Assembly (NCBI GenBank): GCA_958296135.2
Contig: CATQHZ020000001.1
Coordinates: forward strand, 1,248,001-1,312,000
Source: an uncultured Poribacteria bacterium
GTDB lineage: Bacteria > Poribacteria > WGA-4E > WGA-3G
Length of the DNA: 64,000 nt
Reading direction: 5' to 3'
In this document: positions 1-64,000 of the stretch, in pieces
Position numbering within the stretch: the first letter of the stretch is position 1
Layout of the letters: every line of letters begins with the position of its first letter
Made by a program: the position numbers and the translations under genes
Notes under the pieces: model-generated
What the model was told of the DNA's origin: nothing
Seen by the model: the letters and a program-made list of their open reading frames with translations, nothing else
Database searches by the model: none

Positions 1-404
1 CAACCGCCGAGGTTCCACCAGTATTCTAACGACGGTTTGAGTTTCTCCATGCGCGGCGGATGGTCTTCAAGGGCCTGCCCGCGGGCTTGCATCAGGCCTT
101 GGCACCGAAACATGATCAGGAATCCTTCTGCGCCGCTAGTCTTATTGCCGCGCACCTCGAAGGTGTATTCGCTCCATGCGTCATCCCAGAACTCATCTGC
201 GACGACGCTCATGCAGTTCGGGGTATTCTGGAGTTGATGGTATTCATCGCTTTTGAATTCCCATTCTCCAAAAAGCGGGACCCATTTCTTCTCGGATTCT
301 TTCGCGTCGTCGAAGTTATCCTCGAAATAGGTTTGCGCGATAGCCACCGCCGCGATGCCGATAGTCATGGCACATAAGGCGATGAATAGATTACGTATTT
401 TCAT
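1..404 (-). CDS. Secreted protein with a DUF1080/concanavalin-like domain (partial, runs off the window start)
   Basis: Manual translation from ATG 404: MKIRNLFIALCAMTIGIAAVAIAQTYFEDNFDD...WVPLFGEW...YTFEVRGNKTSGAEGFLIMFR. Signal peptide present; GGAG upstream. Confidence 0.7.
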   Translation of the reverse strand, partial: MKIRNLFIALCAMTIGIAAVAIAQTYFEDNFDDAKESEKKWVPLFGEWEFKSDEYHQLQNTPNCMSVVADEFWDDAWSEYTFEVRGNKTSGAEGFLIMFRCQGLMQARGQALEDHPPRMEKLKPSLEYWWNLGG

Positions 405-548
405 GATAAAAATCTCCTGCATATTTATGGATGGCTGTGAACCACCCCGTGCGGCATGGCGGGGGAAACCCTCGCCCTACGGTATGGGATGGCATCGTCC
501 ATCCGTGCAATTGTGATATGGACAGTTATAGAAATCTGTCCTGACAGT

Positions 549-2165
549 CTAATGATTCAGCGAAAACTCTGCTGAATTGAGCAAAACCCAGTAGATGTCT
601 TCGTAAGCCAAATCTTTGTTACGATACAAACTCCGTTCTAAGTAGCGTTGGAAATAGGTTTTCTCTTTCGTTGTCGGCGGTCGCGAGAGGACGGTGAGGT
701 AGATATACTCCAGCCGCTCCATCGGTTCGCGCCATTTTTCTAGTACGTAGTGGATGAAGCTGCCGCGCGTGTCGTGGTTTGCGCTGTCGTTGACGAGCGT
801 GCCGTTAATCATCATGAGAGCCTGCGGGACGGTGCCGTTGAACGCCTCAATTTCTTCCATCTCGCCGTTGTTCAGCAGGAAGAGGAACCGATTCAAGTGC
901 TGTCGTTTCATCGCCGCCAGTTGTCCACGGTTGCGCCGTTTTTGGAGTCTCTCAAACCCTGTTGCTTGCAGCATGGAGTGGAAAAACTGTTCTGCGCTGA
1001 GCGGCTTCACATACGCGTGCGAGTAATAGAGTTCATCGTCCTTGTTGCTCTTATTCGTCTCGGAGGTGCGTTGATACGCCTCCGAATTGAGGATAGTCCG
1101 CATGAGACTCTGGAGATTATAGCCGTGGATGACGAAATCTTCTGCGAGCCATTCTAGCAGTTGTGGGTTCGTCGGCTGGTTTTCCTCGCCGAACCCGTCC
1201 AGTGGTTCGACAAAGGCGCGGCCCATGAAGTGTTTCCAGATACGATTGACGATTGCCTTACTGAAGTAGGGATTCGTCTTATCGGTTATCCACTGCGCGA
1301 GTGCTGCCCGCTTTTTGCGGCGCGGTCCTTTGTATTCGGTGCCGTCTAGGAACCGCGGCGGAATGGCTTCGTTTGTGCCTTCCACCCAAATCGCGCCTTC
1401 CTCCTTGTTTATCAGGCGGTAGTCCATCATCCTCTCTTGGGCAGCGTCATCCATTTTCATTTTTTTGCGTTCGATGTCTATGCCGTTGAAGAAGGCGGCG
1501 ATGCCGTAGAAGTCGGTCTGCCGCCACGCTTCTGTCTTGTGGTCGTGGCATTCGGCGCACTGCATCGGGAGTCCCAAAAAGAGGCGCGTGGACTGTGCGG
1601 TGAGGAAGACGGGCGATCTTTCGTATCGCTGGATGTAGTTTGTCGCCTTGTTCTCCGCCAAAACGCCTTCGGCTGCGATAAGTTCGGCGACGAACTGGTT
1701 GTAGGGCATATTGGCTGCGAGTGCCTCTCTCACCCATTCGGTTAATCCTTTGCGCCGTTCGTCGCCATCTGCGCGCCGTCCGATGAGCCAGTTTACCCAG
1801 AGGCCGCTCCAATAGTCAAGGTATGCCTCGCTCTCAAGCAGCCGTTCGATTTTCTTGGCGCGCTTGTTGGGTGAGCCGTCTCGGATAAAATCTGTCACTT
1901 CTTCGGGCAGCGGGATTTTTCCGGTCAGATCCAAGTGTACGCGGCGCAGGAATTCTGCATCTTTGGATTGCTTGGAAGGTTGTATCCGCTCGCGTTTTAG
2001 CACGGCATCAATGTGCCGGTTGAGGTGCTTGGTGCTTGATGGCACGTGCCGCGTCGCCGTAGACGGGACTTTGGTGCAATTCAGTGCCAAAAAGGCGAAA
2101 GCGAGCAGAATGGCACTGTGGCCCACTCTCTTGCTGTGGCCCACTCTCTTGCTGTGGAAAGTCAC
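549..2165 (-). CDS. DUF1549/DUF1553 (PSCyt2/PSD1) domain protein
   Basis: Motifs FLRRVHLDLTGKIP, QCAECHDH, NPYFSKAIVNRIWKHFMGR, QALMMING. Confidence 0.93.
   Translation of the reverse strand: MTFHSKRVGHSKRVGHSAILLAFAFLALNCTKVPSTATRHVPSSTKHLNRHIDAVLKRERIQPSKQSKDAEFLRRVHLDLTGKIPLPEEVTDFIRDGSPNKRAKKIERLLESEAYLDYWSGLWVNWLIGRRADGDERRKGLTEWVREALAANMPYNQFVAELIAAEGVLAENKATNYIQRYERSPVFLTAQSTRLFLGLPMQCAECHDHKTEAWRQTDFYGIAAFFNGIDIERKKMKMDDAAQERMMDYRLINKEEGAIWVEGTNEAIPPRFLDGTEYKGPRRKKRAALAQWITDKTNPYFSKAIVNRIWKHFMGRAFVEPLDGFGEENQPTNPQLLEWLAEDFVIHGYNLQSLMRTILNSEAYQRTSETNKSNKDDELYYSHAYVKPLSAEQFFHSMLQATGFERLQKRRNRGQLAAMKRQHLNRFLFLLNNGEMEEIEAFNGTVPQALMMINGTLVNDSANHDTRGSFIHYVLEKWREPMERLEYIYLTVLSRPPTTKEKTYFQRYLERSLYRNKDLAYEDIYWVLLNSAEFSLNH
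2116..2157. repeat. 18-bp in-frame tandem repeat (about 2.3 copies) at the N-terminus of the DUF1549 gene
   Basis: CTGTGGCCCACTCTCTTG x2 plus CTGTGG; encodes HSKRVG-HSKRVG-HS. Confidence 0.9.
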
Positions 2166-2266
2166 GATGGATGAACCTCTTCGCTAGGACTTACGCAGAA
2201 TTGAATTGCGTCATTCCTGGTTTTTTTTAAGTTTAACCTATTCTTTGCGCGATGTCAAGGAAAAGC

Positions 2267-3319
2267 CTAATTCCATCGAACGCCGGTTGGAATGATGCCG
2301 ACATCTTCGCCGCGCTGCATCGCTTCGGCTGCATCGATAATGCTCGCCAGATCGTGCTGCGGTTCAAAACCGAGCAATCTTCTGATTTTGCTCAGGTCAA
2401 ACTCAAAGTAGTTTGCAGTCGGCATCTGCACCTCCACTGCTTCCAGATAATACCGTCTGCACAGATAGGGGATGATTTCCTCGTAATCGAAGAGCCCCTT
2501 CCCGCCGAGGGTGAATTCCTCCCCGATGGCGGCATCCTTCTCCAGCCCGAGTATTAGCCCTTGGACGATGTCACGGATATCGGTGTAATGCTCTTTATAG
2601 GCGCGGCCGTCTGGGCTGAGTTTTTTGACAAATTTCTCTTCGCCGTTCCACCCGGCTCTCACCATGTGCGCCGCGACGATGTCAAGCGGCCGGTCTCCCC
2701 TGTAATTCTTGTAGCGTTGATAGAGGGGGCTCAAGATGAACTGCTTCGGCATGCCTTCTTCGTTGAGGAATTCGCTGGGTTCAATCACCGTTGTGAAGCG
2801 GAAGACGGTAGTGGGGATGCCGTATTGGTGGTGATACGACATGCATAGTTCCTCGCCAATCCATTTCGTAAGGAAGTAGGGCATCGCGTGGTATTTTGCC
2901 ACCATTTCCTCGGTTATCGGCTCCTCGAAAATCCGCCATTTTTCGGTAACCTCCCAGTAAATCGCTTCGGTGCAGGCATAGACGAGGCGATGGATGTTGG
3001 GGTTGAACTCGCGGATACACTCAAGCAGGTTGAGCGTGCCCATGCCGTTAATAGCGAGATAGTCGCGGTTGTTGAAAGGCCCGCCGAATGCGGCGGCGAT
3101 GTGGTAGATAGCATCAACGCCTTCCACAGCGTTTTTGACATCCTCGTATTCGCGCAGATCGCCGAGCACCGTCTCGACGCGTTCGTATCCATCTAGGCGG
3201 TTGACGCGGTGGATATCGCCGGGATAGACGAAGCTGCGGATGTCGTGTCCTTTTTCTAATAATTTTCTGACAAGATTCGATCCGATGCGGCCTGTGCCGC
3301 CGGTGACTAAGATTTTCAT
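2267..3319 (-). CDS. NAD-dependent epimerase/dehydratase (extended SDR)
   Basis: N-terminal LVTGGTGRIG; YFLTK (YxxxK). Confidence 0.92.
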   Translation of the reverse strand: MKILVTGGTGRIGSNLVRKLLEKGHDIRSFVYPGDIHRVNRLDGYERVETVLGDLREYEDVKNAVEGVDAIYHIAAAFGGPFNNRDYLAINGMGTLNLLECIREFNPNIHRLVYACTEAIYWEVTEKWRIFEEPITEEMVAKYHAMPYFLTKWIGEELCMSYHHQYGIPTTVFRFTTVIEPSEFLNEEGMPKQFILSPLYQRYKNYRGDRPLDIVAAHMVRAGWNGEEKFVKKLSPDGRAYKEHYTDIRDIVQGLILGLEKDAAIGEEFTLGGKGLFDYEEIIPYLCRRYYLEAVEVQMPTANYFEFDLSKIRRLLGFEPQHDLASIIDAAEAMQRGEDVGIIPTGVRWN

Positions 3320-3537
3320 TTGTTTGCTCCTTTTCTGTCAGGCGTTAACTGATTAACTAGTGTTGGTTTGCCTGCCCAAACGTCAGCGTTCGCCTCCATA
3401 AAAAGGAGCTGATTAAAGTCAGTTTCACTCACGGTGAACCGCTGATATTTCGTCCTTTCTATTTTGCGGCAGTTGGCTTCATGCTCAGATGGGCACGCAT
3501 ACAACCTATTTGCGTCATCCAACAGCAATTTCTTCAC
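3316..3537 (-). CDS. Small hypothetical protein or gene remnant
   Basis: 73-aa ORF, AAGGA before GTG, stop overlaps the downstream ATG; no recognisable motif. Confidence 0.4.
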   Translation of the reverse strand: MKKLLLDDANRLYACPSEHEANCRKIERTKYQRFTVSETDFNQLLFMEANADVWAGKPTLVNQLTPDRKGANK

Positions 3538-3574
3538 TTTAGTTTCCTTGCGGGCTAGCGTTAGTCCTGATACG

Positions 3575-3779
3575 CACCTATCGGGACAAGGATGTCCCTC
3601 CTACCGAAAAGGCCTATCGGGACCAGGAGGTCCCTCCTACCGCATGTGCACCTAGCGGGACCGGGAGGTTTCTCCTACATCGAGACCAGGAGGTTTCTCC
3701 TATGGAATGCTCACCTATCGAGACCAGGAGGTCCCTCCTACGGAATGTGCACCTATCGAGACCGGGAGGTCTCTCCTAC
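3575..3779. repeat. Cluster of six GTAG-family REP-like palindromes
   Basis: Units like CACCTATCGRGACCRGGAGGTYYCTCCTAC (reverse complement GTAGGAGGGACCTCCTGGTCCCGAT) with short, related spacers. Confidence 0.85.
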
Positions 3780-3793
3780 TGAAGGCACTGCGC

Positions 3794-4255
3794 TCAGAAA
3801 TAGGTTTGCTCGCCGCCGTAATGACGTTCTGCCTTCGGGCGTTCGTCAAATTGCCACGGCCAGTTGACAGGAATAATGCCCTCGTCAAAATAGGTGTCGG
3901 TTATCTGCCAGAATTGCAGGCGCGGGTAATGCCTACCGTTATGTGCCAGTGTGCCTTCTTCTTCAGCAAGGTTTCGCATGCCGCGCGTGACAGGATGCAA
4001 GGTGATGAAAATGCCGATGGCGGCGTTTGCGTCTCGCATCGCTGTGCGGAAGGCTCGCACCTGATTCAGGTTCAAACTCTTCCCGGATTTTACCTCTGCA
4101 ATGATAGGCAATTTCGTTTGCGCGCCCTCAGCGAGGAAGATGTTATAGTTGCGTCCGCTGTTGTAAGGCGGATCGAGATAACATATATGGTAGCTGCCAC
4201 TTTCCATCTCTCGCATGACATTGAGGTTGTCGCCGAAGTAAAGTGCGTTTTTCAT
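3794..4255 (-). pseudogene. Internally deleted DNA methyltransferase/Mrr-like fusion
   Basis: YFGDNL...DPPYNSGRNY joined directly to AEVKSG...GIFITL...YPRLQFWQI; the paralog at 26662-28150 has about 340 more residues between these segments. Confidence 0.8.
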
Positions 4256-4290
4256 GAGTTATCCCAGATGCGGGTGATGCGTCTCACCAC

Positions 4291-5018
4291 TGTAGGCGGC
4301 CTCTCTCTACCGCGGAAACCGAAATCGCTTTGTTGGGAACACTAATCCTGCTGCGTTGCCTCGTTGCGTTTTTCGGCGGGGGTGGGTTCGGTGAAATCGT
4401 CGCCGGCGGCTTCGGCTGTCCGTCGGCGTGCTTCCCATTCAGCCCACTCACGGTTCGCAAGTTCTCTGCCGCGTGCTTCACCGATTGCCTCGCCGATTGC
4501 CTCGCGTATCTTCTGCCGCCGCTCAATCTGCTCCTTGATTAAACCGTATAAAATCATCGGAACCTCCACAAATAAAAATAAAATCAGAACGGGAATAGCC
4601 AGTGCCGTTGGAATACATCCCGTGGTATCAACGACAATCGCCCGCAATTGTAGGCGGCATCTTTCTACCGCGGAAACCGAAATCGCTTTGTTGGGAGCAC
4701 TAATCCTGCTGCGTTGCCTCGTTGCGTTTTTCGGCGGGGGTGGGTTCGGTGAAATCGTCGCCAGCGGCTTCGGCTGTCCGTCGGCGTGTTTCCCATTCAG
4801 CCCACTCACGGTTCGCAAGTTCTCTGCCGCGTGCTTCGCCGCGTGCTTCACCGATTGCTTCGCCGATTGCCTCGCGTATCTTCTGCCGCCGCTCAATCTG
4901 CTCCTTGATTAAACCGTATAAAATCATCGGAACCTCCACAAATAAAAATAAAATCAGAACGGGAATAGCCAGTGCCGTTGGAATACATCCCGTGGTATCA
5001 ACGACAATCGCCCGCAAT
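4291..5018. repeat. Direct tandem duplication (358 bp at 4291-4648; 370 bp at 4649-5018)
   Basis: Near-identical copies that differ by a few substitutions and one 12-bp repeat unit. Confidence 0.95.
4342..4557 (-). CDS. Stand-alone 71-aa copy of the C-terminal module of the upstream membrane protein
   Basis: GGAGG-TTCCG-ATG; MILYGLIKEQIERRQKIREAIGEAIGEARGRELANREWAEWEARRRTAEAAGDDFTEPTP... Confidence 0.65.
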   Translation of the reverse strand: MILYGLIKEQIERRQKIREAIGEAIGEARGRELANREWAEWEARRRTAEAAGDDFTEPTPAEKRNEATQQD

Positions 5019-5182
5019 GTCTCATAGCCGGTCCAGCCTTTTGACAAATGATAGTTAATTGCCATCCCGCCATAAACTGAGATAAGGGCACAAAAGATGA
5101 GTAGCGCGGTACCTACCCATCCGCGCCGAACACTGAAAAACTGCACCCGGTCTTTGTCTTTGGGCTGTTCATTCTGCTTCAT
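4700..5182 (-). CDS. Hypothetical 2-TM membrane protein (160 aa) with GEAI/GEAR repeats and a W-xx-W...F-x-EP tail; internal SD+ATG at 4927
   Basis: AGGAGGAGG before ATG 5182; two hydrophobic segments followed by a charged helical C-terminus. Confidence 0.85.
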   Translation of the reverse strand: MKQNEQPKDKDRVQFFSVRRGWVGTALLIFCALISVYGGMAINYHLSKGWTGYETLRAIVVDTTGCIPTALAIPVLILFLFVEVPMILYGLIKEQIERRQKIREAIGEAIGEARGEARGRELANREWAEWETRRRTAEAAGDDFTEPTPAEKRNEATQQD

Positions 5183-5219
5183 GCACTGTTTCCTCCTCCT
5201 CTCAATGGAGGTATATTGC

Positions 5220-5248
5220 ATTGTAACACAAAATGACGTGGATGTCAA
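5220..5248 (-). promoter_or_regulatory. Sigma70-type promoter for the 2-TM gene
   Basis: TTGACA-17 nt-TACAAT with a TG extension. Confidence 0.7.
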
Positions 5249-5364
5249 GTTTTTTAGACGAATGCAGCATTTTTTAGTTTTTAGTTGGTAGAGAGGAGGC
5301 GTTCTCGGTGGTTTTTAGCCGTGGGGCGCGGGAAAACCTGTCCCTCGCCCTGCTGTTCTCTCGC

Positions 5365-7002
5365 TCAGAAACTGATGGCGTATCCATCTGTTCTCGGGTC
5401 GGAGCCGCCGATGAGCGCGCCAGAGTCCGGGTGAACCGTGATAACTTGTGCACTGCCGGGCCCGCCCCAATCGTTGAGGATTTGGAGTTCGTGTCCCTTC
5501 TTCGCCAAACTTTCCTGTACCTCTGCCGGAAATCTGCCTTCTAATTGGAGGTGGTTGGAGCAGACGTGCGGAATTGTGGATTCCATCGGGTTCTGCAAAC
5601 TGCGCCAACGCGGTGCTGCGACTGCCTCTTGTGGTGTCATTCCGAAATCGAGGATGTGTGTCACGAGTTGCAGGTTCGTTTGCACTTGTGTATCTGCGCC
5701 GGGGGTACCGCACGCTAGCAATGGTTTCCCATCTTTCGTGACGATAACAGGATTCATCGTGTGGCGGACGCGCTTGCCCGGCATCAGGCAGTTGGGATGC
5801 CCTTCTTCTAAATGCCAATAAGTCATTCGGTTGTTCAGCAGGATGCCGGTATCGCCTGCGATGAGACTGGAGCCGAATCCGGATTGGATGCTCTGTAGCA
5901 CACAGACAAGATTTCCCGCCCGGTCTGCTGTGCAGAAGCATGTTGTATCCTCGTGTGCCTCTGGGCCGCCTGCGGGGACATCGATGGCTGCGGTGTCCCG
6001 CTTGATACGTTCTAACTGCTCTGCGGCATAAGTTTTGGACAACATGCCTTCCAACGGAATGTCCACCCAGCCCGGGTCTGCCATATATTTCTCCCGGTCG
6101 GCGAAGGCGAGTTTTTTCGCTTCCACCATCAGATGCACACTTTCAGCGGTGTTGCATCCAAGCTCTTGCATATTGAACAATTCGACGATGTTCAGTTCCT
6201 GCAACAGAATATGCCCGCTGGAATTGGGTGGCATCTCGTAGACTTCGTAGCCGCGGTAGTTGACGTGAATCGGTTCTGCCCAGTGCGCGTGGTAATTCCC
6301 CAGGTCATCGGCGGTTAGCAGGCCGTCGTGATGACGGCTAAATTCTCCGATGACTTTAGCGATTTCGCCTTCATAGAAAACCTTGCGTCCTGCTTGGGCG
6401 ATTTTCCGAAGCGTCGCGCCGAGGTTCTTATTATTGAGCAGTTCGCCGGGGGCAATCGGTTCGCCGTCCTTTGTGAAGATGGCGCGGCTATCCGGTTCAG
6501 AAGAGAAACGTGTGAGCTCCCCTCGGAGGCCGTTGGCCAGCCGATAACTGATCGGAAACCCTTCCTCGCAGAGGGAAACTGCGGGTTCAAAGACTTTCTC
6601 TAAGGCGAGCGTCCCGTAGCGTTCGTGCGCGAGGAGCCATCCATCAACGAGGCCGGGCACGGAGACGCTCCGCATCCCTTTCATCGGGATGCCGCCGGTG
6701 TTGAGATAGGTTTCGCGGGTGGCGGCGCGCGGGGCCGGACCTGTTGCATTCACCGCGGCGACTTGCCCGGTTTCGGCCCAGTAGATGAGGATAAACCCGT
6801 CGCCGCCGACCCCGGAGCCAGCGGGTTCAACTACGCCGAGTGCGGCGGCGGTTGCGATGGCGGCATCGACGGCGTTGCCGCCTGCCATCATCGTCTGGAT
6901 TCCGGCTTGCGAGGCGAGCGCGTGGCCAGAAGTGACTATCCCGTTTCTGCCCATCACGGATGGGCGAAACGCTGATGCGGTGATTCCATGTGGAGATTGC
7001 AT
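5365..7002 (-). CDS. ggt: Gamma-glutamyltransferase
   Basis: GGNAVDAAIA, SGVGGDGF, EMPPNSSG, DTT nucleophile site, GTPG, GGSDPR. Confidence 0.95.
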   Translation of the reverse strand: MQSPHGITASAFRPSVMGRNGIVTSGHALASQAGIQTMMAGGNAVDAAIATAAALGVVEPAGSGVGGDGFILIYWAETGQVAAVNATGPAPRAATRETYLNTGGIPMKGMRSVSVPGLVDGWLLAHERYGTLALEKVFEPAVSLCEEGFPISYRLANGLRGELTRFSSEPDSRAIFTKDGEPIAPGELLNNKNLGATLRKIAQAGRKVFYEGEIAKVIGEFSRHHDGLLTADDLGNYHAHWAEPIHVNYRGYEVYEMPPNSSGHILLQELNIVELFNMQELGCNTAESVHLMVEAKKLAFADREKYMADPGWVDIPLEGMLSKTYAAEQLERIKRDTAAIDVPAGGPEAHEDTTCFCTADRAGNLVCVLQSIQSGFGSSLIAGDTGILLNNRMTYWHLEEGHPNCLMPGKRVRHTMNPVIVTKDGKPLLACGTPGADTQVQTNLQLVTHILDFGMTPQEAVAAPRWRSLQNPMESTIPHVCSNHLQLEGRFPAEVQESLAKKGHELQILNDWGGPGSAQVITVHPDSGALIGGSDPRTDGYAISF

Positions 7003-7116
7003 GAGTTTTCTCCGTTGCATGTGGACAACTATAGAAATCTGTCCTTACGTTCTGGACTAGGCGGTTTTTCCTACCGGCGAGAACTAAATGGTTTTGTTTC
7101 CTTGCAAAAGTGCCAT

Positions 7117-7956
7117 TTAGTTCTCAATTTTTGGAACAGGTCGATATTCCACGAGAGTCGAGCTACCCACTATTAGGACGATGCGCACCATCAACTCTTT
7201 CCCCCAAGCATCGGTGAGGTGCAAATCTTCTCCAAAACTGAAACGGACTGGTTGCTGTTTCCCTCCGTTGATAGCGATGTTGGTTGCATAAAGATAGGTG
7301 CGATCGATTGGATCAAGGATGGGATTTAAACGTCCTGTCAGCCCCGGCAAGTAACCCGTATCACTAGGAAAGATAGCCGATCCGCCATTGGGCAAGGTTT
7401 GCAGCTTAATTGCAAGCGCGCCTTGCGCCGGCACCCATTCTTTTTTAAGATGGGCGGCGAAACCAGGGGCTGCCGCATATACCGTCATCGGCAAGGCCAT
7501 GGTATACAGATCTACATGCGCTTCACCAGCATCGTTAGTGGTAGCCAGGTGCCATGTTTTGTTTGGGAAAAGCACTAAGAGTTCTATTCCCGACTGCGGG
7601 GTGCCGTCGTGACAAACTCGGATAACCGCGGCATGCGATGTCGGATCTGTGACAGCTTCCAAGGTTTCTGCGGGGATTGAAGTGTCAATACTTTCTGTCT
7701 TGCCAAAACTGTTGCTCACGCGCACCAGGTCAAGCACATTGATAAGGCCATCGCGATTGACATCCAGATTCGGATCAGCGGACTGTCCAAAGGCAGTAGC
7801 GACTAACACCAAGTCTTGGATGTTAACAACCCCGTCTTTGTTGACATCCTCAGGCAGTGTTGAAGTGTCACAGTGCCCGAATGCAGTAAGAGGATTGAAG
7901 AATCCCCCTATGGCAAGGGAAGTGTATAGGATGAAATAAACCAGTTGTTTGAACAT
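7117..7956 (-). CDS. Secreted protein with a dockerin-type (EF-hand-like) domain and an uncharacterised C-terminal beta domain
   Basis: Signal peptide; DVNKDGVVNIQDLVLVA and DVNRDGLINVLDLVRV repeats. Confidence 0.85.
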   Translation of the reverse strand: MFKQLVYFILYTSLAIGGFFNPLTAFGHCDTSTLPEDVNKDGVVNIQDLVLVATAFGQSADPNLDVNRDGLINVLDLVRVSNSFGKTESIDTSIPAETLEAVTDPTSHAAVIRVCHDGTPQSGIELLVLFPNKTWHLATTNDAGEAHVDLYTMALPMTVYAAAPGFAAHLKKEWVPAQGALAIKLQTLPNGGSAIFPSDTGYLPGLTGRLNPILDPIDRTYLYATNIAINGGKQQPVRFSFGEDLHLTDAWGKELMVRIVLIVGSSTLVEYRPVPKIEN

Positions 7957-7995
7957 GCTAATTGATTAACCTCCTTAGAAGTTTGGTATAAGCGT

Positions 7996-9069
7996 TCAAT
8001 TGCCGAACATCTTCGCGGCGAATGCTTCGACATCAACGCGCGCGTGCGTTCGCGCCGATTCGTTGCATGCCTCCATCAGCACCCAGGTGCCGAGCGTTGT
8101 CTCCTGCATCCACTCCCGGTCGGTGCCGGTTGCTATTGCATCGGCGAATGCGTCAAATTGCAGCCTGTCGTCCTCAATGAGCCCGGCGTGCAGGTCCTGC
8201 AGGTTTACGTTTTCAACGCACGTCCCCGTTCGGAAGAGTTGTAGGTGTCCGGCATCTCGGCGCAGGTCTGCATTTTCGCCGTGGAATGTCCAATGTCCGC
8301 TCCAGCCGAAGGGAGATGCATGTCCTGCGCGCGTGCCGGCATAAGAGAACGGTGCGCCGTTGGCATACTCCATGAGCGCGTTGCCGCCGGCTGTTCCCCA
8401 TGCTTCAATCTGGCCGAGTTCCGGGTCGCGCCGGTTGTGTATGTGCGCCGTAACATACTTCGGCAATCCCTTCGCGGCGACGAGCTGGTCCAATTGGTGA
8501 CTCGTGCCTGCGTGGAAGAAGAGTCCGTCGAGGTATGCATCGGGCTGTCGGGAGTCGGGGCCGGTGAACAGATTCTGGCGGATCCAGAATCGGCATTCGC
8601 CAGCTAACATTTCGCCGATGCCGTCTTCTTCGCGGAGCCATTCGCGCATTTTCGCCGCGGCGGGGTTCCACCGCTTGTTTTGTCCTTGCACGAGCATGAG
8701 TTCCGGGTTCGCCTTGTGTGCCTGAATAATCTCTCGGAATTCTGTCTGTGTCGTCGCAATCGGTTTGACACAGAGGGTGTGCATGCCGAGGTTCAGGCTT
8801 TCAATGATGAGTTTGGCGTGCGCCGTTGTTGAGGCGTAAATAAGGCATGCTTGCGCGTCATGTTTCTCTTTCGCTTCGGTAATCGTGGTATAGATGCGCT
8901 CGGCGAGGTTCTCGGGGACATCGCCTTGAAGGTTTGCTACGCCTGCGCGCGCCGCCTCAAGGTTGATGTCTACGCATGCGACAGGTGTTAATCCGTTTGC
9001 GTTTATCTGTGCCTGCAGGCGGCCGTGCGCGAAATGGGTGCATCCGACGTGGATAGTGCGGATAGGCAT
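7996..9069 (-). CDS. Gfo/Idh/MocA family oxidoreductase (divergent)
   Basis: N-terminal Rossmann-like region, HTLCVKP (EKP variant), QNKRWNP, C-terminal ACNESAR. Confidence 0.8.
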   Translation of the reverse strand: MPIRTIHVGCTHFAHGRLQAQINANGLTPVACVDINLEAARAGVANLQGDVPENLAERIYTTITEAKEKHDAQACLIYASTTAHAKLIIESLNLGMHTLCVKPIATTQTEFREIIQAHKANPELMLVQGQNKRWNPAAAKMREWLREEDGIGEMLAGECRFWIRQNLFTGPDSRQPDAYLDGLFFHAGTSHQLDQLVAAKGLPKYVTAHIHNRRDPELGQIEAWGTAGGNALMEYANGAPFSYAGTRAGHASPFGWSGHWTFHGENADLRRDAGHLQLFRTGTCVENVNLQDLHAGLIEDDRLQFDAFADAIATGTDREWMQETTLGTWVLMEACNESARTHARVDVEAFAAKMFGN

Positions 9070-9132
9070 GTTTGAGTCTCCTTATCGGGCGGATCTGATG
9101 GCTGCTCTTACTATTGGTTGAGGCGTTGCGAA

Positions 9133-9240
9133 GGACAGTGGACATCTCTGCAGCGCGACTGCAGAGATGCCAACGTTAAAGGTAGCACGTTTGCTGTAGG
9201 CGTGCCCGTGGCGGCTCTCGCGCTACGCTCTGGGCCCGGT
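9133..9240. repeat. Dispersed structured intergenic element, copy 1
   Basis: GGACAGTGGACATCTCTGCAG-loop-CTGCAGAGATG...AACGTTAAAGGTAG...CTGTAGGCGTG; second copy at 16046-16176. Confidence 0.85.
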
Positions 9241-10392
9241 GACTTCAACCGTCGGTGGGTTGATGAAATCGTGATATTTCTGCGCCACTTTCCCGACGGT
9301 TGCGTCGCCTGCATGAATCAGCACGCGGAAACGGAAGTGCATCTCCTCGCCTTGCTTCAAGGTGTAGGAACCGTCTTTGGATTTATCCCCCTCAAAGGTG
9401 CCGCCGCCAAAGATGTTGCTACCCATCAGCCCGTAGTTGCGGACGTGCCAGTACGTCGGATACCGCGGGTTGACGAGATGGTCGAACACGGCGATGCCGA
9501 CAGGGGTGCCATCAACTACGCCGGAATAATCGCACCAGTGGGCGCGCTTGCCCCAGGTTTCACCTTCGTTGATGCCGCCGAACGCGTTCTCTATCTTCCC
9601 GCTATCAGAGGCGTTCATTGACGGATGCACGCGGATGGACATGATGCCCCCCTCTTTGGTATCGCCAAAATGGACATCTCCGATGGAGGCGATGAAGGTT
9701 AAATCCAGATCGAGCAGCGCGGCATCTTCCGGCAAATTGTAGATGCGGAAGTTCTGCTTATCCGCCATCAGGATGTCACCTTCGCGCGTCTCCCAGGTGT
9801 TGTCAGTATAAAGCCTGCCGACGACAGAACCGCCGTGCTTTTCGGTAAATCCTTGGTGGACGACCCGGCCGGAGTTGCTGCCTTCCCCCCAGAGATCTAC
9901 GTCATTGACTTCGCCGTAGGCGACATAGAGGGAGCGGTGATGCACGTGGTCCTTCGAGATGTCGCTCGTTTCACCGCGTGTCACTTCGCGTCCTTCGGGC
10001 CCCAAAACTGGGAAGAAATAGGGGCGAAACTGCGCCTTGCCGTATCGGAAGGTTGTGAAAGGTCTGCTGTTGAGCGCGACCTCGATTGTCTCCGCCTCGT
10101 CCTTTAATTGAACGCCAGCATCTTCTGCAACGGTTCCCTCCGAGAGGGTATAAGTGCGCGAGGTGCCGGCGGCGAGGCCATTGAGTATCCATGTTAAGGT
10201 GGTATCGGTGCCATTGTCGCTGGCGTAGCACTGTGCTGCGATGACATCGCCGCTCTCTGCATCGGTTAGGACAACCTCGCGGTTTGCGAATTGGCTGATG
10301 CCGGGATGGCTGACAGTGACGTTAACGGGGCATCCATCCCTGTCGTGGAAGCCCGCGTTCACGGTGAGTGTCGGGCTATTCTGATGTGCCAT
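9223..10392 (-). CDS. DUF6807 (so-called PmoA-family) protein
   Basis: RPYFFPV, DHVHHRSL, FGDTKEGG, WGKRAHWCDYSG, YPTYWHVRNYGL. Confidence 0.82.
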   Translation of the reverse strand: MAHQNSPTLTVNAGFHDRDGCPVNVTVSHPGISQFANREVVLTDAESGDVIAAQCYASDNGTDTTLTWILNGLAAGTSRTYTLSEGTVAEDAGVQLKDEAETIEVALNSRPFTTFRYGKAQFRPYFFPVLGPEGREVTRGETSDISKDHVHHRSLYVAYGEVNDVDLWGEGSNSGRVVHQGFTEKHGGSVVGRLYTDNTWETREGDILMADKQNFRIYNLPEDAALLDLDLTFIASIGDVHFGDTKEGGIMSIRVHPSMNASDSGKIENAFGGINEGETWGKRAHWCDYSGVVDGTPVGIAVFDHLVNPRYPTYWHVRNYGLMGSNIFGGGTFEGDKSKDGSYTLKQGEEMHFRFRVLIHAGDATVGKVAQKYHDFINPPTVEVTGPRA

Positions 10393-10519
10393 AAATCTCC
10401 TTTTCCACATTACCGTAGGGCGAGGGGACGTTTCTTCGTCTGGCCCTCGCCGTGCGACGATTTGGAAACGCGGGAGGCGCGAATGCGTGTTCGCGTCTAC
10501 CCGAATCAGTCGGGAGTTT

Positions 10520-10870
10520 TTAACTATCCGCAGTCATCGCGACGATCGCTTCATCCTCGGTCTCGTATGTCTCGAAGACAGTCATCAGCCGTCCGAGGAC
10601 GAGGAGGTTTCTGATGTGCGCGCCGGCGTTGACGAGTGCTGTGCGCCCACCTTTGCGGGAGGTAGTGACGTGCGCGGAGACCAGGGTGCCGAGCCCGCTA
10701 CTATCCATCCGGGTGACAGCCTCCAGGTTAAAGAGGACCTTGGGTGATTCAAAGTGTTCCTCGAGTTCCTCGCTAATTTGCTGTCGGAGTTCAGCGTTTG
10801 CTGCCCCGATCATGCGTCCGGTGGGTCGAATGACAATGATGCCTTCTCTTTGACGTATTTCAGCTAACAT
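10520..10870 (-). CDS. STAS-domain anti-sigma factor antagonist
   Basis: VTRMDSSGLGTLV motif; 116 aa. Confidence 0.92.
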   Translation of the reverse strand: MLAEIRQREGIIVIRPTGRMIGAANAELRQQISEELEEHFESPKVLFNLEAVTRMDSSGLGTLVSAHVTTSRKGGRTALVNAGAHIRNLLVLGRLMTVFETYETEDEAIVAMTADS

Positions 10871-11187
10871 TTTTCTTCCTTTCGTGTTAACGCAATGTGA
10901 GTTTGCGTAAGTCCTGAAAATTAAAAGGTTACGATAAGGTTTGTGAAAAAACCTATTTTTATTTTATATGATTTCTATATTTTTGTCAACATGAGAGTTG
11001 TTTCATTTTAGTACGATTCAGTTTTCACAATTTATCGCCTCTTTGTAGGTGAAGTTCTCCCGATTTTGACCTGGTTGATTCGGGTTGTTTCCCAAACCGC
11101 GTGTCTTTCTGGTAGGGTGAGGGCTTGTCCCTCGCCGTGCGATGGGCGGTTGCGGGGGACAGGCCCCCGCGCTACGTTCCAAGGAGA

Positions 11188-11949
11188 TTATGGCATCAGT
11201 ATTGCGCGAACTGTCTGTCGGATTTCGGTGCAGATTCGCATTGCGTGCTCAGCGTCAGTGGCAGTCGCGAAATAGCCGGGGTACCGAGAGTCCACGGCGT
11301 GTTTGGTAAACTGTGAAAAGTCGTCGCGCCATCTGTTCCACGCGGGAAGCACCGGCACAATCAAATCCAGCAATTCCTCCAAATTGTGCGTCCTCGGCAC
11401 TGGGCGGTTTGTCTCTTGCAACCACGCCTTGAGGTACTTTTCTATTGTCTGTTGTGCGTGGAAGCAAATGTTGTCGTAGTTCGGTTTCGGTGCTTGCTGA
11501 AGCCATTTTGCGTCGGCATAATCGCCTTCGGCTTTCTCTATATACTCAAGTGTCAACGGGTTCACGAATGCCGTCTCCTTATCGTGCAATTGGCTTATTT
11601 CCCGCGTTGTTTCCAAGAAATCCTTGAGGTGGCCCCCGGATTCATAAAGCACGTTTCCTTTTTCAAGGATTTCGCGCAGAAACCAATCGTTATATGAGAT
11701 GCGATAGGCGATTTCCTCGGGTGAACGAACGTGCAAGTCCATGCGGAATCGGCGTGGGACCCGTCGTTGAATCTCCAATTTCTGCTGGTGCGTCTCCGAT
11801 TTCGGAATCGGCATGACTACCAGCAGATCGACATCGGAGTGTTCTGTCGGCGTTCCGTAGGCATAGGAGCCGAAGAGGATAATTTGGAGCGGTGCGAATT
11901 CGCGCACGATGTCATCACAAGTGGCTTGAATGTCAGTTAGGGGTATCAT
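11188..11949 (-). CDS. Fused minimal nucleotidyltransferase (MNT)-HEPN protein, toxin-antitoxin-like
   Basis: LFGSYAYG...SDVDLLV in the N-terminal half; ICFHAQQTIEKYLKA, RTHNL and SRYPG in the C-terminal half. Confidence 0.88.
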   Translation of the reverse strand: MIPLTDIQATCDDIVREFAPLQIILFGSYAYGTPTEHSDVDLLVVMPIPKSETHQQKLEIQRRVPRRFRMDLHVRSPEEIAYRISYNDWFLREILEKGNVLYESGGHLKDFLETTREISQLHDKETAFVNPLTLEYIEKAEGDYADAKWLQQAPKPNYDNICFHAQQTIEKYLKAWLQETNRPVPRTHNLEELLDLIVPVLPAWNRWRDDFSQFTKHAVDSRYPGYFATATDAEHAMRICTEIRQTVRAILMP

Positions 11950-11973
11950 GTTCTGTTCCTCCTTTTTTGTAGT

Positions 11974-12639
11974 CTAGCATGGAGGCGCGACAAATGTCAA
12001 CCGCTTAGTTATTGGCTCTGGCGATATTCGACTAATGCTGACCTGCCGGTAATTGCGACGATGCGCGCCATCAATTTCAGTGCTTAACAGCGGTTTCCAG
12101 AGTGCTTCATTTAAAGTTCCGAATCCGGTTTCTGGGACCGGTTGTTTGTCAAACCAGAGGAAGCGTGCCTGTCCGCGTCGCTGTGCCAAACGGAGTTGCT
12201 CGTCGCGTGGCATCTTGCGCTTTGTGCTTCCGACGCGGAGATAACTGCCGCCCGGGCTTTCGTGCACGTCGGATCCTTGCGGGACTGCAACGAGGAGGAA
12301 CGGTTTGCCTGCCTCTACTTCTCTGCGAAGGATAGTGGGACGAATCGGCGGTTTAATCGCGTCGGTGCAGAGCTCCACCAATATTCGCTCAAGTGCGTCC
12401 ATCTGCTCGCGCGACATGCCTTGGACTTCGCCGCTGTCGGTTACGCCGCAAAGTACGGTGCCGCCCTCTGTATTCGCAAAAGCGGCGCATTCGTCTGCGA
12501 GTTGATCGCGACGAGGGCTCTTGGGAACGTTGCCTGCGAATTCGATTTGCTTGAATTCCCAGTAGTTGTCCTCGCCGAGGCGCAATTGGCGGCGGAGCTC
12601 TTCGTTACTGAATTTTTGTGCGGTTGCAGTGTTCATCAT
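11974..12639 (-). pseudogene. AlbA_2 (Schlafen) domain protein, probably C-terminally truncated
   Basis: GEDNYWEFKQ, AAFANTEGGTVLCGVTD, YLRVGST; the sequence after LWKPLLSTE loses family character. Confidence 0.7.
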
Positions 12640-12685
12640 TCAAGGCAGAAGCATTTAGTTTTTGGGGCGAACGCCATTTTTTTCG

Positions 12686-12746
12686 GTAGGAAGGACCTCC
12701 TGGTCCCGAATCTGAAGCATCGAGACGCGGGAGGGCTCTCCTACCG
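12686..12746. repeat. Convergent GTAG-REP pair
   Basis: GTAGGAAGGACCTCCTGGTCCCGA...TCGAGACGCGGGAGGGCTCTCCTAC. Confidence 0.75.
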
Positions 12747-12761
12747 ATGAGGCAAAGCTGC

Positions 12762-14219
12762 TCAACGGCCTGCAGATGGCGGTGGCGGCCAATGAAGCCC
12801 GCGCTGTCCCGATAACGCGCGGTTGGGAGAGGGACGATAGGCTCTGTCGGGTAAACCAACGAGGGCACCGTCTTGCACCCAGTTTTCATCGCCGCCGTAG
12901 AGCTCACCGATGAGATGGTTCGTCAAGCGTTCAACGGTGTCGGCGTGCGCAGGTGAACTAGCGAGGTTATGCAATTCCCTCGGGTCTTCTTGCAAATCGA
13001 AAAGTTGCAGGTAGTTGCCGGTGGCGTAGTAGATGAGTTTGAAGCGGCCGTCGTGAATCATGCGCGTCGCGTTCGCGCCTTCGCTACATTCGCCGTATAG
13101 CCATTCCCGTTTTTCGTCGCCTACCATGGGGATGCCTACGACCGTTTCTGGGATGTCAATCCCGGCGAGGTGGAGGAGCGTGGGCATCACGTCTTGCCAC
13201 CCGACGAGTCTGTCATCAACGCGGTGATGCCCGACGCGTTCATCGCCAGCGGTGCCGACGAGGAGCATCGGGACGTTGGCGGAGTCTTCGTAAAAGAGCC
13301 GTTTCGCCCACAACTGATGGTTGCCGAGCATGTCACCGTGGTCGGATGTGAAGAGGATAAGCGTGTTGTTGAGCATGCCTTCTTCGCGCAGTGTGCCGAT
13401 GACGACGCGCAACTGATGATCGATGTGTGTGCAAAGTGCATAAAAGGCTTGGCGCGCAGACCTCACCAGGTCTTCGGTGAAATGTGCGTCTTGCAGCTGA
13501 CGCGTTTTTAACGGCCACGGCAAATTTTGGGTATCGGCTGCCCATTCGCCGCAATACGGTATGTCCACGCCGGTATCGCGATACATGTCCATGTAGCAAT
13601 GCAGCGGTGCCAAGGGGGGATGCGGGTGGCAGTAGGAGAGATACCAGAACCCTGGCCGAGTTGGGTCGCGGCGTTTGAGCATGCGCACCATTTGTTGCGT
13701 GCTCCAGTTGGTGACGTGGCAGTCTTCGGGGAGGTGCCAGGGGCGGTTGAGGTAATCGTTGTTGCACATGCCGCTGGCGAATTGCTGGCCTGCGTAGCCC
13801 CGGTCGCCGAGGAACAATTCGTAGTCGTCAACTACGCCGTGTTGCAGTCTGCCTTCTTCGCCGAGGATGACATCGTCAAATCCGATGCGGTTGCGCTGCG
13901 GATGGACGTGCAGTTTGCCGACAGCGTAGGCTTGATACCCGGTTTCCCGAAAAGTCTGTGCGATTGTCGGGAGGCCGTTTAGTCCTTGTCTGTCGTTGAA
14001 AACCCGGTCTTTGTGGGTGCGCGGCGGCGTGCCGGTCATGAGGGTTTTGCGCGCGGGGACGCAGACCGGGCATTCGCTGTAGCCGCGCGTGAAACGTGTG
14101 CCGGCACGCGCGAGCGCGTCTAACGTCGGCGTTTGGATCTTCGGGTGCCCGCTGACTCCCAAGAGGGAGTTGGGCCAGTGGTCTGTGGTGATGAGCAGGA
14201 CGTGCGGTTTTTGGTTCAT
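12762..14219 (-). CDS. Formylglycine-dependent sulfatase (choline-sulfatase-like)
   Basis: CVPAR (CxPxR), GKLH, HPHPP, TSDHGDMLG. Confidence 0.93.
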   Translation of the reverse strand: MNQKPHVLLITTDHWPNSLLGVSGHPKIQTPTLDALARAGTRFTRGYSECPVCVPARKTLMTGTPPRTHKDRVFNDRQGLNGLPTIAQTFRETGYQAYAVGKLHVHPQRNRIGFDDVILGEEGRLQHGVVDDYELFLGDRGYAGQQFASGMCNNDYLNRPWHLPEDCHVTNWSTQQMVRMLKRRDPTRPGFWYLSYCHPHPPLAPLHCYMDMYRDTGVDIPYCGEWAADTQNLPWPLKTRQLQDAHFTEDLVRSARQAFYALCTHIDHQLRVVIGTLREEGMLNNTLILFTSDHGDMLGNHQLWAKRLFYEDSANVPMLLVGTAGDERVGHHRVDDRLVGWQDVMPTLLHLAGIDIPETVVGIPMVGDEKREWLYGECSEGANATRMIHDGRFKLIYYATGNYLQLFDLQEDPRELHNLASSPAHADTVERLTNHLIGELYGGDENWVQDGALVGLPDRAYRPSPNRALSGQRGLHWPPPPSAGR

Positions 14220-14480
14220 GGGTATTCCTCTTTTGGGCGGCAGCGATGATGTGTCTCTGTCAAACCTGCCATCGTTGCTATTCGGCTATTACTGGTGCAT
14301 AACCTTTTAAGAAGTCGCCGGAGCCGTGTGACGCTCGGGTCTTCGCAAAGGTGAAGGTTTATGCATATTTTTTTGCGATACCTTACGCGTTGGATTGCGG
14401 GATTGTGTCGCGCGCAGCTATTTGTTTTAAGGATACCACAAACGGGGGATTTTGTCAAATTTTTGGGGGTTATCTCTTTC

Positions 14481-14803
14481 GTAGGGCGGGCATCGAGACG
14501 CGGGAGGGCTCTCCTACCGGTGGACAGGTTTTCCCTCGCGCTACGGGGAAAATGCTCCTTCGTCCGTAGGGCGAGGTCCTGTGCCTCGCCATGCACCGAT
14601 CGCGGTGGACAGGTTTTCTCTCGCGCTACGGGGCCGCGGAGGGTTTTTGCCGCGCGGGAGGGATCGCGAGGGACAGGCCCTCGCGCTACGGGGCCGCGGA
14701 CGTTTTCGCCGCATGAGAGAGATCGCGAGGGAGGAGGTCAGCCTGCTTATGCGGGGCAACGCAGGCTGTCTTCCATGTAGGCGTGACGGCCCTCGCGCTA
14801 CGG
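14481..14803. repeat. Mixed REP cluster (BIME-like)
   Basis: Several CCCTCGCGCTACGG and GTAGGGCG... units plus a GGAGGGCTCTCCTAC unit. Confidence 0.8.
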
Positions 14804-14861
14804 TGAAAAGGGGCCGTTTGGGAACGCGAGGGACAGGTTGTCGCTTTAAGGAAAATGAGCT

Positions 14862-16022
14862 TTATATGGACATGACCGGGGTATTTGTCAAATAGGGGGA
14901 TTGAAACCGGGTCATTTCGCCGGCTTTGAGGCCCGGCACGGGGAAGAGGCGAACGGATAGGGGTTTTGAAAGGCGCAGGGAGAGCACGGCTACGTCTGTC
15001 AGGATGGCGGTGATTTGGGCTGTGGATGCATCGCCGGGGATTGGGATTGTGTCTAATCCGGTGCCGCAGACAGCGGAGTAGAGGAGGAGGCTATCTAAGT
15101 TGAAACAACCGGCTTGGCTTCGCTGTCCTAAGCCGATGTCTTCAAGCACAGGGAGCATGAGTCCGGAATAGCCGCATAACGGCAGATGGAGTTCGCGGAG
15201 GGTGCGCGTCAAGTTTGCACAGGCGGTTAAGGTGCCGCGTTCGCCGAAGTGTCCGGGGAGTTGTGGTTCTATGGCGTAGGCGATGCTTTCGTCGCCCATG
15301 GGCGCGGGCGATACGTCTATGCCGACGAAGGGGATGTGGTGTTCTTGTGCGAGGGTTTGTGCGAGGGCGACAATCTGCTGTCCTTCTGCTTCCATGCGGG
15401 TTTTGAGGTGCTGTAGCGCGGTGTTTAAGTCAGGTGCGTCTTTGAAGGTTTGATGCACCAGGTCAGCGGCTTGCCATCCGATGCCGAAGTTGATGCGGGT
15501 GTCTTGCCAATAGGCGGCGGGGAAGAAGGGGGTGTTCGGCGGGCAGTTCATTAGGGCGGCGAAGCGGAGGTTGCCGTAGCCTTCTTCGGTTTGGTGCGCT
15601 ATCTGCTGTATGATTTGGGCGGTAGTCTCGGCGGTATGCCACGCCACATCACCGGTATGTGTTGTGAGTGTGACGGAGGCGAAGAGGGTTTGGCTTGCGG
15701 CAATGATATGGGCAAGAGAGTCAAGCGGTTTTTGTTGGTTTGCGTGCGTTCCCGGCGCGCCTACGGGATGGGATGCATCTGGGAAGATTGTGCCGAGGCT
15801 GAGGAATTCGATGCCTAACGCTTTTGTTTTTTGTTCTAAGGCGAGGAGTGCGTCTACGTCTGGGGCATCGTCCCAAACTTGACAGCTCAATCGGGTTGAT
15901 TGCACTTGATAGCCGTTTGCCTCAAAACGGGTGCGGCAGGCCTGGTTGAATTCGGCGGCGCGCTGGAGGGAGTCATGTGAGAAGGGCGATGGGATGCCGG
16001 TAGTGATGGTTCGGATTTTCAT
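14862..16022 (-). CDS. DUF711 (UPF0210) family protein
   Basis: MKIRTIT, NLRFAAL, GIDVSPAP, GYSGLMLPVLED, SAVCGTGLDTIPIPG. Confidence 0.9.
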   Translation of the reverse strand: MKIRTITTGIPSPFSHDSLQRAAEFNQACRTRFEANGYQVQSTRLSCQVWDDAPDVDALLALEQKTKALGIEFLSLGTIFPDASHPVGAPGTHANQQKPLDSLAHIIAASQTLFASVTLTTHTGDVAWHTAETTAQIIQQIAHQTEEGYGNLRFAALMNCPPNTPFFPAAYWQDTRINFGIGWQAADLVHQTFKDAPDLNTALQHLKTRMEAEGQQIVALAQTLAQEHHIPFVGIDVSPAPMGDESIAYAIEPQLPGHFGERGTLTACANLTRTLRELHLPLCGYSGLMLPVLEDIGLGQRSQAGCFNLDSLLLYSAVCGTGLDTIPIPGDASTAQITAILTDVAVLSLRLSKPLSVRLFPVPGLKAGEMTRFQSPYLTNTPVMSI

Positions 16023-16045
16023 GTTTGATGTCGAGAGGTCGCGGG

Positions 16046-16176
16046 GGACAGTGGACATCTCTGCAGCGAGGCTGCAGAGATGACAACGTTAAAGGTAGTT
16101 TGCTTTTGCGAGGCAAAACAAACACGTTTTCTGTAGGCGTGACCGTGACTGCCCGCGCGCTACGTTTTGTCCCGGT
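16046..16176. repeat. Dispersed structured intergenic element, copy 2, with an extra hairpin
   Basis: Same core as 9133-9240 plus an inserted TTTGCTTTTGC-GAG-GCAAAACAAA. Confidence 0.85.
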
Positions 16177-17137
16177 CTTCGCCGTAAAGTCCGATGTGTC
16201 GGTAGCGTTCGTATCGTTGCTGGACGAGTTGTTGTGGTGTCAACTGCATGAGTTCGGCGAGGTGTTTTCGCATTGCGCGTTTGACGTTCTGTGCGGCGGC
16301 GTTGGTGTCGCGGTGTGCGCCGCCGAGGGGTTCACGGATGACCTGGTCGATAATGCCGAGTTTGAGCAGGTCTGGGGCAGTGGGTTTATAGCCTTCAGTG
16401 GCTTCTGGGGCGTGTTCGCCTTTGTCCTTCCAGACGATGCCGCTGCATGCTTCGGGTGGTGCGACACAGTAGACAGCGTATTCCATCATGAGTACGCGAT
16501 TGCCGAGGGCTATGGCGAGTGCGCCGCCGCTGCCGCCTTCGCCGATGATAACGACGAGTATGGGGGCGCGCAGCTGCATCATTTCTGCGAGGTTTTCGGC
16601 AATGGCCATGGCTTGTCCGTATTCTTCGGACCGGAGGTCGAAGTGCGCGCCGGGTGTATCGACAAAGCAGAGTAGGGGCCGGTTAAACTTATGGGCTATC
16701 TGCATAAGCCGCCGCGCTTTGCGGTAGCCTTCCGGGTGGGTGTAGCCGAAGTTCATTTCCTGCCGTTCTTGGAGGTTTGTGCCTTTCTGCTGCGCGAGGT
16801 AGACGATGGGTTGTCCCTCGAACCACGCGAGTCCGCCGATGAGGGCTCTATCATCGCCGTATAATTTATCGCTGTGGAGTTCGATCGGTTCTTCCAAGAG
16901 CGCGTCGATGTAGACGGAGGCTTGGGGCCGCTGTGCGTGCCGTGCCAGCCGCACCTTATCCCATCGGGTGAGTGTTTGGAACGTCTGCTTTGTGAGCGTG
17001 TCAACGTTCTGTTTGAGGGCACCAATTCCTTCGGTGAGATCCAACGTCGGATGGTTCTGCGCGAAGAGCTCTAGCTGCGTGAGGTGGTGTTCCAGCTCGA
17101 TGAGTGGTTTTTCAAATTCTAATTCTGTTGCGTTCAT
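16160..17137 (-). CDS. accA: Acetyl-CoA carboxylase carboxyltransferase subunit alpha
   Basis: LEFEKP, PEGYRKARRLM, VDTPGA, GEGGSGGALA, EPLGGAHRD. Confidence 0.96.
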   Translation of the reverse strand: MNATELEFEKPLIELEHHLTQLELFAQNHPTLDLTEGIGALKQNVDTLTKQTFQTLTRWDKVRLARHAQRPQASVYIDALLEEPIELHSDKLYGDDRALIGGLAWFEGQPIVYLAQQKGTNLQERQEMNFGYTHPEGYRKARRLMQIAHKFNRPLLCFVDTPGAHFDLRSEEYGQAMAIAENLAEMMQLRAPILVVIIGEGGSGGALAIALGNRVLMMEYAVYCVAPPEACSGIVWKDKGEHAPEATEGYKPTAPDLLKLGIIDQVIREPLGGAHRDTNAAAQNVKRAMRKHLAELMQLTPQQLVQQRYERYRHIGLYGEDRDKT

Positions 17138-17164
17138 GGTGTTTATCCTTAGTGAAGGGCGTTT

Positions 17165-17755
17165 TTATGCGTTTTCGGCTTCGTGAGAAAATGTGATGCG
17201 CCGGTAGATGTCGTGCAGTGGCAATTTGCATCCGATTGAGGGGAGCAGTAGCACTGCGTCCAAGGAGCGATAGTTGCTGAGCCTCCACTGTGCGCCGTGT
17301 CGTCGATAGTGTTCGATGTGCACGCTGTCTTGCGCGATGAGGAGGTATTCTTGCAAGGATGCAAGTTGCTTGTAGCGGTTGAACTTCTCGCCCCTGTCAT
17401 ACGCCTCGGTTGAAGGCGAGAGCACCTCCACGATAAGAATCGGGTTGAGGAGGGTATCTAGGACATCGTCCTCAAATTCGGGTTCGCCGCAGACAATGAC
17501 GACATCGGGGTAGAAGTAGGAATCGTCGGGGCTCGGGCGCACCCGCATATCGCTGCTAAAAATGTCGCAATCCCGCCCTATTAATTGAGGGTAAAGCCCA
17601 TAAAATATATCCCCGGTGATGCGATTATGTGAGCGGCTTGCACCGGACATAGCGATGATTTGTCCGGTGCGGTATTCGCTTTTGTATTCGGCTTTTCGTT
17701 CCAAAGCGAGGTATGCCTCGGGGGTGAAGTATGTTTGTGCTGCGACGGTTGCCAT
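17165..17755 (-). CDS. Uma2 (DUF820) family endonuclease, copy 4
   Basis: MATVAAQ...KSEY...AMSGAS...YPDVV...VEVLSPST...DRGEKF; GGAGG upstream. Confidence 0.92.
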   Translation of the reverse strand: MATVAAQTYFTPEAYLALERKAEYKSEYRTGQIIAMSGASRSHNRITGDIFYGLYPQLIGRDCDIFSSDMRVRPSPDDSYFYPDVVIVCGEPEFEDDVLDTLLNPILIVEVLSPSTEAYDRGEKFNRYKQLASLQEYLLIAQDSVHIEHYRRHGAQWRLSNYRSLDAVLLLPSIGCKLPLHDIYRRITFSHEAENA

Positions 17756-17766
17756 GTCTGCCTCCG

Positions 17767-18345
17767 TTAATCTGTCATTGTGATACGCCGGTAGATGTCG
17801 TGCAGTGGCAATTTGCATCCGATTGAGGGGAGCAGTAACAACACTGCGTCCAAGGAGCGATAGTTGCTGAGCCTCCACTGTGTGCCGTGTCGTCGATAGT
17901 GTTCGACGCGAACGCTGTCTTGCGCGATGAGGAGGTATTCTTGCAAGGATGCAAGTTGCTTGTACCTGTTGAATTTTTCGCCTCTGTCATACGCCTCGGT
18001 TGAAGGCGAGAGCACCTCCACGACAAGGATCGGGTTGAGGAGGGTATCTAGGACATCGTCCTCAAATTCTTGTTTCCCGCAGACAATGACGACATCCGGA
18101 TAGAAATAGGAATCGTCGGGGCTCGGGCGCACACGCATATCGCTGCTAAAGACTTCGCAATCCTTGCCTCTTAACTGGAGGTTCAGTTCCGTTGAGATAT
18201 CCAGCGTGATACGATTATGTGAGCGGCTTGCGCCGGACATAGCGATGATTTGTCCGGTGCGGTATTCGCTTTTGTATTCGGCTTTTCGTTCCAAAGCGAG
18301 GTATGCCTCGGGGGTGAAGTATGTTTGTGCTGCGACGGTTGCCAT
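17767..18345 (-). CDS. Uma2 (DUF820) family endonuclease, copy 3
   Basis: Same motifs; GGAGG upstream. Confidence 0.92.
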   Translation of the reverse strand: MATVAAQTYFTPEAYLALERKAEYKSEYRTGQIIAMSGASRSHNRITLDISTELNLQLRGKDCEVFSSDMRVRPSPDDSYFYPDVVIVCGKQEFEDDVLDTLLNPILVVEVLSPSTEAYDRGEKFNRYKQLASLQEYLLIAQDSVRVEHYRRHGTQWRLSNYRSLDAVLLLLPSIGCKLPLHDIYRRITMTD

Positions 18346-18356
18346 GTCTGCCTCCG

Positions 18357-18932
18357 TTAATCTGTCATTGTGATGCGCCGGTAGATGTCGTGCAGTGGCA
18401 ATTTGCATCCGATTGAGGAGAGCACCAACACTTCCTCAAGAGTGTGATAGTTGCTGAGCCTCCACTGTGCGCCGTGTCGTCGATAGTGTTCGATGTGCAC
18501 GCTGTCTTGCGCGATGAGGAGATATTCTTGCAAGGATGCAAGTTGCTTGTACCTGTTGAATTTTTCGCCTCTGTCACGTCCCGCAGTAGAAGGCGAGAGC
18601 ACTTCGACGATAAGAATCGGGTTGAGGAGGGTGTCAAAGGCATCATCCTCAAATTCGGGTTCGCCGCAGACAACGACGACATCCGGATAGAAATAGGACT
18701 CTCGCGGATTCGGTCTCACCCGCATATCGTTGGTATGGACTTCACATCCTCGTCCCTTGAATTGGAGGTAAAGTTCGCCTGATATATTTGTAACGATGAG
18801 ACTATGTTTACGACTAGCGCCGGACATAGCGATGATTTGTCCTGCGTGGTATTCGCTTTTGTATTCGGCCTTTCGCTCGATTTTGATATATTCCTCGGGG
18901 GTGAAGTATGTTTGTGCTGCGACGGTTGCCAT
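18357..18932 (-). CDS. Uma2 (DUF820) family endonuclease, copy 2
   Basis: Same motifs; GGGAG upstream. Confidence 0.92.
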   Translation of the reverse strand: MATVAAQTYFTPEEYIKIERKAEYKSEYHAGQIIAMSGASRKHSLIVTNISGELYLQFKGRGCEVHTNDMRVRPNPRESYFYPDVVVVCGEPEFEDDAFDTLLNPILIVEVLSPSTAGRDRGEKFNRYKQLASLQEYLLIAQDSVHIEHYRRHGAQWRLSNYHTLEEVLVLSSIGCKLPLHDIYRRITMTD

Positions 18933-18943
18933 GTTTGTCTCCC

Positions 18944-19519
18944 TTAATCCTTTACTGTGATGCGCTGGTAGATGTCGTGCAGTGGCAATTTGCATCCGAT
19001 TGAGGAGAGCACCAACACTTCCTCAAGAGTGTGATAGTTGCTGAGCCTCCACTGTGTGCCGTGTCGTCGATAGTGTTCGACGCGAACGCTGTCTTGCGCG
19101 ATGAGGAGGTATTCTTGCAAGGATGCAAGTTGTTTGTAGCGGTTGAACTTCTCGCCTCTGTCATACGCCTCGGTTGAAGGCGAGAGCACCTCCACGACAA
19201 GAATCGGGTTGAGGAGGGTGTCAAGGGCATCATCCTCAAATTCGGGTTCGCCGCAGACAACGACGACATCTGGATAGACGTAGGACTCTCTTGGACTCGG
19301 GCGCACCCGCATATCGCTGGAGATAGCCACGCAATTTCGCCTTTTCAATTGGTTGTTCAGTTCAGTCACGATATCCGCTTTGATGATATTGTGCGTGAAG
19401 CTTGCGCCGGACATAGCGATGATTTGTCCTGCGTGGTATTCGCTTTTGTATTCGGCCTTTCGCTCGATTTTGATATATTCCTCGGGGGTGAAGTATGTTT
19501 GTGCTGCGACGGTTGCCAC
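18944..19519 (-). CDS. Uma2 (DUF820) family endonuclease, copy 1
   Basis: Same motifs; GTG start with AAGGAGG upstream. Confidence 0.92.
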   Translation of the reverse strand: MATVAAQTYFTPEEYIKIERKAEYKSEYHAGQIIAMSGASFTHNIIKADIVTELNNQLKRRNCVAISSDMRVRPSPRESYVYPDVVVVCGEPEFEDDALDTLLNPILVVEVLSPSTEAYDRGEKFNRYKQLASLQEYLLIAQDSVRVEHYRRHGTQWRLSNYHTLEEVLVLSSIGCKLPLHDIYQRITVKD

Positions 19520-19549
19520 TGTTTTGCCTCCTTGTACTAGAACTCGCTT

Positions 19550-20749
19550 CTAGCGGCTAAACTGTTTGCCGGGCAATTGCTGCACGATGCCTTTGAGTTC
19601 TAACATCAACAGCACGCTGGATACCTTGCCAATCGGCAGTTGCGTCGTTCGGACGATGACGTCAATATGTGTTGAAGGTGCCTCGATTGCTTCAAATACC
19701 GTTTTTTCATCCTCGGTGAGCTCTGGTAGCGGTGCCGAGGGTTCCGGTGTCGGGACAGAGTTGGACGCGCGCCGATGGGTTTGCCGCTCAGGCTCTGGAG
19801 AATCGGCGTGTTCTGGCGGCGCGGTGCCAATAGGGAGCGTTGGTGATGCTGGCACGGCTACCAAATTTCGCGCGTGTTGGGGTAGTGATGCCAGTAGTTC
19901 ATCGACAGTGTGAATAAGCGTTGCGCCTTTACTAATCAGTTGATGGGTGCCCGTTGAGAGTTCCGAGTAAATGGGCCCCGGCACAGCGAACACTTCTCTC
20001 CCTTGTTCGACAGCGTGCCCCGCGGTAATCAGGGCACCACTCCGATTTGATGCCTCGACGACAACGGTGCCGAGTGTTAAGCCGCTAATAATCCGGTTGC
20101 GCCGCGGGAAATTATTCCCGAGCGGTTTCATACCCATCGGGAATTCGGAGATTAACGCGCCGGCTTGCGCAATCTCTTCCGCCAATTTCTCGTTTGAGGC
20201 GGGATAGATAAGGCTCAATCCGTTGCCCATGACAGCAATTGTCCTGCCGCCTGCGTCAAGCGCGCCGCGATGTGCATTAGTATCTATCCCACGTGCTAGT
20301 CCGCTTACCACCGTTACGCCGCGTTGCGCGAGTTGATAACTGAATTGACGGCTGACCTGCCGGCCATAATCCTTCGCGCCACGCGAGCCGACGAACGAAA
20401 TGCTGAGTGCATCTTCCGGCTTGAGTTCGCCTTTGACGTAAAGCACGAGCGGCGGATTGGCTATTTCTTTCAACAGCGGCGGATACGTTTCATCGGCCAG
20501 CGTCACAATCTGGCACCCATATTTCTCGATGAGTTCCAGTTCCTTCTCCAGCGGGCATCCTACCGGTTTTCGGATGAGTAGGTTGCGTATTGCAGGCGAG
20601 AGGTGCTCTAGCTGCTCGAGTTCCGCGGGTGTCGCGCGCAGTGCCTCTCCTGCACTACCAAACGATTCAAGCAGGATTTGGACGGTTTTGGGTCCCACGC
20701 CTTGAATCAGATTGAGATGAATGAGGCTTTTCGTTTCGTTAGATAGCAT
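19550..20749 (-). CDS. dprA: DNA-processing protein DprA
   Basis: YPPLLKEI..PPLVLY, VGSR, SGLARGID, FPRRNRIISG, C-terminal winged helix LELKG. Confidence 0.96.
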   Translation of the reverse strand: MLSNETKSLIHLNLIQGVGPKTVQILLESFGSAGEALRATPAELEQLEHLSPAIRNLLIRKPVGCPLEKELELIEKYGCQIVTLADETYPPLLKEIANPPLVLYVKGELKPEDALSISFVGSRGAKDYGRQVSRQFSYQLAQRGVTVVSGLARGIDTNAHRGALDAGGRTIAVMGNGLSLIYPASNEKLAEEIAQAGALISEFPMGMKPLGNNFPRRNRIISGLTLGTVVVEASNRSGALITAGHAVEQGREVFAVPGPIYSELSTGTHQLISKGATLIHTVDELLASLPQHARNLVAVPASPTLPIGTAPPEHADSPEPERQTHRRASNSVPTPEPSAPLPELTEDEKTVFEAIEAPSTHIDVIVRTTQLPIGKVSSVLLMLELKGIVQQLPGKQFSR

Positions 20750-20925
20750 CTAATCCGCCTTAAATTTCCCAATAAGTTGCTGGAGCTCGCTTCGCGTGGC
20801 GAGGGACAGCAGAGATGAGCGCGAATCGGCGTAACGGCCCTCGCCCTCCGGTGTCGTGAGCGTGGCGAGGGGCACCCTCGGCGATTTGCGTTCGCCGGGC
20901 CCTCGCCCTCCGGGATACCGATGAT

Positions 20926-21513
20926 TTACTCGGTTGCTGGTGTTTCCGCCGAGTCGGGTGGGAGCGCGTAGTAGAGCTCGATTTCCTGAATCTTCTTATA
21001 CTCTGACGCGCTCGGGGCACCGCTTTCGCTGCGCCTTGAACGTTTCTGCCCGCCGACGCGCCGTGACTCCCACTGCCGTGGCACCCTCAACCGGAATTTT
21101 GTTGTCATAATCGGCTCTTTCAAGGTGAATCTGTAGTTCTCGCGAAGATTGTCTTTCACCTCTTTCACCGTTACCCACTTGCCTTCTTCATCCATGTACT
21201 GAATAGCGAAGAATTCCAGTTGTCCTTCTTGCGCCTTGACGACAACCTGTTGGATAGTCTGCGGTTTTCGCCATTCAAGCAAAGCCTCAGTGAATTTATC
21301 GGATTCAGCCTGGGCTGCTTCATCTTTTTCGGCTGAGAGAATCGGCCCGGTTTCACCTTGTGTATGGATGTTGTCATCGTGGAACTTCGTATCCTGGCTT
21401 GTCGCCATAATGGCGATGTTCTTACTCCAGTTGAGGGAGGGACTGGACGAAAGAATGCATCCCGACAGCCCTATTACCCCACAGAGGAGTATCGCGAATA
21501 AACCAAAACGCAT
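20926..21513 (-). CDS. Hypothetical lipoprotein, possibly discoidin/galactose-binding-like fold
   Basis: Lipobox LSGC; C-terminal KIQEIELY. Confidence 0.75.
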   Translation of the reverse strand: MRFGLFAILLCGVIGLSGCILSSSPSLNWSKNIAIMATSQDTKFHDDNIHTQGETGPILSAEKDEAAQAESDKFTEALLEWRKPQTIQQVVVKAQEGQLEFFAIQYMDEEGKWVTVKEVKDNLRENYRFTLKEPIMTTKFRLRVPRQWESRRVGGQKRSRRSESGAPSASEYKKIQEIELYYALPPDSAETPATE

Positions 21514-21638
21514 CTATTACCTCCTGGCCGAACGGCTGAGAAGCCGTTCGTGATAATGAGGCGGCGTTGCGCAAACGGCCGCCTTCAGCTTAGAAAACTG
21601 CATCGAAAACGTGACGATGCTGAACGGTGCAAAACATG

Positions 21639-22283
21639 TTACTCTAATTGCAGTAAATCGTCAAGTTCTTTCTCGCGCTGATCGGTGGCTGCCTTTTCCG
21701 CTACCTGCTCGGCGGATTTGTAGCCGTAGAGTTCGATCTCGCGGATTTTCCCGACTGCGCGTCGATTGCCGGTAAACCAGCCGCGGCCGCCGGAGCGCGC
21801 GCGTTGCTGCCGGTTCAGGAGCGCGTCGTCTTTCGTTCCTAAAACGCGGAGCCGAATCTTGTCGGTAGGGAATGGAATCAACAACGAGATCTGAATGGGA
21901 CTGCTTTTGACGCTCTTTACCTCTTTAATCATCTGCCAGTCCGTTTCAACGGCGATGCTCCCTTTATCGGCGTGGATGTCAAACTCCGTTAGATTATCGG
22001 AATGGACGACGATTCGCCGGATAGTCTTTTTTTCGGGTAGCATAATCACTACTTCGGATGCCGGGTTTGCGCCGGCGAACCCCGATGAACCTTCGGGGAA
22101 CGTTGTTTCCCCGATAGTGTTCAACTTGCCATCAATCATCTGTGGGCTGGATGCCCGCACGCCTTCTGTGAGTGCGTAGTTTTCGCTCCACTCTTGTTCC
22201 GAGAACAGTGCGCTACATCCTGTCAGCGTCACCGTAAAACAGATAAACAGGAGGCAGAATCCCATGAGTCGATAAGTCATCAT
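21639..22283 (-). CDS. Hypothetical lipoprotein, distant paralog of the neighbouring gene
   Basis: Lipobox LTGC; MIDGKLNT; KIREIELY. Confidence 0.75.
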   Translation of the reverse strand: MMTYRLMGFCLLFICFTVTLTGCSALFSEQEWSENYALTEGVRASSPQMIDGKLNTIGETTFPEGSSGFAGANPASEVVIMLPEKKTIRRIVVHSDNLTEFDIHADKGSIAVETDWQMIKEVKSVKSSPIQISLLIPFPTDKIRLRVLGTKDDALLNRQQRARSGGRGWFTGNRRAVGKIREIELYGYKSAEQVAEKAATDQREKELDDLLQLE

Positions 22284-22400
22284 TTTTCTCCTATAAAAAG
22301 TTGCGCGCGTCCGAACCGCGCTTACGTAAGACTTGCATGAGAGACCTCTGACGAGATTTGGCCCACGACCCGGTTGCGTCAGAAATCCTATAATGCTGTG

Positions 22401-23855
22401 TCATGCAGAAAATTTCCATGTCGCGCCTTGGCGCGTATCTTGTATTTCAATGTTCAGTTCTTTCAGCCGGTCGCGAATTCTGTCCGATGTCTCCCAATCC
22501 TTGCGCTGTCGTGCCTCTTGACGAATATCGAGCAGTAGTGTCACAAGTTGATTGAGCGTTTCACGGCTGTCGCTTTGCACGTTGCTTGTCTGCGGCGTGT
22601 AGATGCCGAGCACGCCGCATGTTTCTGTGAGTGCCTTGCGCGCGTGTGCGAGAACGCCGGCTGCTGCGGCTGTCTCCGTTTTCAGGATAAATCGGTTTAC
22701 CGCGCCGATGAGCGTGAAAATCGCGCCGATGGCGCGCGCCGTGTTGAAATCCGCGTCCATGGCAGTCTCAAAGTCTGCTTTCATTTGCTGGACAGCGGCG
22801 CGGAGGGAGGTTTCAGCTTCGCCCTCTACAACCGCGGTGTCTGCTAGCTGAGTTGGTTCGGGCTTGCCTGAGCCCGACAACGCCTCTAGGCAATTGTTCA
22901 ACCTGCGCAGCGCGCCTTCCGATTTTGCGAGACTTTCCGGGTTGTAGTCAAGCGGGTGGCGGTATTGCGCCGAAATCAGAAAGTGGCGGATTACCTCGGT
23001 TGGATAATTGTCCAGTGCATCTCGGAGGAGGATAAAGTTACGCTCAGATTTACCCATCCGTCTGCCATCGATTTTCAAGAAGGCGACATGCACCCAGTAG
23101 CGAGCGAAAGGTTTTCCTGTCGCGAGTTCACTCTGCGCGATTTCGTTCTCGTTGTGTGGAAAAAGCAGGTCTTCGCCTGCAATGTGCAGATCCAAGGTGT
23201 TACCGAGGTGTTTCATCGCCATGGCGGAGCATTCGATGTGCCACCCCGGTCTGCCCTTGCCCCAGGGGCTGTCCCAAGTGGGTTCGCCCGGCTTGGCGGC
23301 TTTCCAAAGGTCAAAGTCCCTCGGGTCTTCTTTGCGTTTGTCGATTTCGACGCGTGCGCCGGCGAGCAAATCTTCCGGCTTCCGATGCGACAACTTGCCG
23401 TATTCGGCGAAGGCGTTGACTCGGTAATAGACACTCCCGTCAATGACATAGGCTGCCCGTTTGTCAATAAGCGTCTGGATGAGGGTTATCATCTCGGGGA
23501 TGTGTTCGGTAGCTTTCGGGTGCACCTCCGCGGGCTGTATGCCGAGTCGCCGTGAATCTTCGAGGAACGCGTCGCCGCGCTGCTGTGCGAGTTGCTTCTC
23601 GCTGATGCCGAGTTCCGCTGCCCGCGCGATAATCTTGTCGTCAATATCGGTTAAATTCTGCGCGAGTTTGACGTTGTAGCCTTTATACGTCAGGTACCGT
23701 CGGATGATATCTGTCACCAACGCGGTGCGTGCATTGCCGATATGGATGTAGTCGTAGACCGTGGGGCCGCAGTTGTAAATCGTCACCCGTTCGTTGTTGA
23801 GGGGAACGAAGTCTTCGAGTTGTCGGCTCAGCGAATTGTAAATCTGAAGTCCCAT
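22401..23855 (-). CDS. cysS: Cysteine--tRNA ligase
   Basis: CGPTVYD, HIGN, GRPGWHIECSAM, RMGKS. Confidence 0.97.
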   Translation of the reverse strand: MGLQIYNSLSRQLEDFVPLNNERVTIYNCGPTVYDYIHIGNARTALVTDIIRRYLTYKGYNVKLAQNLTDIDDKIIARAAELGISEKQLAQQRGDAFLEDSRRLGIQPAEVHPKATEHIPEMITLIQTLIDKRAAYVIDGSVYYRVNAFAEYGKLSHRKPEDLLAGARVEIDKRKEDPRDFDLWKAAKPGEPTWDSPWGKGRPGWHIECSAMAMKHLGNTLDLHIAGEDLLFPHNENEIAQSELATGKPFARYWVHVAFLKIDGRRMGKSERNFILLRDALDNYPTEVIRHFLISAQYRHPLDYNPESLAKSEGALRRLNNCLEALSGSGKPEPTQLADTAVVEGEAETSLRAAVQQMKADFETAMDADFNTARAIGAIFTLIGAVNRFILKTETAAAAGVLAHARKALTETCGVLGIYTPQTSNVQSDSRETLNQLVTLLLDIRQEARQRKDWETSDRIRDRLKELNIEIQDTRQGATWKFSA

Positions 23856-23860
23856 TTTTC

Positions 23861-24397
23861 CTAGGTTTGTCCTCCTTTTTTGTTAAGGCACGCGACGGCT
23901 TGCGCGACGATTGCCTTCTCTTCTCCCACGATGCCCAATCCTTCGGAAGTCGTTGCTTTAATGCCAATCTGTTCCACGGAGATGCCGAGTGCTTCAGCAA
24001 GCGTTGCGCGCATCTGTGGCATGTAAGGTGCTAGTTTTGGGCGTTGCGCGATAACGGTGCTGTCCACATTGCCAATCTGGTATCCTGTCTGCCTTACCTT
24101 CGCGGCGATGTCTCGGAGGAAAACGAGGCTGTCCATGCCTTCATAACGGGCATCCGTATCCGGGAAGTGCGTGCCGATGTCGCCTAAGGCTGCTGCACCG
24201 AGTATAGCATCAATGATAGCGTGTGTCAAGACATCTGCATCCGAATGTCCCAGTAGCCCTAAATGATATGAGATTTCGACACCGCCCAGAATCAATTTCC
24301 GGTCGGCGACTAACCGATGAATGTCGTAACCAATCCCGACTCGCATTTCATTTGTTGTCCCTAGCGGTTGTTCAGTTGTGTCTGATAACGTCAGCAT
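23861..24397 (-). CDS. ispF: 2-C-methyl-D-erythritol 2,4-cyclodiphosphate synthase
   Basis: [29 protein letters not shown]. Confidence 0.96.
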
Positions 24398-24451
24398 CCC
24401 TTAGCCTTCCGAAAAGACGTTGTCTTTTCTTGCTGTCTTTGGCGAGGTTCG

Positions 24452-25162
24452 TTATAGAAAATCAGCGAGGAGTGCCTTAGCAATGCGCAAATCCTCCGGC
24501 GTAGTGATTTTCACGTTCGTATAACTGCCACTCACTAACTTAACGGGATATCCGAGTTGTTCAACGAGGGCGGCATCGTCGGTTGCGGTGAGTTGCTGCA
24601 CCGCTGCGATTTGATGCGCTTCTTCCAGCAGAGATTTCCGAAAGACTTGGGGTGTTTGCACCGTCCAGAGCCGGTCGCGCATCGGTGTCTCATCAATGAA
24701 GCCTTCCTCGTTCGCGATTTTTATCGTCTCCTTCACTGGCACGGCTGCTACCGCTGCCCCCCATTCCGCCGCCGCATCGAGGCACGCGAAAATCGTCTCG
24801 TCTGTTACAAACGGCCGTACGCCATCGTGGACAATCACGAAATCGGCGTTTGCGGGGAGCGCGCGCATGCCGTTATAGACAGACATCTGCCGCGTTGCGC
24901 CGCCCGCTACCAGTCCCTGCACTTTCTGAAACGCATAAGGTGCCAGCACAGTGGCTTGACACATTTCAAAGTCTGCTTCGTTGACAATCACAAAAATTCC
25001 ATCAATGGCGGTATGCTGCTCAAACCGTTGAATTGTATGCGCTAAAATCGGCTTCTGTGCCAACGCTAAATACGGCTTTTTGACGGAACTTTTGAGTCGG
25101 CTGCCCTCACCTGCGGCCGGAATGAGGGTGCATATTTTGCTGTTCATCTGTGTCCATCGCAT
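24452..25162 (-). CDS. ispD: 2-C-methyl-D-erythritol 4-phosphate cytidylyltransferase
   Basis: PAAGEGSR, GGATRQ, HDGVRP, QTPQ, TDDA, KITTPED. Confidence 0.96.
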   Translation of the reverse strand: MRWTQMNSKICTLIPAAGEGSRLKSSVKKPYLALAQKPILAHTIQRFEQHTAIDGIFVIVNEADFEMCQATVLAPYAFQKVQGLVAGGATRQMSVYNGMRALPANADFVIVHDGVRPFVTDETIFACLDAAAEWGAAVAAVPVKETIKIANEEGFIDETPMRDRLWTVQTPQVFRKSLLEEAHQIAAVQQLTATDDAALVEQLGYPVKLVSGSYTNVKITTPEDLRIAKALLADFL

Positions 25163-25253
25163 CCGTTTTTCTCCGTGGCACACCGTTGAGCCCGAGCGGG
25201 TCCAGCCCCGGGGAGCAGGTTTCCCTACAGAGACAATCTCACGTGATTGGGGA

Positions 25254-26618
25254 TTATAACAAGGCACTCAGGCTATCATAGACATCACTCACGCCGACGA
25301 GTTCAATGCCTTCCTCTATTTCTAATCCTTTGCGGTTGTATTCGGGAAAGATGGCGCGTTGGAATCCGAGTTTTGCGGCTTCCCTGAGCCGTCTTTCGAC
25401 GTGCGTCACCGGGCGGATTTCGCCGCCGAGTCCTACCTCTCCGATGACGACGGTGCGCTTGTCGACAGGAATATCTCGATGGTTCGAGGTGATTGCCATC
25501 ATCACACCGAGGTCGATGCCGGGTTCATCGACGCGGAGTCCTCCCGTAATGTTAACGAAGACATCGGAGTCGCCCACGTCAATTCCTACCCGTTTGTTCA
25601 ACACGGCGATGAGCAGCGCGATGCGGTGTCTGTCGACTCCTGTTGCCGTGTTGCGCGGGTTACTATAGTTTGTCGGGACGACGAGGGCTTGGACTTCCAT
25701 CAACAACGGCCGGGTGCCCTCCATGCTTGAGACGACGACAGAGCCCGATACCTCTTCCTCCCGGTTGCTGAGAAAGAGTTCGGAGGGGTTCATCACGTCC
25801 ACGAGTCCTTTGCTCTGCATTTCAAAGATGCCGATTTCGTTCGTTGAGCCGAATCGGTTTTTGATGGCCCGCAGTACGCGGTAGATGTGATGCCGTTCTC
25901 CCTCAAAATAGAGCACCGTATCCACCATGTGTTCTAAAATGCGGGGCCCTGCGAGTGAGCCCTCCTTTGTCACGTGCCCTACGAGAAAAATAGGGATATT
26001 CCGCCCCTTTGCACTGGTGAGGAGGCGCCCGGTGCATTCACGAATCTGGGTGACGCTCCCCGGTGCGGATTGGATGCTCGACAAATACACCGTTTGGATA
26101 GAATCGATGATAACCACTTTCGGTTTGAACGTCTCAATGTGCTTTTCAACTTGTTCCAAGTTGTTTTCGGCAAGCACGTAGAGGGTGTCTGAAGAGACAC
26201 CGAGCCGCGTCGCGCGAAGTTTTGTCTGGCTAACTGATTCTTCGCCGGAGACGTAAAGCACGTCGCCGTAGTTCCGGCTGAGGGCATCGCTTGCTTGCAG
26301 CAACAGCGTCGATTTGCCGATGCCCGGGTCGCCGCCGATAAGGATGACGGAGCCGGGGACAATGCCGCCGCCGAGCACCCGGTCGAACTCTGCCATACCT
26401 GTTAGGTGCCGCTCCACGTCACTCGCTGTTACCTGTGAAATTGGCTCCGGCTGGCTTGTGGCTTGCCCGATGCCGCGGTGCATTGTCGAAGAGGCCGCGG
26501 GGACTTCTACCTCTTCGGCGAAGCTCTGCCAACTTTTGCATCCCGGGCAGCGTCCTAGCGTTCTCGGCGTTGCATAGCCGCACTCTTGACAGACAAATCG
26601 CCGTTTTTCTCGTGCCAT
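25254..26618 (-). CDS. radA: DNA repair protein RadA/Sms
   Basis: C4 zinc finger, GGDPGIGKST, KNRFG. Confidence 0.97.
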   Translation of the reverse strand: MAREKRRFVCQECGYATPRTLGRCPGCKSWQSFAEEVEVPAASSTMHRGIGQATSQPEPISQVTASDVERHLTGMAEFDRVLGGGIVPGSVILIGGDPGIGKSTLLLQASDALSRNYGDVLYVSGEESVSQTKLRATRLGVSSDTLYVLAENNLEQVEKHIETFKPKVVIIDSIQTVYLSSIQSAPGSVTQIRECTGRLLTSAKGRNIPIFLVGHVTKEGSLAGPRILEHMVDTVLYFEGERHHIYRVLRAIKNRFGSTNEIGIFEMQSKGLVDVMNPSELFLSNREEEVSGSVVVSSMEGTRPLLMEVQALVVPTNYSNPRNTATGVDRHRIALLIAVLNKRVGIDVGDSDVFVNITGGLRVDEPGIDLGVMMAITSNHRDIPVDKRTVVIGEVGLGGEIRPVTHVERRLREAAKLGFQRAIFPEYNRKGLEIEEGIELVGVSDVYDSLSALL

Positions 26619-26661
26619 ATTTTGCGTCCATTTTGCATGCGCGCGTGGCATGCGCGCCTAG

Positions 26662-28150
26662 TTAACTTTTCAGCATGAGCTCCGTCTGCTCATCCTTAAA
26701 ATGACGCGCCGATTTGTGCCGAGATTCGATGCGCCACGGCAGCTGTATCGTTTCGTTCAGCGAGGCCGGATTCGCAAAGTAACCGTCGTCAATCTGCCAG
26801 AATTGGAGGCGCGGATAAGATACGCCGTTATGTTGGAACGTGCCCATCTCCTCTTGCATCGCCTTCATACCACTGCTGACAGGTGTTAAGGTGATGAATA
26901 TGCCAATCTGCGCTTTCGTTTCACGAAGAGTATGGCAGAATGCGCGCAGCGTTGATACATTAGTTCTGCCGGATTTCACCTCGGCGATAACGCGCGTATT
27001 TCGCGATTTCTGGTTACGTGGATTCCACACCTTCACGCTGCCGATGCCATCGAAACCGCCATCGCCGACATCTGCAGTGGGTTCAAGCCCGATGCGCGTC
27101 ACTGCCCAGTTGGCGAAATCGTGATACTTTTTCTGATCGCGCACCAGCAACGTCACTTCCTGCATATTCGTCGGGTAGCCTGCAATCTCATAATCAACGG
27201 AGGGTTCAAGGCCATGCCGCTCGCGCAGCCGTTTCTGCATCGGATCCAACGCGAGAAGCGTGATGTCAATCCCTATCCATTGACGGTTTAACGTTTCTGC
27301 GGCATCAATCGTCGTGCCGCAGCCGCAAAACGGATCGAGCACGATGTCGCCCGGTTTTGACGATGCCTCGATCATCCGTTCATATAGCACACGAGGCTTC
27401 TGCGTAGGATATCCAAGACGCTCTTTCGCCCTTGATTGGAGACGAGGAATTTCCCATACGTCCCTCATATTCGTCTCATTGACGATGACAGCCTTGTCGG
27501 TATACGTGCGCATTTTACCAGTTTCCGGATCGCGGGCATTCCATCGTTTGTATTTCGGAGTGCTACCCGCCTTGGGTTCCATTGGCGTGTTCCATACAAT
27601 ATCTTTCCCTTTGGAATAAAAGAGAATAGTATCATGCATGGACTGGTATTTTTGCGACTTGCCGGCCCATCGCCTATAGGACCAGACTATCTCATTTCTG
27701 AAGTTTGCCACACCGAACACGACATCCATCAGACTTTTTAGATAATGACTCGCTGTCGGATCGCAGTGCAGATACATGCATCCTGTCGGATGCAGGACAC
27801 GATGACACTCCACTAGACGTGGCCCCATGAAGGCGAGATACGCACGCATGGCACTCAGCGGACCGCTTGTCGCTTTCTGCAAGACGTAATCGTATCCGTA
27901 TAAGGCATCGTTCAGGGCGGCGTAGGTTTCGGATTCCCGCGCGAGTTGGGCTATCTCACGCCGCGCGGCTTGCGCTGCATCGTCCCATGTCCATGTATCC
28001 ACAAATGCTGTTCGCTGCGATTGTGACTCGGAAAGGAACGTGTTATAGTTGCGGCCGCTGTTAAAGGGCGGGTCTGTGCAGACGATATCGACCCCCCCCT
28101 TCAATTTCTCGTAAAATTTGTAGGTTGTCTCCGAAGTAAATTTTTCGCAT
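26662..28150 (-). CDS. N6/N4 DNA methyltransferase fused to an Mrr-like nuclease domain; frameshifted at a G8 tract near the N-terminus
   Basis: DPPF, GYPTQKP, LDPFCGCGTT, DGGFDG...EVKSG. The family-typical N-terminus MRKIYFGDNL starts at 28150 in a different frame. Confidence 0.88.
28092..28099 (-). repeat. Homopolymeric G8 tract at the frameshift site
   Basis: Plus strand reads A-CCCCCCCC-T. Confidence 0.9.
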
Positions 28151-28167
28151 GGGCACATTTCTCCTAT

Positions 28168-29784
28168 TTACCACTCGCTATTGAGGAATCGGAAGCCGGT
28201 TGTCCAGCGCCGTTCGTCAGTCACATTTTCCACACCGAGGAGCAGTTCGCCGTGTCGGAAGAGCCGAATCGCTAGTTCGGTGTTCAGTTCCGGGGAATTG
28301 CCAGTCAATCCAACGCCTTCGATGCTGATGCCGAGTCGTCGCGATAACAGCGAGAGTTCGAGTCCTGCGCCGACTTTGGAGCGCATGAATCCGGCGTGCG
28401 CCCGAAGGAAGTTTGTGACATCGTACGCGTACTGAAATTCATAAGCAATCTTTTCGTTCCGGACACCTAACCCGATTCGGTAGTGTGAGTTTGGCTGCGG
28501 TGATAAGGAGAAGGCGAACTCGTTGTGCAGGTGTCGCTGCAGCCCCGGTGCGATGTCTGCTTGCAAACTTTGCCCTAAATAACGGAGTTCATAATCCCAT
28601 TCCAGTTTTGGCAATTCAAAACTTTTCAATTGCTGTCGGGTTTGTTGTGAGAGGGCTTGCACCGCTGTCATTGTTTTGTCGATGTTGTTCAGGGTGCGGC
28701 GGGCATCCTCAAGGGGTTCTGTCGTGTTGATGAGTTGCGCGACGGTGCCTTCGCCTTCTTGTACTGTCGTCAAAAGCCGATTGATGTTCTCTTCCAATGC
28801 GGTGAAGGCGGCGGTTGTCGCCTGCAGGTTCTCTAATATCGGTGCGATGTTTGCCTCTCCTGTATCAATTGCGTTGCTTCCCTGCGCGACAAGTGCGGAG
28901 ATATCGTTGGACAAAGCGTCAAAGTTGCTCCGAGATTCCCTTGTTATCTGCCGAAATTCCGCCGAGCTCGTCTTGATGTCCGTTAAAATACCGTTCAGTT
29001 TTGGCGAATTCTGGTTGATGAGCCTGAGCAGTTCTCGCGAGATGTCGCTAATTTGACTGCTCACCATCAAGGAGTCGCCTTCCAATTGGCTGAGCAGGCG
29101 GTTCGCTTTCAGGAATGTCTGCTGGAGACGTTTGTCATTATCAAAGGCGAGTTGCATCAACGCATTAACAGTCTCTTCCGAATCGACGGTGAGTTTTTCA
29201 ATAGTTCGGGCAGAGAGTGCGACCAGGGCTCGTATCTCTTTAATGCCGAGTTCGATGGATTCCTGATTGGCTTGCAGGAGTTCGTTCGCCGCTGTTGTGA
29301 GTTCGATAGCTTGCGTCATGCCCGCGCTTGTCTGTTCCAGCAGTTCGAGCGCGTTCACCGGGTCCTTCCCGACAATGGGCAGGTCTTCGGGAGTTAAGGT
29401 GTGGTTTCCGATGGGGCCGTTGTCAAGCGCGATGTAAACCTCGCCGACGAACCCGTTCATGGAGATTCTGGCACCACATCCTTTTCGCAGCCATTGAAAC
29501 CCGTTTTTGACTTTCGCCAGAATTTCAACGTTGTCGGCCTCCGGCTGCAGTTTGATACTCGTCACTTTCCCGATTGGTACGCCGGATAAGTAGACACCTG
29601 CGCCGATGTAGAGTCCGCTAACGGAGCTGAATTCAAAGCTCATTTCGTCGCCTGAGGTTGCCCAGGGCCAATTTTCTGCATTTGTGAGGAGGAGTACGAG
29701 TAATATTGCGGCGATGACGAGCATTGCGCCGACTTTAACAGATGGGCTCCAAAATTTCATAAAGCGAGTTCTCCGCGCGTTCAC
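28168..29784 (-). CDS. mlaD: MlaD/MCE family protein with a long helical region
   Basis: N-terminal TM, SGLYIGAGVYLSGVPIGKVTSI, GEGTVAQL. Confidence 0.85.
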   Translation of the reverse strand: MNARRTRFMKFWSPSVKVGAMLVIAAILLVLLLTNAENWPWATSGDEMSFEFSSVSGLYIGAGVYLSGVPIGKVTSIKLQPEADNVEILAKVKNGFQWLRKGCGARISMNGFVGEVYIALDNGPIGNHTLTPEDLPIVGKDPVNALELLEQTSAGMTQAIELTTAANELLQANQESIELGIKEIRALVALSARTIEKLTVDSEETVNALMQLAFDNDKRLQQTFLKANRLLSQLEGDSLMVSSQISDISRELLRLINQNSPKLNGILTDIKTSSAEFRQITRESRSNFDALSNDISALVAQGSNAIDTGEANIAPILENLQATTAAFTALEENINRLLTTVQEGEGTVAQLINTTEPLEDARRTLNNIDKTMTAVQALSQQTRQQLKSFELPKLEWDYELRYLGQSLQADIAPGLQRHLHNEFAFSLSPQPNSHYRIGLGVRNEKIAYEFQYAYDVTNFLRAHAGFMRSKVGAGLELSLLSRRLGISIEGVGLTGNSPELNTELAIRLFRHGELLLGVENVTDERRWTTGFRFLNSEW

Positions 29785-30569
29785 CGGTCGCGTTTCCCGA
29801 TAAATTCTTGCAAGACCGGGTTCGCCATGTTGAGAATTTGATCAGGTGCGCCAAACAAGATGAACTGCTGCAAAATGGGGTCATCGTTGTTGATAATCTC
29901 ATCGGGGTTTCCGTAGGCAATCTGCTTGCCTTCGTGTATCATTGCCATCCGTGTTGCGACGCTGAACGCGCTGTGCATATCATGCGTCACGACAACAGAG
30001 GTGACTTTCAGTTTTTCGTGCAAGTCACGTATGAGTTGATTAATTTCGTTGCACGTGACCGGGTCTAGTCCGGTTGTCGGTTCATCGTAGAAGATGACTT
30101 CGGGGTTAAATGCGAGTGCGCGCGCCAGTCCGACGCGTTTGCGCATTCCCCCGCTCAGTTCTGCTGGGCGCAATTCCTGCACGCCTTCTAAATCGACAAG
30201 ACTGAGTTTCTCATCGACAATCTTCCGCATTTCGGCGTGGGTTAATTTCGTGTGCTGGTCCAACATAAAGGCGATGTTTTCTGCGACAGTCATTGAATCA
30301 AACAGTGCTGCCGACTGGAACAGCATGCCGATTTTTCGGCGAATGGCGTTGAGTTGTTTTGCGTTGAGTTGTGAGATTTCGGTGCCGTCAAACCAAATCT
30401 CGCCGGCATCAGCGGCGAGGAGCCCGGTGATAATTTTCAGCAGGACGCTCTTTCCGCATCCGCTTCGGCCCATGATGACGAGCGTTTCGCCGCGCGGTAT
30501 CTCAAGGCTCAGCCCGTTTAGGACGCTTTTTCCCCCGAAATTCTTCCAGATGTTCTTAACAAGAATCAT
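29781..30569 (-). CDS. mlaF: ABC transporter ATP-binding protein, MlaF/Mkl type
   Basis: GRSGCGKS, GMLFQSAALFDSMTV, LSGGMRKRVGLARA, DEPTTGLDP. Confidence 0.9.
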   Translation of the reverse strand: MILVKNIWKNFGGKSVLNGLSLEIPRGETLVIMGRSGCGKSVLLKIITGLLAADAGEIWFDGTEISQLNAKQLNAIRRKIGMLFQSAALFDSMTVAENIAFMLDQHTKLTHAEMRKIVDEKLSLVDLEGVQELRPAELSGGMRKRVGLARALAFNPEVIFYDEPTTGLDPVTCNEINQLIRDLHEKLKVTSVVVTHDMHSAFSVATRMAMIHEGKQIAYGNPDEIINNDDPILQQFILFGAPDQILNMANPVLQEFIGKRDR

Positions 30570-31390
30570 ACCCACCCCAAGATGTTAAACAGAATGTGGT
30601 TTAAAATAAAATCGAGAACCAAGATGGCTATCAGGGAGATGACAGCGGAGCCTGTTGTCGCTGTGCCGACTCCCTCTGCGCCGCCTGCAGTGGAGATGCT
30701 GAACCCTTTGTAGCACCCGACTGCGGCGATTGCCATTCCGAAGGAAGTCGCCTTGATGAGGCTGACGAGGACGCTTGCCACGAACAGATTCCTTTGGACT
30801 TCCAACAGGAAGAAGTGGCCGTTGACATCAAAGAGTGACACCACGGCGATAAACCCGCCTGCGATGCCAGCGAACGTTGAAAATATCGTGAGCGTTGGCA
30901 GCATAATGGCACAAGCGAGGAACCGAGGCACAACCAGATATTTGACTGGGTTTGTGCCCATCACTTCTAGTGCATCGATCTGCTCTGTCACCTTCATCGT
31001 TGAGAGTTCGGCGGTGATTGACGCGCCGATGCGCCCCGCGAGCACAAACGCCGTAATCATTGGGCCGAGTTCTTTCACTACGGACACACAGACGAACCGC
31101 GCGACCGAACCCTCTACGGCAAAAGGTTTCAACTGAATGTAGCCTTGGATGCCCAATACCATCCCGGTGAAAAATCCGGAGACGAGCACGACGGCAAGTG
31201 AGTTGAATCCGACTAGCAGTAGTTGCTTCGTCAGCAGATCGAACTGAAGGGGCGGCCGGAAGATTTGAACGAGCGTCTGGAAGAACAGTGTCCATGCCTG
31301 TCCTATCTCGGAGAGCGTGTTGTGCAACCGGTTTTTGAGCAACATCCGAAAACCGCCTGATGATTCGTCTGTAGAGGCGTGATGATTCAT
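30566..31390 (-). CDS. mlaE: MlaE family ABC permease
   Basis: KELGP, AGRIGASITAELSTMKVTEQIDAL, GGAEGVG. Confidence 0.92.
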   Translation of the reverse strand: MNHHASTDESSGGFRMLLKNRLHNTLSEIGQAWTLFFQTLVQIFRPPLQFDLLTKQLLLVGFNSLAVVLVSGFFTGMVLGIQGYIQLKPFAVEGSVARFVCVSVVKELGPMITAFVLAGRIGASITAELSTMKVTEQIDALEVMGTNPVKYLVVPRFLACAIMLPTLTIFSTFAGIAGGFIAVVSLFDVNGHFFLLEVQRNLFVASVLVSLIKATSFGMAIAAVGCYKGFSISTAGGAEGVGTATTGSAVISLIAILVLDFILNHILFNILGWV

Positions 31391-31404
31391 AGGTTTTGGG
31401 GTGG

Positions 31405-32742
31405 CTAATAATTGATATTATCGAACCGCATCTGCTTTTTTGTGAAGTAGAGGACGACGGTGCCGGTGGCGCCATTACGCTGTTTCTTAATGAGCAGGTG
31501 CGCCTCAACCCGCTCGTCCGCCTGTTCCTCCTCTTGGTAATAGTCTTCTCGGTACAAAAAAGCGACCAGGTCTGCGTCTTGTTCGATCGCGCCGGATTCC
31601 CGCAAATCAGAAAGTTGTGGCTGTTTATCAGGTCTGCGTTCTACTTCGCGGCTGAGTTGCGAGCAGGCGACAATCGGGACGTTTAATTCCCATGCGAGTA
31701 CTTTCAGCGAGCGTGAAATCTCCGAAATTTCCTGTTCGCGGGAGTTGTATCTGCCTGTCCCCCTGAGCAGCTGCAGGTAGTCGACGATAATGAGTGCGAG
31801 GTCTTCGTGTTCGCCTTTCAACCGTCTGCCTTCGGCACGCAATGCCTGTATTGTGAGCCCCCGGTTGTCGTTAATCAAGATAGGTGCTTCGGCGAGGCGG
31901 CTTGCGCCTTCGGTGAGGGGCCGCCAATAATCTTCGCTGAAGTTTCCCGTTCGGAGCCGTCCGAAATCTATCTGTGATTCGGCGGAGAGCATCCGCATCA
32001 CAATGTCTTGCGCGGGCATTTCAAGGCTAAAAATAGCAACGGGCCGGGCTTGTTCCAAGGCGATGTTCTGTGCCATATTCAGCACTAACGTCGTTTTTCC
32101 CATACTGGGCCGTGCGGCGATGATGATGAAATTGCCGGGCTGTAATCCGGATGTCATCACGTCGAAATCCATGAAACCGGTTGGAACGCCGAGGAACCGT
32201 TCCTCTTTGTGGAACAACTTTTCAATTTCGTCGATGCTCTGTGTGAGTAAGGGCCGGATGCGGGTAAAACCGCGTTGCGCGTCCGTTTGCCCTAACTCAA
32301 AGACTGCCTCCTGCGCTTGGTTCATGACATCGGCCAGTTCGACATCTTCGTCCATCGCGAGGTCCCGAATCTGCGAGCTGGCTTGCATGAGGCGGCGGCG
32401 CGTCGCCTTTTCGTGCAGAATTTCCGCGTAGAACTCGGTGCTCTCTGTCTCCACGATCGGTGCCTGCAGTTCGTAGAGATAGTCCGTGCCCCCGGTGCGG
32501 TTTAGTTGGTTTGTCCGATTCAGTTCGTTCGCAACGAGAAGCGGATCTGCCTGACTCACACGTTCGTAAACTTCAAGGATTGCGGTGTAGATAAGTTGAT
32601 GGTCTGTGGTGAAAAAGGCTTCGGACGTATGTCCTATCAGTGCGATGACGCGCGGGATAACGGATTTCTCTGTCATCATCGCGCCGAGCACGGCGCGTTC
32701 GGCTTCCATGTCGGAAAGATGTTCAACCGGTTCTGCCTGCAT
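31405..32742 (-). CDS. dnaB: Replicative DNA helicase
   Basis: AARPSMGKT, VDYLQL, SQLSR, DLRESGAIEQDAD, KQRNG; no intein. Confidence 0.97.
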   Translation of the reverse strand: MQAEPVEHLSDMEAERAVLGAMMTEKSVIPRVIALIGHTSEAFFTTDHQLIYTAILEVYERVSQADPLLVANELNRTNQLNRTGGTDYLYELQAPIVETESTEFYAEILHEKATRRRLMQASSQIRDLAMDEDVELADVMNQAQEAVFELGQTDAQRGFTRIRPLLTQSIDEIEKLFHKEERFLGVPTGFMDFDVMTSGLQPGNFIIIAARPSMGKTTLVLNMAQNIALEQARPVAIFSLEMPAQDIVMRMLSAESQIDFGRLRTGNFSEDYWRPLTEGASRLAEAPILINDNRGLTIQALRAEGRRLKGEHEDLALIIVDYLQLLRGTGRYNSREQEISEISRSLKVLAWELNVPIVACSQLSREVERRPDKQPQLSDLRESGAIEQDADLVAFLYREDYYQEEEQADERVEAHLLIKKQRNGATGTVVLYFTKKQMRFDNINY

Positions 32743-32902
32743 ACTTCCCCTTAGCGTTCATTAGACCTCATCAACCCTTGTAACGCGGGATTGTCTGAAG
32801 TTTCAGAATACCCCGTAGGAGAGACATCTTTGTCCCGATGCGTGTGGTATCAAGACCGGGAGGTCTCTCCTACCGAGGATTTTGCCCTACAGGAGCGCAG
32901 CG

Positions 32903-33355
32903 TTATTCTTCGCTTTCGCGTTCAACGACGACTCGCAATTCGACGACGACATCTGCGTGTAGTTTTACTGGCACCATGAATACGCCGAGTTCGCGAATCG
33001 GTTCGCCCAGGTCAAAGACGCGCCGTTCCAATTCAAAGCCCTCGGTGCGCAGTGTCTCTGCGATATCGGTAGTGGTAACGGAGCCGAAGAGCCGGTCATT
33101 CTCGCCAGCGCGTCTGCGGAGGTTACACGTAACGCCGGCGATTTGTCCGGCGATTTCGCGGGCGCGTTCCCGGTCTTTCGAGACTTGGTGATCGATGAGC
33201 CGTTTCTCGTGCACCAGTTGCTTACGATTCCGTTCGGTTGCATGCACCGCCAGCTGCATGGGCAGGAGGTAGTTACGGGCGTAGCCGTCTGCAACCTTCA
33301 GGACATCGCCCGGCACGCCGAGCCCTTCAACGTTTCTTTTCAGAATTATTTCCAT
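32903..33355 (-). CDS. rplI: 50S ribosomal protein L9
   Basis: VADGYARNYLLP, LFGSVT. Confidence 0.97.
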   Translation of the reverse strand: MEIILKRNVEGLGVPGDVLKVADGYARNYLLPMQLAVHATERNRKQLVHEKRLIDHQVSKDRERAREIAGQIAGVTCNLRRRAGENDRLFGSVTTTDIAETLRTEGFELERRVFDLGEPIRELGVFMVPVKLHADVVVELRVVVERESEE

Positions 33356-33400
33356 AATTAAATCAATTCCTATTTCGGCGGCGAGGTGCGGGCTTGATTG

Positions 33401-33490
33401 AAGATGTCCCTCCTACCGGCATGCGGTATCGGGCCAGGGATGTTCTGCCTACCGGCATGCAATATCGGGACAAGAATGTCCCTCCTACGG
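33401..33490. repeat. Three degenerate REP-like units of the same family as 3575-3779
   Basis: Units ending GATGTCCCTCCTAC or variants, period about 36 bp. Confidence 0.75.
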
Positions 33491-33533
33491 CAATATCTTC
33501 ATCAAAGCGCGCCTATCGGCACCGCCGCCTTGC

Positions 33534-33734
33534 CTATCGTGTGAACGGTAAGAGTGCCATGTTCCGTGCACGTTTGATGGCGCGCTTCACCATGCGCTGT
33601 TGTTTCGCGGAGAGCCCCGTGATGCGGCGGCCCACGATTTTTCCGCGCTCGTTAATAAATTTTCTCAGCGTATCCACGTCCTTGTAATCGACAGATTCAA
33701 GTTTGCTGAAACGCTGTCTTCTGCGGAATGCCAT
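33534..33734 (-). CDS. rpsR: 30S ribosomal protein S18 (no Zn-binding cysteines)
   Basis: [27 protein letters not shown]. Confidence 0.96.
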
Positions 33735-33824
33735 AGAAATGTTCTCCTGTGAGTGGAGCGTCGGGCGCGCTGTGTGTGCACGTCCGACGCTGAATACGCG
33801 GGCGGCTATTCGCCGTCCGAACGA

Positions 33825-34283
33825 TTAGAACGGGATGTCGTCCTCTGTTGCTGAGGGCGCGCCCTGTGGTGGAGCGGGTGCTTGGGCAGTCGGTGCGGCT
33901 GCGGGCGCGGCATCGGCATATCCACTGCTGCCCATTTCGTCGCCATCGCGCCGGCCACCGATAAGTTGCAGCCGAAAAACTCTGACTCGAAGGCGGCTGC
34001 GCTTCGTCCCATCGTCTGCCTCCCAAGAATCGAATTTGAGAGACCCATCGATGAAAACAGGGCTGCCTTTCTGCAGATATTCGTTCGCGATTTCCGCTTG
34101 TCGCCCCCAAGCCTCTATGTCAACAAAGCAGGTGTTATCCTTCTGCTCGCCTGTCTCCCGGTCGGTGTATCGTTCATTCATCGCGAGGCCAAAGTTCGCG
34201 ACGGAGGTGCCGCTAGGGAGATATTTCAATTCGGGATCACGGGTGAGGTTCCCCATGAGAATGACCCGGTTGTAGCTTGCCAT
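33825..34283 (-). CDS. ssb: Single-stranded DNA-binding protein
   Basis: NRVILMGNLTRDPELKY; C-terminal DDIPF. Confidence 0.97.
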   Translation of the reverse strand: MASYNRVILMGNLTRDPELKYLPSGTSVANFGLAMNERYTDRETGEQKDNTCFVDIEAWGRQAEIANEYLQKGSPVFIDGSLKFDSWEADDGTKRSRLRVRVFRLQLIGGRRDGDEMGSSGYADAAPAAAPTAQAPAPPQGAPSATEDDIPF

Positions 34284-34406
34284 GATTTCTCCTCTCTTCA
34301 ATTTCGTGCGTAACAAGACAGGGTTTGTCCTGTTCGCAAAGTTTAGGATGGTGCGTGTTTGGTTAACGTGCTGTTGTATTTTCAGCCATCACCACCCCCG
34401 ACGTTC

Positions 34407-34721
34407 CTATTCGGCGGCACTCTTCAGTTTCTCAACGTCGCCCTCGTGGTGGACGATCATGTGCCGCATAATCGCTTCGATGACTCGCAGCGATTGGTTG
34501 AGTTCCGCGATGAAGCTGGGCGCGCTCTCAAAAATGTAAAGCACGTAGTAGCCTTCGGTGCGTTTCTGAATCGGATAGGCGAGCCGTTTCTTGCCCCAAG
34601 GGTCTAGCTTGAGGAGTGTCCCGCCCTTTTCGATGATACCCTGCACAGTCGCTGTCAGAGCCTCTGCTTCACTTTCATCCTGGTCGGGCGTGATGATAAG
34701 CAGGAGTTCATAAGGTTTCAA
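34407..34721 (-). CDS. rpsF: 30S ribosomal protein S6
   Basis: YELLLII, WGKKRLAYPIQK, EGYY; probable TTG start after GAGG. Confidence 0.93.
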   Translation of the reverse strand: MKPYELLLIITPDQDESEAEALTATVQGIIEKGGTLLKLDPWGKKRLAYPIQKRTEGYYVLYIFESAPSFIAELNQSLRVIEAIMRHMIVHHEGDVEKLKSAAE

Positions 34722-34727
34722 AATGAG

Positions 34728-34800
34728 ATGCCTCTCTTCGGACTGATGGCTCCACTGTTGCAGCACAGAAAACAGGCTGTCACAGAGAGCAGAGATTAAT
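34728..34800 (-). ncRNA. Probable S6:S18 ribosomal protein autoregulatory leader
   Basis: Directly upstream of rpsF: TCTCTGCTC...GAGCCATCAGTCCGAAGAGAGG, with an outer stem able to sequester the SD; resembles known rpsF leaders. Confidence 0.5.
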
Positions 34801-34972
34801 TGATGATGTCCGCCGCGTTTTGCGCGGGGAACATTCACTTAACTTTGGTAACACAATTATATCACATTTCGATCTGAGATGTCAACCTAAAATCGCTTTT
34901 TTGGCAGAAAACAGACCAGAACATGATAATTACATATATTTTAACACATTTTGAGGTACGTGTCAAATTTTT

Positions 34973-35809
34973 TTAGTTTGTCCGCCGCGTGTAAGCAGAA
35001 GTATGCGGTGGCAAGAAGAACGGGCGTTTTGCGATAAGCACCTCTCTCCGAATTCTTTCTGCCAGCGTTTCCACTCCGACTTGCGGGGCGGTTGCGAGCC
35101 CGTATTTCTCCAGCAGGGGGAGTAGACTCTCAAAAATCGTCGCCATGTAGCGATAGCCGGCCCACGTTTCAGCTGCGCCGACCGGGGATTCCAAGTGCAT
35201 AGTTGGTTCCGGCAATCCTGCTTCAACGAATGCGCGGTAGAGTCCGATTCCGGTGTCCAAATGCGCTCTGGAAGCCTTAAACACCTCCACAATCCACGCG
35301 ATGAGTTGGTTCATCAGCGGCGTGTCTGGATGTGCTAGCGCGGGGTAGATTGTGTATTCAGGTTCCTGAAACGCGACGATGCCGTCGGGCCGGAGGTGCG
35401 TGACGAGGTGTTTTAACGCATCGCCCGGATTGGCCATATACATCAACACGAACCTGCCGGTGAGTACGTCAAAATCGTTGGAGAGGTTGAGTGTGCGGGC
35501 GTCGCCTGCGATGAATTCGACGTTTGTTATCCCGGCCGCCTTGGCGCGCTTGCGTGCGGTTCCCAGGATAGTGGGGTTGACATCCACGCCGACGACGCGG
35601 CCCTTTTCTCCGACGAGTTTGGCGACAGTGAGTGCTACGTCGCCTGCACCGCTGCCGATTTCCAACACCTTCATGCCGTTTGCGATGCCAGCTGCTTCTA
35701 GGAGCCGCTTCGTTGAACCGCCATAGATTTTCGACTGCTCGATGAGCCGTGTGGTTTCGTGCTGCGTTCTGCCTAAAGTATAGATAGCATCGCGGGTTGA
35801 GTTGTTCAT
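34973..35809 (-). CDS. Class I SAM-dependent methyltransferase
   Basis: VLEIGSGAGD, FDVLTGRFVLMY, LRPDG. Confidence 0.9.
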   Translation of the reverse strand: MNNSTRDAIYTLGRTQHETTRLIEQSKIYGGSTKRLLEAAGIANGMKVLEIGSGAGDVALTVAKLVGEKGRVVGVDVNPTILGTARKRAKAAGITNVEFIAGDARTLNLSNDFDVLTGRFVLMYMANPGDALKHLVTHLRPDGIVAFQEPEYTIYPALAHPDTPLMNQLIAWIVEVFKASRAHLDTGIGLYRAFVEAGLPEPTMHLESPVGAAETWAGYRYMATIFESLLPLLEKYGLATAPQVGVETLAERIRREVLIAKRPFFLPPHTSAYTRRTN

Positions 35810-35824
35810 GAGACGTTCAAATCC

Positions 35825-36661
35825 TTATCTTGGGAGCACTGCGTATGCGGTGACGTGCGGCGGCAGCAGGAGCGGCCGTTTTGCCGAGACAACTTCCGCG
35901 CGCAACCGTTCGGCTAACGTGTCCACATTTACCTCCTCGGCGGTTGCAATGCCGTATGCCTCCATGAGCGGCAGGATGCTCCGGATACTATTCGTGAGGA
36001 ATTCGTAACCCGGCCAGGCAGCGGGCCCGCCCATAGGTGTCTCAAAATGGAGGGTAGGTTCAGGCAGCTCCGCGTCAACGAAGGCACGGTAAAGGGCGAG
36101 GCCCATGCCGATGTGTGCCCCGGACTGCTCAAACACGGCGATGGCGCACTCAGTCAGTTTATTGACGAGCGGTGTCTCTGGATGCGCGATGGCGCGGTAG
36201 AACGTCAGTTCGATTTCCTGAAAGGCGGCGATGCCGCCGGGACGTAGATGCGCGGCTAACTGCTTCAACGCATCGCCCGGGTCTGCCATGTACATCAGGA
36301 CCAGCCTGCCGACGATGGCATCAAAATCGTTGGGCAGCTCGAGTGTGCGGGCGTCGCCTGCGATGAATTCGACGTTAGTGGCCCCTGCTGCATTTGCTCG
36401 GGCGCGTGCCGTTTGAAGGAGCTCGGCGTTCACATCTACGCCGATGACGCTTCCGCCGGTTCCAACAAATTCGGCAAGCGTCAGTGCCACGTCGCCTGCG
36501 CCGCTGCCGATGTCAAGGACTTTCATCCCCTTCTCAATGCCGGCTGCGGTGAGAAACCGCCGAGTCACGCCGTCGTAGAGTTGCGACTGTTCGATTAAAC
36601 GTTTGGTTTCCGCGTCGCTGTGGCCCATGGTGTAGTCTGCGTCTTGGGTTTGGTTTTCCAT
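35825..36661 (-). CDS. Class I SAM-dependent methyltransferase (tandem paralog)
   Basis: VLDIGSGAGD, FDAIVGRLVLMY, LRPGG. Confidence 0.9.
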   Translation of the reverse strand: MENQTQDADYTMGHSDAETKRLIEQSQLYDGVTRRFLTAAGIEKGMKVLDIGSGAGDVALTLAEFVGTGGSVIGVDVNAELLQTARARANAAGATNVEFIAGDARTLELPNDFDAIVGRLVLMYMADPGDALKQLAAHLRPGGIAAFQEIELTFYRAIAHPETPLVNKLTECAIAVFEQSGAHIGMGLALYRAFVDAELPEPTLHFETPMGGPAAWPGYEFLTNSIRSILPLMEAYGIATAEEVNVDTLAERLRAEVVSAKRPLLLPPHVTAYAVLPR

Positions 36662-36821
36662 TGGTTTACCTCCTGATTCAAGCGAGTCTATTTATTACGA
36701 CTTACGCGGAACCAATCCGGTTGGCGCGCTTTGAAATCGCGCCAACTGAACAGATGTTTTAGGAGTTTGCGTAAGTTTTATTTATTTTACCATATCTCTT
36801 GGCGAATGTCAAATTTTTCCC

Positions 36822-37058
36822 TGGCGATTCAGTTGTCCCGTTTCTGTCGTTTGCGCTCGCCCCAGCGCAAACAGGTCTGGCTCAGATAAAGTTTCAGTAT
36901 GAAATCGGGCAGCCCGCCAGCGGAAACGCTGCCGCGCTCTGCCCGCCAGTAGATTTTCCGCAGGAAAAAAATAACCGATTCATTCGTTCCTGCCCTATAG
37001 GGAGGTGCCCTTGTCGATTTTCACGGGTGACATCAAAGTGGGGAACTAAATCGTCCTG
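36822..37058. mobile_element. MITE-like non-autonomous element
   Basis: Ends CGATTCAGTT / AACTAAATCG; perfect 9-bp flanking direct repeat ATTTTTCCC (36813-36821 and 37059-37067). Confidence 0.7.
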
Positions 37059-37067
37059 ATTTTTCCC

Positions 37068-37096
37068 TTGACAAAACATTTTTCTTGCTATATACT
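37068..37096 (+). promoter_or_regulatory. Sigma70-type promoter
   Basis: TTGACA-17 nt-TATACT; a divergent TTGACA-17 nt-TAAAAT lies on the minus strand at 36812-36784. Confidence 0.65.
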
Positions 37097-37226
37097 ATAA
37101 AGATAGGGTAAAATAAACGTGACACCTTGATTTGATTTGAAGTCCCACAAAGATAACTGAAGGGCGGCTCCGTGATTCAGCGTCGCCTGCATTTTCTCGC
37201 CGCTGGCGAGTCGAAAAGATAGGACA

Positions 37227-38471
37227 ATGGCAAAGAAAAAAGGGCGCCGGTCTGCGAATGTGGCGCGCAAGCGTGAAAAGCGCAATCGCGATCGGAAATC
37301 CCGTCAAAAACAGATAGCAATAGAGAAGCAACGCAGGCTCCCCTACGAGAAATCGGAGAAGGAGCGGCTGCACGCCTGCATTTCGCAAAGCCGCGAACTG
37401 CTCAACGAACCCGAATTGGAGAATGTGCATTTCGATTTTGAACTGATGTACACTTGGGTGACAGAACTGCTTGAGGACTATGAGCTGGATGGCAAGGCGG
37501 AAACACCGGCGGATTCAGACGAAGAAGCGGCTGCCCCTCTGGCACTACGGGAGAGCGATGAGAGCAGTCCGCTCCATTCGTCGTTGGGGCAGGCGATGCA
37601 GGAGCGCGCGAAGCAGATCGAACAGATGGAGAAGGCGGAGCGCGCCTGCGAACATTTTCGCACGGAAGTGCTTCCCCATCTGGTGACACCGGAATTCATG
37701 CAGCGTTTGATACAGGGGTTGACAGCCTGCGAGACCCGGTTGAAACTCATCGGGAATCGCGAAATGGCGGAGGTGGCACTCGTCGCGCGTTCGCTCTTTG
37801 AGGTAGCTCCCACGGAAATGCTGGTGTTCCACCCGCTCATCCAAACTATCGGCATCCAGACGCTCCGGATGCTCGTTGAAGAACCGCATGTCGTTCTGGA
37901 GGGACGCGAAGACGTGAAAGAGATGCTTTCAGATGTTTTGGAGTATGAAAGTGAGGTCGACCCTTATCCTCCGTCTGAGCGGCTCGCTGCCTTGTCAGAC
38001 TTGGCAGAGGAGGAAACGCGGTATGAGGACGACGAGGAAACGCCAGCTGCCCTTGATGAGGACGACGAAGTTTCTGCCGATGCGGCGGAAGAGCCTGAAT
38101 CGCCGCCGCCTGAATCACTCCCAGAGATTGTCAGCGATGAGGCTGAGGAACCTGAACCTGAGCCGGTTTCGGAAGAACCGCCGCGCCCGACATTTACGCC
38201 AGACGAACTCGCTGCGCGCGCCCTCTACAAAAATTTCAACGGCATGGCGACACGTGAAATTTTTGAAGCAGGGACAGCGTTCGTGTTAGCGGAGGAGACA
38301 GAGGAGCGGATTGCCTTTGTTGATGTGGCGCGCGAGCTCTACCTCACGCTTACCGCGGAGCGGCTCCAGTTGCAGGCCCGTTCGGAAGCGGAGCTCACCG
38401 ATGCGATGGAAGAAATTCAAGAATTGTGCGAAGAAGCACTCATGTATCTGGCCAAAACCATTCAAGCTTAA
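37227..38471 (+). CDS. Hypothetical protein with a basic N-terminus and an acidic, Pro-rich low-complexity linker
   Basis: 414-aa ORF with protein-like composition; no recognised family. Confidence 0.8.
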   Translation: MAKKKGRRSANVARKREKRNRDRKSRQKQIAIEKQRRLPYEKSEKERLHACISQSRELLNEPELENVHFDFELMYTWVTELLEDYELDGKAETPADSDEEAAAPLALRESDESSPLHSSLGQAMQERAKQIEQMEKAERACEHFRTEVLPHLVTPEFMQRLIQGLTACETRLKLIGNREMAEVALVARSLFEVAPTEMLVFHPLIQTIGIQTLRMLVEEPHVVLEGREDVKEMLSDVLEYESEVDPYPPSERLAALSDLAEEETRYEDDEETPAALDEDDEVSADAAEEPESPPPESLPEIVSDEAEEPEPEPVSEEPPRPTFTPDELAARALYKNFNGMATREIFEAGTAFVLAEETEERIAFVDVARELYLTLTAERLQLQARSEAELTDAMEEIQELCEEALMYLAKTIQA

Positions 38472-38568
38472 AAAGAATGGATGCGAGAATCCACGTGTGT
38501 TGTCATCGTTACAAAACAAATCCGGTGCGCGGTTTGCAACCGCGCCTACTGATAAAGGAGGTGAACTT

Positions 38569-38682
38569 ATGCCACGGAGTAAAAGCGGCCAGGTCCGTCG
38601 ACGGACCCAGATCCGCCAACGCCAGCAACGGCGGCTCAAAACGAAAAAAGCGTTATTGAAAGAGTTGTTGGAAAATCGCTAG
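38569..38682 (+). CDS. 37-aa highly basic small protein
   Basis: AAAGGAGGTGA SD; MPRSKSGQVRRRTQIRQRQQRRLKTKKALLKELLENR. Confidence 0.7.
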   Translation: MPRSKSGQVRRRTQIRQRQQRRLKTKKALLKELLENR

Positions 38683-38760
38683 GTGTCGTGTTGCGCTACG
38701 GGCTGTGAAAATGTAGACGTTCGCGTGGGACGAGCCCTGGCTCTACGGGCCGGGAGATTT

Positions 38761-39546
38761 TTACGTTCCGCGCGGGCGTTCTTCGTATTTTTCATACTGC
38801 ACGAACTCCGATGCCTGCAATCTGACAGCGTCTCCGCCCGTTTCATCAACGTAACCTAGCCTGAGCAGCGTCATTATCTCATGATGCTTCGGCAGGCTGA
38901 ATAGGGCTCGGATTTTATCGCGATGTTCCTCGCTTTCCAGCGGCGCGCTCACAAATTGCACACCGATGCCGAGCGCGGTGGCGGCGAGCAGGAGGTTCTG
39001 AATCAGCATCCCCATGCTGAGCCACATCCATCGGTGCGCGCCTTCTCCGGGCGGCCGTTTTTGGCAATTCATTGTCACCAAGAGCAGCACTGGTGCGTCG
39101 TGTACCTGTTGCGCAATTTCTTTTGCGGGCATTTTTCCTGCGCCTAAATGTCCCAAAAATGTCAAAGATTTCGCGTTTTTTAAAAGCGGTTTCAACTTTT
39201 CCGGTGAACCTTGAAGGAACTTTGGGAGCGTGACGTGTTCTGTCAGTAGCACGCCGTCGCCGTGTTCTTTCCACTCGGCCTCGGTGAGGCGCATCCACCT
39301 GCTGTTATCGTCCAGAAACTTTGCGTCTTTGAATTGTGCGACGATAGCGGTTTCCGTTAACTCAGCGAGGCGCGCTTTTCCTTCAGATTCTCGGATGATG
39401 AGCAGTTCCCACGGTTGGACGTTGAATGGCGAGGGGGCCCATCGCGCTGCTTCGATGAGTTTCCCGAGGTCTGCTTCATCAATAGCGCGCGGCTGGAAAT
39501 CGCCGCGATGGCTTCGGCGTTGCGTCATGGCATCAAAAATATTCAT
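38761..39546 (-). CDS. Nitroreductase family protein
   Basis: RRSHR, ARWAPSPFNVQPW, QNLLLAATALGIG. Confidence 0.9.
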   Translation of the reverse strand: MNIFDAMTQRRSHRGDFQPRAIDEADLGKLIEAARWAPSPFNVQPWELLIIRESEGKARLAELTETAIVAQFKDAKFLDDNSRWMRLTEAEWKEHGDGVLLTEHVTLPKFLQGSPEKLKPLLKNAKSLTFLGHLGAGKMPAKEIAQQVHDAPVLLLVTMNCQKRPPGEGAHRWMWLSMGMLIQNLLLAATALGIGVQFVSAPLESEEHRDKIRALFSLPKHHEIMTLLRLGYVDETGGDAVRLQASEFVQYEKYEERPRGT

Positions 39547-39583
39547 GGGGTAGTCCGGTTCGGGCGGATATAGAAATTCTCCC

Positions 39584-40615
39584 TTACAGTAGCGTCCGGT
39601 GGCGATGGCGGATTTCCGCCGGTGAGGCAGTTCCAGTCTCTCCGAGTTTGGTTACGGTAATTGACGCGACGAGATTCCCGATGTACGCCGCGAGCTCCTG
39701 AGCGCGATGGCGACACAGCGTCGCCACGAGCCCGGCCGAGACACTATCGCCGGCCCCCACCGGGTCTGTGTCACAATTGACAGGGATGCCGGGGATATGC
39801 GTAACTTCGCCCTGGTGGCAAACAAGGATGCCATCTTCTCCGAGCGTGACATACACTGTCTTTTGCGTTCGTTCTGCGAGGGTTTGCGCACACTGTTCCG
39901 CCGTTTCTCTGTTAACGGAATCTCCCTGCCACTCTGGCTCAACGGCGCGCCTTGCCTCAAATCGATTCGGTTTCACAATGACGTTTCGGTATGCGCCGAT
40001 TCGTGTGCGGGAGTCCGCAAAAAAGATCTTTTCTGGGAACGCGATCGCGAGTTCACAGAGTGCCTCTCTCACGTTCGTGGTAACAACCCCCAAATTCTCG
40101 TGCGGCATCTGATCTCCGATGATAACAGCCTCGACGAGCGGCAGGCATTCGTGGAGCGCGTTAATGACGGCTGTTTCAATGCTCTCTGTCATCGGCACTT
40201 GGTTTTCAATATCAAACCGCGGTCCCTCCGTTTCCACGCCTTCATAACCCCGATGAATCGGCTTGAGATAGGTAGGCGTGTGCCACTCCGGTGCCTGAAT
40301 CATAAAATCGGTAACGCATCCTTTCTCTTGGAGGCAATTCAGGAGTGTTCTCCCAAACCCGTCTTCCCCGATAACGCCGAGTGTGTAGATTGTGCCTACT
40401 CCCAAGGCGTTTAGGTTATTCGTGACGGTGCCTGCTGCGCCGGGACTATAGCGTTGCGCGACGACAGGGTTGGTATGCCACGGCGTTTCTAGCGATAGCG
40501 TGGAACGCGTTTTATCAATGTGCCAGTAGGCATCGAGATAAAAGTCCCCGATGACGAGGATGCGTACGTCGCGAAATGTATTGAGAATGGTTTTGAGGCG
40601 CGCTTCGGTGATCAA
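39584..40615 (-). CDS. PfkB family carbohydrate kinase (RfaE/HldE kinase-domain-like)
   Basis: IGDFYLDAY, KPNRFE, VTLGEDG, DPVGAGD. Confidence 0.88.
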   Translation of the reverse strand: MITEARLKTILNTFRDVRILVIGDFYLDAYWHIDKTRSTLSLETPWHTNPVVAQRYSPGAAGTVTNNLNALGVGTIYTLGVIGEDGFGRTLLNCLQEKGCVTDFMIQAPEWHTPTYLKPIHRGYEGVETEGPRFDIENQVPMTESIETAVINALHECLPLVEAVIIGDQMPHENLGVVTTNVREALCELAIAFPEKIFFADSRTRIGAYRNVIVKPNRFEARRAVEPEWQGDSVNRETAEQCAQTLAERTQKTVYVTLGEDGILVCHQGEVTHIPGIPVNCDTDPVGAGDSVSAGLVATLCRHRAQELAAYIGNLVASITVTKLGETGTASPAEIRHRHRTLL

Positions 40616-40677
40616 ATTTTTCCCTCCAGTGCGTGTATTATAGCATCTTCTGGATTTTTGACAAAATGGTGTTTGCG

Positions 40678-40777
40678 GAGGACGATTCAGTTCTTCCTGT
40701 CTGTAGTTTTGAAGCGGCGTGCCCGTTGTTGATTTTCACGAGGGTTTCCATCAAAAAGGGAAAACTAAATCGTACTG
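40678..40777. mobile_element. MITE-like element, short member of the 36822-37058 family
   Basis: Ends GAGGACGATTCAGTT / AACTAAATCGTACTG; flanks GTGTTTGCG / GTATTTGCG; internal GTGCCC..TTG.GATTTTCACG..CATCAAA shared with the long copy. Confidence 0.65.
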
Positions 40778-40893
40778 GTATTTGCGAGGGCCGGGCCCTC
40801 GCGCTAGGGTTAAAGTAGCGTTTCTTGCAATCTGGGCAGATACGTGGTAAAATATAAGACGTTTGACTTTTAATTCCGTTTTGGAGGAAATTT

Positions 40894-41946
40894 ATGTATA
40901 AAATCGGCCTTATTCCTGGCGATGGCATTGGCCCCGAGGTGACGCGCGAAGCGATGAAAGTCTTCGGGGCCGCAGCTGCTCAGGCAGGCTTCCACTATGA
41001 AACCGTGGCATACGATGTCGGCGGCGACCGGTATCTCGCGACCGGGGAAGTGCTCCCGGAGTCGGTATTAGAAGAGCTTCGCGGGCTCGATGCCATTTAC
41101 CTCGGTGCAATCGGCCATCCCGATGTCAAGCCCGGTATTTTGGAGAAAGGTATCCTTCTCAAGGTTCGTTTTGAACTCGATCTCTATATCAATTTACGTC
41201 CCGTGAAACTTTATCCGGGTGTGCCAACGCCGCTGAAGGACAAGGGTCCGGAAGATATCGATTTCGTCATCGTCCGTGAAAATACCGAGGGCTTATACGC
41301 CGGCATTGGCGGCTTCCTCAAGCGCGGCACCCGCGATGAAGTCGCTATTCAGGAGATGATTAACACCTACAAAGGTGTGGAACGCTGCATCCGCTACGCG
41401 TTTGAGTTTACCCGGAAGCGGAACCAGGAGAACACGTTGACGCTCTGTGATAAGACGAACGTGCTCACCTTCGCGCATGATTTGTGGCAGCGCGTCTTCC
41501 ACGAAGTCGGCGAGGACTTTCCCGATATTAAGAAGGAACACACCCTCGTCGATGCTACGACGATGTGGATGGTGAAAAATCCGGAGTGGTTTGATGTCAT
41601 CGTGACGTGTAATATGTTCGGCGATATTATCACCGATTTGGGTGCGATGATTCAGGGCGGCATGGGTATCGCGGCCTCCGGCAATCTGAATCCGGAGAGC
41701 GTCGCGATGTTTGAACCGATTCACGGCTCTGCGCCGCGCTATACGGGCAAGAACCAGATTAACCCCATTGCTGCAATCAGCGCAGCTGGAATGATGCTGG
41801 AGCACCTCGGACAGTCAGAATCGGCGGCGGCGGTTGAAAAATCCATCAGTGCCCTGCTTGCAAGCGGTAAGATTAAAGACCTGGGTGCCGGCCGCATGGG
41901 CTACACTACCGAACAGGTTGGCGATATGATTGCTGAAGGCCTGTAA
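40894..41946 (+). CDS. leuB: 3-isopropylmalate dehydrogenase (isocitrate/isopropylmalate dehydrogenase family)
   Basis: [37 protein letters not shown]. Confidence 0.82.
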
Positions 41947-42054
41947 CCGCACTGTTCCTCATCCACCGTATGGCGGGGGCTGGTGCCTCGTTGGCCAGGG
42001 ACGCTCGCGACGGAACTGCCCTCGCGCTACGGGTCCGGTGGGTTTTGCGAGGCT

Positions 42055-42819
42055 TTACGCGAGACGTGCGGCGAAATTAATCCGGTCCGAGTAGCGGTTC
42101 CACCGGTTGAACGTATACATATCGTAAGCACCGAGCGTTTTATAGCCGGCGGTTTTGAGTAGTGCCTTGACGGTATCCACTTCAAACATTTTCTGTTGGT
42201 GAATCTCTTCAAACCGGTGGAAGATCTCACCGTCGCGAATAAAAAAGGTCAGGTGTGTTCGGCACATTTTGGTCTGATAGAGATAACTGTTTCGCCAAAT
42301 GTAGGAGTAGTCCTCGTGGTTTTCGGCGAAGGTTTTGTTGTGGAAATGCTCAACGATGTTCCGTTCTGTCGTTATGTCGAAGATGAACAGGCCGTCGGGT
42401 TCCAGATGTTCTGATACGCGTTGGAAGACGCTGCTGAGTTCATCTTCGTCAAGCGCGTAGTTGATGCTGTCGTAGGTGCAGAGGATTGCGTCGAACTGCT
42501 GGTTGATTTGGAAATTGAGCATATCGCCTTGATGGAAGTCGATGTGTACGTCAAGGGTTTCCGCCTTTTCCTGCGCGATGTGCAACATGCCGGTGGCTCT
42601 GTCAACGCCTGTCATCTGATAGCCTTTTGCGGCGAGGAGCACGGTGAGCGCGCCGGTCCCGCATGCCACATCGAGGATGCGGCGTGGCTTGCAGTCGTGT
42701 TTGTCAAAAAGTGCTTCAGTATAGCGCGCCCACCGCGGGTAGTTGACGTTTCGCATCATCCTATCGTAGGCGTAGGCGAATTTTTCATAAGGTGGCGTGA
42801 GTTGCATCGTGTTATTCAA
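42055..42819 (-). CDS. Class I SAM-dependent methyltransferase
   Basis: ILDVACGTG, DSINY, LEPDGLFIFD. Confidence 0.9.
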   Translation of the reverse strand: MNNTMQLTPPYEKFAYAYDRMMRNVNYPRWARYTEALFDKHDCKPRRILDVACGTGALTVLLAAKGYQMTGVDRATGMLHIAQEKAETLDVHIDFHQGDMLNFQINQQFDAILCTYDSINYALDEDELSSVFQRVSEHLEPDGLFIFDITTERNIVEHFHNKTFAENHEDYSYIWRNSYLYQTKMCRTHLTFFIRDGEIFHRFEEIHQQKMFEVDTVKALLKTAGYKTLGAYDMYTFNRWNRYSDRINFAARLA

Positions 42820-43207
42820 CCTTTCCTTTGAACCCGACAGAGGCGTTCATCATCCGCAGGAGTGTGTTAATTTCCTCGGCATCCCAAAATTCATCGGCGT
42901 TCGCTTCTAGCGCGTAGTTGCCAACGTCTTTGATTTTCTGGAGACTGATTCTGCCGGTAAGGAAGCTCAACGGCAGTTGCTGCCCGGCGGTTTTGACGCG
43001 TTCAAACGTTTCCTCAATATCCGCCCGGTTTACGCCTTCGGGTGCTTGTTTCATCAGCGCATCTTTCACCATGTCCGCGCCGAAACCGAAGAGCTCTTTG
43101 ATGATAAACCATTGCAAAACGGCAAGGCATACCATCAGGATTAAAAGGAGAGTCAAGCCTTTCGTGAGGTGGCGGCTCCACTTCCGATTCTGGTTCTGGA
43201 TTGTCAT
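42812..43207 (-). CDS. Hypothetical membrane-anchored protein
   Basis: Single N-terminal TM; GAGG upstream; overlaps the start of the next gene. Confidence 0.75.
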   Translation of the reverse strand: MTIQNQNRKWSRHLTKGLTLLLILMVCLAVLQWFIIKELFGFGADMVKDALMKQAPEGVNRADIEETFERVKTAGQQLPLSFLTGRISLQKIKDVGNYALEANADEFWDAEEINTLLRMMNASVGFKGKVE

Positions 43208-43434
43208 GTTGCGGTTACCTCATTTGCGCAAAAGTTACCCGTGCCCGTAGGCGCGGTTTCAAACCGCGTCTACGGGGTTTGTTCTGCGTAAGTCTTTATC
43301 AATTAGATTAGCATTTTTAGGAAATGTTGTCAATCAAAATCAGAAAACGCCATTTTCACCGTAGTGCGAAGGCCTATCCCTTGTGCTCGCCCTACGCGAT
43401 ATGAACGTTTCCGGTAAAACAAAAAACGAAAAAT

Positions 43435-44553
43435 ATGAAAATAGGAATTGTCGGCAGACCACATGTTGGAAAAACGACTGTTTTTAATGCCTTAGCACGC
43501 TCTGCCGCGGAAACTGGGAATTACGGGGGCCGCCAACAGACAAACCTCAGCACTATTGCTGTTCCTGACAAACGTTTGGAACGCTTATTTGAGGTGCTCA
43601 AACCAAAAAAGATGACACCGGCGACGATCAATTACGTAGACATCGCTGGTGGCCCCAAAGTTGATCTAGAAAAACTGTTGGCGGGTGAGAGGCGCGAGAG
43701 CTCTTTTCCGCCTGCCCTGCTCGCGGAACTGCGCACTGTCGATGCCCTTGCGCATGTGGTTCGCATATTTGCGGATGAGACGGTGCCGCACGTTGATGGA
43801 AGCGTTAACCCTGAACGCGACATTGACACGGTCGCGCTGGAGTTTACCTTCGCTGACCTGCAGGTGATTGAGGACAGACTTGTTCGGCTCCGCAAGCAAT
43901 TTCAGAACGAAAAGTCGCCGGCGCTCCAGAGTGAACTTCGGGTTTTGGCGGAGTGCCAGCAGACGTTGGAAGAGGGGGTACCGCTGCGTTCCTTGGAGTT
44001 GTCTGCCGCCGATGAAAAACGGATTCGAGGCTACGGATTTTTGACGTTGAAGCCGTTGCTGCATATCTTGAATATCGGTGAGTCGCAATTGGATGCGGTA
44101 GCTGCAATTCAGGGGCGGTTTTCTGACTATGCGGAACAGCGGCGCACGGCAGTCATTGTGCTTGCGGCGCAGTTAGAGATGGAAATCGCGCAACTAGACG
44201 AGGCAGATGCCGAAGTCTTCATGGCAGAGATGGGGTTAGGCGCATCAGCCTTAGCGCGGTTTATCAACACCTCCTATCGTTTACTCGGATTAATTACATT
44301 TTTTACAGGGGGCCCCAAGGAGGTTCGGGCGTGGACGCTGCGTGAGGGACAAACCGCCGTTGAGGCGGCAAGCGTCATCCATACCGATTTTGGCCGCGGC
44401 TTCATTCGTTCGGAGACAATCTACTGGGAGGAATTGGCGGCGTGCGGCGGCTTTACGCAGGCGCGCAGCATGGGCAAACTGCGGGCTGAAGGGAAAACGC
44501 ATCAGGTCCAAGATGGCGAGGTGCTGGTAATTCTGGCGAATCCGACATCGTGA
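43435..44553 (+). CDS. ychF: Redox-regulated ATPase YchF
   Basis: [32 protein letters not shown] domain. Confidence 0.92.
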
Positions 44554-44593
44554 GGGATGCCCTCGCGCTACGGGCCAGGAGGTTTTTCTTGTG

Positions 44594-45244
44594 TTATGTG
44601 CTGCTATCCCTGAGAGCCGCAATCGCTGCCATGATCTGTTTACCCATGTGCTGATACATTTCGCGTCGCACGTCAAACCGGTCGAGTCCGGTGAAATCGA
44701 TCGGTTTTCCGAACGTTACGGTGAGTTTTGCGCGATGGAGGCGTTTGCTGCCACGTGGCAGCATCTGTTTTGAGCCGCTATGATAAACCGGCAGCGTCGG
44801 CACGCCTGCGCGGTGCGCGATGAAACACGCGCCATCGCGCGCCTTTCCTAAATTCCCATCAACGCTACGGGTGCCTTCCGGAAAAATCAGCACCGCGTTG
44901 CCCTCTTTCAGGAGCGAGATAGTCTTGCGGAGCGCGCCTAAATCCGGTGCACCTCTGTTGACCGGATACGCGTTATACGCCGAGATGAGTTGTCCTAATC
45001 CCGGAATGCGGAAGACGTTGCTGCGCGCCATGTAGTGAACTTCACGGCTGGCGGCGGATCCGACGATAACCGGGTCGAGGAGGCTGACATGGTTTGAAAC
45101 GAGCAGCACGCCGCCTTCACGTGGGATGTGTTGAACGCCGGATGCTTCGAGGTGTCCCATGCATTGACAGAAGAGATTGGTGAGTCGATGTCCCCACCGG
45201 TAGAGCGCGCGGGGTGTCCAGAATTGGTTGTTGGTATACCACAT
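44594..45244 (-). CDS. plsC: 1-acyl-sn-glycerol-3-phosphate acyltransferase
   Basis: NHVSLLD, FPEGTRS. Confidence 0.9.
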   Translation of the reverse strand: MWYTNNQFWTPRALYRWGHRLTNLFCQCMGHLEASGVQHIPREGGVLLVSNHVSLLDPVIVGSAASREVHYMARSNVFRIPGLGQLISAYNAYPVNRGAPDLGALRKTISLLKEGNAVLIFPEGTRSVDGNLGKARDGACFIAHRAGVPTLPVYHSGSKQMLPRGSKRLHRAKLTVTFGKPIDFTGLDRFDVRREMYQHMGKQIMAAIAALRDSST

Positions 45245-45396
45245 TTTTTGTCATTCCTTCGCGTGTGCCGTAGCGCGGGGGCCTGTCCTCCGAGGAGAAA
45301 ACGTCCGCAGTCCAGGGTCCGCGAATGTTTGCTGTGCGCCCGGTGCATGGCGAGGGAAACCCTCGCCCTACGGTAGCGCGGGGGATTGTCGGGAAC

Positions 45397-47757
45397 TTAC
45401 ACTAAGCCGCCACGTTTGCGGAGGAACCATTCCAGGCCCAACATCGCCAAAAGCAGTCCGAAAATAAGCGGCATATCCCAGATATCCACATCCGTTATTG
45501 TTGAGGTGGCACTCTCGACTAGCGGAATCTGATGTACGAGTTGCGATGCTTCCTCAAGCGGATAGTATTTTCCGCCGCTTCCCTCAGCGAGTGCCTTGAG
45601 GAGCGCGATGTTGAGTTCTGCATTGCTGAATTCTGCATAGGAAGTCTTCACGTCAAAAAGACTCTGCTGTTCACCGAGGGATTCGCCATCCAGGGTGCCG
45701 GTTGCCGTGAGGGTGTACTCTCCGTAGCGATTTGGGATGAAGCGTGCCGAGTAGAGTCCGTCTCTACCGAGGACTTGCTCAAGTCGGATTTCTTTGCGCT
45801 TCCCCGTTTCATCGACAATCACGGCTCGGAGTTTCGCTTGATTTGTCAATTCAAACTGCTTGTCCGTCGCTGTTACTTCAATAACGACAGGTTCTTTCAA
45901 CGTGTAAGCGGTTTTGGCGATATCAAGTTTTAGATGTTCCTTCGGTGCGGTTGTGAGCCATTTCGCGGTCTGCCGCCAGAAGCGTTGGTGACTTTCATCT
46001 TGATGCGATTGGAGCATCTGCCACCGCCATGAGCTGTTCGGTGTAAACACCATCACGCGTCCGGCGTTGTAATTGTGCGTGGCGAGGAGGATGCGCTTGC
46101 CAAACTGATTTCGTTCAGTCGGATGTTCTGCCAAAACGAGTGCCCCCGGCTTAGCGCGTTTCACTTTGCTATACCCGAGCATCGGCTTTTGGTTTTCCCA
46201 ACGTGCCAGATTTTCCATCGGCGTATCTGCCAACGCCATCAATGGTTCAACTTTCCCATCCGGGGTCAGTTGCAATTTGTAGCCTTCTTGCGCGGCACGT
46301 CGCCGCGGTGCGGGCGGCGGTGGCGGCGAACCGAGCTCTAATTCTACCGGTAGCATCTGTGCGATAGGGGTGTTAAGGTAAGACTCAGCGAGTTCATGGT
46401 TGCCTAAGGAGTCTGCGCCGCCAAGCATCAGCAAGCCGCCGCCGCGCGTCCGAACAAACTCTACCGTGTTCTCCAATTGCTGCTTTGTAAAATAGGAAGC
46501 GGCGACGTTGCCAATAATGATAGCGTCAAAATCAAACAGTACCTCTTTGGCATCGGGATAGAAGCCGAAGGTCTGCCCGATATCGGTTTGTGTCCCGCCG
46601 TAAAGGCTGCCACTTTTTAAAAACCGGTCGGTGAGTTGGATATTCGGATCCTCCTTGAGGGCGCGCTTGATGTGTTTAAACTCTGGGCGCGGTTTGCCAT
46701 CGACATATAGAATTTTCACGCGTTTGGAAGGCGCAACCTTCATCAGGAACGTCTTTGTGTTATTTTGCGGCACCGCCTCGTCTGGCTCAGGCAACACGTG
46801 CACCTCGTATCGCTGCGTCCCTGGTTGCCGTGGCGTGAATTTGATAGGCACGCGCGCCATCTTTGTCTCTTTTGACTTCGGGCTCGGGCGCGCCTGAACT
46901 ATCGGCTTTGCCTCGTTCATGTCAACGGGAATGGCTTTCAGTATGCGTCCGTTGCTCGTTAATTGGACGTTCACCTTTTTGCCTTTGTAGCCGCGCCGTT
47001 TCACGGTTGCCCACATTTCAACAGGGAAGTCCTCTTCTGCGGTGCGCGGCACATCGACTTTGACGATTTCCAGATCATCCCTGCCTTCCTCGGAACCGAT
47101 GCCGACGGTATGGATAGGCAGTTTCCGTTCTCGGGTTTGCAGTGCCAGTTTTGTGATATCCGTGCCGCTCCGGTCTGCGCCGTCTGTCAGTAGCACCACG
47201 CCTGAGAGCGGTACTCCTTGAAGTTCATCGAGTGCCTCGTTGAGTGCCTTCGGGATGTCAGTGCTTTCTCCCTCTGCGTTCGTAAGTACCTTGCTTGGGA
47301 TGCGTTTCGCCCCTGTATCAAACGCGAAGAGACGCACCTTAAATTTTGCGTTCAGTTGCTGTAGAAGTGAATCGTTGTTTTGGTTCTCTTCGCCAAACAG
47401 CAACTTGTTTGCGCGGTGCAGGCGCGTTTCTGTATTGACAGCATCAGTAATCTGCATACTCTTGGACCTGTCTACCATCACTAGGAGATACGAGTCATCG
47501 GGGTTCGTGTCGTAAATCGTGAGGAACGGTTTGAGCAAACAGAAGGCAAGGAAACAAAGCACTAGGGCGCGGAAAAAGATGAGCGTGCCTCGGAAGCCGC
47601 GGCGTGTGCGGCCTCGGGTGCTCCGATATGCCCAGATTGTCGTCGCGACAAGCGCGCCGAGCAGGACGACAATCAGTAGCCCCGGCAGGGGGACTCCAAA
47701 TGAGAAATCCCCTTCCCGAAAAACGTCAATGGGGTATTTCATGAGGTTTTCAAACAT
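45397..47757 (-). CDS. Membrane protein with VWA and glutamine-amidotransferase-like (DUF1355) domains
   Basis: DRSKSM, LLTDG, GGGLLMLGG, SWRWQM, C-terminal EWFLRKRGGL. Confidence 0.85.
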   Translation of the reverse strand: MFENLMKYPIDVFREGDFSFGVPLPGLLIVVLLGALVATTIWAYRSTRGRTRRGFRGTLIFFRALVLCFLAFCLLKPFLTIYDTNPDDSYLLVMVDRSKSMQITDAVNTETRLHRANKLLFGEENQNNDSLLQQLNAKFKVRLFAFDTGAKRIPSKVLTNAEGESTDIPKALNEALDELQGVPLSGVVLLTDGADRSGTDITKLALQTRERKLPIHTVGIGSEEGRDDLEIVKVDVPRTAEEDFPVEMWATVKRRGYKGKKVNVQLTSNGRILKAIPVDMNEAKPIVQARPSPKSKETKMARVPIKFTPRQPGTQRYEVHVLPEPDEAVPQNNTKTFLMKVAPSKRVKILYVDGKPRPEFKHIKRALKEDPNIQLTDRFLKSGSLYGGTQTDIGQTFGFYPDAKEVLFDFDAIIIGNVAASYFTKQQLENTVEFVRTRGGGLLMLGGADSLGNHELAESYLNTPIAQMLPVELELGSPPPPPAPRRRAAQEGYKLQLTPDGKVEPLMALADTPMENLARWENQKPMLGYSKVKRAKPGALVLAEHPTERNQFGKRILLATHNYNAGRVMVFTPNSSWRWQMLQSHQDESHQRFWRQTAKWLTTAPKEHLKLDIAKTAYTLKEPVVIEVTATDKQFELTNQAKLRAVIVDETGKRKEIRLEQVLGRDGLYSARFIPNRYGEYTLTATGTLDGESLGEQQSLFDVKTSYAEFSNAELNIALLKALAEGSGGKYYPLEEASQLVHQIPLVESATSTITDVDIWDMPLIFGLLLAMLGLEWFLRKRGGLV

Positions 47758-47960
47758 TTTTCGCCTTTCGCAATGCGTTGTTCAACTGCTATTGTGCAGA
47801 GATGTCCACGGTTTGGGCTCAGCGAGCCCGAACTACAGCAGTTCATTTGGTATGATACTAGGGCGGACGCGCTGGAGCGAGCCTGGTATGCGCGGTCTGT
47901 CCCCGTGCGTTTGTCGTCGTTGCGCGCTTTCAAAGCGCGCCTATCAGGGCAAAAATAGCG

Positions 47961-48944
47961 TTACTCTGGCAATCGAACGCGCTGGCCGGTATGGGCGGAT
48001 TCGTGCAAGGCATCGATGACACGCATGTTCCCGAGGGTGTCTGAAATCGGTAGACGCTGCGGCGCGCCGGTTTCTATCGCTTCACACAGGTTCAGGAGCT
48101 CAGCGGCATACGGGTTTACGCCATCAACGCTGAAGTGCTCGCCGTTCACCATGAAATGTGATTCTCCTTCGCCGTTACCCCATGCCGTTTGGACAGAGAG
48201 GGTTCCGTCTGTTCCCGCGACTTCGTAAGACTCGCGCCATGTCCATCCGAAGCTGCAATCCAATTGCCCCGTGATGCCATCGCCGAAATCCAAAGTGCCG
48301 ATGAGCGTTTCCCAGACATTGTTAATGGGTTCAAACTTGCCGGTAGCCCATGCGAACTGCGGTTCTCTTCCGATGAGGTACCGGATGATGTTGATGCAGT
48401 AGCACCCCAGATCCATGACGGCCCCACCGCCGAGTTCTCCACGGAGCCGCCAGTTTCGCCTATCTGTTAGTCCCGTTGAGAACGTGGCACGCGCGTATCG
48501 CGCTTCTCCGATGGAGCCTTCTTCAATCTTCTGCTTCACCGCCAACGTTAACGGATGATGCCGATACATGAACGCTTCCATTAGGTAGATATTGGCACGC
48601 TCTGTCACCTGAATCATCTGCTCCAGTTGTGTAGTGGTGACAGCCATCGGTTTTTCAACGAGGATGCCTTTGACACCACACCGCACCGCCTCTAACACAT
48701 TTTTAAGATGACTGGACGGCCATGTCGCCACGACGAGCACATCGGGTTGCTGTTTCTTCAGCATCTGCCGGAGTTCGTTATAGGTATTTTGGACGTTATA
48801 TTCTGTAGCAAATCGGGCAAGCGGTTCAAATTTTTCATCGCATGCGCCGACAATATCGATCTCTGGCACTTCTCTCCATGCGCGTCCGTGCGCGTGCGAG
48901 ATGCCGCCACACCCGACGATTGCCACGCGGTATTTTGCGGACAT
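47961..48944 (-). CDS. Gfo/Idh/MocA family oxidoreductase
   Basis: IVGCGGIS, VEKPMA, EAFMYRHHP, GGGAVMDLGCY. Confidence 0.92.
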   Translation of the reverse strand: MSAKYRVAIVGCGGISHAHGRAWREVPEIDIVGACDEKFEPLARFATEYNVQNTYNELRQMLKKQQPDVLVVATWPSSHLKNVLEAVRCGVKGILVEKPMAVTTTQLEQMIQVTERANIYLMEAFMYRHHPLTLAVKQKIEEGSIGEARYARATFSTGLTDRRNWRLRGELGGGAVMDLGCYCINIIRYLIGREPQFAWATGKFEPINNVWETLIGTLDFGDGITGQLDCSFGWTWRESYEVAGTDGTLSVQTAWGNGEGESHFMVNGEHFSVDGVNPYAAELLNLCEAIETGAPQRLPISDTLGNMRVIDALHESAHTGQRVRLPE

Positions 48945-48992
48945 GATACACCTCAGTAGTGAGCCCTGCTGAGAAAGGACAAGCGGATATTG

Positions 48993-49097
48993 ATACGTAG
49001 GTTGGATAACCCACTTTCCTGCTTTGTTAACGTAACCGTATTTTCCGCATACGGATACGCAGGCAAGTCCCTCGGAGAATGCTTCGGCACTATCGAA
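48993..49097 (-). pseudogene. Single WG (KWG) repeat relic with no start codon
   Basis: Manual translation FDSAEAFSEGLACVSVCGKYGYVNKAGKWVIQPTY. Confidence 0.7.
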
Positions 49098-49138
49098 TTT
49101 CTTCTTGTAGTTGTGAAACGATGATACCGGGCAACCCG

Positions 49139-50116
49139 TTATCCCATTTCCGCGATGGACACCGGCCGGTTTTCTTGTGCCGAGCGGTTCGCCGCCAGCG
49201 AAATCGCAAGGCTCTTGACTGCATCGCTGTAGGGACTGCGGATGTGCGCGCCGTTGTTGCTACGCACTGCCTCTACGAAGACTTCGTCTATTGTGGGACT
49301 CGGAGCTGTTTTCTCTGTCCATTTCCCATCTTCGCGCACCGCAACTCGCGAGGGATTCCAGTTGAGCATCTGTGAGGCGTAGAAGACATCGAGAATATTC
49401 GCGTTGGACCAGTCGCCCGGGTCGTATGCCCACGTCGCGGTCAAAGAGCCGATAGCACCACTCGCGAACTGCATCGAGAGGCTGTTGACATCGGGGCAAT
49501 CCGTGGATTTCAACACCCGGTTCGCCTGCATCGCGTAAACGGTGTCCACCTCGCCGCCCATGTAACGCATCATGTCGATGGTGTGCGTTGCTTGTTCGAC
49601 GAGTTGGCCTCCCGATTTGTTCATTTGCCGCAGCCAAGTGTCTGGGTTTCCGTGTCCTGTCCCGCACCAATATTTGCCAACTAGCATGTTTAGCGGCGTG
49701 TTCTGCAGCATCGCGCGTGCTATCTGCGTTGAGCCGAGGTAGCGGAGTTGATAGCCGACGCAGGTAATCAACTCCTCCTTCGCGACTTGCTCTTCGATTT
49801 CGCGGGCGATGTCCATGTTGATGGCCACGGGCTTCTCAACGAAAAAGGGTAACCCGCGCGCGATTACGTCAAGTTCCGGTTGCCCGTGTGCGAAGACCGG
49901 GAGGCTGAGATAGACTGCGTCTAAGTCGTCGCGTTCTAACATTGCGCGATGCTCAGTATAGGGATGCGCGTTGTGCTTTTCGGCCGCGCTTTGCGCGCGC
50001 TCAAGTTGAACGTCACACACGGCGACGATGCGCGCCCCGTCTAATTGAGAGAGTTGATTCATGTGGCCGTTTGCATTGCCGCCACATCCGATAAATGCAA
50101 TTTTAACGTCACTCAT
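49139..50116 (-). CDS. Gfo/Idh/MocA family oxidoreductase
   Basis: FIGCGGNA, VEKPVA, VGYQLRY, SGGQLVEQATH. Confidence 0.92.
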   Translation of the reverse strand: MSDVKIAFIGCGGNANGHMNQLSQLDGARIVAVCDVQLERAQSAAEKHNAHPYTEHRAMLERDDLDAVYLSLPVFAHGQPELDVIARGLPFFVEKPVAINMDIAREIEEQVAKEELITCVGYQLRYLGSTQIARAMLQNTPLNMLVGKYWCGTGHGNPDTWLRQMNKSGGQLVEQATHTIDMMRYMGGEVDTVYAMQANRVLKSTDCPDVNSLSMQFASGAIGSLTATWAYDPGDWSNANILDVFYASQMLNWNPSRVAVREDGKWTEKTAPSPTIDEVFVEAVRSNNGAHIRSPYSDAVKSLAISLAANRSAQENRPVSIAEMG

Positions 50117-50146
50117 TGATGTCCGTCCTGTCGGCGCGATTTTCGT

Positions 50147-51355
50147 CTAGCGCGCCTTGAAATTAACCGCTAAGGCTTTTTCAATATCTTCGCGGGGATG
50201 CGCTCCGAACCGCTGCTCAAAATCTCTATCAAACGCGTCTTCTTCCGCCGGGTCAGCTGCGAGTGGGAGCGGCACCGGTTGCCTATTGACCCGGGCCGAA
50301 CGGTGTGCGGCGATTACCATGCCCTGGTCTGCCCTCCCCATCTCGCCTGTCCAGAGCGGTTGTGTTCCTTCGCGCACAGCGTTCGCGATACCATCCAGCA
50401 TCGTCGCGAGTGAGATGCCGTTTTCGGGGATATCGGTGTGGCGGTAAGGGTTGCACCACTCAACAGTGCCGCCCAACGATGCAGGTAATTCTACAAAAAT
50501 GCGCTGCATCGCGCCGGATGCGCTATATTCGCGCTGAAATGCGTAGGTTTGTGCCTTTCCTGCGCGTTGGGCGATGTCCTCATCGGTGCAAACGTTCACC
50601 GTTTCGCCGCCGGATGCCCCCTGGTTTCCGTTGGTGATAATGGTGCCGCGCTCGCCGCACGTCTCAAAACCGACGAGGTGGTTCCGTCCGAGGCAGCCGT
50701 TCTTATTGCCTACCATGGCGATGCCGATGCCGCCGTTGTCAAAATCCACGGCGTAAAACTCAAGGTTTTCGGAACGAAAATCGCGTTTGGCTCTGTCAAC
50801 GTAAGGCACCACTGGCATCGAGTGGCCGATGCTACTGACAGCTATCGGTGTTGCATTCATCCGGCACCGAATCGCTGCAAGCCCGTGATACCCGGTAGTC
50901 GAAAAGAGACGATAGGACTTGTGAACGCGCCCAATTATGTCTTCGTTGATAAGTTTGCAGACGAACTGCTCAACTGGGACGAATGGAAAGTTCTCGGATG
51001 TCTGAAGTTTCACGCCGTTTTCGGCGGCATCCGCTATCATCATATCCATCAGGCCGAGCGTCGGCGCGAGCCCCGTCTCTACGTTATGCGAGATGCCGCG
51101 GCGGGAGAGGTAACAGGAGACGATATGGTGAAGTTGTGCCGGCACGACAACATCGCATACCTCGGGTGCCATTTCGTCAATGAGTCTGCGGACATCGGTG
51201 TAGGCAGGGACACCCAGTTTCGCCGCGCCTGCTTCTGCGGATTCGCGATGCGCGTCGCACACCGCGACGATTTCAAAGGTGTCCTTCAACGCCGCCGCTG
51301 TTGCGAGATGCGCGGCTCCGCGTCTTCCATGGCCGATTAATGCATATTTTAGCAT
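50147..51355 (-). CDS. Gfo/Idh/MocA family oxidoreductase (divergent)
   Basis: LIGHGRRG, VAVCD, VET in place of EKP, SENFPF. Confidence 0.8.
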   Translation of the reverse strand: MLKYALIGHGRRGAAHLATAAALKDTFEIVAVCDAHRESAEAGAAKLGVPAYTDVRRLIDEMAPEVCDVVVPAQLHHIVSCYLSRRGISHNVETGLAPTLGLMDMMIADAAENGVKLQTSENFPFVPVEQFVCKLINEDIIGRVHKSYRLFSTTGYHGLAAIRCRMNATPIAVSSIGHSMPVVPYVDRAKRDFRSENLEFYAVDFDNGGIGIAMVGNKNGCLGRNHLVGFETCGERGTIITNGNQGASGGETVNVCTDEDIAQRAGKAQTYAFQREYSASGAMQRIFVELPASLGGTVEWCNPYRHTDIPENGISLATMLDGIANAVREGTQPLWTGEMGRADQGMVIAAHRSARVNRQPVPLPLAADPAEEDAFDRDFEQRFGAHPREDIEKALAVNFKAR

Positions 51356-51472
51356 ATTTCCCGCCCTTGTCAGAACGACTTAGTTTTCTACGCCGCGGTT
51401 TCGGCAGCGGCTAGATTCGGGCCAAAGGGCCCGAGGCAAAAGCAGCCGAGCAAGGCTGGCAGGTGAAAACGT

Positions 51473-52432
51473 TTAAGTTGCACCTATATGCTCCTTGGTA
51501 TAGCCAATCTCTTCGAGGCTTTTCTGGATGCGCTCAATTTCTGTCGGCGGCAATGGCCGGAGCGGCCGCCGCATCGTCATGGAGGGGAACCTGCCCATCA
51601 GCCAGCGCGCACACTTCATCCGTTGATGCGCGTCGCTACTCGGTTCGCCGAAGTTGTAAACGATACGTGCGAGCGCGTCGACTTGCTGGCGCGCTTTGCG
51701 GGCTCTGAGCAAATCGTTGTTGAGCGCGGCGTGAACTACGGCTACCATCAGTTCTGGGACGAACCCTGCGAAACCAATGAGTGCGCCGTCACTGCCCTCT
51801 AAAAGTGAGGCGAGCAGATATTCATCGTGGCAGGTGAGAATTGGGATGTGTGGTGCGGCTTCCTTCAGCTGCTCATAGTCCCACCGCCAGCGTGCCATAT
51901 CGCGCGTGCCCATTTTAATGCACACCACCTGCGGTATTTTTACCATCTCCAGCATTTCGTTGAGGCTGTAACTCGCCTTTGTCCATGCGGGGTATTGATG
52001 CACGATGGTGGGGATGTCCGCGCCTTCTGCCACGTCTTGAAAAAATCCGACAGCGGTTTCGGAGGTGCGGCCAAAGCGGATCCAGTGGTGTGCGGGCATG
52101 AGCAGGATGGCATCTGCGCCAGCCTCCTTTGCTGCGAGCGCGTCGTCAATTGCGGGTAGACTTCCCTCCGCGCTGACGCCGGAAACGACTTTCACCCGTT
52201 CGCCGACAGCCGCGGCAGTTATCTGTGTGACGCGCTGCCGTTCGTGTGGCCGAAGGGACATAATCTCGCCGGTGTGTCCGTTACAGACAACGCCTTTTAT
52301 CCCCGCAACGTCTGCGAGTTCCTGCATATAGAGACGTAATCCAGTTTCGTCAATGGATTCGTCTTCATGAAATGGACAGAGCGTCGCTGGAAATACGCCT
52401 GTCCATGGATGATGCTGCCAATTGAGATTCAT
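51473..52432 (-). CDS. Dihydrodipicolinate synthase family aldolase
   Basis: GVFPA, NGHTGE, GADAILLMP, catalytic CIK lysine. Confidence 0.9.
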   Translation of the reverse strand: MNLNWQHHPWTGVFPATLCPFHEDESIDETGLRLYMQELADVAGIKGVVCNGHTGEIMSLRPHERQRVTQITAAAVGERVKVVSGVSAEGSLPAIDDALAAKEAGADAILLMPAHHWIRFGRTSETAVGFFQDVAEGADIPTIVHQYPAWTKASYSLNEMLEMVKIPQVVCIKMGTRDMARWRWDYEQLKEAAPHIPILTCHDEYLLASLLEGSDGALIGFAGFVPELMVAVVHAALNNDLLRARKARQQVDALARIVYNFGEPSSDAHQRMKCARWLMGRFPSMTMRRPLRPLPPTEIERIQKSLEEIGYTKEHIGAT

Positions 52433-52517
52433 GGCGTATCAACCCTCCTAACAGAATTGCCTAATCTGTTCCAATTTTAACGTAAAATCCGATTTTAAGT
52501 CAAGAATAAAAAAATAC

Positions 52518-52546
52518 TTGCATCTGTTTTGGATAAGTGGTATAAT
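52518..52546 (+). promoter_or_regulatory. Sigma70-type promoter of the ccm operon
   Basis: TTGCAT-17 nt-TATAAT with a TG extension. Confidence 0.65.
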
Positions 52547-52803
52547 TGCATATAACATTTCCGTATGGACTTCATGAAAGAGGTTCTTGGCCATAAAGCT
52601 GTTCGGTGAAAATCGGGTACTGTGGCCGTCTCTAATGAAGTTTCAGTAGTGAATCGGATGTTTTTCGGAACGCGTGCAGGCATTGTAAGTGTAGAGTGGC
52701 GGATTTCTCTATCCGCCCGTTTCTATCGCAGAAAATTACCCGTTTATTTCCTGAATCTTCATGACAAACATTTTGGGTACCGAGCGAAATACAGGGGGCT
52801 TAC

Positions 52804-53247
52804 GTGAAACGGAAAAGAGTTAAAATCATTGCGGCGAGCGCGCTTCTGCTTATCGCAATGGCGTTTTTAGTGATAGCGGGCATTCAAAGCACAAGTGTGC
52901 GCCATTTTACGCCCGCGGGGCTCGTCGCGGCAGCGGACTCGCTGAACAATCAGCGGGTGCAAGTCGATGGGCTTATTTTGGAGGGGAGTTCTACCTGGGA
53001 TGCCGCCAACTTTGAGCTCACCTTTGCGGTGCGCGCCCGGGAGGGCAACGAAACCGTCAACGTGCTTTACGTCAAACGGCTTAAACCGGATAACTTCGTT
53101 GATGGCGGCAGCGTGTTTGTGGAAGGCAGGTACGATGCTGCGCAGAACCTCATCGTCGCGACGAAACTGATGACGAAGTGTGCTTCCAAATACGAGGCGG
53201 CAGATAGCGCGACACCGGGGCTCGTTACAGAAAGAGGTAAAAAATGA
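52804..53247 (+). CDS. ccmE: Cytochrome c maturation protein CcmE, CxxxY type
   Basis: N-terminal TM, PDNF, VEG, KCASKY. Confidence 0.9.
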   Translation: MKRKRVKIIAASALLLIAMAFLVIAGIQSTSVRHFTPAGLVAAADSLNNQRVQVDGLILEGSSTWDAANFELTFAVRAREGNETVNVLYVKRLKPDNFVDGGSVFVEGRYDAAQNLIVATKLMTKCASKYEAADSATPGLVTERGKK

Positions 53248-55253
53248 CAGCGGAAATCGGACAAGCTGCGATAGCTCTCTCAGTCCTCTCTGCCCTGTGG
53301 GCAATTGGGTTTCTCTGCGTCGGGTTACGCTTGAGGAACGCTAGAGCCGTGCAGAGCGGTAGGAACGCTGTCGCCGCGACGTTTTTCCTCACCTGTATCT
53401 CGACAGGTGCACTCATCTACGGGTTTGTGACGGACGATTTCTCCATGCGCTATGTCGTTGAGGTATCAAGTGCGGCCCAGCCGTTGCTCTATAAAATTAC
53501 GGCTCTTTGGGGGAGAATGTCCGGCTCTTTGCTTTTTTGGCTCTGGCTGCTCACCCTTTCTGGTGTGCTCGTGGTGTGGCAGAGTCGGAAGCACACCAGG
53601 GATAACCTCGCCGATTACGCGCTGGTGCCAATCGCCATCGTGCAGCTCTTTTTTATCCTATTGGTGACAGGCATCACTGACGGTGTCTATAATCCACTTG
53701 TCCGGTTTCCCGGTGGACAGGTGGCCCCCGATGGGCAAGGGATGAACCCGCTCCTTCAAACGCCGAGCATGGCGTTCCATCCGCCGACATTGTATATCGG
53801 TTGGATTAGCATGACGGTGCCGTTCGGTTTCGCGGTGGGCGCGCTCGCCTCCGGACACGTCGGAAGCAATTGGATACTCCGCTCCCGAAGATGGATGCTG
53901 TTCTCATGGATTATTTTGACTATTGGGATAACACTCGGCGGCAATTGGGCATATCGCGAACTGGGATGGGGGGGCTATTGGGCCTGGGATCCGGTTGAAA
54001 ATGCCTCCTTCATGCCGTGGCTCCTCGGCACCGCCTATCTGCACTCCGTGATGATTCAAGAGAAGCGGCACATGTTCAAGTTGTGGAATGTCCTCCTCAT
54101 TACGTTGGCGTTCCAATTCACGCTATTGGGCACTTTTATCACGCGAAGCGGCATTATTACTTCTGTTCACTCTTTTGCGCAATCGAACGTTGGCTGGTAT
54201 TTCCTCGGCTTCATTCTCGCTTCAACTGCCGGGGTTATCGCGCTCATTGTCTACCGGCGGGAACGGCTCAAAAGTGAAAACCGGCTGGAATCTCTCCTCT
54301 CGCGCGAGAGTGCTTTTGTGCTGAACAATTGGCTGTTCGTCGGCTTGACGCTGATTATTCTCTGGGGCACGTTGTGGCCGATTCTCTCCGAAGCGATTAA
54401 CGGCGAGAAGGCATCCGTGCCTGAGGCGTTTTTCAACCAAGTGGTTATCATCCCCGGTCTGCTGCTCCTCTTCTTGACAGGAGCCGGTCCGATTATCTCG
54501 TGGAAGAAATTGACACCGAACAATTTCCGCCGGATGTTTGTCTCTCCTCTCGGTATCGGTGTGATTGCGGGTGCGTTGACGTGGGGATTTCTCGCGTGGC
54601 GCGGCAATCCGATGCCGATTTACTCGGTGCTTTGTAGTTTCGCCGCGGTTTTCGTGCTGGCGGCAATTTTTAGCGAATTTTATCGCGGTGCGAAGCTGCG
54701 TGCCAAACGACAGGAAGGTTCCTTCTTCGATGGCTTGACGCGCCTCGTGATGCGAAACAAACGCCGATACGGTGGTTATATCGTCCACATCGGCATTGTC
54801 ATCCTCTATATCGGCATCATGGGCTCCAAAGGTTATTTCCTGCTGGAATCCGACGGATTGAAACTCGGCGAATCGATGCAGGTAGGCACCTTCAATCTCA
54901 CGATGAAAGACTGGTTTCAGGAGCGGCATGCGAACTACGCGCGCGCTGGCGTGGTATTTGACGTTGAAAAGAACGGCAGACCGCTCGGCGAGATGAAGCC
55001 GGCGCGCCACTACTACGAGAAAACCGGGCAAGGCGAAACGGATACCATTGAGTCTGCTATCCGCCATTTCGGTGCAAATGACCTTTACATTGCTCTCGGT
55101 GATCTACCGCCGAATATTGATAACGGCGGCATCGTGAACGTTCAGGTTTATCACAACCCGCTCATCAATGTTGTCTGGCTCGGCGTTGCGGTGATGGTGC
55201 TAGGCGGCCTTGTCGCTATCGCGGAGAAACATCAACCCAAACCAGAGGAATAA
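53244..55253 (+). CDS. ccmF: Heme lyase CcmF/NrfE
   Basis: GMNPLLQ, HPP, WAYRELGWGGYWAWDPVENAS, SVHSF. Confidence 0.96.
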   Translation: MTAEIGQAAIALSVLSALWAIGFLCVGLRLRNARAVQSGRNAVAATFFLTCISTGALIYGFVTDDFSMRYVVEVSSAAQPLLYKITALWGRMSGSLLFWLWLLTLSGVLVVWQSRKHTRDNLADYALVPIAIVQLFFILLVTGITDGVYNPLVRFPGGQVAPDGQGMNPLLQTPSMAFHPPTLYIGWISMTVPFGFAVGALASGHVGSNWILRSRRWMLFSWIILTIGITLGGNWAYRELGWGGYWAWDPVENASFMPWLLGTAYLHSVMIQEKRHMFKLWNVLLITLAFQFTLLGTFITRSGIITSVHSFAQSNVGWYFLGFILASTAGVIALIVYRRERLKSENRLESLLSRESAFVLNNWLFVGLTLIILWGTLWPILSEAINGEKASVPEAFFNQVVIIPGLLLLFLTGAGPIISWKKLTPNNFRRMFVSPLGIGVIAGALTWGFLAWRGNPMPIYSVLCSFAAVFVLAAIFSEFYRGAKLRAKRQEGSFFDGLTRLVMRNKRRYGGYIVHIGIVILYIGIMGSKGYFLLESDGLKLGESMQVGTFNLTMKDWFQERHANYARAGVVFDVEKNGRPLGEMKPARHYYEKTGQGETDTIESAIRHFGANDLYIALGDLPPNIDNGGIVNVQVYHNPLINVVWLGVAVMVLGGLVAIAEKHQPKPEE

Positions 55254-55256
55254 AGC

Positions 55257-55817
55257 ATGTTTTTCGTATGCGCGCGAAACGTTCGGCGAACGGTATTTGG
55301 TTCGCCAATCTCTCTTTCCCAGGGCAGCTCGCGACGTTGGCACAAGCCGGGTATTTGGTTATTCTATCTCGTCCTCGCTTTCGCCACCGCTGTCCCCGGC
55401 GCGCGAGGCGACTCCTCATTTGATTCACAATTGGATGAACTGATGAGTAGTGTCTACTGCTACTGCGGGTGTGTCAAGGAGACAATCCAGGTCTGTGTGT
55501 GTGGCACTGCGGTGGCGGTTGAAGCCGATTTCCGCGGGCGTTTGAACGCGGGCGAAACTGTCGGGCAGATTCGCGCGGATTACCTTGAAACTTACGGGCC
55601 CCAGTTTTATGCGCTCATGCCTGCGGAGGGCATCAATCTGATTGCCTACATTGCGCCGGCCGTCATTCTTATCCTGATTGGCGGCGTTGCCCTCGCCATT
55701 CTCTTGAAGCTGAGAAAGCCGAAGGTTGCGACGGAGCAGCCGCGTTCTACCCAGGTTTCCGATGCCGCTGTTGAACAGATTGAGGCGGAATTGGAAAAAT
55801 ATAAGCAGGAAAAGTGA
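55257..55817 (+). CDS. ccmH: CcmH-like cytochrome c biogenesis protein
   Basis: CYCGC...CVC, YLETYG, C-terminal TM; follows ccmF; start codon uncertain. Confidence 0.75.
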   Translation: MFFVCARNVRRTVFGSPISLSQGSSRRWHKPGIWLFYLVLAFATAVPGARGDSSFDSQLDELMSSVYCYCGCVKETIQVCVCGTAVAVEADFRGRLNAGETVGQIRADYLETYGPQFYALMPAEGINLIAYIAPAVILILIGGVALAILLKLRKPKVATEQPRSTQVSDAAVEQIEAELEKYKQEK

Positions 55818-55830
55818 TAGGAGTTCCATA

Positions 55831-56169
55831 ATGTCCCTACTCGTCCTCTTATGGATGATAATCCTCGGCATCGTGCTTTTGGTATATTTGGCGTATCCGC
55901 TATTCTCGAAAACGCCAGCGCAACCTATGGAGCTTGAACCGGGCGAAGCACGCGTGCAAACCCTCTTGCTGGAACGCGAACGCAGCTACGCCGCTTTGGC
56001 AGAACTTGATGAGGACTACGAGACCGGCAAACTCTCTGAAGCGGATTATCGGGAGTTACGCGCCGCCCTCTTACAAGAGACTGCGCACGTCATCCAGCAA
56101 CTTGAAACCAATGCTAAAGCAGATGTTGAAGCAGAAATTGAACGATTCAAACGGCAGAAACGCGGATAA
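55831..56169 (+). CDS. CcmI-like N-terminal domain membrane protein
   Basis: TM followed by ELDEDYETGKLSEADYRELR; AGGAG upstream. Confidence 0.7.
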   Translation: MSLLVLLWMIILGIVLLVYLAYPLFSKTPAQPMELEPGEARVQTLLLERERSYAALAELDEDYETGKLSEADYRELRAALLQETAHVIQQLETNAKADVEAEIERFKRQKRG

Positions 56170-56174
56170 GGAAC

Positions 56175-57515
56175 ATGTCTCATTTAGTCTTGACAGAGCC
56201 CCTAACAACGTATTCGGTAGGCGCGTTTTGGAAACGCGCTAGCATCGCGATAGCCGCACTTCTCATTTGCGTGACATACGCCCACGCCGAAGTCGGCTAC
56301 ATCCACGGCAAACTTACGGACAAAAAGTTGGATAAACCGCTTGCCGCTCACCCTGTAACCCTCAGTGTGCATCGAGCGGATACCGTTGAAACGCAGGATA
56401 CGGTAACCGATGAGAGCGGAAACTATCGCTTCGATGGGTTACCCGTTGACCCGAGTGTCCACTATACTGTAGCTACCAGTGACGAAGGCTCTGAATACGT
56501 GGAGAAGGACCTGGTTTTGTCCACATGGGCACCGAATCTCACGGTTAACATTGACATTGGTGCGCTGAGCGATGACCGGTCGAAAATTCGGATTAAAGCA
56601 CACACGCTTGTCATCGGACCGCCGCCCGAAGGCCACGCGCCAGATGGCGCGGTGAGTATCATGGAGGGGCTGCAGGTTGAAAATCAGAACGATTTACCGT
56701 TCCAAACGGTGCACGATACGCAACCGGTCGGCCTGCATTTAGGACTGCCGCGCGGCTATGAAGGGTTTCAGAGCCGCACGTCACACGAGCTCTCTGTCAG
56801 CTCGAAAACCAATCAGATTATGATGACAACGCCTTTGCCCCCGGGGCAGTTGAAATTCGGTTACTCCTACATTTTGCATGTTGAGGATTCTGGGCTAGAT
56901 TTGTCCCGACTCCTCCATTTTGGCACGGAGCAGCTCTACATTTTTGTGCCGGAGGCGTTCAACTTCCGTCCGCAATCCAAGCGGTTTAGCGAGGAGCGGC
57001 GCGAAGCGATTCACAACGTGATTTACATGATTTACAACAATCCGAAGGATGAACCGTTTCCGGTGGGTGCGCGGCCTGACTTGAAGTTGACACTCGGCGC
57101 GGGTAGTCAAGAGACATCGGCAGACCTCGGGCAGATGGCACTTATCGCGGTTGCTGCGGCATTAGCGGGTGGATTTTTCGTCGCCGCGCTCTTCAAACTC
57201 CGCGATGCCAACCGCAGTGATACAACGAGCGAAGACGATACGCAGGAGAGGGCGGAACCGGATTCAGGCTGGCTTGGGAAGCTCAACGATGAAGACTTGG
57301 AGCATGTCCGAGTCGCGAGACTTGAGTTTATCACCTATCTTGATGACGCGCGTGAAAATCAGCGCGTCTCGGAACGGGTTTACAACCGATTGCGCCGCGA
57401 GCAGACTGAACGTCTCAGTGCAACCCTCTCGCAGCGCAAAGAGCGGGGATTAGAGTCATTGGAAGGGGTAGGAGAGACTGCCCGGTCCCCACACTCATAC
57501 AAAAGAAAGGAATGA
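56175..57515 (+). CDS. Membrane-anchored protein with a carboxypeptidase-regulatory-like (Ig-like) domain, ccm-associated
   Basis: Signal peptide, TDESGNYRFDGL, C-terminal TM and helical tail. Confidence 0.75.
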   Translation: MSHLVLTEPLTTYSVGAFWKRASIAIAALLICVTYAHAEVGYIHGKLTDKKLDKPLAAHPVTLSVHRADTVETQDTVTDESGNYRFDGLPVDPSVHYTVATSDEGSEYVEKDLVLSTWAPNLTVNIDIGALSDDRSKIRIKAHTLVIGPPPEGHAPDGAVSIMEGLQVENQNDLPFQTVHDTQPVGLHLGLPRGYEGFQSRTSHELSVSSKTNQIMMTTPLPPGQLKFGYSYILHVEDSGLDLSRLLHFGTEQLYIFVPEAFNFRPQSKRFSEERREAIHNVIYMIYNNPKDEPFPVGARPDLKLTLGAGSQETSADLGQMALIAVAAALAGGFFVAALFKLRDANRSDTTSEDDTQERAEPDSGWLGKLNDEDLEHVRVARLEFITYLDDARENQRVSERVYNRLRREQTERLSATLSQRKERGLESLEGVGETARSPHSYKRKE

Positions 57516-57516
57516 G

Positions 57517-57912
57517 ATGGCTGGAAACCACCAGATCGCAGAATTGATTGTCATGTTGGGGCACATGGATGCAGACGTGCGGCATGCCGCGGCGGCAGCA
57601 TTGGTTGCCATCGGCAAGCCGGCGGTTCCGCAGCTCATCGATGTGCTTACCCAAGAGTGCTGGCACATGGCTGGCTATGGTGCCGAATTCTTCTCGCACG
57701 TTGAAGATTCCGCTATTCCTATCTACATGGAGCAGATGGCGAATCAGGCATCCGAGGTCTTGGCGCGAATGGGCGAATTGACGGTGCCTGCGCTGACGGC
57801 AGAGCTCACGCGCGCCGAACGCCAATTCTCGGCGTGGTATTACAAACACGCGTTCCCGGAGCAGACCGGAAACCTCATCGCCATTTTGGCGTACGTCAAA
57901 AAGGGGGAATGA
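57517..57912 (+). CDS. HEAT-repeat protein
   Basis: DADVRHAAAAALVAIGKPAVPQLIDVL. Confidence 0.8.
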   Translation: MAGNHQIAELIVMLGHMDADVRHAAAAALVAIGKPAVPQLIDVLTQECWHMAGYGAEFFSHVEDSAIPIYMEQMANQASEVLARMGELTVPALTAELTRAERQFSAWYYKHAFPEQTGNLIAILAYVKKGE

Positions 57913-58512
57913 ATGCACAGCCCGGTTACCGACTTGATTGACGATTTATCAGACCTGGACGACGACGTGCGCGATGCCGCGAAGGCTGAATTGATTGCCA
58001 TCGGCGAAGTTGCTATCCCCGTGCTCATTGAGACTCTCGCCGAGAACCTCTGGGATATTTCCGACCAGGCGGCCGATGCATTGGCACAGATAGGCAGCCC
58101 TGCCGTGGAACCACTCATGGAGCGGTTGCAAACTGTCGGGCGGCACCATGCGCTCTGTATCAGCGCGACCCTCGCTCGGATTGGCGCGCCTGCCGTTCCT
58201 GCGCTGACAGCGGCGTTGTCGGATATTGACGAAGAAGTTCGCGAATATGTCGTTCGCGCGTTCAGTTCCATGGGAGCGGATGCTGTTGGCGCGTTGCCTG
58301 CACTTATCCACGCCTTAAGCGATCCTTCCGAAGAAGTTTGCACTTATGCTGCCTACGCGCTCGCCAACATCGGGGAACCGGCTGCGGCAGCAGTCCCGGC
58401 CCTCACCGAGAAACTCGCGGACGACTCAGAACGTGTGCAGCACCATGCTGTTTTCGCGTTAGAAAGAATCGGCACGCCAGCGGCATTAGAGGCACTCAAG
58501 ACGTTAGTTTAA
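57913..58512 (+). CDS. HEAT (PBS lyase-like) repeat protein
   Basis: Several repeats of the type AxAL..IGxPAVPAL..L.D. Confidence 0.9.
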   Translation: MHSPVTDLIDDLSDLDDDVRDAAKAELIAIGEVAIPVLIETLAENLWDISDQAADALAQIGSPAVEPLMERLQTVGRHHALCISATLARIGAPAVPALTAALSDIDEEVREYVVRAFSSMGADAVGALPALIHALSDPSEEVCTYAAYALANIGEPAAAAVPALTEKLADDSERVQHHAVFALERIGTPAALEALKTLV

Positions 58513-58871
58513 GAGGACACCGCTATAAACCGTGGGGCGCGGGCCCGGCGCGCGCGAATCGGCGAGGGTTTCCCTCGCCAAGTTTCAATTTTGGGCGAAA
58601 ATTGACGCTTTCGGGATGCATTGAAAAAAAATTTGAAATCGCGATGAAAATGTGGTATAATTAATGAAAGTAACATGTTTTTAAGGTTATGCATAATGAA
58701 AAAGGTGAAAAGTTAACAAACGATTTCAGTTGATATGTTTCACCCACTCTGGCGGGCGGTTCCTGTTTTCAACCGCTTGTTCGGAGTAGCATACAAAGGC
58801 CCTATCGGCGTGCCAGCGTTATCTTGTGATGACGGCCGCGCGCGTCGAAAATTCTTATGAAGGGAGCCAAG

Positions 58872-60653
58872 ATGGCAAATTACGACTTTGTAATCGCTGT
58901 AGGTGGCGCGCCCGGCCAGGGGATAGATACGGTTGGTAAAAGCATGAGCCAAATCTGTGCTCGGCACGGCCTGCACGTCTACACCTATAGTGCTTATCAA
59001 TCTATCATCCGCGGCGGACACACCTTCCTCACCGTCAGAATCAGTTCCGAACCGGTGGCTAACCACGGCGACAAGATCGATTTGATTATCGCACTGGACC
59101 GGAACAGTCTGGAGAAACATCTCCCCCACGTCGCACCCGGCGGCGCGATTATCTATAACAGCGACGATGTCAAGCAGGCACCGGAACGCGACGACATTCA
59201 GCTGTGCCCCATCTCCTACAAAGAGCTGTCGGATAACACCGACCGGAAGAAGTTGATGCTGAATATCTGCATGTTCGGTGTGGCTTTGAAAATGGTAGGT
59301 GGTGATTTGAAGGTGCTTGAGGACATCATTGTTCTCACGTTCCTGAAGCGCAAGGGACAAGCGATGACGGACGCGAACCTGTCTGTGGCGCGGGCTGGTT
59401 ACAATTATGCTGCGGCGCATTTTACGTCGTTTGCGGCACAATTTACGAAGCATGAGCCGCTCGCCTTCGTTGATGGCAATTCGGCGATGGCGATGGGCGG
59501 GGCAGCCGCGGGTGTCAAATTTTACTGTGCCTACCCGATGAGCCCCTCCACCGGTGTCCTGAAATGGATGGCGGACAATGCCCGCGACTTGAACATCATG
59601 GTGCGGCAGTGCGAGGACGAGATCAGCGTTATCAACATGGTTATCGGTGCTGCGCACGCCGGGTGCCGCGCGATGTGTGCAACCTCCGGCGGTGGATTCG
59701 CCCTGATGACGGAGGCAATCGGCAGCGCGGGGATGATGGAGATTCCCCTCGTCGTCATTAATGTCCAGCGCGGCGGCCCCTCCACCGGTTTGCCGACGAA
59801 AACTGAACAGGGCGATCTGTGGCAGATTCTCGGTGCCAGCCAAGGCGATTTCCCGAAAATCATCGTTGCACCGACGAGTATCATGGATGGGTTTGACACG
59901 ATTCCCGAACTCTTCAATCTTGTCGATAAGTTTCAATGCCCCGGTATGGTGCTTTCCGACTTGACTCTCTCGATGGGCTTCTCGACGTTCAGTCCGGATT
60001 CTATCAATTGGCAGCCGGAAATCGACCGGGGTGAATTGATAACCGGTGCTGCCCAAACCAACGGTGATTATCGGCGGTATCTGATTACCGACAGCGGGAT
60101 TTCGCCGCGCGCCCTCCCCGGCACCCCAGACCACGTCCATGTCGTTGCTACCGATGACCACGATGAAGATGGTGGGCTGATCAGTGACGAATTTACCGAT
60201 CCGCACAAGCGTCGCGACATCATGGAGAAACGGCAGCGGAAGATGGATGGCATCGCGGCGCTCCTACCGCCGCCGACGTTGGAAGGGCCCGAAGATGCGG
60301 AGATTACACTTGTCGGATGGGGCTCCACGCATAGCGTCATCAGCGAAGCAGCGCAGGCACTCACTGAATCGGGGCTTCCGACGAATCACATCCATTTCAA
60401 GTGGCTCTACCCGATGAATGAAGACATGGTGGACGCGTTGCTTGACAAGGCTGCGCATGCTATTGTCGTTGAGTGCAATTACACGGGACAATTCGCGCGG
60501 TTTCTGCGCGGTGAAACCGGCTTTCAGGCGGATGGCCACATCCGGAAGTATGATGGTGAGCCGTTCATGCCGCATCACATCGTTGATGGTGCGCGTGAGC
60601 TCTTCGGTGGCAAGCCGGGTGTCTATGTTCCGTATCAGGAGATTGTCGTTTAA
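58872..60653 (+). CDS. 2-oxoacid:acceptor oxidoreductase subunit alpha (gamma-alpha fusion)
   Basis: GGAPGQG, IRGGH, YPMSPST, EDEI, TSGGG, QRGGPSTGLPTKTEQGD. Confidence 0.94.
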   Translation: MANYDFVIAVGGAPGQGIDTVGKSMSQICARHGLHVYTYSAYQSIIRGGHTFLTVRISSEPVANHGDKIDLIIALDRNSLEKHLPHVAPGGAIIYNSDDVKQAPERDDIQLCPISYKELSDNTDRKKLMLNICMFGVALKMVGGDLKVLEDIIVLTFLKRKGQAMTDANLSVARAGYNYAAAHFTSFAAQFTKHEPLAFVDGNSAMAMGGAAAGVKFYCAYPMSPSTGVLKWMADNARDLNIMVRQCEDEISVINMVIGAAHAGCRAMCATSGGGFALMTEAIGSAGMMEIPLVVINVQRGGPSTGLPTKTEQGDLWQILGASQGDFPKIIVAPTSIMDGFDTIPELFNLVDKFQCPGMVLSDLTLSMGFSTFSPDSINWQPEIDRGELITGAAQTNGDYRRYLITDSGISPRALPGTPDHVHVVATDDHDEDGGLISDEFTDPHKRRDIMEKRQRKMDGIAALLPPPTLEGPEDAEITLVGWGSTHSVISEAAQALTESGLPTNHIHFKWLYPMNEDMVDALLDKAAHAIVVECNYTGQFARFLRGETGFQADGHIRKYDGEPFMPHHIVDGARELFGGKPGVYVPYQEIVV

Positions 60654-60662
60654 TAAAGGAGG

Positions 60663-61586
60663 ATGAATCAGATGGCGAAACGTGAAAGAAGAACGCGGGT
60701 GAAAGAGAGACCTGTTGTCGGTGCGCCTACGGCGAAAGACTTCGCAAGTGATACGCGTCCGGACTGGTGTCCTCAGTGCGGCGATTTCGGTGTGCTGCGC
60801 GCGCTCCAAACGGCTTATGCGAAGAGCGGGCGCGGCAACCATGAGCATCTCACCGTGAGCGGTATTGGATGCTCATCAAACCTCCCGGGCTATGTCCGGA
60901 CGTATGGGATGCATACGTTGCACGGCCGTTCCCTTGCCGTGGCGACTGGCGCGAAACTAGCGAATCACGAGATGAACGTCGTCGTCACCGGCGGAGATGG
61001 AGACGGGTACGGTATCGGCGGCAACCATTTCGTTCACACGATGCGGAAGAACGTCGATCTGCTCTATGTCGTGATGAACAATCAGATTTATGGGTTGACT
61101 GTCGGGCAGGCTTCGCCGACGAGTCTTGTCGGTATGAAGACTTACAGTACGCCGTTCGGCAACGTTGAGGAGCCGATTAACCCGATTGCGATGGCCATCG
61201 TGGCCGGTGCGACGTATGTTGCGAGAGGGTTCAGCGGTAACCCAAGGCAACTGACAGACCTGATGTATAACGGCATGCAGCACAAGGGATTTGCCCTCAT
61301 TGACGTGTTTAGTCCCTGCGTCACGTTCAATAAGGACAATACCTTTGCCTTCTTTAAACCGCGCGTTCAGGAGCTTCCGGCATCCCACGATGTGTCTGAT
61401 AAGGCGGCTGCGCTGGAGGAGGCTGTCAAGTGGGGGGATGAGATTCCGATTGGCTTGTTCTATCAGGATACGGAACGGCCCTCGCTGGAGCAGATGGAGC
61501 CCGTTTTGGAAAATGGCCCGATGGCTCACCAGCCTCTCGGCATTACTAAGGAGCAAGGCGAGGCGGTTATCCGCCGTCTGATGTAG
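60663..61586 (+). CDS. 2-oxoacid:ferredoxin oxidoreductase subunit beta
   Basis: WCPQCGD, SGIGCSS, LHGR, GGDGD...NN TPP motif, SPCVTFN. Confidence 0.95.
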   Translation: MNQMAKRERRTRVKERPVVGAPTAKDFASDTRPDWCPQCGDFGVLRALQTAYAKSGRGNHEHLTVSGIGCSSNLPGYVRTYGMHTLHGRSLAVATGAKLANHEMNVVVTGGDGDGYGIGGNHFVHTMRKNVDLLYVVMNNQIYGLTVGQASPTSLVGMKTYSTPFGNVEEPINPIAMAIVAGATYVARGFSGNPRQLTDLMYNGMQHKGFALIDVFSPCVTFNKDNTFAFFKPRVQELPASHDVSDKAAALEEAVKWGDEIPIGLFYQDTERPSLEQMEPVLENGPMAHQPLGITKEQGEAVIRRLM

Positions 61587-61648
61587 CGGCATGCCTTGCG
61601 AGCGCGGGCGGATGTCGTTTTTATTCGTTCGCGCATTTGAACTATCGG

Positions 61649-61682
61649 ACAGGCGGATGGCTATTCCTATCCGCCTGTTTCT
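61649..61682 (+). terminator. Possible intrinsic terminator downstream of the oxidoreductase beta gene
   Basis: ACAGGCGGAT-10 nt-ATCCGCCTGT followed by a short T-rich run. Confidence 0.45.
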
Positions 61683-61710
61683 GTGTACTTACCCATTTCG
61701 GGGTTTCCCT

Positions 61711-62418
61711 ATGCGTCTGCGTGCAACCGGCATCACAAAGCACTTCGGACATCGCCCGATTGTTAAAGACGTTGACATTGCGGTTGACGCTGGAGAAGTC
61801 GTCACAATTTTCGGTCCGAACGGTGCGGGCAAGACGACGCTGCTGAAAATTCTCGCGACGCTCCTCCGGCCAACGTCCGGGCAGCTTGAGATTGAGGGCA
61901 CGGCCGCGCTTACGGATTCCCTCAACGTCCGCAGCGCGCTGGGTGTCGTCATCCATGAATCCTTGGCTTATCCCGATTTCAGTCCTTATGAAAATCTTAA
62001 ATTCTTCGGGCGGATGTATGGCATTGCGCAATTAGAAGAACGCTGCACGACGCTCCTCGCTGAAGTTGGGTTGAACCGTTTTATCCATGAACCTCTTCGG
62101 CACTTCTCACGTGGCATGACGCAGCGGTTTATGATAGCGAGGGCCCTGCTTCATCACCCTTCGGTATTGCTCTTCGATGAGCCCTTCTCTGGGCTTGATG
62201 CTGCTGCCAAGCAGTTTGTCCTCCAGCGCATTGCGCGGGAACGGGCGGAAGGCAAGGGCATTATCATCACCACACACAACACAGAATTAGGCTATCTTGC
62301 TGGCACAAGGTTTCTTTTCATGATAAACGGCGAGTTGGAGGCAGTCGCGAGGAAAGATGACATTGCGATGGGCGCGTTGGTGCTGTTATATGAGGAGCGG
62401 GTGGTAAATCTGGTTTGA
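61711..62418 (+). CDS. ccmA: Heme exporter ATP-binding protein CcmA
   Basis: GPNGAGKTT, FSRGMTQR, DEPFSGLD; upstream of ccmB. Confidence 0.85.
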   Translation: MRLRATGITKHFGHRPIVKDVDIAVDAGEVVTIFGPNGAGKTTLLKILATLLRPTSGQLEIEGTAALTDSLNVRSALGVVIHESLAYPDFSPYENLKFFGRMYGIAQLEERCTTLLAEVGLNRFIHEPLRHFSRGMTQRFMIARALLHHPSVLLFDEPFSGLDAAAKQFVLQRIARERAEGKGIIITTHNTELGYLAGTRFLFMINGELEAVARKDDIAMGALVLLYEERVVNLV

Positions 62419-62434
62419 AAATTTCGGATGCGTT

Positions 62435-62464
62435 TTGCATGCATTCTGCGGGATATGCTATAAT
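62435..62464 (+). promoter_or_regulatory. Sigma70-type promoter for the inserted 2-TM gene
   Basis: TTGCAT-18 nt-TATAAT with a TG extension. Confidence 0.65.
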
Positions 62465-62494
62465 GCATAGTAGCGGCGCGCAAGGAGAATTCTA

Positions 62495-62935
62495 GTGAAA
62501 GAGCAGCGGATATCGCTCTTAAGTCTCAGACAAGTCTGGGAGAAGCCGGGCATTTTTATCTTTTTGGCTCAAGTCATCGTGTTTTATATTATCGTCGGGC
62601 ATCACGAAATCGGAAAGGGGATTGGGTTCGCCGAGACGCTCATCGCTATCTTTGGGCATGTCACACTCTTCATTCCCGTTGCGATTTTCCACACGATGCT
62701 CATCACTGAATTAGGAGGTTGGCTGATGATTAAGTATAGAATGTTCATGGATGAGCGCGCGCAGCGCATTGCTAAGGCGGAAGCTAAGGGGAAAGCGGAG
62801 GGCATCGCCGAGGGCATCGCCGAGCGCGACCGGGAGTGGGCGGCGTGGAATGAGCGGCGGCTGGCTGCGGCGGCGCAAGGACAACCGTTTGATGAGCCAC
62901 CGCCGTTGAATACGCCACCTGCACCCCCGCAATAA
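62495..62935 (+). CDS. Hypothetical 2-TM membrane protein (146 aa) with GIAE repeats and a W-xx-W...F-x-EP tail; internal SD+ATG at 62726
   Basis: AAGGAG before GTG; tail REWAAWNERRLAAAAQGQPFDEPPP resembles that of the 4700-5182 protein. Confidence 0.85.
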   Translation: MKEQRISLLSLRQVWEKPGIFIFLAQVIVFYIIVGHHEIGKGIGFAETLIAIFGHVTLFIPVAIFHTMLITELGGWLMIKYRMFMDERAQRIAKAEAKGKAEGIAEGIAERDREWAAWNERRLAAAAQGQPFDEPPPLNTPPAPPQ

Positions 62936-63014
62936 CGCGTGGGAAACGCTCCTTTGTTTCCGTAGGGCGAGGGCCTGTCCCTCGCCTTACAAGCAGTCAA
63001 AGTGAGGTTGGCTG

Positions 63015-63212
63015 ATGATTAAGTATAGAATGTTCATGGATGAGCGCGCGCAGCGCATTGCTAAGGCGGAAGCTAAGGGGAAAGCGGAGGGCATCGCCGA
63101 GCGCGACCGGGAGTGGGCGGCGTGGAATGAGCGGCGGCTGGCTGCGGCGGCGCAAGGACAACCCTTTGATGAGCCACCGCCGTCAAACACTCCATCTGCG
63201 CTATCGCAATAG
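63015..63212 (+). CDS. Stand-alone 65-aa copy of the C-terminal module
   Basis: GAGG-TTGGCTG-ATG; near-identical to 62726-62935, lacking one 12-bp unit and with a diverged 3' end. Confidence 0.75.
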   Translation: MIKYRMFMDERAQRIAKAEAKGKAEGIAERDREWAAWNERRLAAAAQGQPFDEPPPSNTPSALSQ

Positions 63213-63295
63213 CAGGCACCGGCTTTAGGCGTGGTTGCAAACCGCGCCTACGGCATTCGCTTTACGTTTAACCTACTCACGCAGAAAAGGGAACG

Positions 63296-63994
63296 TTGAT
63301 GAAGGAAACCCTCCGTCACATCGGCACGCTCATTCGGAAAGACCTCGGGCTCCACTTCCGTTCAAAAGAGACGCTGGCTTTAATCTTTGTCTTTAGCCTG
63401 CTGGTTGTCCTCATCTTCGCGTTCGCCTTCGGGCCGGTTTTCCCTGAGAAAGCGGAGCGCGGCAAACTCACCGCCAGCGTCCTCTGGGCCGCTTTCATCT
63501 TCGCAGGAATTATCACCTTAAACCGTTCATTGACGCTTGAAAGGACGAGTGGTGCCTTGCACGGTATCCGACTGACAGGCGTTGATGCCAGCAACTTCTA
63601 CCTCGCTAAGGTTATCAGCAATCTCATTTTTCTGTCGTTGTTAGAAGTTGTCATCACGCCGATTGCGCTGCAATTCTTGGATCTCCTTAATTTGGTGACG
63701 GTAGGCGTGCTGCTGAAATTGATGGGCGTATTGAGCATCGGCACGCTCGGATTTTGTGCTGTCGGCGTGCTACTGGCAGGCATGTCAACGAGTGCCAGCG
63801 GCGGCGAAAGCCTCCTCTCTGTCATCTTGTTGCCGCTCGTCCTCCCGATTATCATGGGCGGTGCGAAATGCACCGTATCCCTGCTCGTCAATGGGACGGT
63901 GGCAAGCGGGATGTGGCTGAATTTGTTAGTTGGGTATAGTCTGATTTTTTTAGCCGCCGCCTATCTCCTCGCCGATGCTGTAATTGAGGAATAG
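63296..63994 (+). CDS. ccmB: Heme exporter permease CcmB
   Basis: KDL...RSKE, VLW, ERTSGAL.G, LLSVILLPLVLP. Confidence 0.92.
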   Translation: MMKETLRHIGTLIRKDLGLHFRSKETLALIFVFSLLVVLIFAFAFGPVFPEKAERGKLTASVLWAAFIFAGIITLNRSLTLERTSGALHGIRLTGVDASNFYLAKVISNLIFLSLLEVVITPIALQFLDLLNLVTVGVLLKLMGVLSIGTLGFCAVGVLLAGMSTSASGGESLLSVILLPLVLPIIMGGAKCTVSLLVNGTVASGMWLNLLVGYSLIFLAAAYLLADAVIEE

Positions 63995-64000
63995 CAAAGG

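Follow-up and report, generated by a model that had tools for sequence, protein, structure and literature searches.

The locus studied here, from an uncultured Poribacteria bacterium (contig CATQHZ020000001.1), raises the question of whether a small membrane-protein gene with start-like signals inside its reading frame, followed by a tandem copy of its 3' part, represents a selected architecture that yields two products or the outcome of a chance duplication. The window, i.e., the whole stretch of DNA that was analyzed, comprises 64,000 nucleotides. The features of this locus (locus A) are as follows.

5220..5248, minus strand: sigma-70-type promoter, TTGACA-17 nt-TACAAT with an extended -10 TG, 11/12 matches
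5192..5199, minus strand: Shine-Dalgarno (SD) sequence GGAGGAGG of the full-length start, read directly from the sequence
4700..5182, minus strand: full-length gene, 160 aa; ATG at 5182-5180, TAG stop at 4702-4700
5042..5125, minus strand: TM1, residues 20-47; model helix, hydrophobic sequence
4928..5026, minus strand: TM2, approximately residues 53-85; predicted to run unbroken into the cytoplasmic stalk as one helix, 53-139
4933..4937, minus strand: internal Shine-Dalgarno-like GGAGG, 5 nt (TTCCG, 4932-4928) before the internal ATG
4925..4927, minus strand: in-frame internal ATG (Met86), the candidate start codon, conserved across the family
4700..4927, minus strand: internal module ORF, 75 aa; predicted soluble stalk plus head
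4826..4873, minus strand: G-x-x-x tetrapeptide (12-bp) repeats, EAIG/EARG x4, variable copy number
4736..4804, minus strand: conserved head, W127-x2-W130..R133 R134..A137..G141..F144-x-E146-P147-x-P149; invariant columns in alignments A1 and A2
4291..4648, minus strand: tandem partial copy, 358 bp, of 4649-5018; ACA microhomology at the junction 4648/4649
4342..4557, minus strand: module-only ORF, 71 aa; ATG at 4557, retained GGAGG at 4567-4563, stop kept

Re-reading of the sequence bore out every coordinate that the first-pass annotation had given for the 160-aa gene, its internal GGAGG-TTCCG-ATG and the 75-aa module, and the promoter that it had assigned to this gene holds up equally well, with both hexamers, the spacer and the TG in place. 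The 3' end of the 16S rRNA in the source genome reads ...CACCTCCTTTCTA, and the anti-SD duplex energy of the internal GGAGG is -10.5 kcal/mol.

Alignment of 4291-4648 with 4649-5018 gave two ungapped blocks of 95% and 98% identity, with offsets of 358 and 370, and the partial copy therefore contains one 12-bp unit fewer than its parent. This confirmed the duplication as first described, including the 71-aa ORF with its SD, ATG and stop. Inside the module, copy and parent differ by two synonymous changes and one Thr/Ala change in addition to the 12-bp unit, the same count as noted earlier; over the wider 101 aligned codons there are three synonymous changes and one non-synonymous change. No terminator-like site was found between the full-length gene and the module-only ORF. 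The duplication was also checked against sequencing reads, and no sign of an assembly artefact emerged: in three of four runs (X1, X2 and X3), a separate 75-nt contig spans 4619-4693 over the junction 4648/4649 (30 + 45 letters), and the depth of the collapsed repeat contig is approximately 1.6 times that of its flanks (74.8 vs 45-48 in X2; 209.5 vs 125-136 in X3). The four runs share a single sample, which probably also yielded the assembly, and the read support is therefore not independent. Repeats arranged in tandem at this length (358 bp) are open to mis-assembly, and the reads are confined to this one sample; nevertheless, with a junction-specific contig, the raised depth, copies that differ at several bases and by one 12-bp unit, and an identical layout in dozens of other assemblies, an artefact can for practical purposes be dismissed.

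The architecture recurs elsewhere in the window, at locus B, where the identical layout was confirmed.

62495..62935, plus strand: full-length paralog, 146 aa, 33% identical to A, between ccmA and ccmB
63015..63212, plus strand: module-only ORF, 65 aa; the partial copy starts 3 aa upstream of the conserved Met

The internal AGGAGG of locus B, spaced 7 nt from the ATG at 62726, has a duplex energy of -11.4 kcal/mol and is the strongest site of its frame; the junction of its partial copy was also found in another Poribacteria genome (L059). The genome as a whole contains 10 family loci, with partial copies at four of them, in contexts that include the ftsA/ftsZ gap, the ccmA/ccmB gap, a position after minCD, and positions beside lpxK, holA and ggt. 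DNA homology among these paralogous loci is limited to the stretch from promoter to stop. Internal sites are weak in three of the 10 paralogs (D, E and G; -6.8 to -6.9 kcal/mol), and resampling of synonymous codons is weak gene by gene, with P ranging from 0.03 to 0.43 across the 10 paralogs. A link between the family and the 38-bp hairpin repeats that adjoin locus A was rejected: the repeat occurs in 332 copies genome-wide and lies within 1.5 kb at only one of the 10 family loci, compared with 19% of random positions.

The AlphaFold2 model of the locus A protein has a mean pLDDT of 91.2, with helices at residues 20-47, 53-139 and 149-159 and a loop at 140-148. The protein is predicted from this model to be a two-TM hairpin with both termini inside, a helical stalk and a conserved head. 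Residues of the head are nearly invariant over 85 diverse members, with the family consensus W-x2-W-N-x-RR..A.A.G.PF.EP.P, and the G-x-x-x repeat number varies from 1 to more than 15 units, the lengths of homologs stepping by 4 aa. Foldseek searches of the PDB returned no rows at E <= 0.001 and only weak rows (phage tail proteins, HtrII), and a PDB sequence search with the tail profile gave a best E of 3.7. The predicted complex of the full-length protein with the module scored 0.27 (mark 0.32) and carries no weight here for or against pairing. Two further ideas on the function of these sequences were rejected. A diversity-generating retroelement does not fit the few differing sites, with no visible adenine bias and no reverse transcriptase among the neighbors. 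An arrest peptide or leader, an idea that rested on the W/R-rich segment and the prolines near the C-terminus, does not fit the varying proline triplet (A-type EPTP or EPNP), and no conserved downstream gene was present among the family loci compared.

The family comprises 1,425 representative clusters at 50% identity and ranges over Ca. Poribacteria and Dehalococcoidia/Chloroflexota, with up to 28 matches per genome. These two distant phyla seem to share a habitat. Matches in the ESM Atlas are confined to unnamed 'hypothetical protein' clusters, most commonly from Chloroflexota. No Pfam family matched at E <= 1 for four family proteins, including the locus A gene, no family protein scored above a curated NCBIfam cut-off, and the Pfam annotation is '-' in all 21 close homologs. 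Family genes are inserted within conserved operons (ftsA-ftsZ, ccmA-ccmB and hyuA-hyuB), and orthologous positions can be stably inherited, e.g., in six Dehalococcoidia genomes in which the family gene precedes a class-V aminotransferase. It had been proposed that locus A belongs to a small defence-like island, a suggestion that found no support: PADLOC gave no match below E 0.016 for six family proteins, the contexts at the 10 loci of this genome are of a housekeeping kind, and only two of 100 flank ORFs at other loci look defence-related. HEPN/NTase and Schlafen-like genes lie 6-7 kb away at locus A only, and the methyltransferase remnant adjoining it is real, though it looks incidental. In addition, there was no match to PHROGs at E below 0.005 and none in phage and plasmid collections, viral contigs yielded one marginal 15-residue match only, and neither lysis genes nor flagellar or type III secretion neighbors occur at the 10 loci here or among the 100 flank ORFs elsewhere.

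Across the family, the internal position (taken within 3 residues of the aligned state) is ATG in 97 of 104 full-length frames; GTG is found in six of the remaining seven and TTG in one, and all seven are preceded by a GGAGG-like motif. Since GTG accounts for 26% of Val codons and TTG for 20% of Leu codons in family genes, the chance of all seven non-ATG codons being GTG or TTG is approximately 2e-4, for sequences that are related and hence not independent. At L112 and L125, two loci whose full gene carries GTG or TTG at this position, ATG is present in the partial copies. Upstream of the internal start, the median anti-SD duplex energy is -10.2 kcal/mol; values at or below -9 kcal/mol occur in 62 of 97 frames, in contrast to 5.0% of the 13,530 remaining codon positions within these genes and 2.5% of 4,650 internal ATGs in long ORFs of this genome, although much of this SD-likeness is dictated by the amino acids (G-G, E-V, E-G-G), which could form a structural motif of the helix end. 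The signal is equally strong in full genes without a partial copy nearby (47/74) and in both phyla. The GGAGG-ATG spacer measures 11-13 nt in many members, above the usual optimum. Furthermore, the 65-89-aa proteins predicted by gene callers start exactly at the internal Met in 10 of the 12 short representatives fetched. Among homologs, a candidate in-frame internal start codon is therefore conserved together with a putative ribosome-binding site; judging from sequence, the internal start is very probably real, and a short product would be translated from the full-length mRNA.

Related loci were gathered with a tail-only alignment (A3). Partial copies were present at 42 of the 119 loci examined, in two phyla, loci that stem from related genomes and are not independent; at 74 of the 119, the retrieved flanks of 1.5 kb contained none. 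With full and partial classes defined by crude TM and HMM criteria and junctions taken at the protein level, the homology of most partial copies to the neighboring full gene starts at the internal start or 1-12 aa upstream of it, and in 30 of 56 frames classed as partial or intermediate the beginning falls within HMM states 75-89 (state 87 is the internal start). The duplication junctions vary by locus and lineage, and the internal start is kept in nearly all. Among 35 partial copies, four have an ATG that overlaps the preceding stop codon (-4 or -1 nt), and 13 have one that follows it by 7-38 nt. The dN/dS of partial copies against their parents is 0.36 (44 pairs), close to the 0.33 of full genes against full genes over the same region (109 pairs) and below the expectation of approximately 0.66 for a neutral copy, a comparison to be read with the caveat that gene conversion from a working parent could keep copies open and lower apparent dN/dS without selection. 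Partial copies at four loci (L051, L055, L057 and L058) are frameshifted or cut beyond the start. In one genus, the gene and its partial copies lie between ftsA and ftsZ in three of three genomes, and they are absent from this site in all of 15 more distant genomes with both genes visible; the gene was therefore inserted there, and its partial copies were retained across speciation. We conclude that the partial copies are probably functional genes. When full-length and module-only forms were counted over family members, as the first-pass annotation had proposed, internal start and extra copies proved to be present widely, and its claim of a selected architecture rather than chance duplication is strongly supported and was, if anything, understated, with partial copies at 4/10 loci in this genome and 42/119 overall.

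The explanation that we favor, and hold to be reasonably probable, is a two-product gene, encoding an anchored and a soluble isoform of a stalk-head protein, accompanied by functional mini-genes. Family genes would be autonomous promoter-plus-gene cassettes for a small protein of the inner membrane with cytoplasmic N- and C-termini, whose second membrane helix would extend as a long cytoplasmic stalk of G-x-x-x repeats, capped by the conserved head. Where TM2 emerges into the cytoplasm, a conserved SD-like site and start codon would let ribosomes initiate internally as well, so that one gene would give rise to both a long form anchored in the membrane and a short, soluble form consisting of stalk and head. 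Tandem partial copies would act as additional working genes for the short form, co-transcribed with the full gene and sometimes translationally coupled to it, which would shift the balance between the two toward the short form. The subsequent steps are less certain. Tentatively, the short form might pair along the glycine stripe with the long form's stalk, or compete with the long form for the binding target of the head; either way, this would determine the amount of a cytoplasmic partner retained at the membrane, with the repeat number governing the distance of that partner from the membrane.

Alternatively, the partial copies could be non-functional replication or recombination remnants of the 12-bp array, open because of their youth and gene conversion, with the Met and the G-G/E-V residues reflecting structure at the end of TM2 and not a start. 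The 12-bp arrays are clearly slippage-prone, because neighboring copies contain different numbers of units; the similarity of copies to their own parent within a species (locus B compared with L059) suggests concerted evolution; some copies have decayed, as listed above; and the synonymous-resampling test is weak. We nevertheless consider such remnants unlikely, given that the non-ATG codons at the internal position are all GTG or TTG, that ATG was gained in partial copies of GTG/TTG parents, and that junctions cluster just upstream of the start despite different sequences (ACA in A, ATGA in G001/G007). The dN/dS well below the neutral value, an SD signal just as strong in genes without a nearby partial copy, and the retention of copies in three species at the ftsA-ftsZ site argue in the same direction. 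Silent cassettes that donate sequence by gene conversion and vary the stalk length or the head, similar to pilE/pilS, would account for adjacent copies that differ chiefly in repeat number and for sequences suggestive of concerted evolution. Such donors, however, need neither the start codon nor the SD that are kept or gained here, and some of these starts overlap the upstream stop. There is little diversity beyond repeat number, loci contain one or two copies only, and neither a recombinase nor a recombination signal sequence was seen at family loci; the pilE/pilS combination of promoterless, diverse copies without start codons was not found in the family, and we regard silent donors as highly implausible.

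The two products might also stand in a poison and antidote relationship, in which the long form would be a holin- or toxin-like membrane protein that oligomerizes via its stalk, with the short form capping and neutralizing it. This comes near to the idea behind the cross-neutralization tests proposed in the first-pass annotation. The cassette could then be selfish and addictive, and its copy number, its insertion in operons and its occurrence in two phyla would follow from that. A high number of matches per genome, the autonomous promoter-plus-gene unit, the insertions in the conserved ftsA-ftsZ and ccmA-ccmB operons, the two phyla and a small two-TM protein with a charged C-terminus are all consistent with this, as is the 4-nt overlap of stop and start, a frequent arrangement in toxin-antitoxin operons. 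Both the poison/antidote pair and its addictive role are nonetheless improbable, since neither PADLOC nor PHROGs gave a match, no member was found in phage and plasmid collections, viral contigs gave only the single marginal match, neighbors are housekeeping genes without lysis or defence genes, 74 of 119 loci have no partial copy in their 1.5-kb flanks, and orthologous positions such as that at the class-V aminotransferase are stably inherited. A cassette whose single gene supplies, through the conserved internal start, a membrane-anchored effector together with a soluble counter-form (as anchor and decoy, or as poison and antidote), which tunes their ratio by coupled mini-genes and spreads into core operons across two phyla, is in our judgment a rather unlikely proposition. 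If true, it would be a bacterial counterpart of the wtf-type drivers, the wtf genes of fission yeast being one-gene poison-antidote drivers.

Under the two-product explanation that we favor, the family would join the handful of studied bacterial cases in which an internal start gives a second protein, cases that are difficult to spot from sequence. Its internal start is unusually well supported by comparison, with a start-capable codon throughout, an SD and many independent stand-alone copies, and the partial copies act as a natural annotation of the hidden short product. The family is multi-copy in uncultivated Poribacteria and Dehalococcoidia and located inside core operons, and it therefore likely matters for the cell biology of its hosts or constitutes a new kind of selfish cassette.

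The closest parallel is with SpaO(L)/SpaO(short), YscQ and HrcQ of the type III sorting platforms, in which an SD and a start inside the ORF likewise give a separate C-terminal product, and the short isoform works with the long one. In contrast to these proteins, the family's two products are deduced by reading the sequence, there is no sequence or fold relation and no T3SS context, the long form would be a membrane anchor, and the short form has repeatedly been copied out as tandem genes. Other cases of internal starts include CcmM M58/M35, ClpB, IF2 and CheA. The ATP synthase b subunit and HtrII have a membrane helix that continues into a long cytoplasmic helix with a binding end. TM2 of the family is similarly predicted to run into the stalk, and HtrII chains are among the weak Foldseek rows, but no significant structural or PDB sequence match was obtained. 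Phage holin/antiholin pairs have their dual starts within a few codons of each other at the N-terminus, and each start yields a membrane protein. The family resembles them as a small two-TM protein with a charged C-terminus and two putative products from alternative starts; however, its second start lies after TM2 and would yield a soluble product, and neither a phage or lysis context nor a match in PHROGs was found for it.

With FliH/YscL, the family shares a long, variable-length G-x-x-x run rich in E, K, R and A. The published account describes the FliH/YscL glycine repeats, AxxxG(xxxG)mxxxA, as predicted to be helical, with a unit number that varies widely among homologs, and interprets those of FliH as an alpha-helical motif with a possible role in contacts between helices (PMC2674601). 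NCBIfam FliH models match the repeat segment below threshold in paralogs I and F and in a further family member, P0069, and the locus A gene gave no match. Unlike in FliH, the C-terminal ATPase-binding domain is absent, and the best score is 58.2 bits against a cut-off of 293, over repeats only. The resemblance is one of repeat type, not of membership, and the family provides, after FliH/YscL, a second natural system for long G-x-x-x-G repeat helices varied by slippage.

Locus A is encoded on the window's minus strand and consists of a gene for a two-transmembrane (TM) protein with a stalk and a head, followed by a partial copy, which holds a stand-alone module ORF beginning at the retained internal start. 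The internal GGAGG and ATG of the full gene are located where the second hydrophobic segment ends, and a 75-aa module extends from there to the stop.

Features of loci A and B (window coordinates)
5248-5220, minus: locus A promoter, TTGACA-17 nt-TACAAT with TG upstream, near-consensus (11/12 matches)
5199-5192, minus: GGAGGAGG upstream of the full-length start (sequence)
5182 (ATG) to 4702-4700 (TAG), minus: full-length ORF, 160 aa (sequence)
4937-4933, minus: internal GGAGG (sequence)
4927-4925, minus: internal in-frame ATG, after a 5-nt spacer from GGAGG
4291-4648, minus: tandem partial copy, duplicate of 4649-5018
4255-3794, minus: methyltransferase/Mrr remnant, 153-aa ORF (Pfam, PADLOC)
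62495-62935 and 63015-63212, plus: locus B full gene and its one partial copy

The tandem copy of locus A matches the original in two ungapped blocks, with 95% and 98% identity and offsets of 358 and 370 nt, so the partial copy is one 12-bp unit shorter; GGAGG, ATG (4557) and stop are all retained, so that the copy has an ORF of 71 aa. An ACA microhomology is the sole feature of the duplication junction, and no terminator-like site was detected between the full gene and the partial copy. Re-reading of the sequence reproduced the coordinates and difference counts of the first-pass annotation.

The architecture that had been noted at two loci extends to a family. In the window's own genome, a six-frame search revealed 16 matches at 10 loci, four of which have downstream partial copies (one each at A, B and E, two at C), and matches were present in 53 of the 61 genomes of the same taxonomic family, with up to 28 in one genome. 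Close homologues range from 148 to 176 aa, with length differences that are multiples of 4 aa and reflect a variable count of tetrapeptide units. In a search space of 1.84 billion proteins, the ten-paralogue profile retrieved 1,425 representative clusters at E <= 0.001, 400 of them at E <= 1e-10. A tail-motif scan of named genomes yielded 229 relatives, the best 80 of which comprise 10 Ca. Poribacteria and 70 Dehalococcoidia/Chloroflexota/Chloroflexi MAGs, so the window's organism very probably belongs to Poribacteria. Several isolate labels seem to denote sponge or coral metagenome bins. The family proteins tested had zero Pfam matches at E <= 1, were nowhere above a curated NCBIfam cut-off and had no significant match in PADLOC or PHROGs. 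Phage and plasmid collections contained no family member, and viral contigs gave a single marginal 15-residue match. Three proteins (P0132, P0065 and P0162) carry two stalk-head modules or two heads per reading frame and are natural read-through fusions of tandem copies. Two clusters (L020 in genome G023, and G003:C1:4577955-4580741) hold at least six tandem family copies within 3-10 kb, with two subtypes and full and partial copies intermixed.

An AlphaFold2 model of the locus A protein, based on an alignment of 85 diverse family members, was confident (mean pLDDT 91.2).

Predicted structure of the locus A protein (AlphaFold2), from the N-terminus
N-terminal: short hairpin
Residues 20-47: TM1, then a five-residue loop
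Residues 53-139: single unbroken helix, TM2 plus ~55 residues of cytoplasmic stalk
Residues 140-148: loop with G..F-x-E-P-x-P
After the loop: final short helix

The stalk part of the long helix contains the tetrapeptide repeats, which are G-x-x-x units (EAIG, EARG, KAEG, RAEG and others), and the W-x2-W..RR segment. Since charged residues are present at both ends of the hairpin, both termini of the full-length protein are probably cytoplasmic. Invariant or near-invariant residues are confined to the head (W127, W130, R133, R134, A137, G141, F144, E146, P147 and P149), and the membrane part is strongly divergent between members, A and B being 33% identical overall. A search of solved structures returned no row at E <= 0.001 for the fold and no match for the tail sequence.

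To characterize the internal start, we examined 119 loci, i.e., the ten of the window's genome, 29 of its taxonomic family and 80 named loci, which contain 104 frames with at least two TM-like segments ahead of the tail. Met was found within three residues of the aligned start position in 97 of these frames; the remaining seven have Val or Leu, encoded by GTG (six) or TTG (one) and preceded in each case by a GGAGG-like motif. A start-capable codon is thus present in 104/104 frames, and three partial copies lacking ATG have GTG, TTG and TTG there. Given background use in family genes of GTG for 26% of Val codons and TTG for 20% of Leu codons, the chance that all seven would be GTG or TTG is ~2e-4, an optimistic figure because the sequences are related. 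For each site, the 17 upstream nt were paired with the 3' end of the 16S sequence of the window's genome to obtain a duplex energy. The median at the internal start was -10.2 kcal/mol, and 62 of 97 frames reached -9 or lower, vs 5.0% of 13,530 other codon positions in the same genes and 2.5% of the 4,650 ATGs located inside long ORFs of the window's genome. The purine-rich motif is encoded by varied contexts (V-E-V-P, G-G-W-L, G-G-I-D-F-I, Q-G-V-D-F-V, K-E-A-V-D-I and E-G-G-D-I). Synonymous-codon resampling gave P values of only 0.03-0.43 per paralogue, so the Shine-Dalgarno (SD) likeness is largely explained by the amino acids themselves; the spacer from GGAGG to ATG is 11-13 nt in many members, and paralogues D, E and G have weak internal sites. 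Full genes with no partial copy in the fetched flanks have ATG in 74 of 77 cases and an energy of -9 or lower in 47 of those 74. The signal is equally strong with or without a nearby partial copy and is present in both phyla; by this comparison, it is not carried over from the partial copies. Among 12 short representatives fetched, ten gene-caller proteins of 65-89 aa begin precisely at the internal Met. Several independent lines of sequence evidence thus argue that the internal start is real, and that a start-capable codon with its SD is conserved at the membrane/cytoplasm boundary.

Classified by HMM coverage, the frames at the 119 loci comprise 120 full, 52 partial, 4 intermediate and 6 tail-less ones. 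Partial copies occur at 42 loci, together with a full gene at 36; by group, they are found at 29/70 loci in Chloroflexota and at 10/39 and 3/10 in Poribacteria. Likeness to the neighbouring full gene sets in at the start or a short way upstream of it, at points that differ among lineages, which indicates that the partial copies are separate events. It begins exactly at the Met in L017 (twice), L018, L074 (twice), L083, L106 (twice) and L125, 2-12 aa upstream in most others, and 20-60 aa upstream in a small number, among them locus A (32 aa) and locus E (26 aa). Thirty of the 56 partial or intermediate frames start at HMM states 75-89, the internal start being state 87, and only a few copies (L051, L055, L057 and L058) are frameshifted or cut past the start. 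At L112 and L125, partial copies carry ATG where their parent uses GTG or TTG. In four of 35 partial copies that follow another copy, the ATG and the preceding stop overlap (ATGA or TGATG type); in 13, the ATG comes 7-38 nt after that stop.

If the partial copies were a neutral by-product, free drift should give a dN/dS of ~0.66; the pooled value for partial copy vs parent was 0.36 (44 pairs; 641 synonymous and 878 non-synonymous differences), and that for full vs full genes over the same region was 0.33 (109 pairs). Gene conversion and the coarseness of the method make this test weaker without reversing its outcome, and we consider the neutral reading unlikely. Locus C is placed between ftsA and ftsZ, with partial copies, in 3/3 genomes of the genus. 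The family gene is absent from the 192-757 nt ftsA-ftsZ spacer of 15 more distant genomes showing both genes, and 0/22 non-genus ftsA/ftsZ loci have a family frame. This genus-only placement points to one insertion of the cassette, and the pattern within the genus to module genes that were kept, or rebuilt with other junctions, through speciation. At sequence level, the stand-alone genes for the same short product are maintained under constraint; that they are silent donor cassettes seems to us very improbable. For the duplication at locus A, each of four public runs from a single sample was assembled into contigs on its own: a 75-nt contig over the new junction (4619-4693) was recovered in three runs, and the collapsed repeat has ~1.6x the depth of flanking sequence. 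These data back the duplication at read level without being independent, since the assembly probably derives from this very sample. An artefact is hardly credible.

The one-gene poison/antidote cassette is another reading that we regard as improbable. The first-pass annotation had suggested a defence-like island at locus A, which found no support: the methyltransferase remnant is real but looks incidental, and the neighbours are housekeeping genes. ORF 4255-3794 starts with the first ~40 residues of a DNA methyltransferase, including a DPPY motif (PADLOC MTase_II, E 2.8e-5), and continues without a gap as a weakly Mrr_cat-like restriction-endonuclease segment, which falls narrowly short of the Pfam cut-off (E 4e-4). 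It appears to be what an internal deletion left of a larger restriction-modification gene. The ten loci of the window's genome lie in housekeeping contexts: between ftsA and ftsZ or ccmA and ccmB, after minC-minD, and beside lpxK/lpxB, holA, a hisS-like gene, moeA and ggt. For the named loci, 100 of 158 flank ORFs were searched against Pfam, and these were again metabolic or housekeeping genes, with only one SocA-like and one TaqI-like ORF having a defence flavour. The family gene often splits operon partners (hyuA|hyuB, ccmA|ccmB, ABC permease/binding protein, EF-P/exonuclease VII). DNA similarity between paralogous loci is confined to the stretch from ~70-130 nt upstream of the start through the stop; the unit is promoter plus gene, and comparison of these loci revealed neither terminal repeats nor a transposase.

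Other features were observed near the loci. A HEPN plus nucleotidyltransferase protein adjoins a Schlafen/AlbA_2 protein (11191-12639, minus strand) 6-7 kb from locus A; no second defence-like pair was seen in the surroundings of the ten loci. Transposition genes, namely TnpB/OrfB_IS605-type genes and a fragment of an IS200-like Y1 transposase, were located a few kb or less from loci J and I (L131, G000:C1:4781000-4797000; L133, G000:C1:4826000-4842000), with no such genes near the other eight. Directly upstream of locus E, two histidyl-tRNA-synthetase-like ORFs are close together (9988-11739 and 12479-13966 of L127, G000:C1:41000-60900), probably hisS and hisZ. DUF1549/DUF1553, dockerin and cohesin genes occur nearby, which presumably fits Poribacteria. 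Positions 3570-3817 of the window contain an array of 38-bp units, about six in number, whose hairpin core is of the GAGACC-GGGA-GGTCTC type. The main contig has 332 occurrences of a 23-nt core of the array, in 191 clusters, and contigs C2-C4 have none; a tie of this array to the family was rejected, the REP-like element being genome-wide. Contig C2 (144 kb) has 36.8% G+C vs 54.4% for the main contig, and C3 and C4 have 67% and 60%; all three may be plasmids or mis-binned DNA of other organisms.

We propose that one gene would give an anchored long form and a soluble stalk-head short form, whose supply tandem mini-genes would increase. The short form may pack on the glycine stripe of the anchored stalk, so that stalks are mixed and anchored through only some of their chains, or may instead compete for a ligand of the conserved head; that either holds is a tentative suggestion, on balance rather doubtful. 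Given stalk packing or ligand competition, slippage of the 12-bp unit would tune the head-to-membrane distance.

Internal initiation is already known as a principle. What is new is the family, how strong the comparative evidence is, and that the internal product has repeatedly been copied out as coupled mini-genes in two phyla; a narrow literature search found no description of the family, so earlier publication is possible. The closest known repeat is that of FliH and YscL, for which PMC2674601 describes AxxxG(xxxG)mxxxA repeats of highly variable length, probably helical and possibly involved in helix-helix contacts. The likeness is in repeat type only: NCBIfam FliH models match just the repeat segment, in members other than locus A, with 58 bits at best vs a cut-off of 293, and membership was rejected. 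Nor is the family a member of the SpaO, YscQ and HrcQ proteins of the type III secretion sorting platform, whose long/short pair is the closest known principle.

Follow-up and report, generated by a model that had tools for sequence, protein, structure and literature searches.

A possible Rpn-like long/short gene system with a two-helix membrane domain in Poribacteria

To our knowledge, the Rpn nucleases are so far the one effector type for which gene-within-gene antitoxins have been documented. According to Zhong et al. (2023, PNAS, PMC10400941), these nucleases are toxic antiphage proteins, the short form RpnS arises from an internal start, 4-aa repeats that begin 8-20 residues past the methionine tune the specificity between long and short form, and second short copies, RpnSs, occur downstream. 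A membrane-anchored Rpn-like system was not found in the literature searched, which included passages of that paper and of a commentary on it (PMC10400984).

The window analysed here is a stretch of 64,000 nucleotides from an uncultured Poribacteria bacterium of the sponge-symbiont type (contig CATQHZ020000001.1). An initial annotation of this window had placed a small cassette, here called locus B, between ccmA and ccmB and proposed that it follows the logic of the Rpn genes with a membrane effector instead of the nuclease. The placement is borne out by Pfam, which matched the flanking genes to an ABC ATPase (PF00005, E 9e-31) and to CcmB (PF03379, E 4e-26). The proposed likeness to Rpn also holds for the architecture, which comprises the sequence signature of an internal start, trailing short copies, 4-aa repeats and a tail common to a PF04754 nuclease. 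On balance, locus B is probably, though far from certainly, a member of a multi-copy Poribacteria family that resembles the Rpn L/S/Ss arrangement and in which a two-helix membrane domain replaces the nuclease.

The long gene of locus B and its predicted internal start

The long form, L, is an open reading frame of 146 aa at 62495-62935 (+ strand). It begins with GTG, and the Shine-Dalgarno (SD) sequence AAGGAGA (62482-62488, +) is read 6 nt 5' of this start. Two membrane helices, the junction residue Met78, a series of 4-aa repeats and a tail of the form W..W..RR...G.PF.EPPP follow one another in the protein. The N-terminal two-helix membrane domain (62495-62725, +), recognised by its hydrophobic helices and a family profile, is the presumed effector part. 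As first described, AGGAGG is present at 62713-62718 (+), 7 nt 5' of an in-frame ATG at 62726 that falls after the second membrane helix, and the duplex of this internal SD with the genome's own 16S tail has an energy of -11.4 kcal/mol. Translation from the conserved junction ATG, in the frame of L, would yield a C-terminal product of 69 aa, the predicted short form S (62726-62935, +). Its sequence contains two tandem 12-bp units GAGGGCATCGCC (E-G-I-A; 62798-62821, +), situated in a hypervariable 4-aa repeat region, and the tail ERDREWAAWNERRLAAAAQGQPFDEPPP (62822-62905, +), which is conserved more strongly than any other part of the family proteins.

The cassette had also been credited with its own promoter. 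A possible promoter can be read at 62435-62464 (+), with TTGCAT at 62435-62440, a spacing of 18 nt and TATAAT at 62459-62464, but the pair was not called in a consensus promoter scan of the locus because its -35 hexamer matches at just 3/6 positions; the claim is therefore kept here as a candidate promoter with a weak consensus match. The terminator scan called no intrinsic terminator at locus B. The spacer that separates L from the extra short copy described below contains a REP-like hairpin with a 12-bp stem (62955-62990, +; fold z-score of 62936-63014, -3.9), which was not called as a terminator because it is without a T tract. Its very high summed contig depth points to a multi-copy element. 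A second REP-like hairpin is located 3' of the extra copy (63213-63250, +; z-score of the fold of 63213-63295, -3.2), with high contig depth at 63225-63261. Locus B is tiled by contigs from four public DNA-type runs, all of one sample, and one contig piece covers 62957-63033 and thereby connects the spacer with the start of the copy. Among the public runs, none of RNA was listed as containing sequence from 61600-63990. An apparent joint of 62986 to 63228 was rejected as a deletion variant, as its 24-nt sides lie inside the multi-copy REP hairpins.

The junction ATG is found in 87/89 family frames that carry the N-terminal domain. The SD duplex preceding it has a mean energy of -9.47 kcal/mol and is at or below -8 kcal/mol in 69% of cases, compared with a mean of -2.93 kcal/mol and 4.1% at or below -8 for the background of in-frame internal ATGs of this genome (n = 17,575). 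Synonymous codons of the six codons upstream of the junction ATG were resampled 500 times. The resampled mean was -6.78 kcal/mol against an observed value of -9.41, none of the resamples reached the observed value (0/500), and 61 of 68 unique sequences exceeded their own synonymous-resample mean in SD strength. The SD before the junction ATG is stronger than the amino acids require, although part of its strength follows from Gly, Glu and Val codons, because the resampled mean is itself -6.8. It is retained across peptides as unlike as ELGGWL, WEFL, GVEVP, KEAVDI, QGVDF and GGIDI. Folding predictions for the mRNA give the least structure at the junction ATG, with -6.0 vs -9.4 kcal/mol in 87/97 genes. 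The check for conservation beyond amino acid constraint that the initial annotation had outlined thus came out in its favour, and an internal SD and ATG unconserved in homologs, which it had named as contrary evidence, was looked for and not observed.

Short copies, repeat number and the extent of the family

Downstream of L, the module recurs as an intact open reading frame of its own, the extra short copy Ss (65 aa; 63015-63212, +). It starts 80 nt downstream of L and matches the last 69 codons of L minus 12 bp, so that it is one repeat unit shorter than its parent. DNA identity between the two begins at 62715 in L and 63004 in Ss (GAGGTTGGCTGATG). The homology extends 11 nt 5' of the ATG of the copy, and its onset coincides with the SD of the copy, GAGG (63004-63007, +), with a duplex energy of -9.2 kcal/mol. 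L and Ss are 99% identical over 101 nt and ~88% identical over the remainder, with one 12-bp deletion in Ss; a 101-nt repeat at 99% identity is not a matter of chance. Most of the substitutions sit in the last ~35 nt. The differences in the 3' part comprise five silent changes (CCG/CCC, AAT/AAC, ACG/ACT, GCA/GCG, TAA/TAG) and four replacements, and by the Nei-Gojobori method the pair shows 7 synonymous and 4 nonsynonymous differences. Alignment of both copies thus upholds the earlier description of a module that recurs from its SD onward and lacks one 12-bp unit, and all five of the protein-preserving differences named at the time were read, with the four replacements alongside. An orthologous copy of 69 aa occupies the same position between ccmA and ccmB in one genome of the same genus, and 18/19 short relatives fetched begin with the same MIKY.

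Orphan modules downstream of a long gene are frequent in the family. Fifty of the 51 trailing copies start with ATG at the junction and one has GTG in its place, and an SD of -6 kcal/mol or lower precedes 42/51 of them vs 14% of the background. Homology to the parent reaches beyond the copy ATG in the 5' direction by a median of 14 nt, and by 9 nt or more in 30/36 pairs; four pairs have 0-1 nt of upstream homology, and in two the ATG overlaps the parent stop codon. Among the classified trailing copies, 51 are intact over their whole length, junction start codon to tail, vs one that has decayed (L031), a ratio that refers to a family collected by hits to the 146-aa protein, from which copies with destroyed tails would escape. 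The intact copies include pairs with pS values of 0.24-0.42. Copies that are mostly frameshifted or random in their boundaries, the other outcome that had been listed as contrary, are not what was found. Over 36 pairs the parent-vs-copy pN/pS is 0.33, with 270 synonymous and 316 nonsynonymous differences. From species to species, trailing copies vary in concert with their respective parents, and up to five are found in tandem (L127).

In 43/43 close orthologs the length deviates from 146 aa by a multiple of 4 aa, in agreement with the variable 4-aa repeats that had been described for Rpn, and the same 4-aa length series is followed by 27/30 short forms. Family sequences contain (A/K)EG(I/K)A units in varying number. 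The residues W118, R121, F132, E134, P136 and P137 are invariant in 46 sequences. A profile of the tail found 1323 clusters at 50% identity; among the 146 new top tail representatives, 61 have up to 110 aa and 30 have 111-230 aa, all without a membrane segment.

By sequence similarity, locus B belongs to a large family of Candidatus Poribacteria. Searches found 261 homologs of the 146-aa protein, a profile of the N-terminal domain (N.hmm) matched 94 frames, and family matches are present in 30/41 related genomes with up to 38 matches per genome, counts that are not independent because the members are related and were gathered through hits to the 146-aa protein. In this genome, tblastn and profiles located ten full-length paralogs, along with five trailing copies and three double-tail copies that stand alone; a membrane parent was not found near the three double-tail genes. 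Pfam, NCBIfam, PADLOC and PHROGs hold no family for the long form, the copy or the paralogous locus A of the window, and the N-terminal domain matched no toxin, holin or defence family in the same four collections. In the protein atlas, residues 1-85 of L gave unnamed clusters alone at 0.86-0.87, under the lead level of 0.9.

Relation to the Rpn nucleases and predicted pairing

Several features of the family have their counterpart in Rpn. An SD with an in-frame ATG stands ahead of the C-terminal module, hypervariable 4-aa repeats composed of one hydrophobic residue with charged residues or Gly begin ~17-20 residues past the short-form methionine, second short copies lie just downstream and cluster with their own parent, and there are many copies per genome. 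In contrast to Rpn, the N-terminal part is a two-helix membrane hairpin and not a PD-(D/E)XK nuclease (PF04754/PF12784); searches of L against Pfam (E up to 1) and NCBIfam returned neither nuclease domain. The module likewise ends in W..W..RR...G.PF.EPPP and not in helices 2-3 of the DUF4351 bundle, and a Pfam search at E up to 1 returned no match to DUF4351 (PF14261). There are more trailing copies than in Rpn, with as many as five consecutive ones, and a defence-island context is absent from the ten loci of this genome. An Rpn long form is blocked only by a short form of equal repeat number, whereas module length is the same in parent and copy in 2/36 pairs here. Because the other 34/36 copies differ in length from their parent, they may not act on their own neighbour.

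The parallel with Rpn was extended by a 369-aa protein with a PF04754 domain (P0121), which closes with a stretch of (K/I)AEG repeats and the tail YRAWYADWERRRQAAAEKGIPFDDPPPP. Compared with P0121 by BLASTP, L is 55% identical over 51 residues that cover repeats and tail (E 4e-12). A locus in a Candidatus Poribacteria MAG (L122) encodes a protein that is 90% identical to P0121 and has a PF04754 match (E 3.9e-23) together with the same tail; its internal ATG is preceded by GGAGG with a duplex energy of -10.9 kcal/mol. With the repeats and the tail attached to a PF04754 (YhgA/Rpn) nuclease in other Poribacteria, the Rpn parallel is therefore partly one of homology, beyond analogy. Such fusions of nuclease and tail were obtained only through the protein database and a single scan of a genome collection; the 20 best-matching Rpn loci of the order and three further loci contained none. 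The same order is rich in canonical Rpn nucleases, matches to which occur in 99/121 genomes, and those of Poribacteria (L101, L103, L105 and others) carry EG(I/K)(A/E) tetrads of the same type after the internal methionine. At the 20 best canonical loci, the open reading frames read have a DUF4351-like helical end, and the W..RR..PF.EPPP tail gave 0 hits. The window's own genome yielded weak matches to the Rpn nuclease query, the best at E 4.8e-15. The 277-aa N-terminal domain of a further locus (L125) appears nuclease-like by eye but was not accepted as a nuclease, having no Pfam or NCBIfam match.

An AlphaFold2 model of L with a mean pLDDT of 78 contains helices at residues 8-40 and 45-127, and the pLDDT of the hydrophobic helices is above 90. 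Helix 45-127 is modelled as unbroken from the second membrane helix across the repeats and the tail, after which the PF.EPPP end is disordered. The module is thus predicted to be one helix with a disordered end, whereas the RpnS dimer is a DUF4351 three-helix bundle. Modelling of long:short complexes, as had been suggested, was carried out with residues 66-146 of L and Ss. The prediction scored 0.45 and the best of three controls 0.00; the runs share at least 87% of their contacts and the partner pLDDT is at least 73. The mark of 0.45 is reached by 116/157 solved complexes and 2/215 mismatched pairs; 18 of the 157 and both of the passing mismatches have scores no higher than 0.60. The score gives weak support to a pairing of L (66-146) with Ss.

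By its sequence, L is an inner-membrane protein of 146 aa whose second membrane helix extends, presumably into the cytoplasm, as a long helix. The SD and ATG at the membrane/cytoplasm junction are placed such that the soluble 69-aa tail could be made separately as S, and the 65-aa Ss, with its own start and a different repeat number, follows L. By analogy with Rpn, S and Ss may bind to the repeat helix of L and thereby control its self-association, and the repeat number may decide which short form suits which long form. More speculatively, unpaired L might assemble via its membrane hairpins and harm the membrane as a toxin or abortive-infection effector, S might be the built-in antidote to L, and the conserved tail might sense or bind a common partner. 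As the tail is also found on Rpn nucleases, the design of an antitoxin inside a toxin gene seems to exist with a membrane protein. A broader proposal, which we consider doubtful, is that the tetrad-repeat module is a portable regulator on unrelated killing domains, the membrane form representing a new membrane-killing class of gene-within-gene toxin-antitoxin or abortive-infection systems and the arrays of up to five short genes a library of length-variant antidotes or decoys.

Genomic setting and competing explanations

The ten loci of this genome lie in or beside housekeeping operons and in operon orientation; paralog sites are found between ccmA and ccmB, between ftsA and ftsZ, after minCD and after lpxB-lpxK. 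Among 83-88 proteins neighbouring the ten loci in this one genome, Pfam and PADLOC recognised no defence system. The PADLOC matches were generic ABC-ATPases, one TnpB, one methyltransferase ~4 kb off and one multi-copy PD-DExK gene. A 201-aa PD-DExK gene adjoins paralog p6 and B-like copies in two relatives; it was dropped as a specific partner, since it makes up a 36-match family of its own in this genome. The cassette between ccmA and ccmB is present in 3/3 genomes of this genus, whereas a tail-motif match at the ccmB locus was found in none of the 21 genomes outside it; at the 8 loci that were read in + orientation, ccmA and ccmB are 21-182 nt apart. A function as Ccm component was rejected on the basis of this absence and of the ten paralogs elsewhere. 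A phage holin/antiholin was also rejected, as there is no PHROGs family and the neighbours are cellular operon genes. The starts of the lambda pair S105/S107 lie two codons from each other at the N-terminus, and each yields a membrane protein. As in lambda, where one product opposes the assembly of the other, one membrane-protein gene would here give two products from alternative starts; unlike in lambda, the second start removes the whole membrane domain, and there is no phage or lysis-cassette context.

Two other explanations were weighed. L and its short forms could be a non-defence pair in which the membrane-tethered tail and the soluble copies compete for one partner of W..RR..PF.EPPP and the repeats set the reach from the membrane, with no toxicity and no link to phage. 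A tail that is more conserved than the membrane domain and common in soluble stand-alone and double-tail proteins would fit such a regulatory role, as would loci in housekeeping operons where defence neighbours were not found. We nevertheless judge it unlikely, because 10-38 matches per genome, a patchy distribution (30/41) and an operon insertion restricted to one genus fit accessory or selfish genes better, and because the same module occurs on Rpn nucleases, described in PMC10400941 as toxic antiphage proteins. A selfish addiction cassette, in turn, would be an L/S unit that spreads into operon gaps and persists because the loss of a short-lived S frees a toxic L, the host gaining nothing. 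The insertion between ccmA and ccmB in 3/3 genomes of the genus and in none of the 21 outside it, the copies inside the ftsA-ftsZ, minCD and lpxBK clusters in operon orientation and the multi-copy REP-like hairpins flanking the units all agree with this. However, a non-exhaustive search identified no transposase, terminal repeats or target duplications, and the explanation relies on the same presumed toxicity as the Rpn-like reading preferred here, from which it differs only in the beneficiary, a distinction undecidable from sequence. It is considered quite improbable.

It is also conceivable that no separate short protein is made at all. The SD and methionine would then be a by-product of Gly/Glu-rich codons and a structural methionine at the edge of the membrane, or a pause site that aids membrane insertion, and the copies would be neutral recombination debris around the 12-bp repeats and REP elements. 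Amino acids alone do give a resampled SD of -6.8 vs a background of -2.9 kcal/mol, recombination-prone repeats are present, and one copy (L031) has decayed. Against this stand an SD strength above all 500 synonymous resamples, the 51 intact copies, some in pairs with the high pS values given above, and a parent/copy pN/pS of 0.33. The 5' boundaries of the copies, moreover, gather a short way 5' of the SD, or else the copy ATG overlaps the parent stop; different species retain copies at the same site, and stand-alone short genes are common. These observations make the explanation very unlikely.

Under the preferred reading of an Rpn-like family with a membrane domain, locus B suggests a modular design in which one hypervariable short module is combined with either a nuclease or a membrane hairpin. 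If true, this would widen the search space for hidden intragenic regulators, offer a small two-part system (146 aa; 65-69 aa) in which repeat number can be related to pairing specificity, and provide an initial clue to the function of a family that accounts for dozens of unannotated genes in each sponge-associated Poribacteria genome. Internal starts and a conserved class of genes of 60-110 aa escape annotation.

A variant of the arrangement is seen at the paralogous locus A, where the open reading frame of the long form (4700-5248, - strand) encodes 182 aa. Its internal start consists of GGAGG, 5 nt and ATG at 4925-4927, with a duplex energy of -10.5 kcal/mol, and the S part (4703-4927, -) comprises 75 aa. 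In the trailing copy of locus A (4342-4648, -; repeat families D3 and D4), the second membrane helix is also duplicated. The copy has 91 nt of parent homology upstream of its ATG, and its S-type open reading frame (4345-4557, -) encodes 71 aa, one repeat unit below the parent.

Predicted internal start within the long form

The long form (L) of locus B is a 146-aa open reading frame on the + strand that runs from a GTG at 62495, with AAGGAGA 6 nt 5' of it, to a stop codon at 62933-62935. Within it, AGGAGG at 62713-62718 precedes an in-frame ATG at 62726, from which the frame comprises 69 aa, and a second open reading frame of 65 aa follows at 63015-63212 (+). The DNA likeness of parent and copy starts at 62715/63004, which is 11 nt 5' of the ATG and includes the GAGG, with 99% identity across 101 nt. 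One 12-bp unit (GAGGGCATCGCC, coding E-G-I-A) is absent from the copy, and nearly all substitutions (5 silent, 4 replacement) lie within the last ~35 nt. The long frame, the internal Shine-Dalgarno (SD) sequence and ATG, the copy and its deletion thus read as in the initial annotation. Four runs, all of one sample, yielded contigs that together cover the locus and in which the spacer continues into the head of the copy, so the duplication cannot be put down to this one assembly. The locus had also been assigned its own promoter; TTGCAT and TATAAT separated by 18 nt are present at 62435-62464 but fall under the threshold of a consensus scan, and calling them the promoter of locus B would be a guess. 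The flanking genes encode an ABC ATPase and CcmB, and multi-copy REP-like hairpins lie 3' of both the gene and its copy. REP-like palindrome families (GTAGGGCGAGGG...CCCTCGCCTTAC type) occur in the window at 62929-63002, 63225-63261, 3591-3817, 33403-33490, 454-499 and 45345-45390. At locus B, summed contig depth rises over the two elements to as much as ~100x that of the flanks, so these are highly repeated in the sample.

Profiles of the two-helix membrane part (N-domain) and of the tail were made from ten paralogs and scanned on all six-frame open frames of the genome and 89 fetched loci, leaving out two loci that duplicate others. An ATG at the junction position was found in 87 of 89 frames bearing the N-domain. 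SD strength was scored as the pairing of the 18 nt upstream of the ATG with the genome's own 16S tail. Before the junction ATG the family averages -9.47 kcal/mol and 69% of values are -8 or lower, whereas the 17,575 internal ATGs that lie in frame in long open reading frames of the genome average -2.93, with 4.1% scoring that low. The peptide before the methionine varies by subfamily (ELGGWL, EIGGSLI, WEFL, GVEVP, KEAVDI, QGVDF, GGIDI, REGGDI), and most of these differing peptides are still encoded by DNA that spells GGAGG, AGGAG or GGAG. When the peptide was held fixed and codons were redrawn 500 times by the genome's usage, the mean was -6.78 vs an observed -9.41; no redraw pairs as strongly as that on average, and 61 of the 68 unique sequences score better than their own redraws would predict. 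The signal therefore stems partly from the amino acids and for a further part from codon choice, and the internal SD and ATG are conserved beyond amino-acid constraint, as the proposal of an internally started short form had implied. In the close relatives of locus B, adjacent third positions vary (GGT/GGC/GGG, CTG/CTC/CTA) around an unchanging A-GGA-GG core. In a 50-nt window on the junction ATG the predicted mRNA folding amounts to -6.0 kcal/mol, vs -9.4 for other parts of these genes, and is the weaker of the two in 87 of 97 genes, a difference to which local base composition may contribute. Because the family members are related, the counts for ATG, SD and folding are not independent trials.

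Trailing short copies

A search for tails with 25 or more intact codons, which badly decayed copies would escape, gave 97 full-length tail-bearing frames and 51 that are partial or orphan. Four others were excluded: a contig edge or a nuclease-type head disqualified two, one was mis-mapped, and in one copy (L031) the head is out of frame. The short copies are intact and selectively maintained. None of the 51 orphans is interrupted between the junction position and the tail; 50 start with ATG and one with GTG, and the SD scores -6 kcal/mol or lower in 42. In the 36 orphans with a same-strand parent upstream, homology starts a median of 14 nt 5' of the copy ATG and clusters at 11-14 nt, which is just enough to carry the SD. 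The copies are thus not usually frameshifted and not random in their boundaries, in keeping with the initial annotation. In four of the 36 pairs homology starts at the ATG itself, and in two of these four the ATG overlaps the stop codon of the parent, the usual arrangement for translational coupling. Relative to the available sites, changes between parents and copies are mainly silent (270 synonymous and 316 nonsynonymous over 1725 and 6069 sites; pN/pS 0.33), and the most diverged pairs (pS 0.24-0.42) remain intact.

A same-genus genome retains the order ccmA, parent (190 aa), copy (69 aa), ccmB. Among the short relatives retrieved from the protein database, the start MIKY is shared by 18 of 19, and the remaining one starts ten residues earlier. 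One Candidatus Poribacteria MAG (L127:2553-4806, +) carries a two-helix parent followed by five short genes in a row, each with its own GGAGG-type SD 5 nt 5' of the ATG and the last double-tailed. Length varies in steps of 4 aa: the 43 closest full-length relatives range from 142 to 190 aa and all differ from 146 by a multiple of 4, a matching series fits 27 of 30 short forms, and the number of (A/K)EG(I/K)A units varies among the relatives' sequences. Only two of the 36 copies have a module equal in length to that of the parent.

Members and genomic neighbourhoods of the family

Searches of the whole genome by tblastn and profiles yielded ten full-length paralogs, four of them with trailing partial copies (five copies altogether), and three stand-alone short genes with two tails each. 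A second locus of this kind in the window, locus A, consists of a 182-aa gene (4700-5248, -) and a partial copy 3' of it (4342-4648, -). Beside it, a 153-aa open reading frame (3794-4255, -) has a borderline match to the restriction endonuclease domain Mrr_cat (E 4e-4, just under the Pfam cut-off) and may be a fragment. A search of a large protein database gave 261 relatives of the locus B protein, of which the few named are all 'hypothetical protein, Candidatus Poribacteria'. Matches occur in 30 of 41 related genomes, with a maximum of 38 in one, and the 36-position tail profile matches 1323 clusters at 50% identity (E <= 0.001). Across 46 aligned members the invariant residues (W118, R121, F132, E134, P136, P137) are all in the tail, and the membrane part is far more variable.

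The three double-tail genes (G000:C1:4797670-4801212, -, outside the window) encode soluble proteins of 112-124 aa, each with two W..RR..PF.EPPP tails; no membrane parent lies near them, and a PIN-domain gene and a 196-aa gene are found in between. At L037 of a same-genus genome (open frames of 255-257 aa), the equivalent double-tail module is joined to a membrane domain of its own.

The ten loci are single insertions in or beside housekeeping clusters, oriented as their neighbours: among them are those between ccmA and ccmB, between ftsA and ftsZ in the cell-division cluster (with two trailing copies; L097:12198-13405 = G000:C1:4806198-4807405, -), after minC-minD, after lpxB-lpxK and before holA. 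The ccm insertion is confined to the genus of the window; it is present in 3/3 genomes of the genus, and the tail has no match at the ccmB locus in 21/21 genomes outside it; there, ccmA and ccmB are 21-182 nt apart in the 8 loci read in + orientation. The family thus behaves as an accessory, mobile gene set. Recognised defence genes were not found around the ten loci of this genome: a PADLOC run on 83 surrounding proteins returned only generic ABC-ATPase matches, a TnpB, a methyltransferase ~4 kb away and a PD-DExK gene. The last lies directly 5' of one paralog; its 201-aa product (L096:4066-4668, + = G000:C1:4788066-4788668; also L003:2123-2725) matches PADLOC 'PD_DExK, CAS-associated' (E 5e-50) and no Pfam family. 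It belongs to a family that is often arranged in tandem and has 36 matches in the genome and 41 in a relative. In one same-genus genome a homolog with 67% identity follows a B-like copy directly, and in a second one another PD-DExK match adjoins the B-like array.

Relation to Rpn nucleases and predicted pairing

In the Rpn nucleases, the short protein arises from an internal start, the 4-aa repeats start 8-20 residues after its Met, and second short copies, each derived from its own parent, are found downstream (Zhong et al., PMC10400941). A search limited to longer proteins gave a single match, P0121, a 369-aa protein of the Rpn nuclease family (YhgA-like, PF04754) whose C-terminal end reads ...NIMKSAAETLIEQG..(KAEGIAEG)n..YRAWYADWERRRQAAAEKGIPFDDPPPP. 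The same end was read in its close relatives P0122, P0124 and P0126, and in P0127, a 279-aa protein of another type without a Pfam family. A scan of a genome collection located a 90%-identical copy of P0121 in a Candidatus Poribacteria MAG (L122; PF04754 E 3.9e-23), where GGAGG precedes the internal ATG (-10.9 kcal/mol), as well as two-helix members with almost the same YRAWYADW tail (L123, L126, L128). In a canonical Rpn protein, P0219 (PF04754 and PF14261), the same AEG(K/L)A repeats lead into the usual DUF4351 helices. The repeat helix and, in Poribacteria, the whole tail are therefore common to the window module and real Rpn proteins, whereas a membrane hairpin stands in place of the nuclease. 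No mention of membrane forms of Rpn was met in the passages searched of the article (PMC10400941), its commentary and one supplement, or in the literature searched.

An AlphaFold2 model of L, based on a 46-sequence alignment (mean pLDDT 78), consists of helix 8-40, a short turn and a single helix 45-127 that spans the second membrane segment, the junction, the repeats and the W..RR part; the PF.EPPP end is disordered. Since basic residues follow the second helix, the positive-inside rule suggests that the module is cytoplasmic. Unlike the DUF4351 fold of RpnS, the module shows no three-helix bundle in this model, and a PF14261 match is absent. Complex prediction for L (66-146) and the copy scored 0.45 (runs 0.47, 0.45, 0.44; best control 0.00). 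Overall the pairing mark is passed by 116 of 157 solved complexes and 2 of 215 mismatched pairs, but scores of 0.60 or under account for just 18 of the former and for both of the latter. Contacts are at least 87% alike between runs, the partner pLDDT is at least 73, and the prediction lends weak support to pairing.

Locus B is a real, well-supported feature that, judged from sequence, resembles the Rpn design with a membrane N-domain, a new tail and a putative function. In the proposed mechanism, a soluble short form would be made from within the long gene and would associate with the long form's repeat helix; two further, weakly supported steps are that the long form may harm the membrane when unpaired and that the system may defend against phage. 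That short forms are made and matter is probable. Neutralisation of a harmful long form is a more tentative proposition, slightly below even, and a role in phage defence appears unlikely. Of the Rpn logic with a membrane effector put forward in the initial annotation, the architecture and the module common to PF04754 proteins hold, whereas DUF4351 is absent, as are recognised defence neighbours in this genome; taken as a whole, this reading is modestly favoured.

The extra copy had been proposed to add antitoxin dose or specificity. Neutralisation by Rpn short proteins is lost where repeat numbers differ (PMC10400941). A simple antitoxin role is disfavoured because the copy nearly always differs from its parent in repeat number, a difference that abolishes neutralisation in RpnC. 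The extra copies may instead act on other paralogs, serve as decoys or form a recombination reservoir.

The repeats also occur with other heads. In a 292-aa open frame (L125:2271-3147, +) without a Pfam or NCBIfam family, an internal EIMRESPFYQ start (SD -9.3 kcal/mol) precedes the same repeats and tail; the frame has a HIEAQ motif and is nuclease-like by eye only. In another genome (L124/L029:1-481), an EIMRESPFYQ-headed repeat and tail module forms a separate copy directly 3' of the repeat-and-tail end of another gene, at a contig edge. The window itself contains four head-to-tail paralogs of putative Uma2-family (PF05685) endonucleases (17165-19519, -; period 587-590 nt, units 85-97% identical), and some Uma2 proteins of other organisms end C-terminally in the same tetrad repeats (P0146, P0162, P0213).
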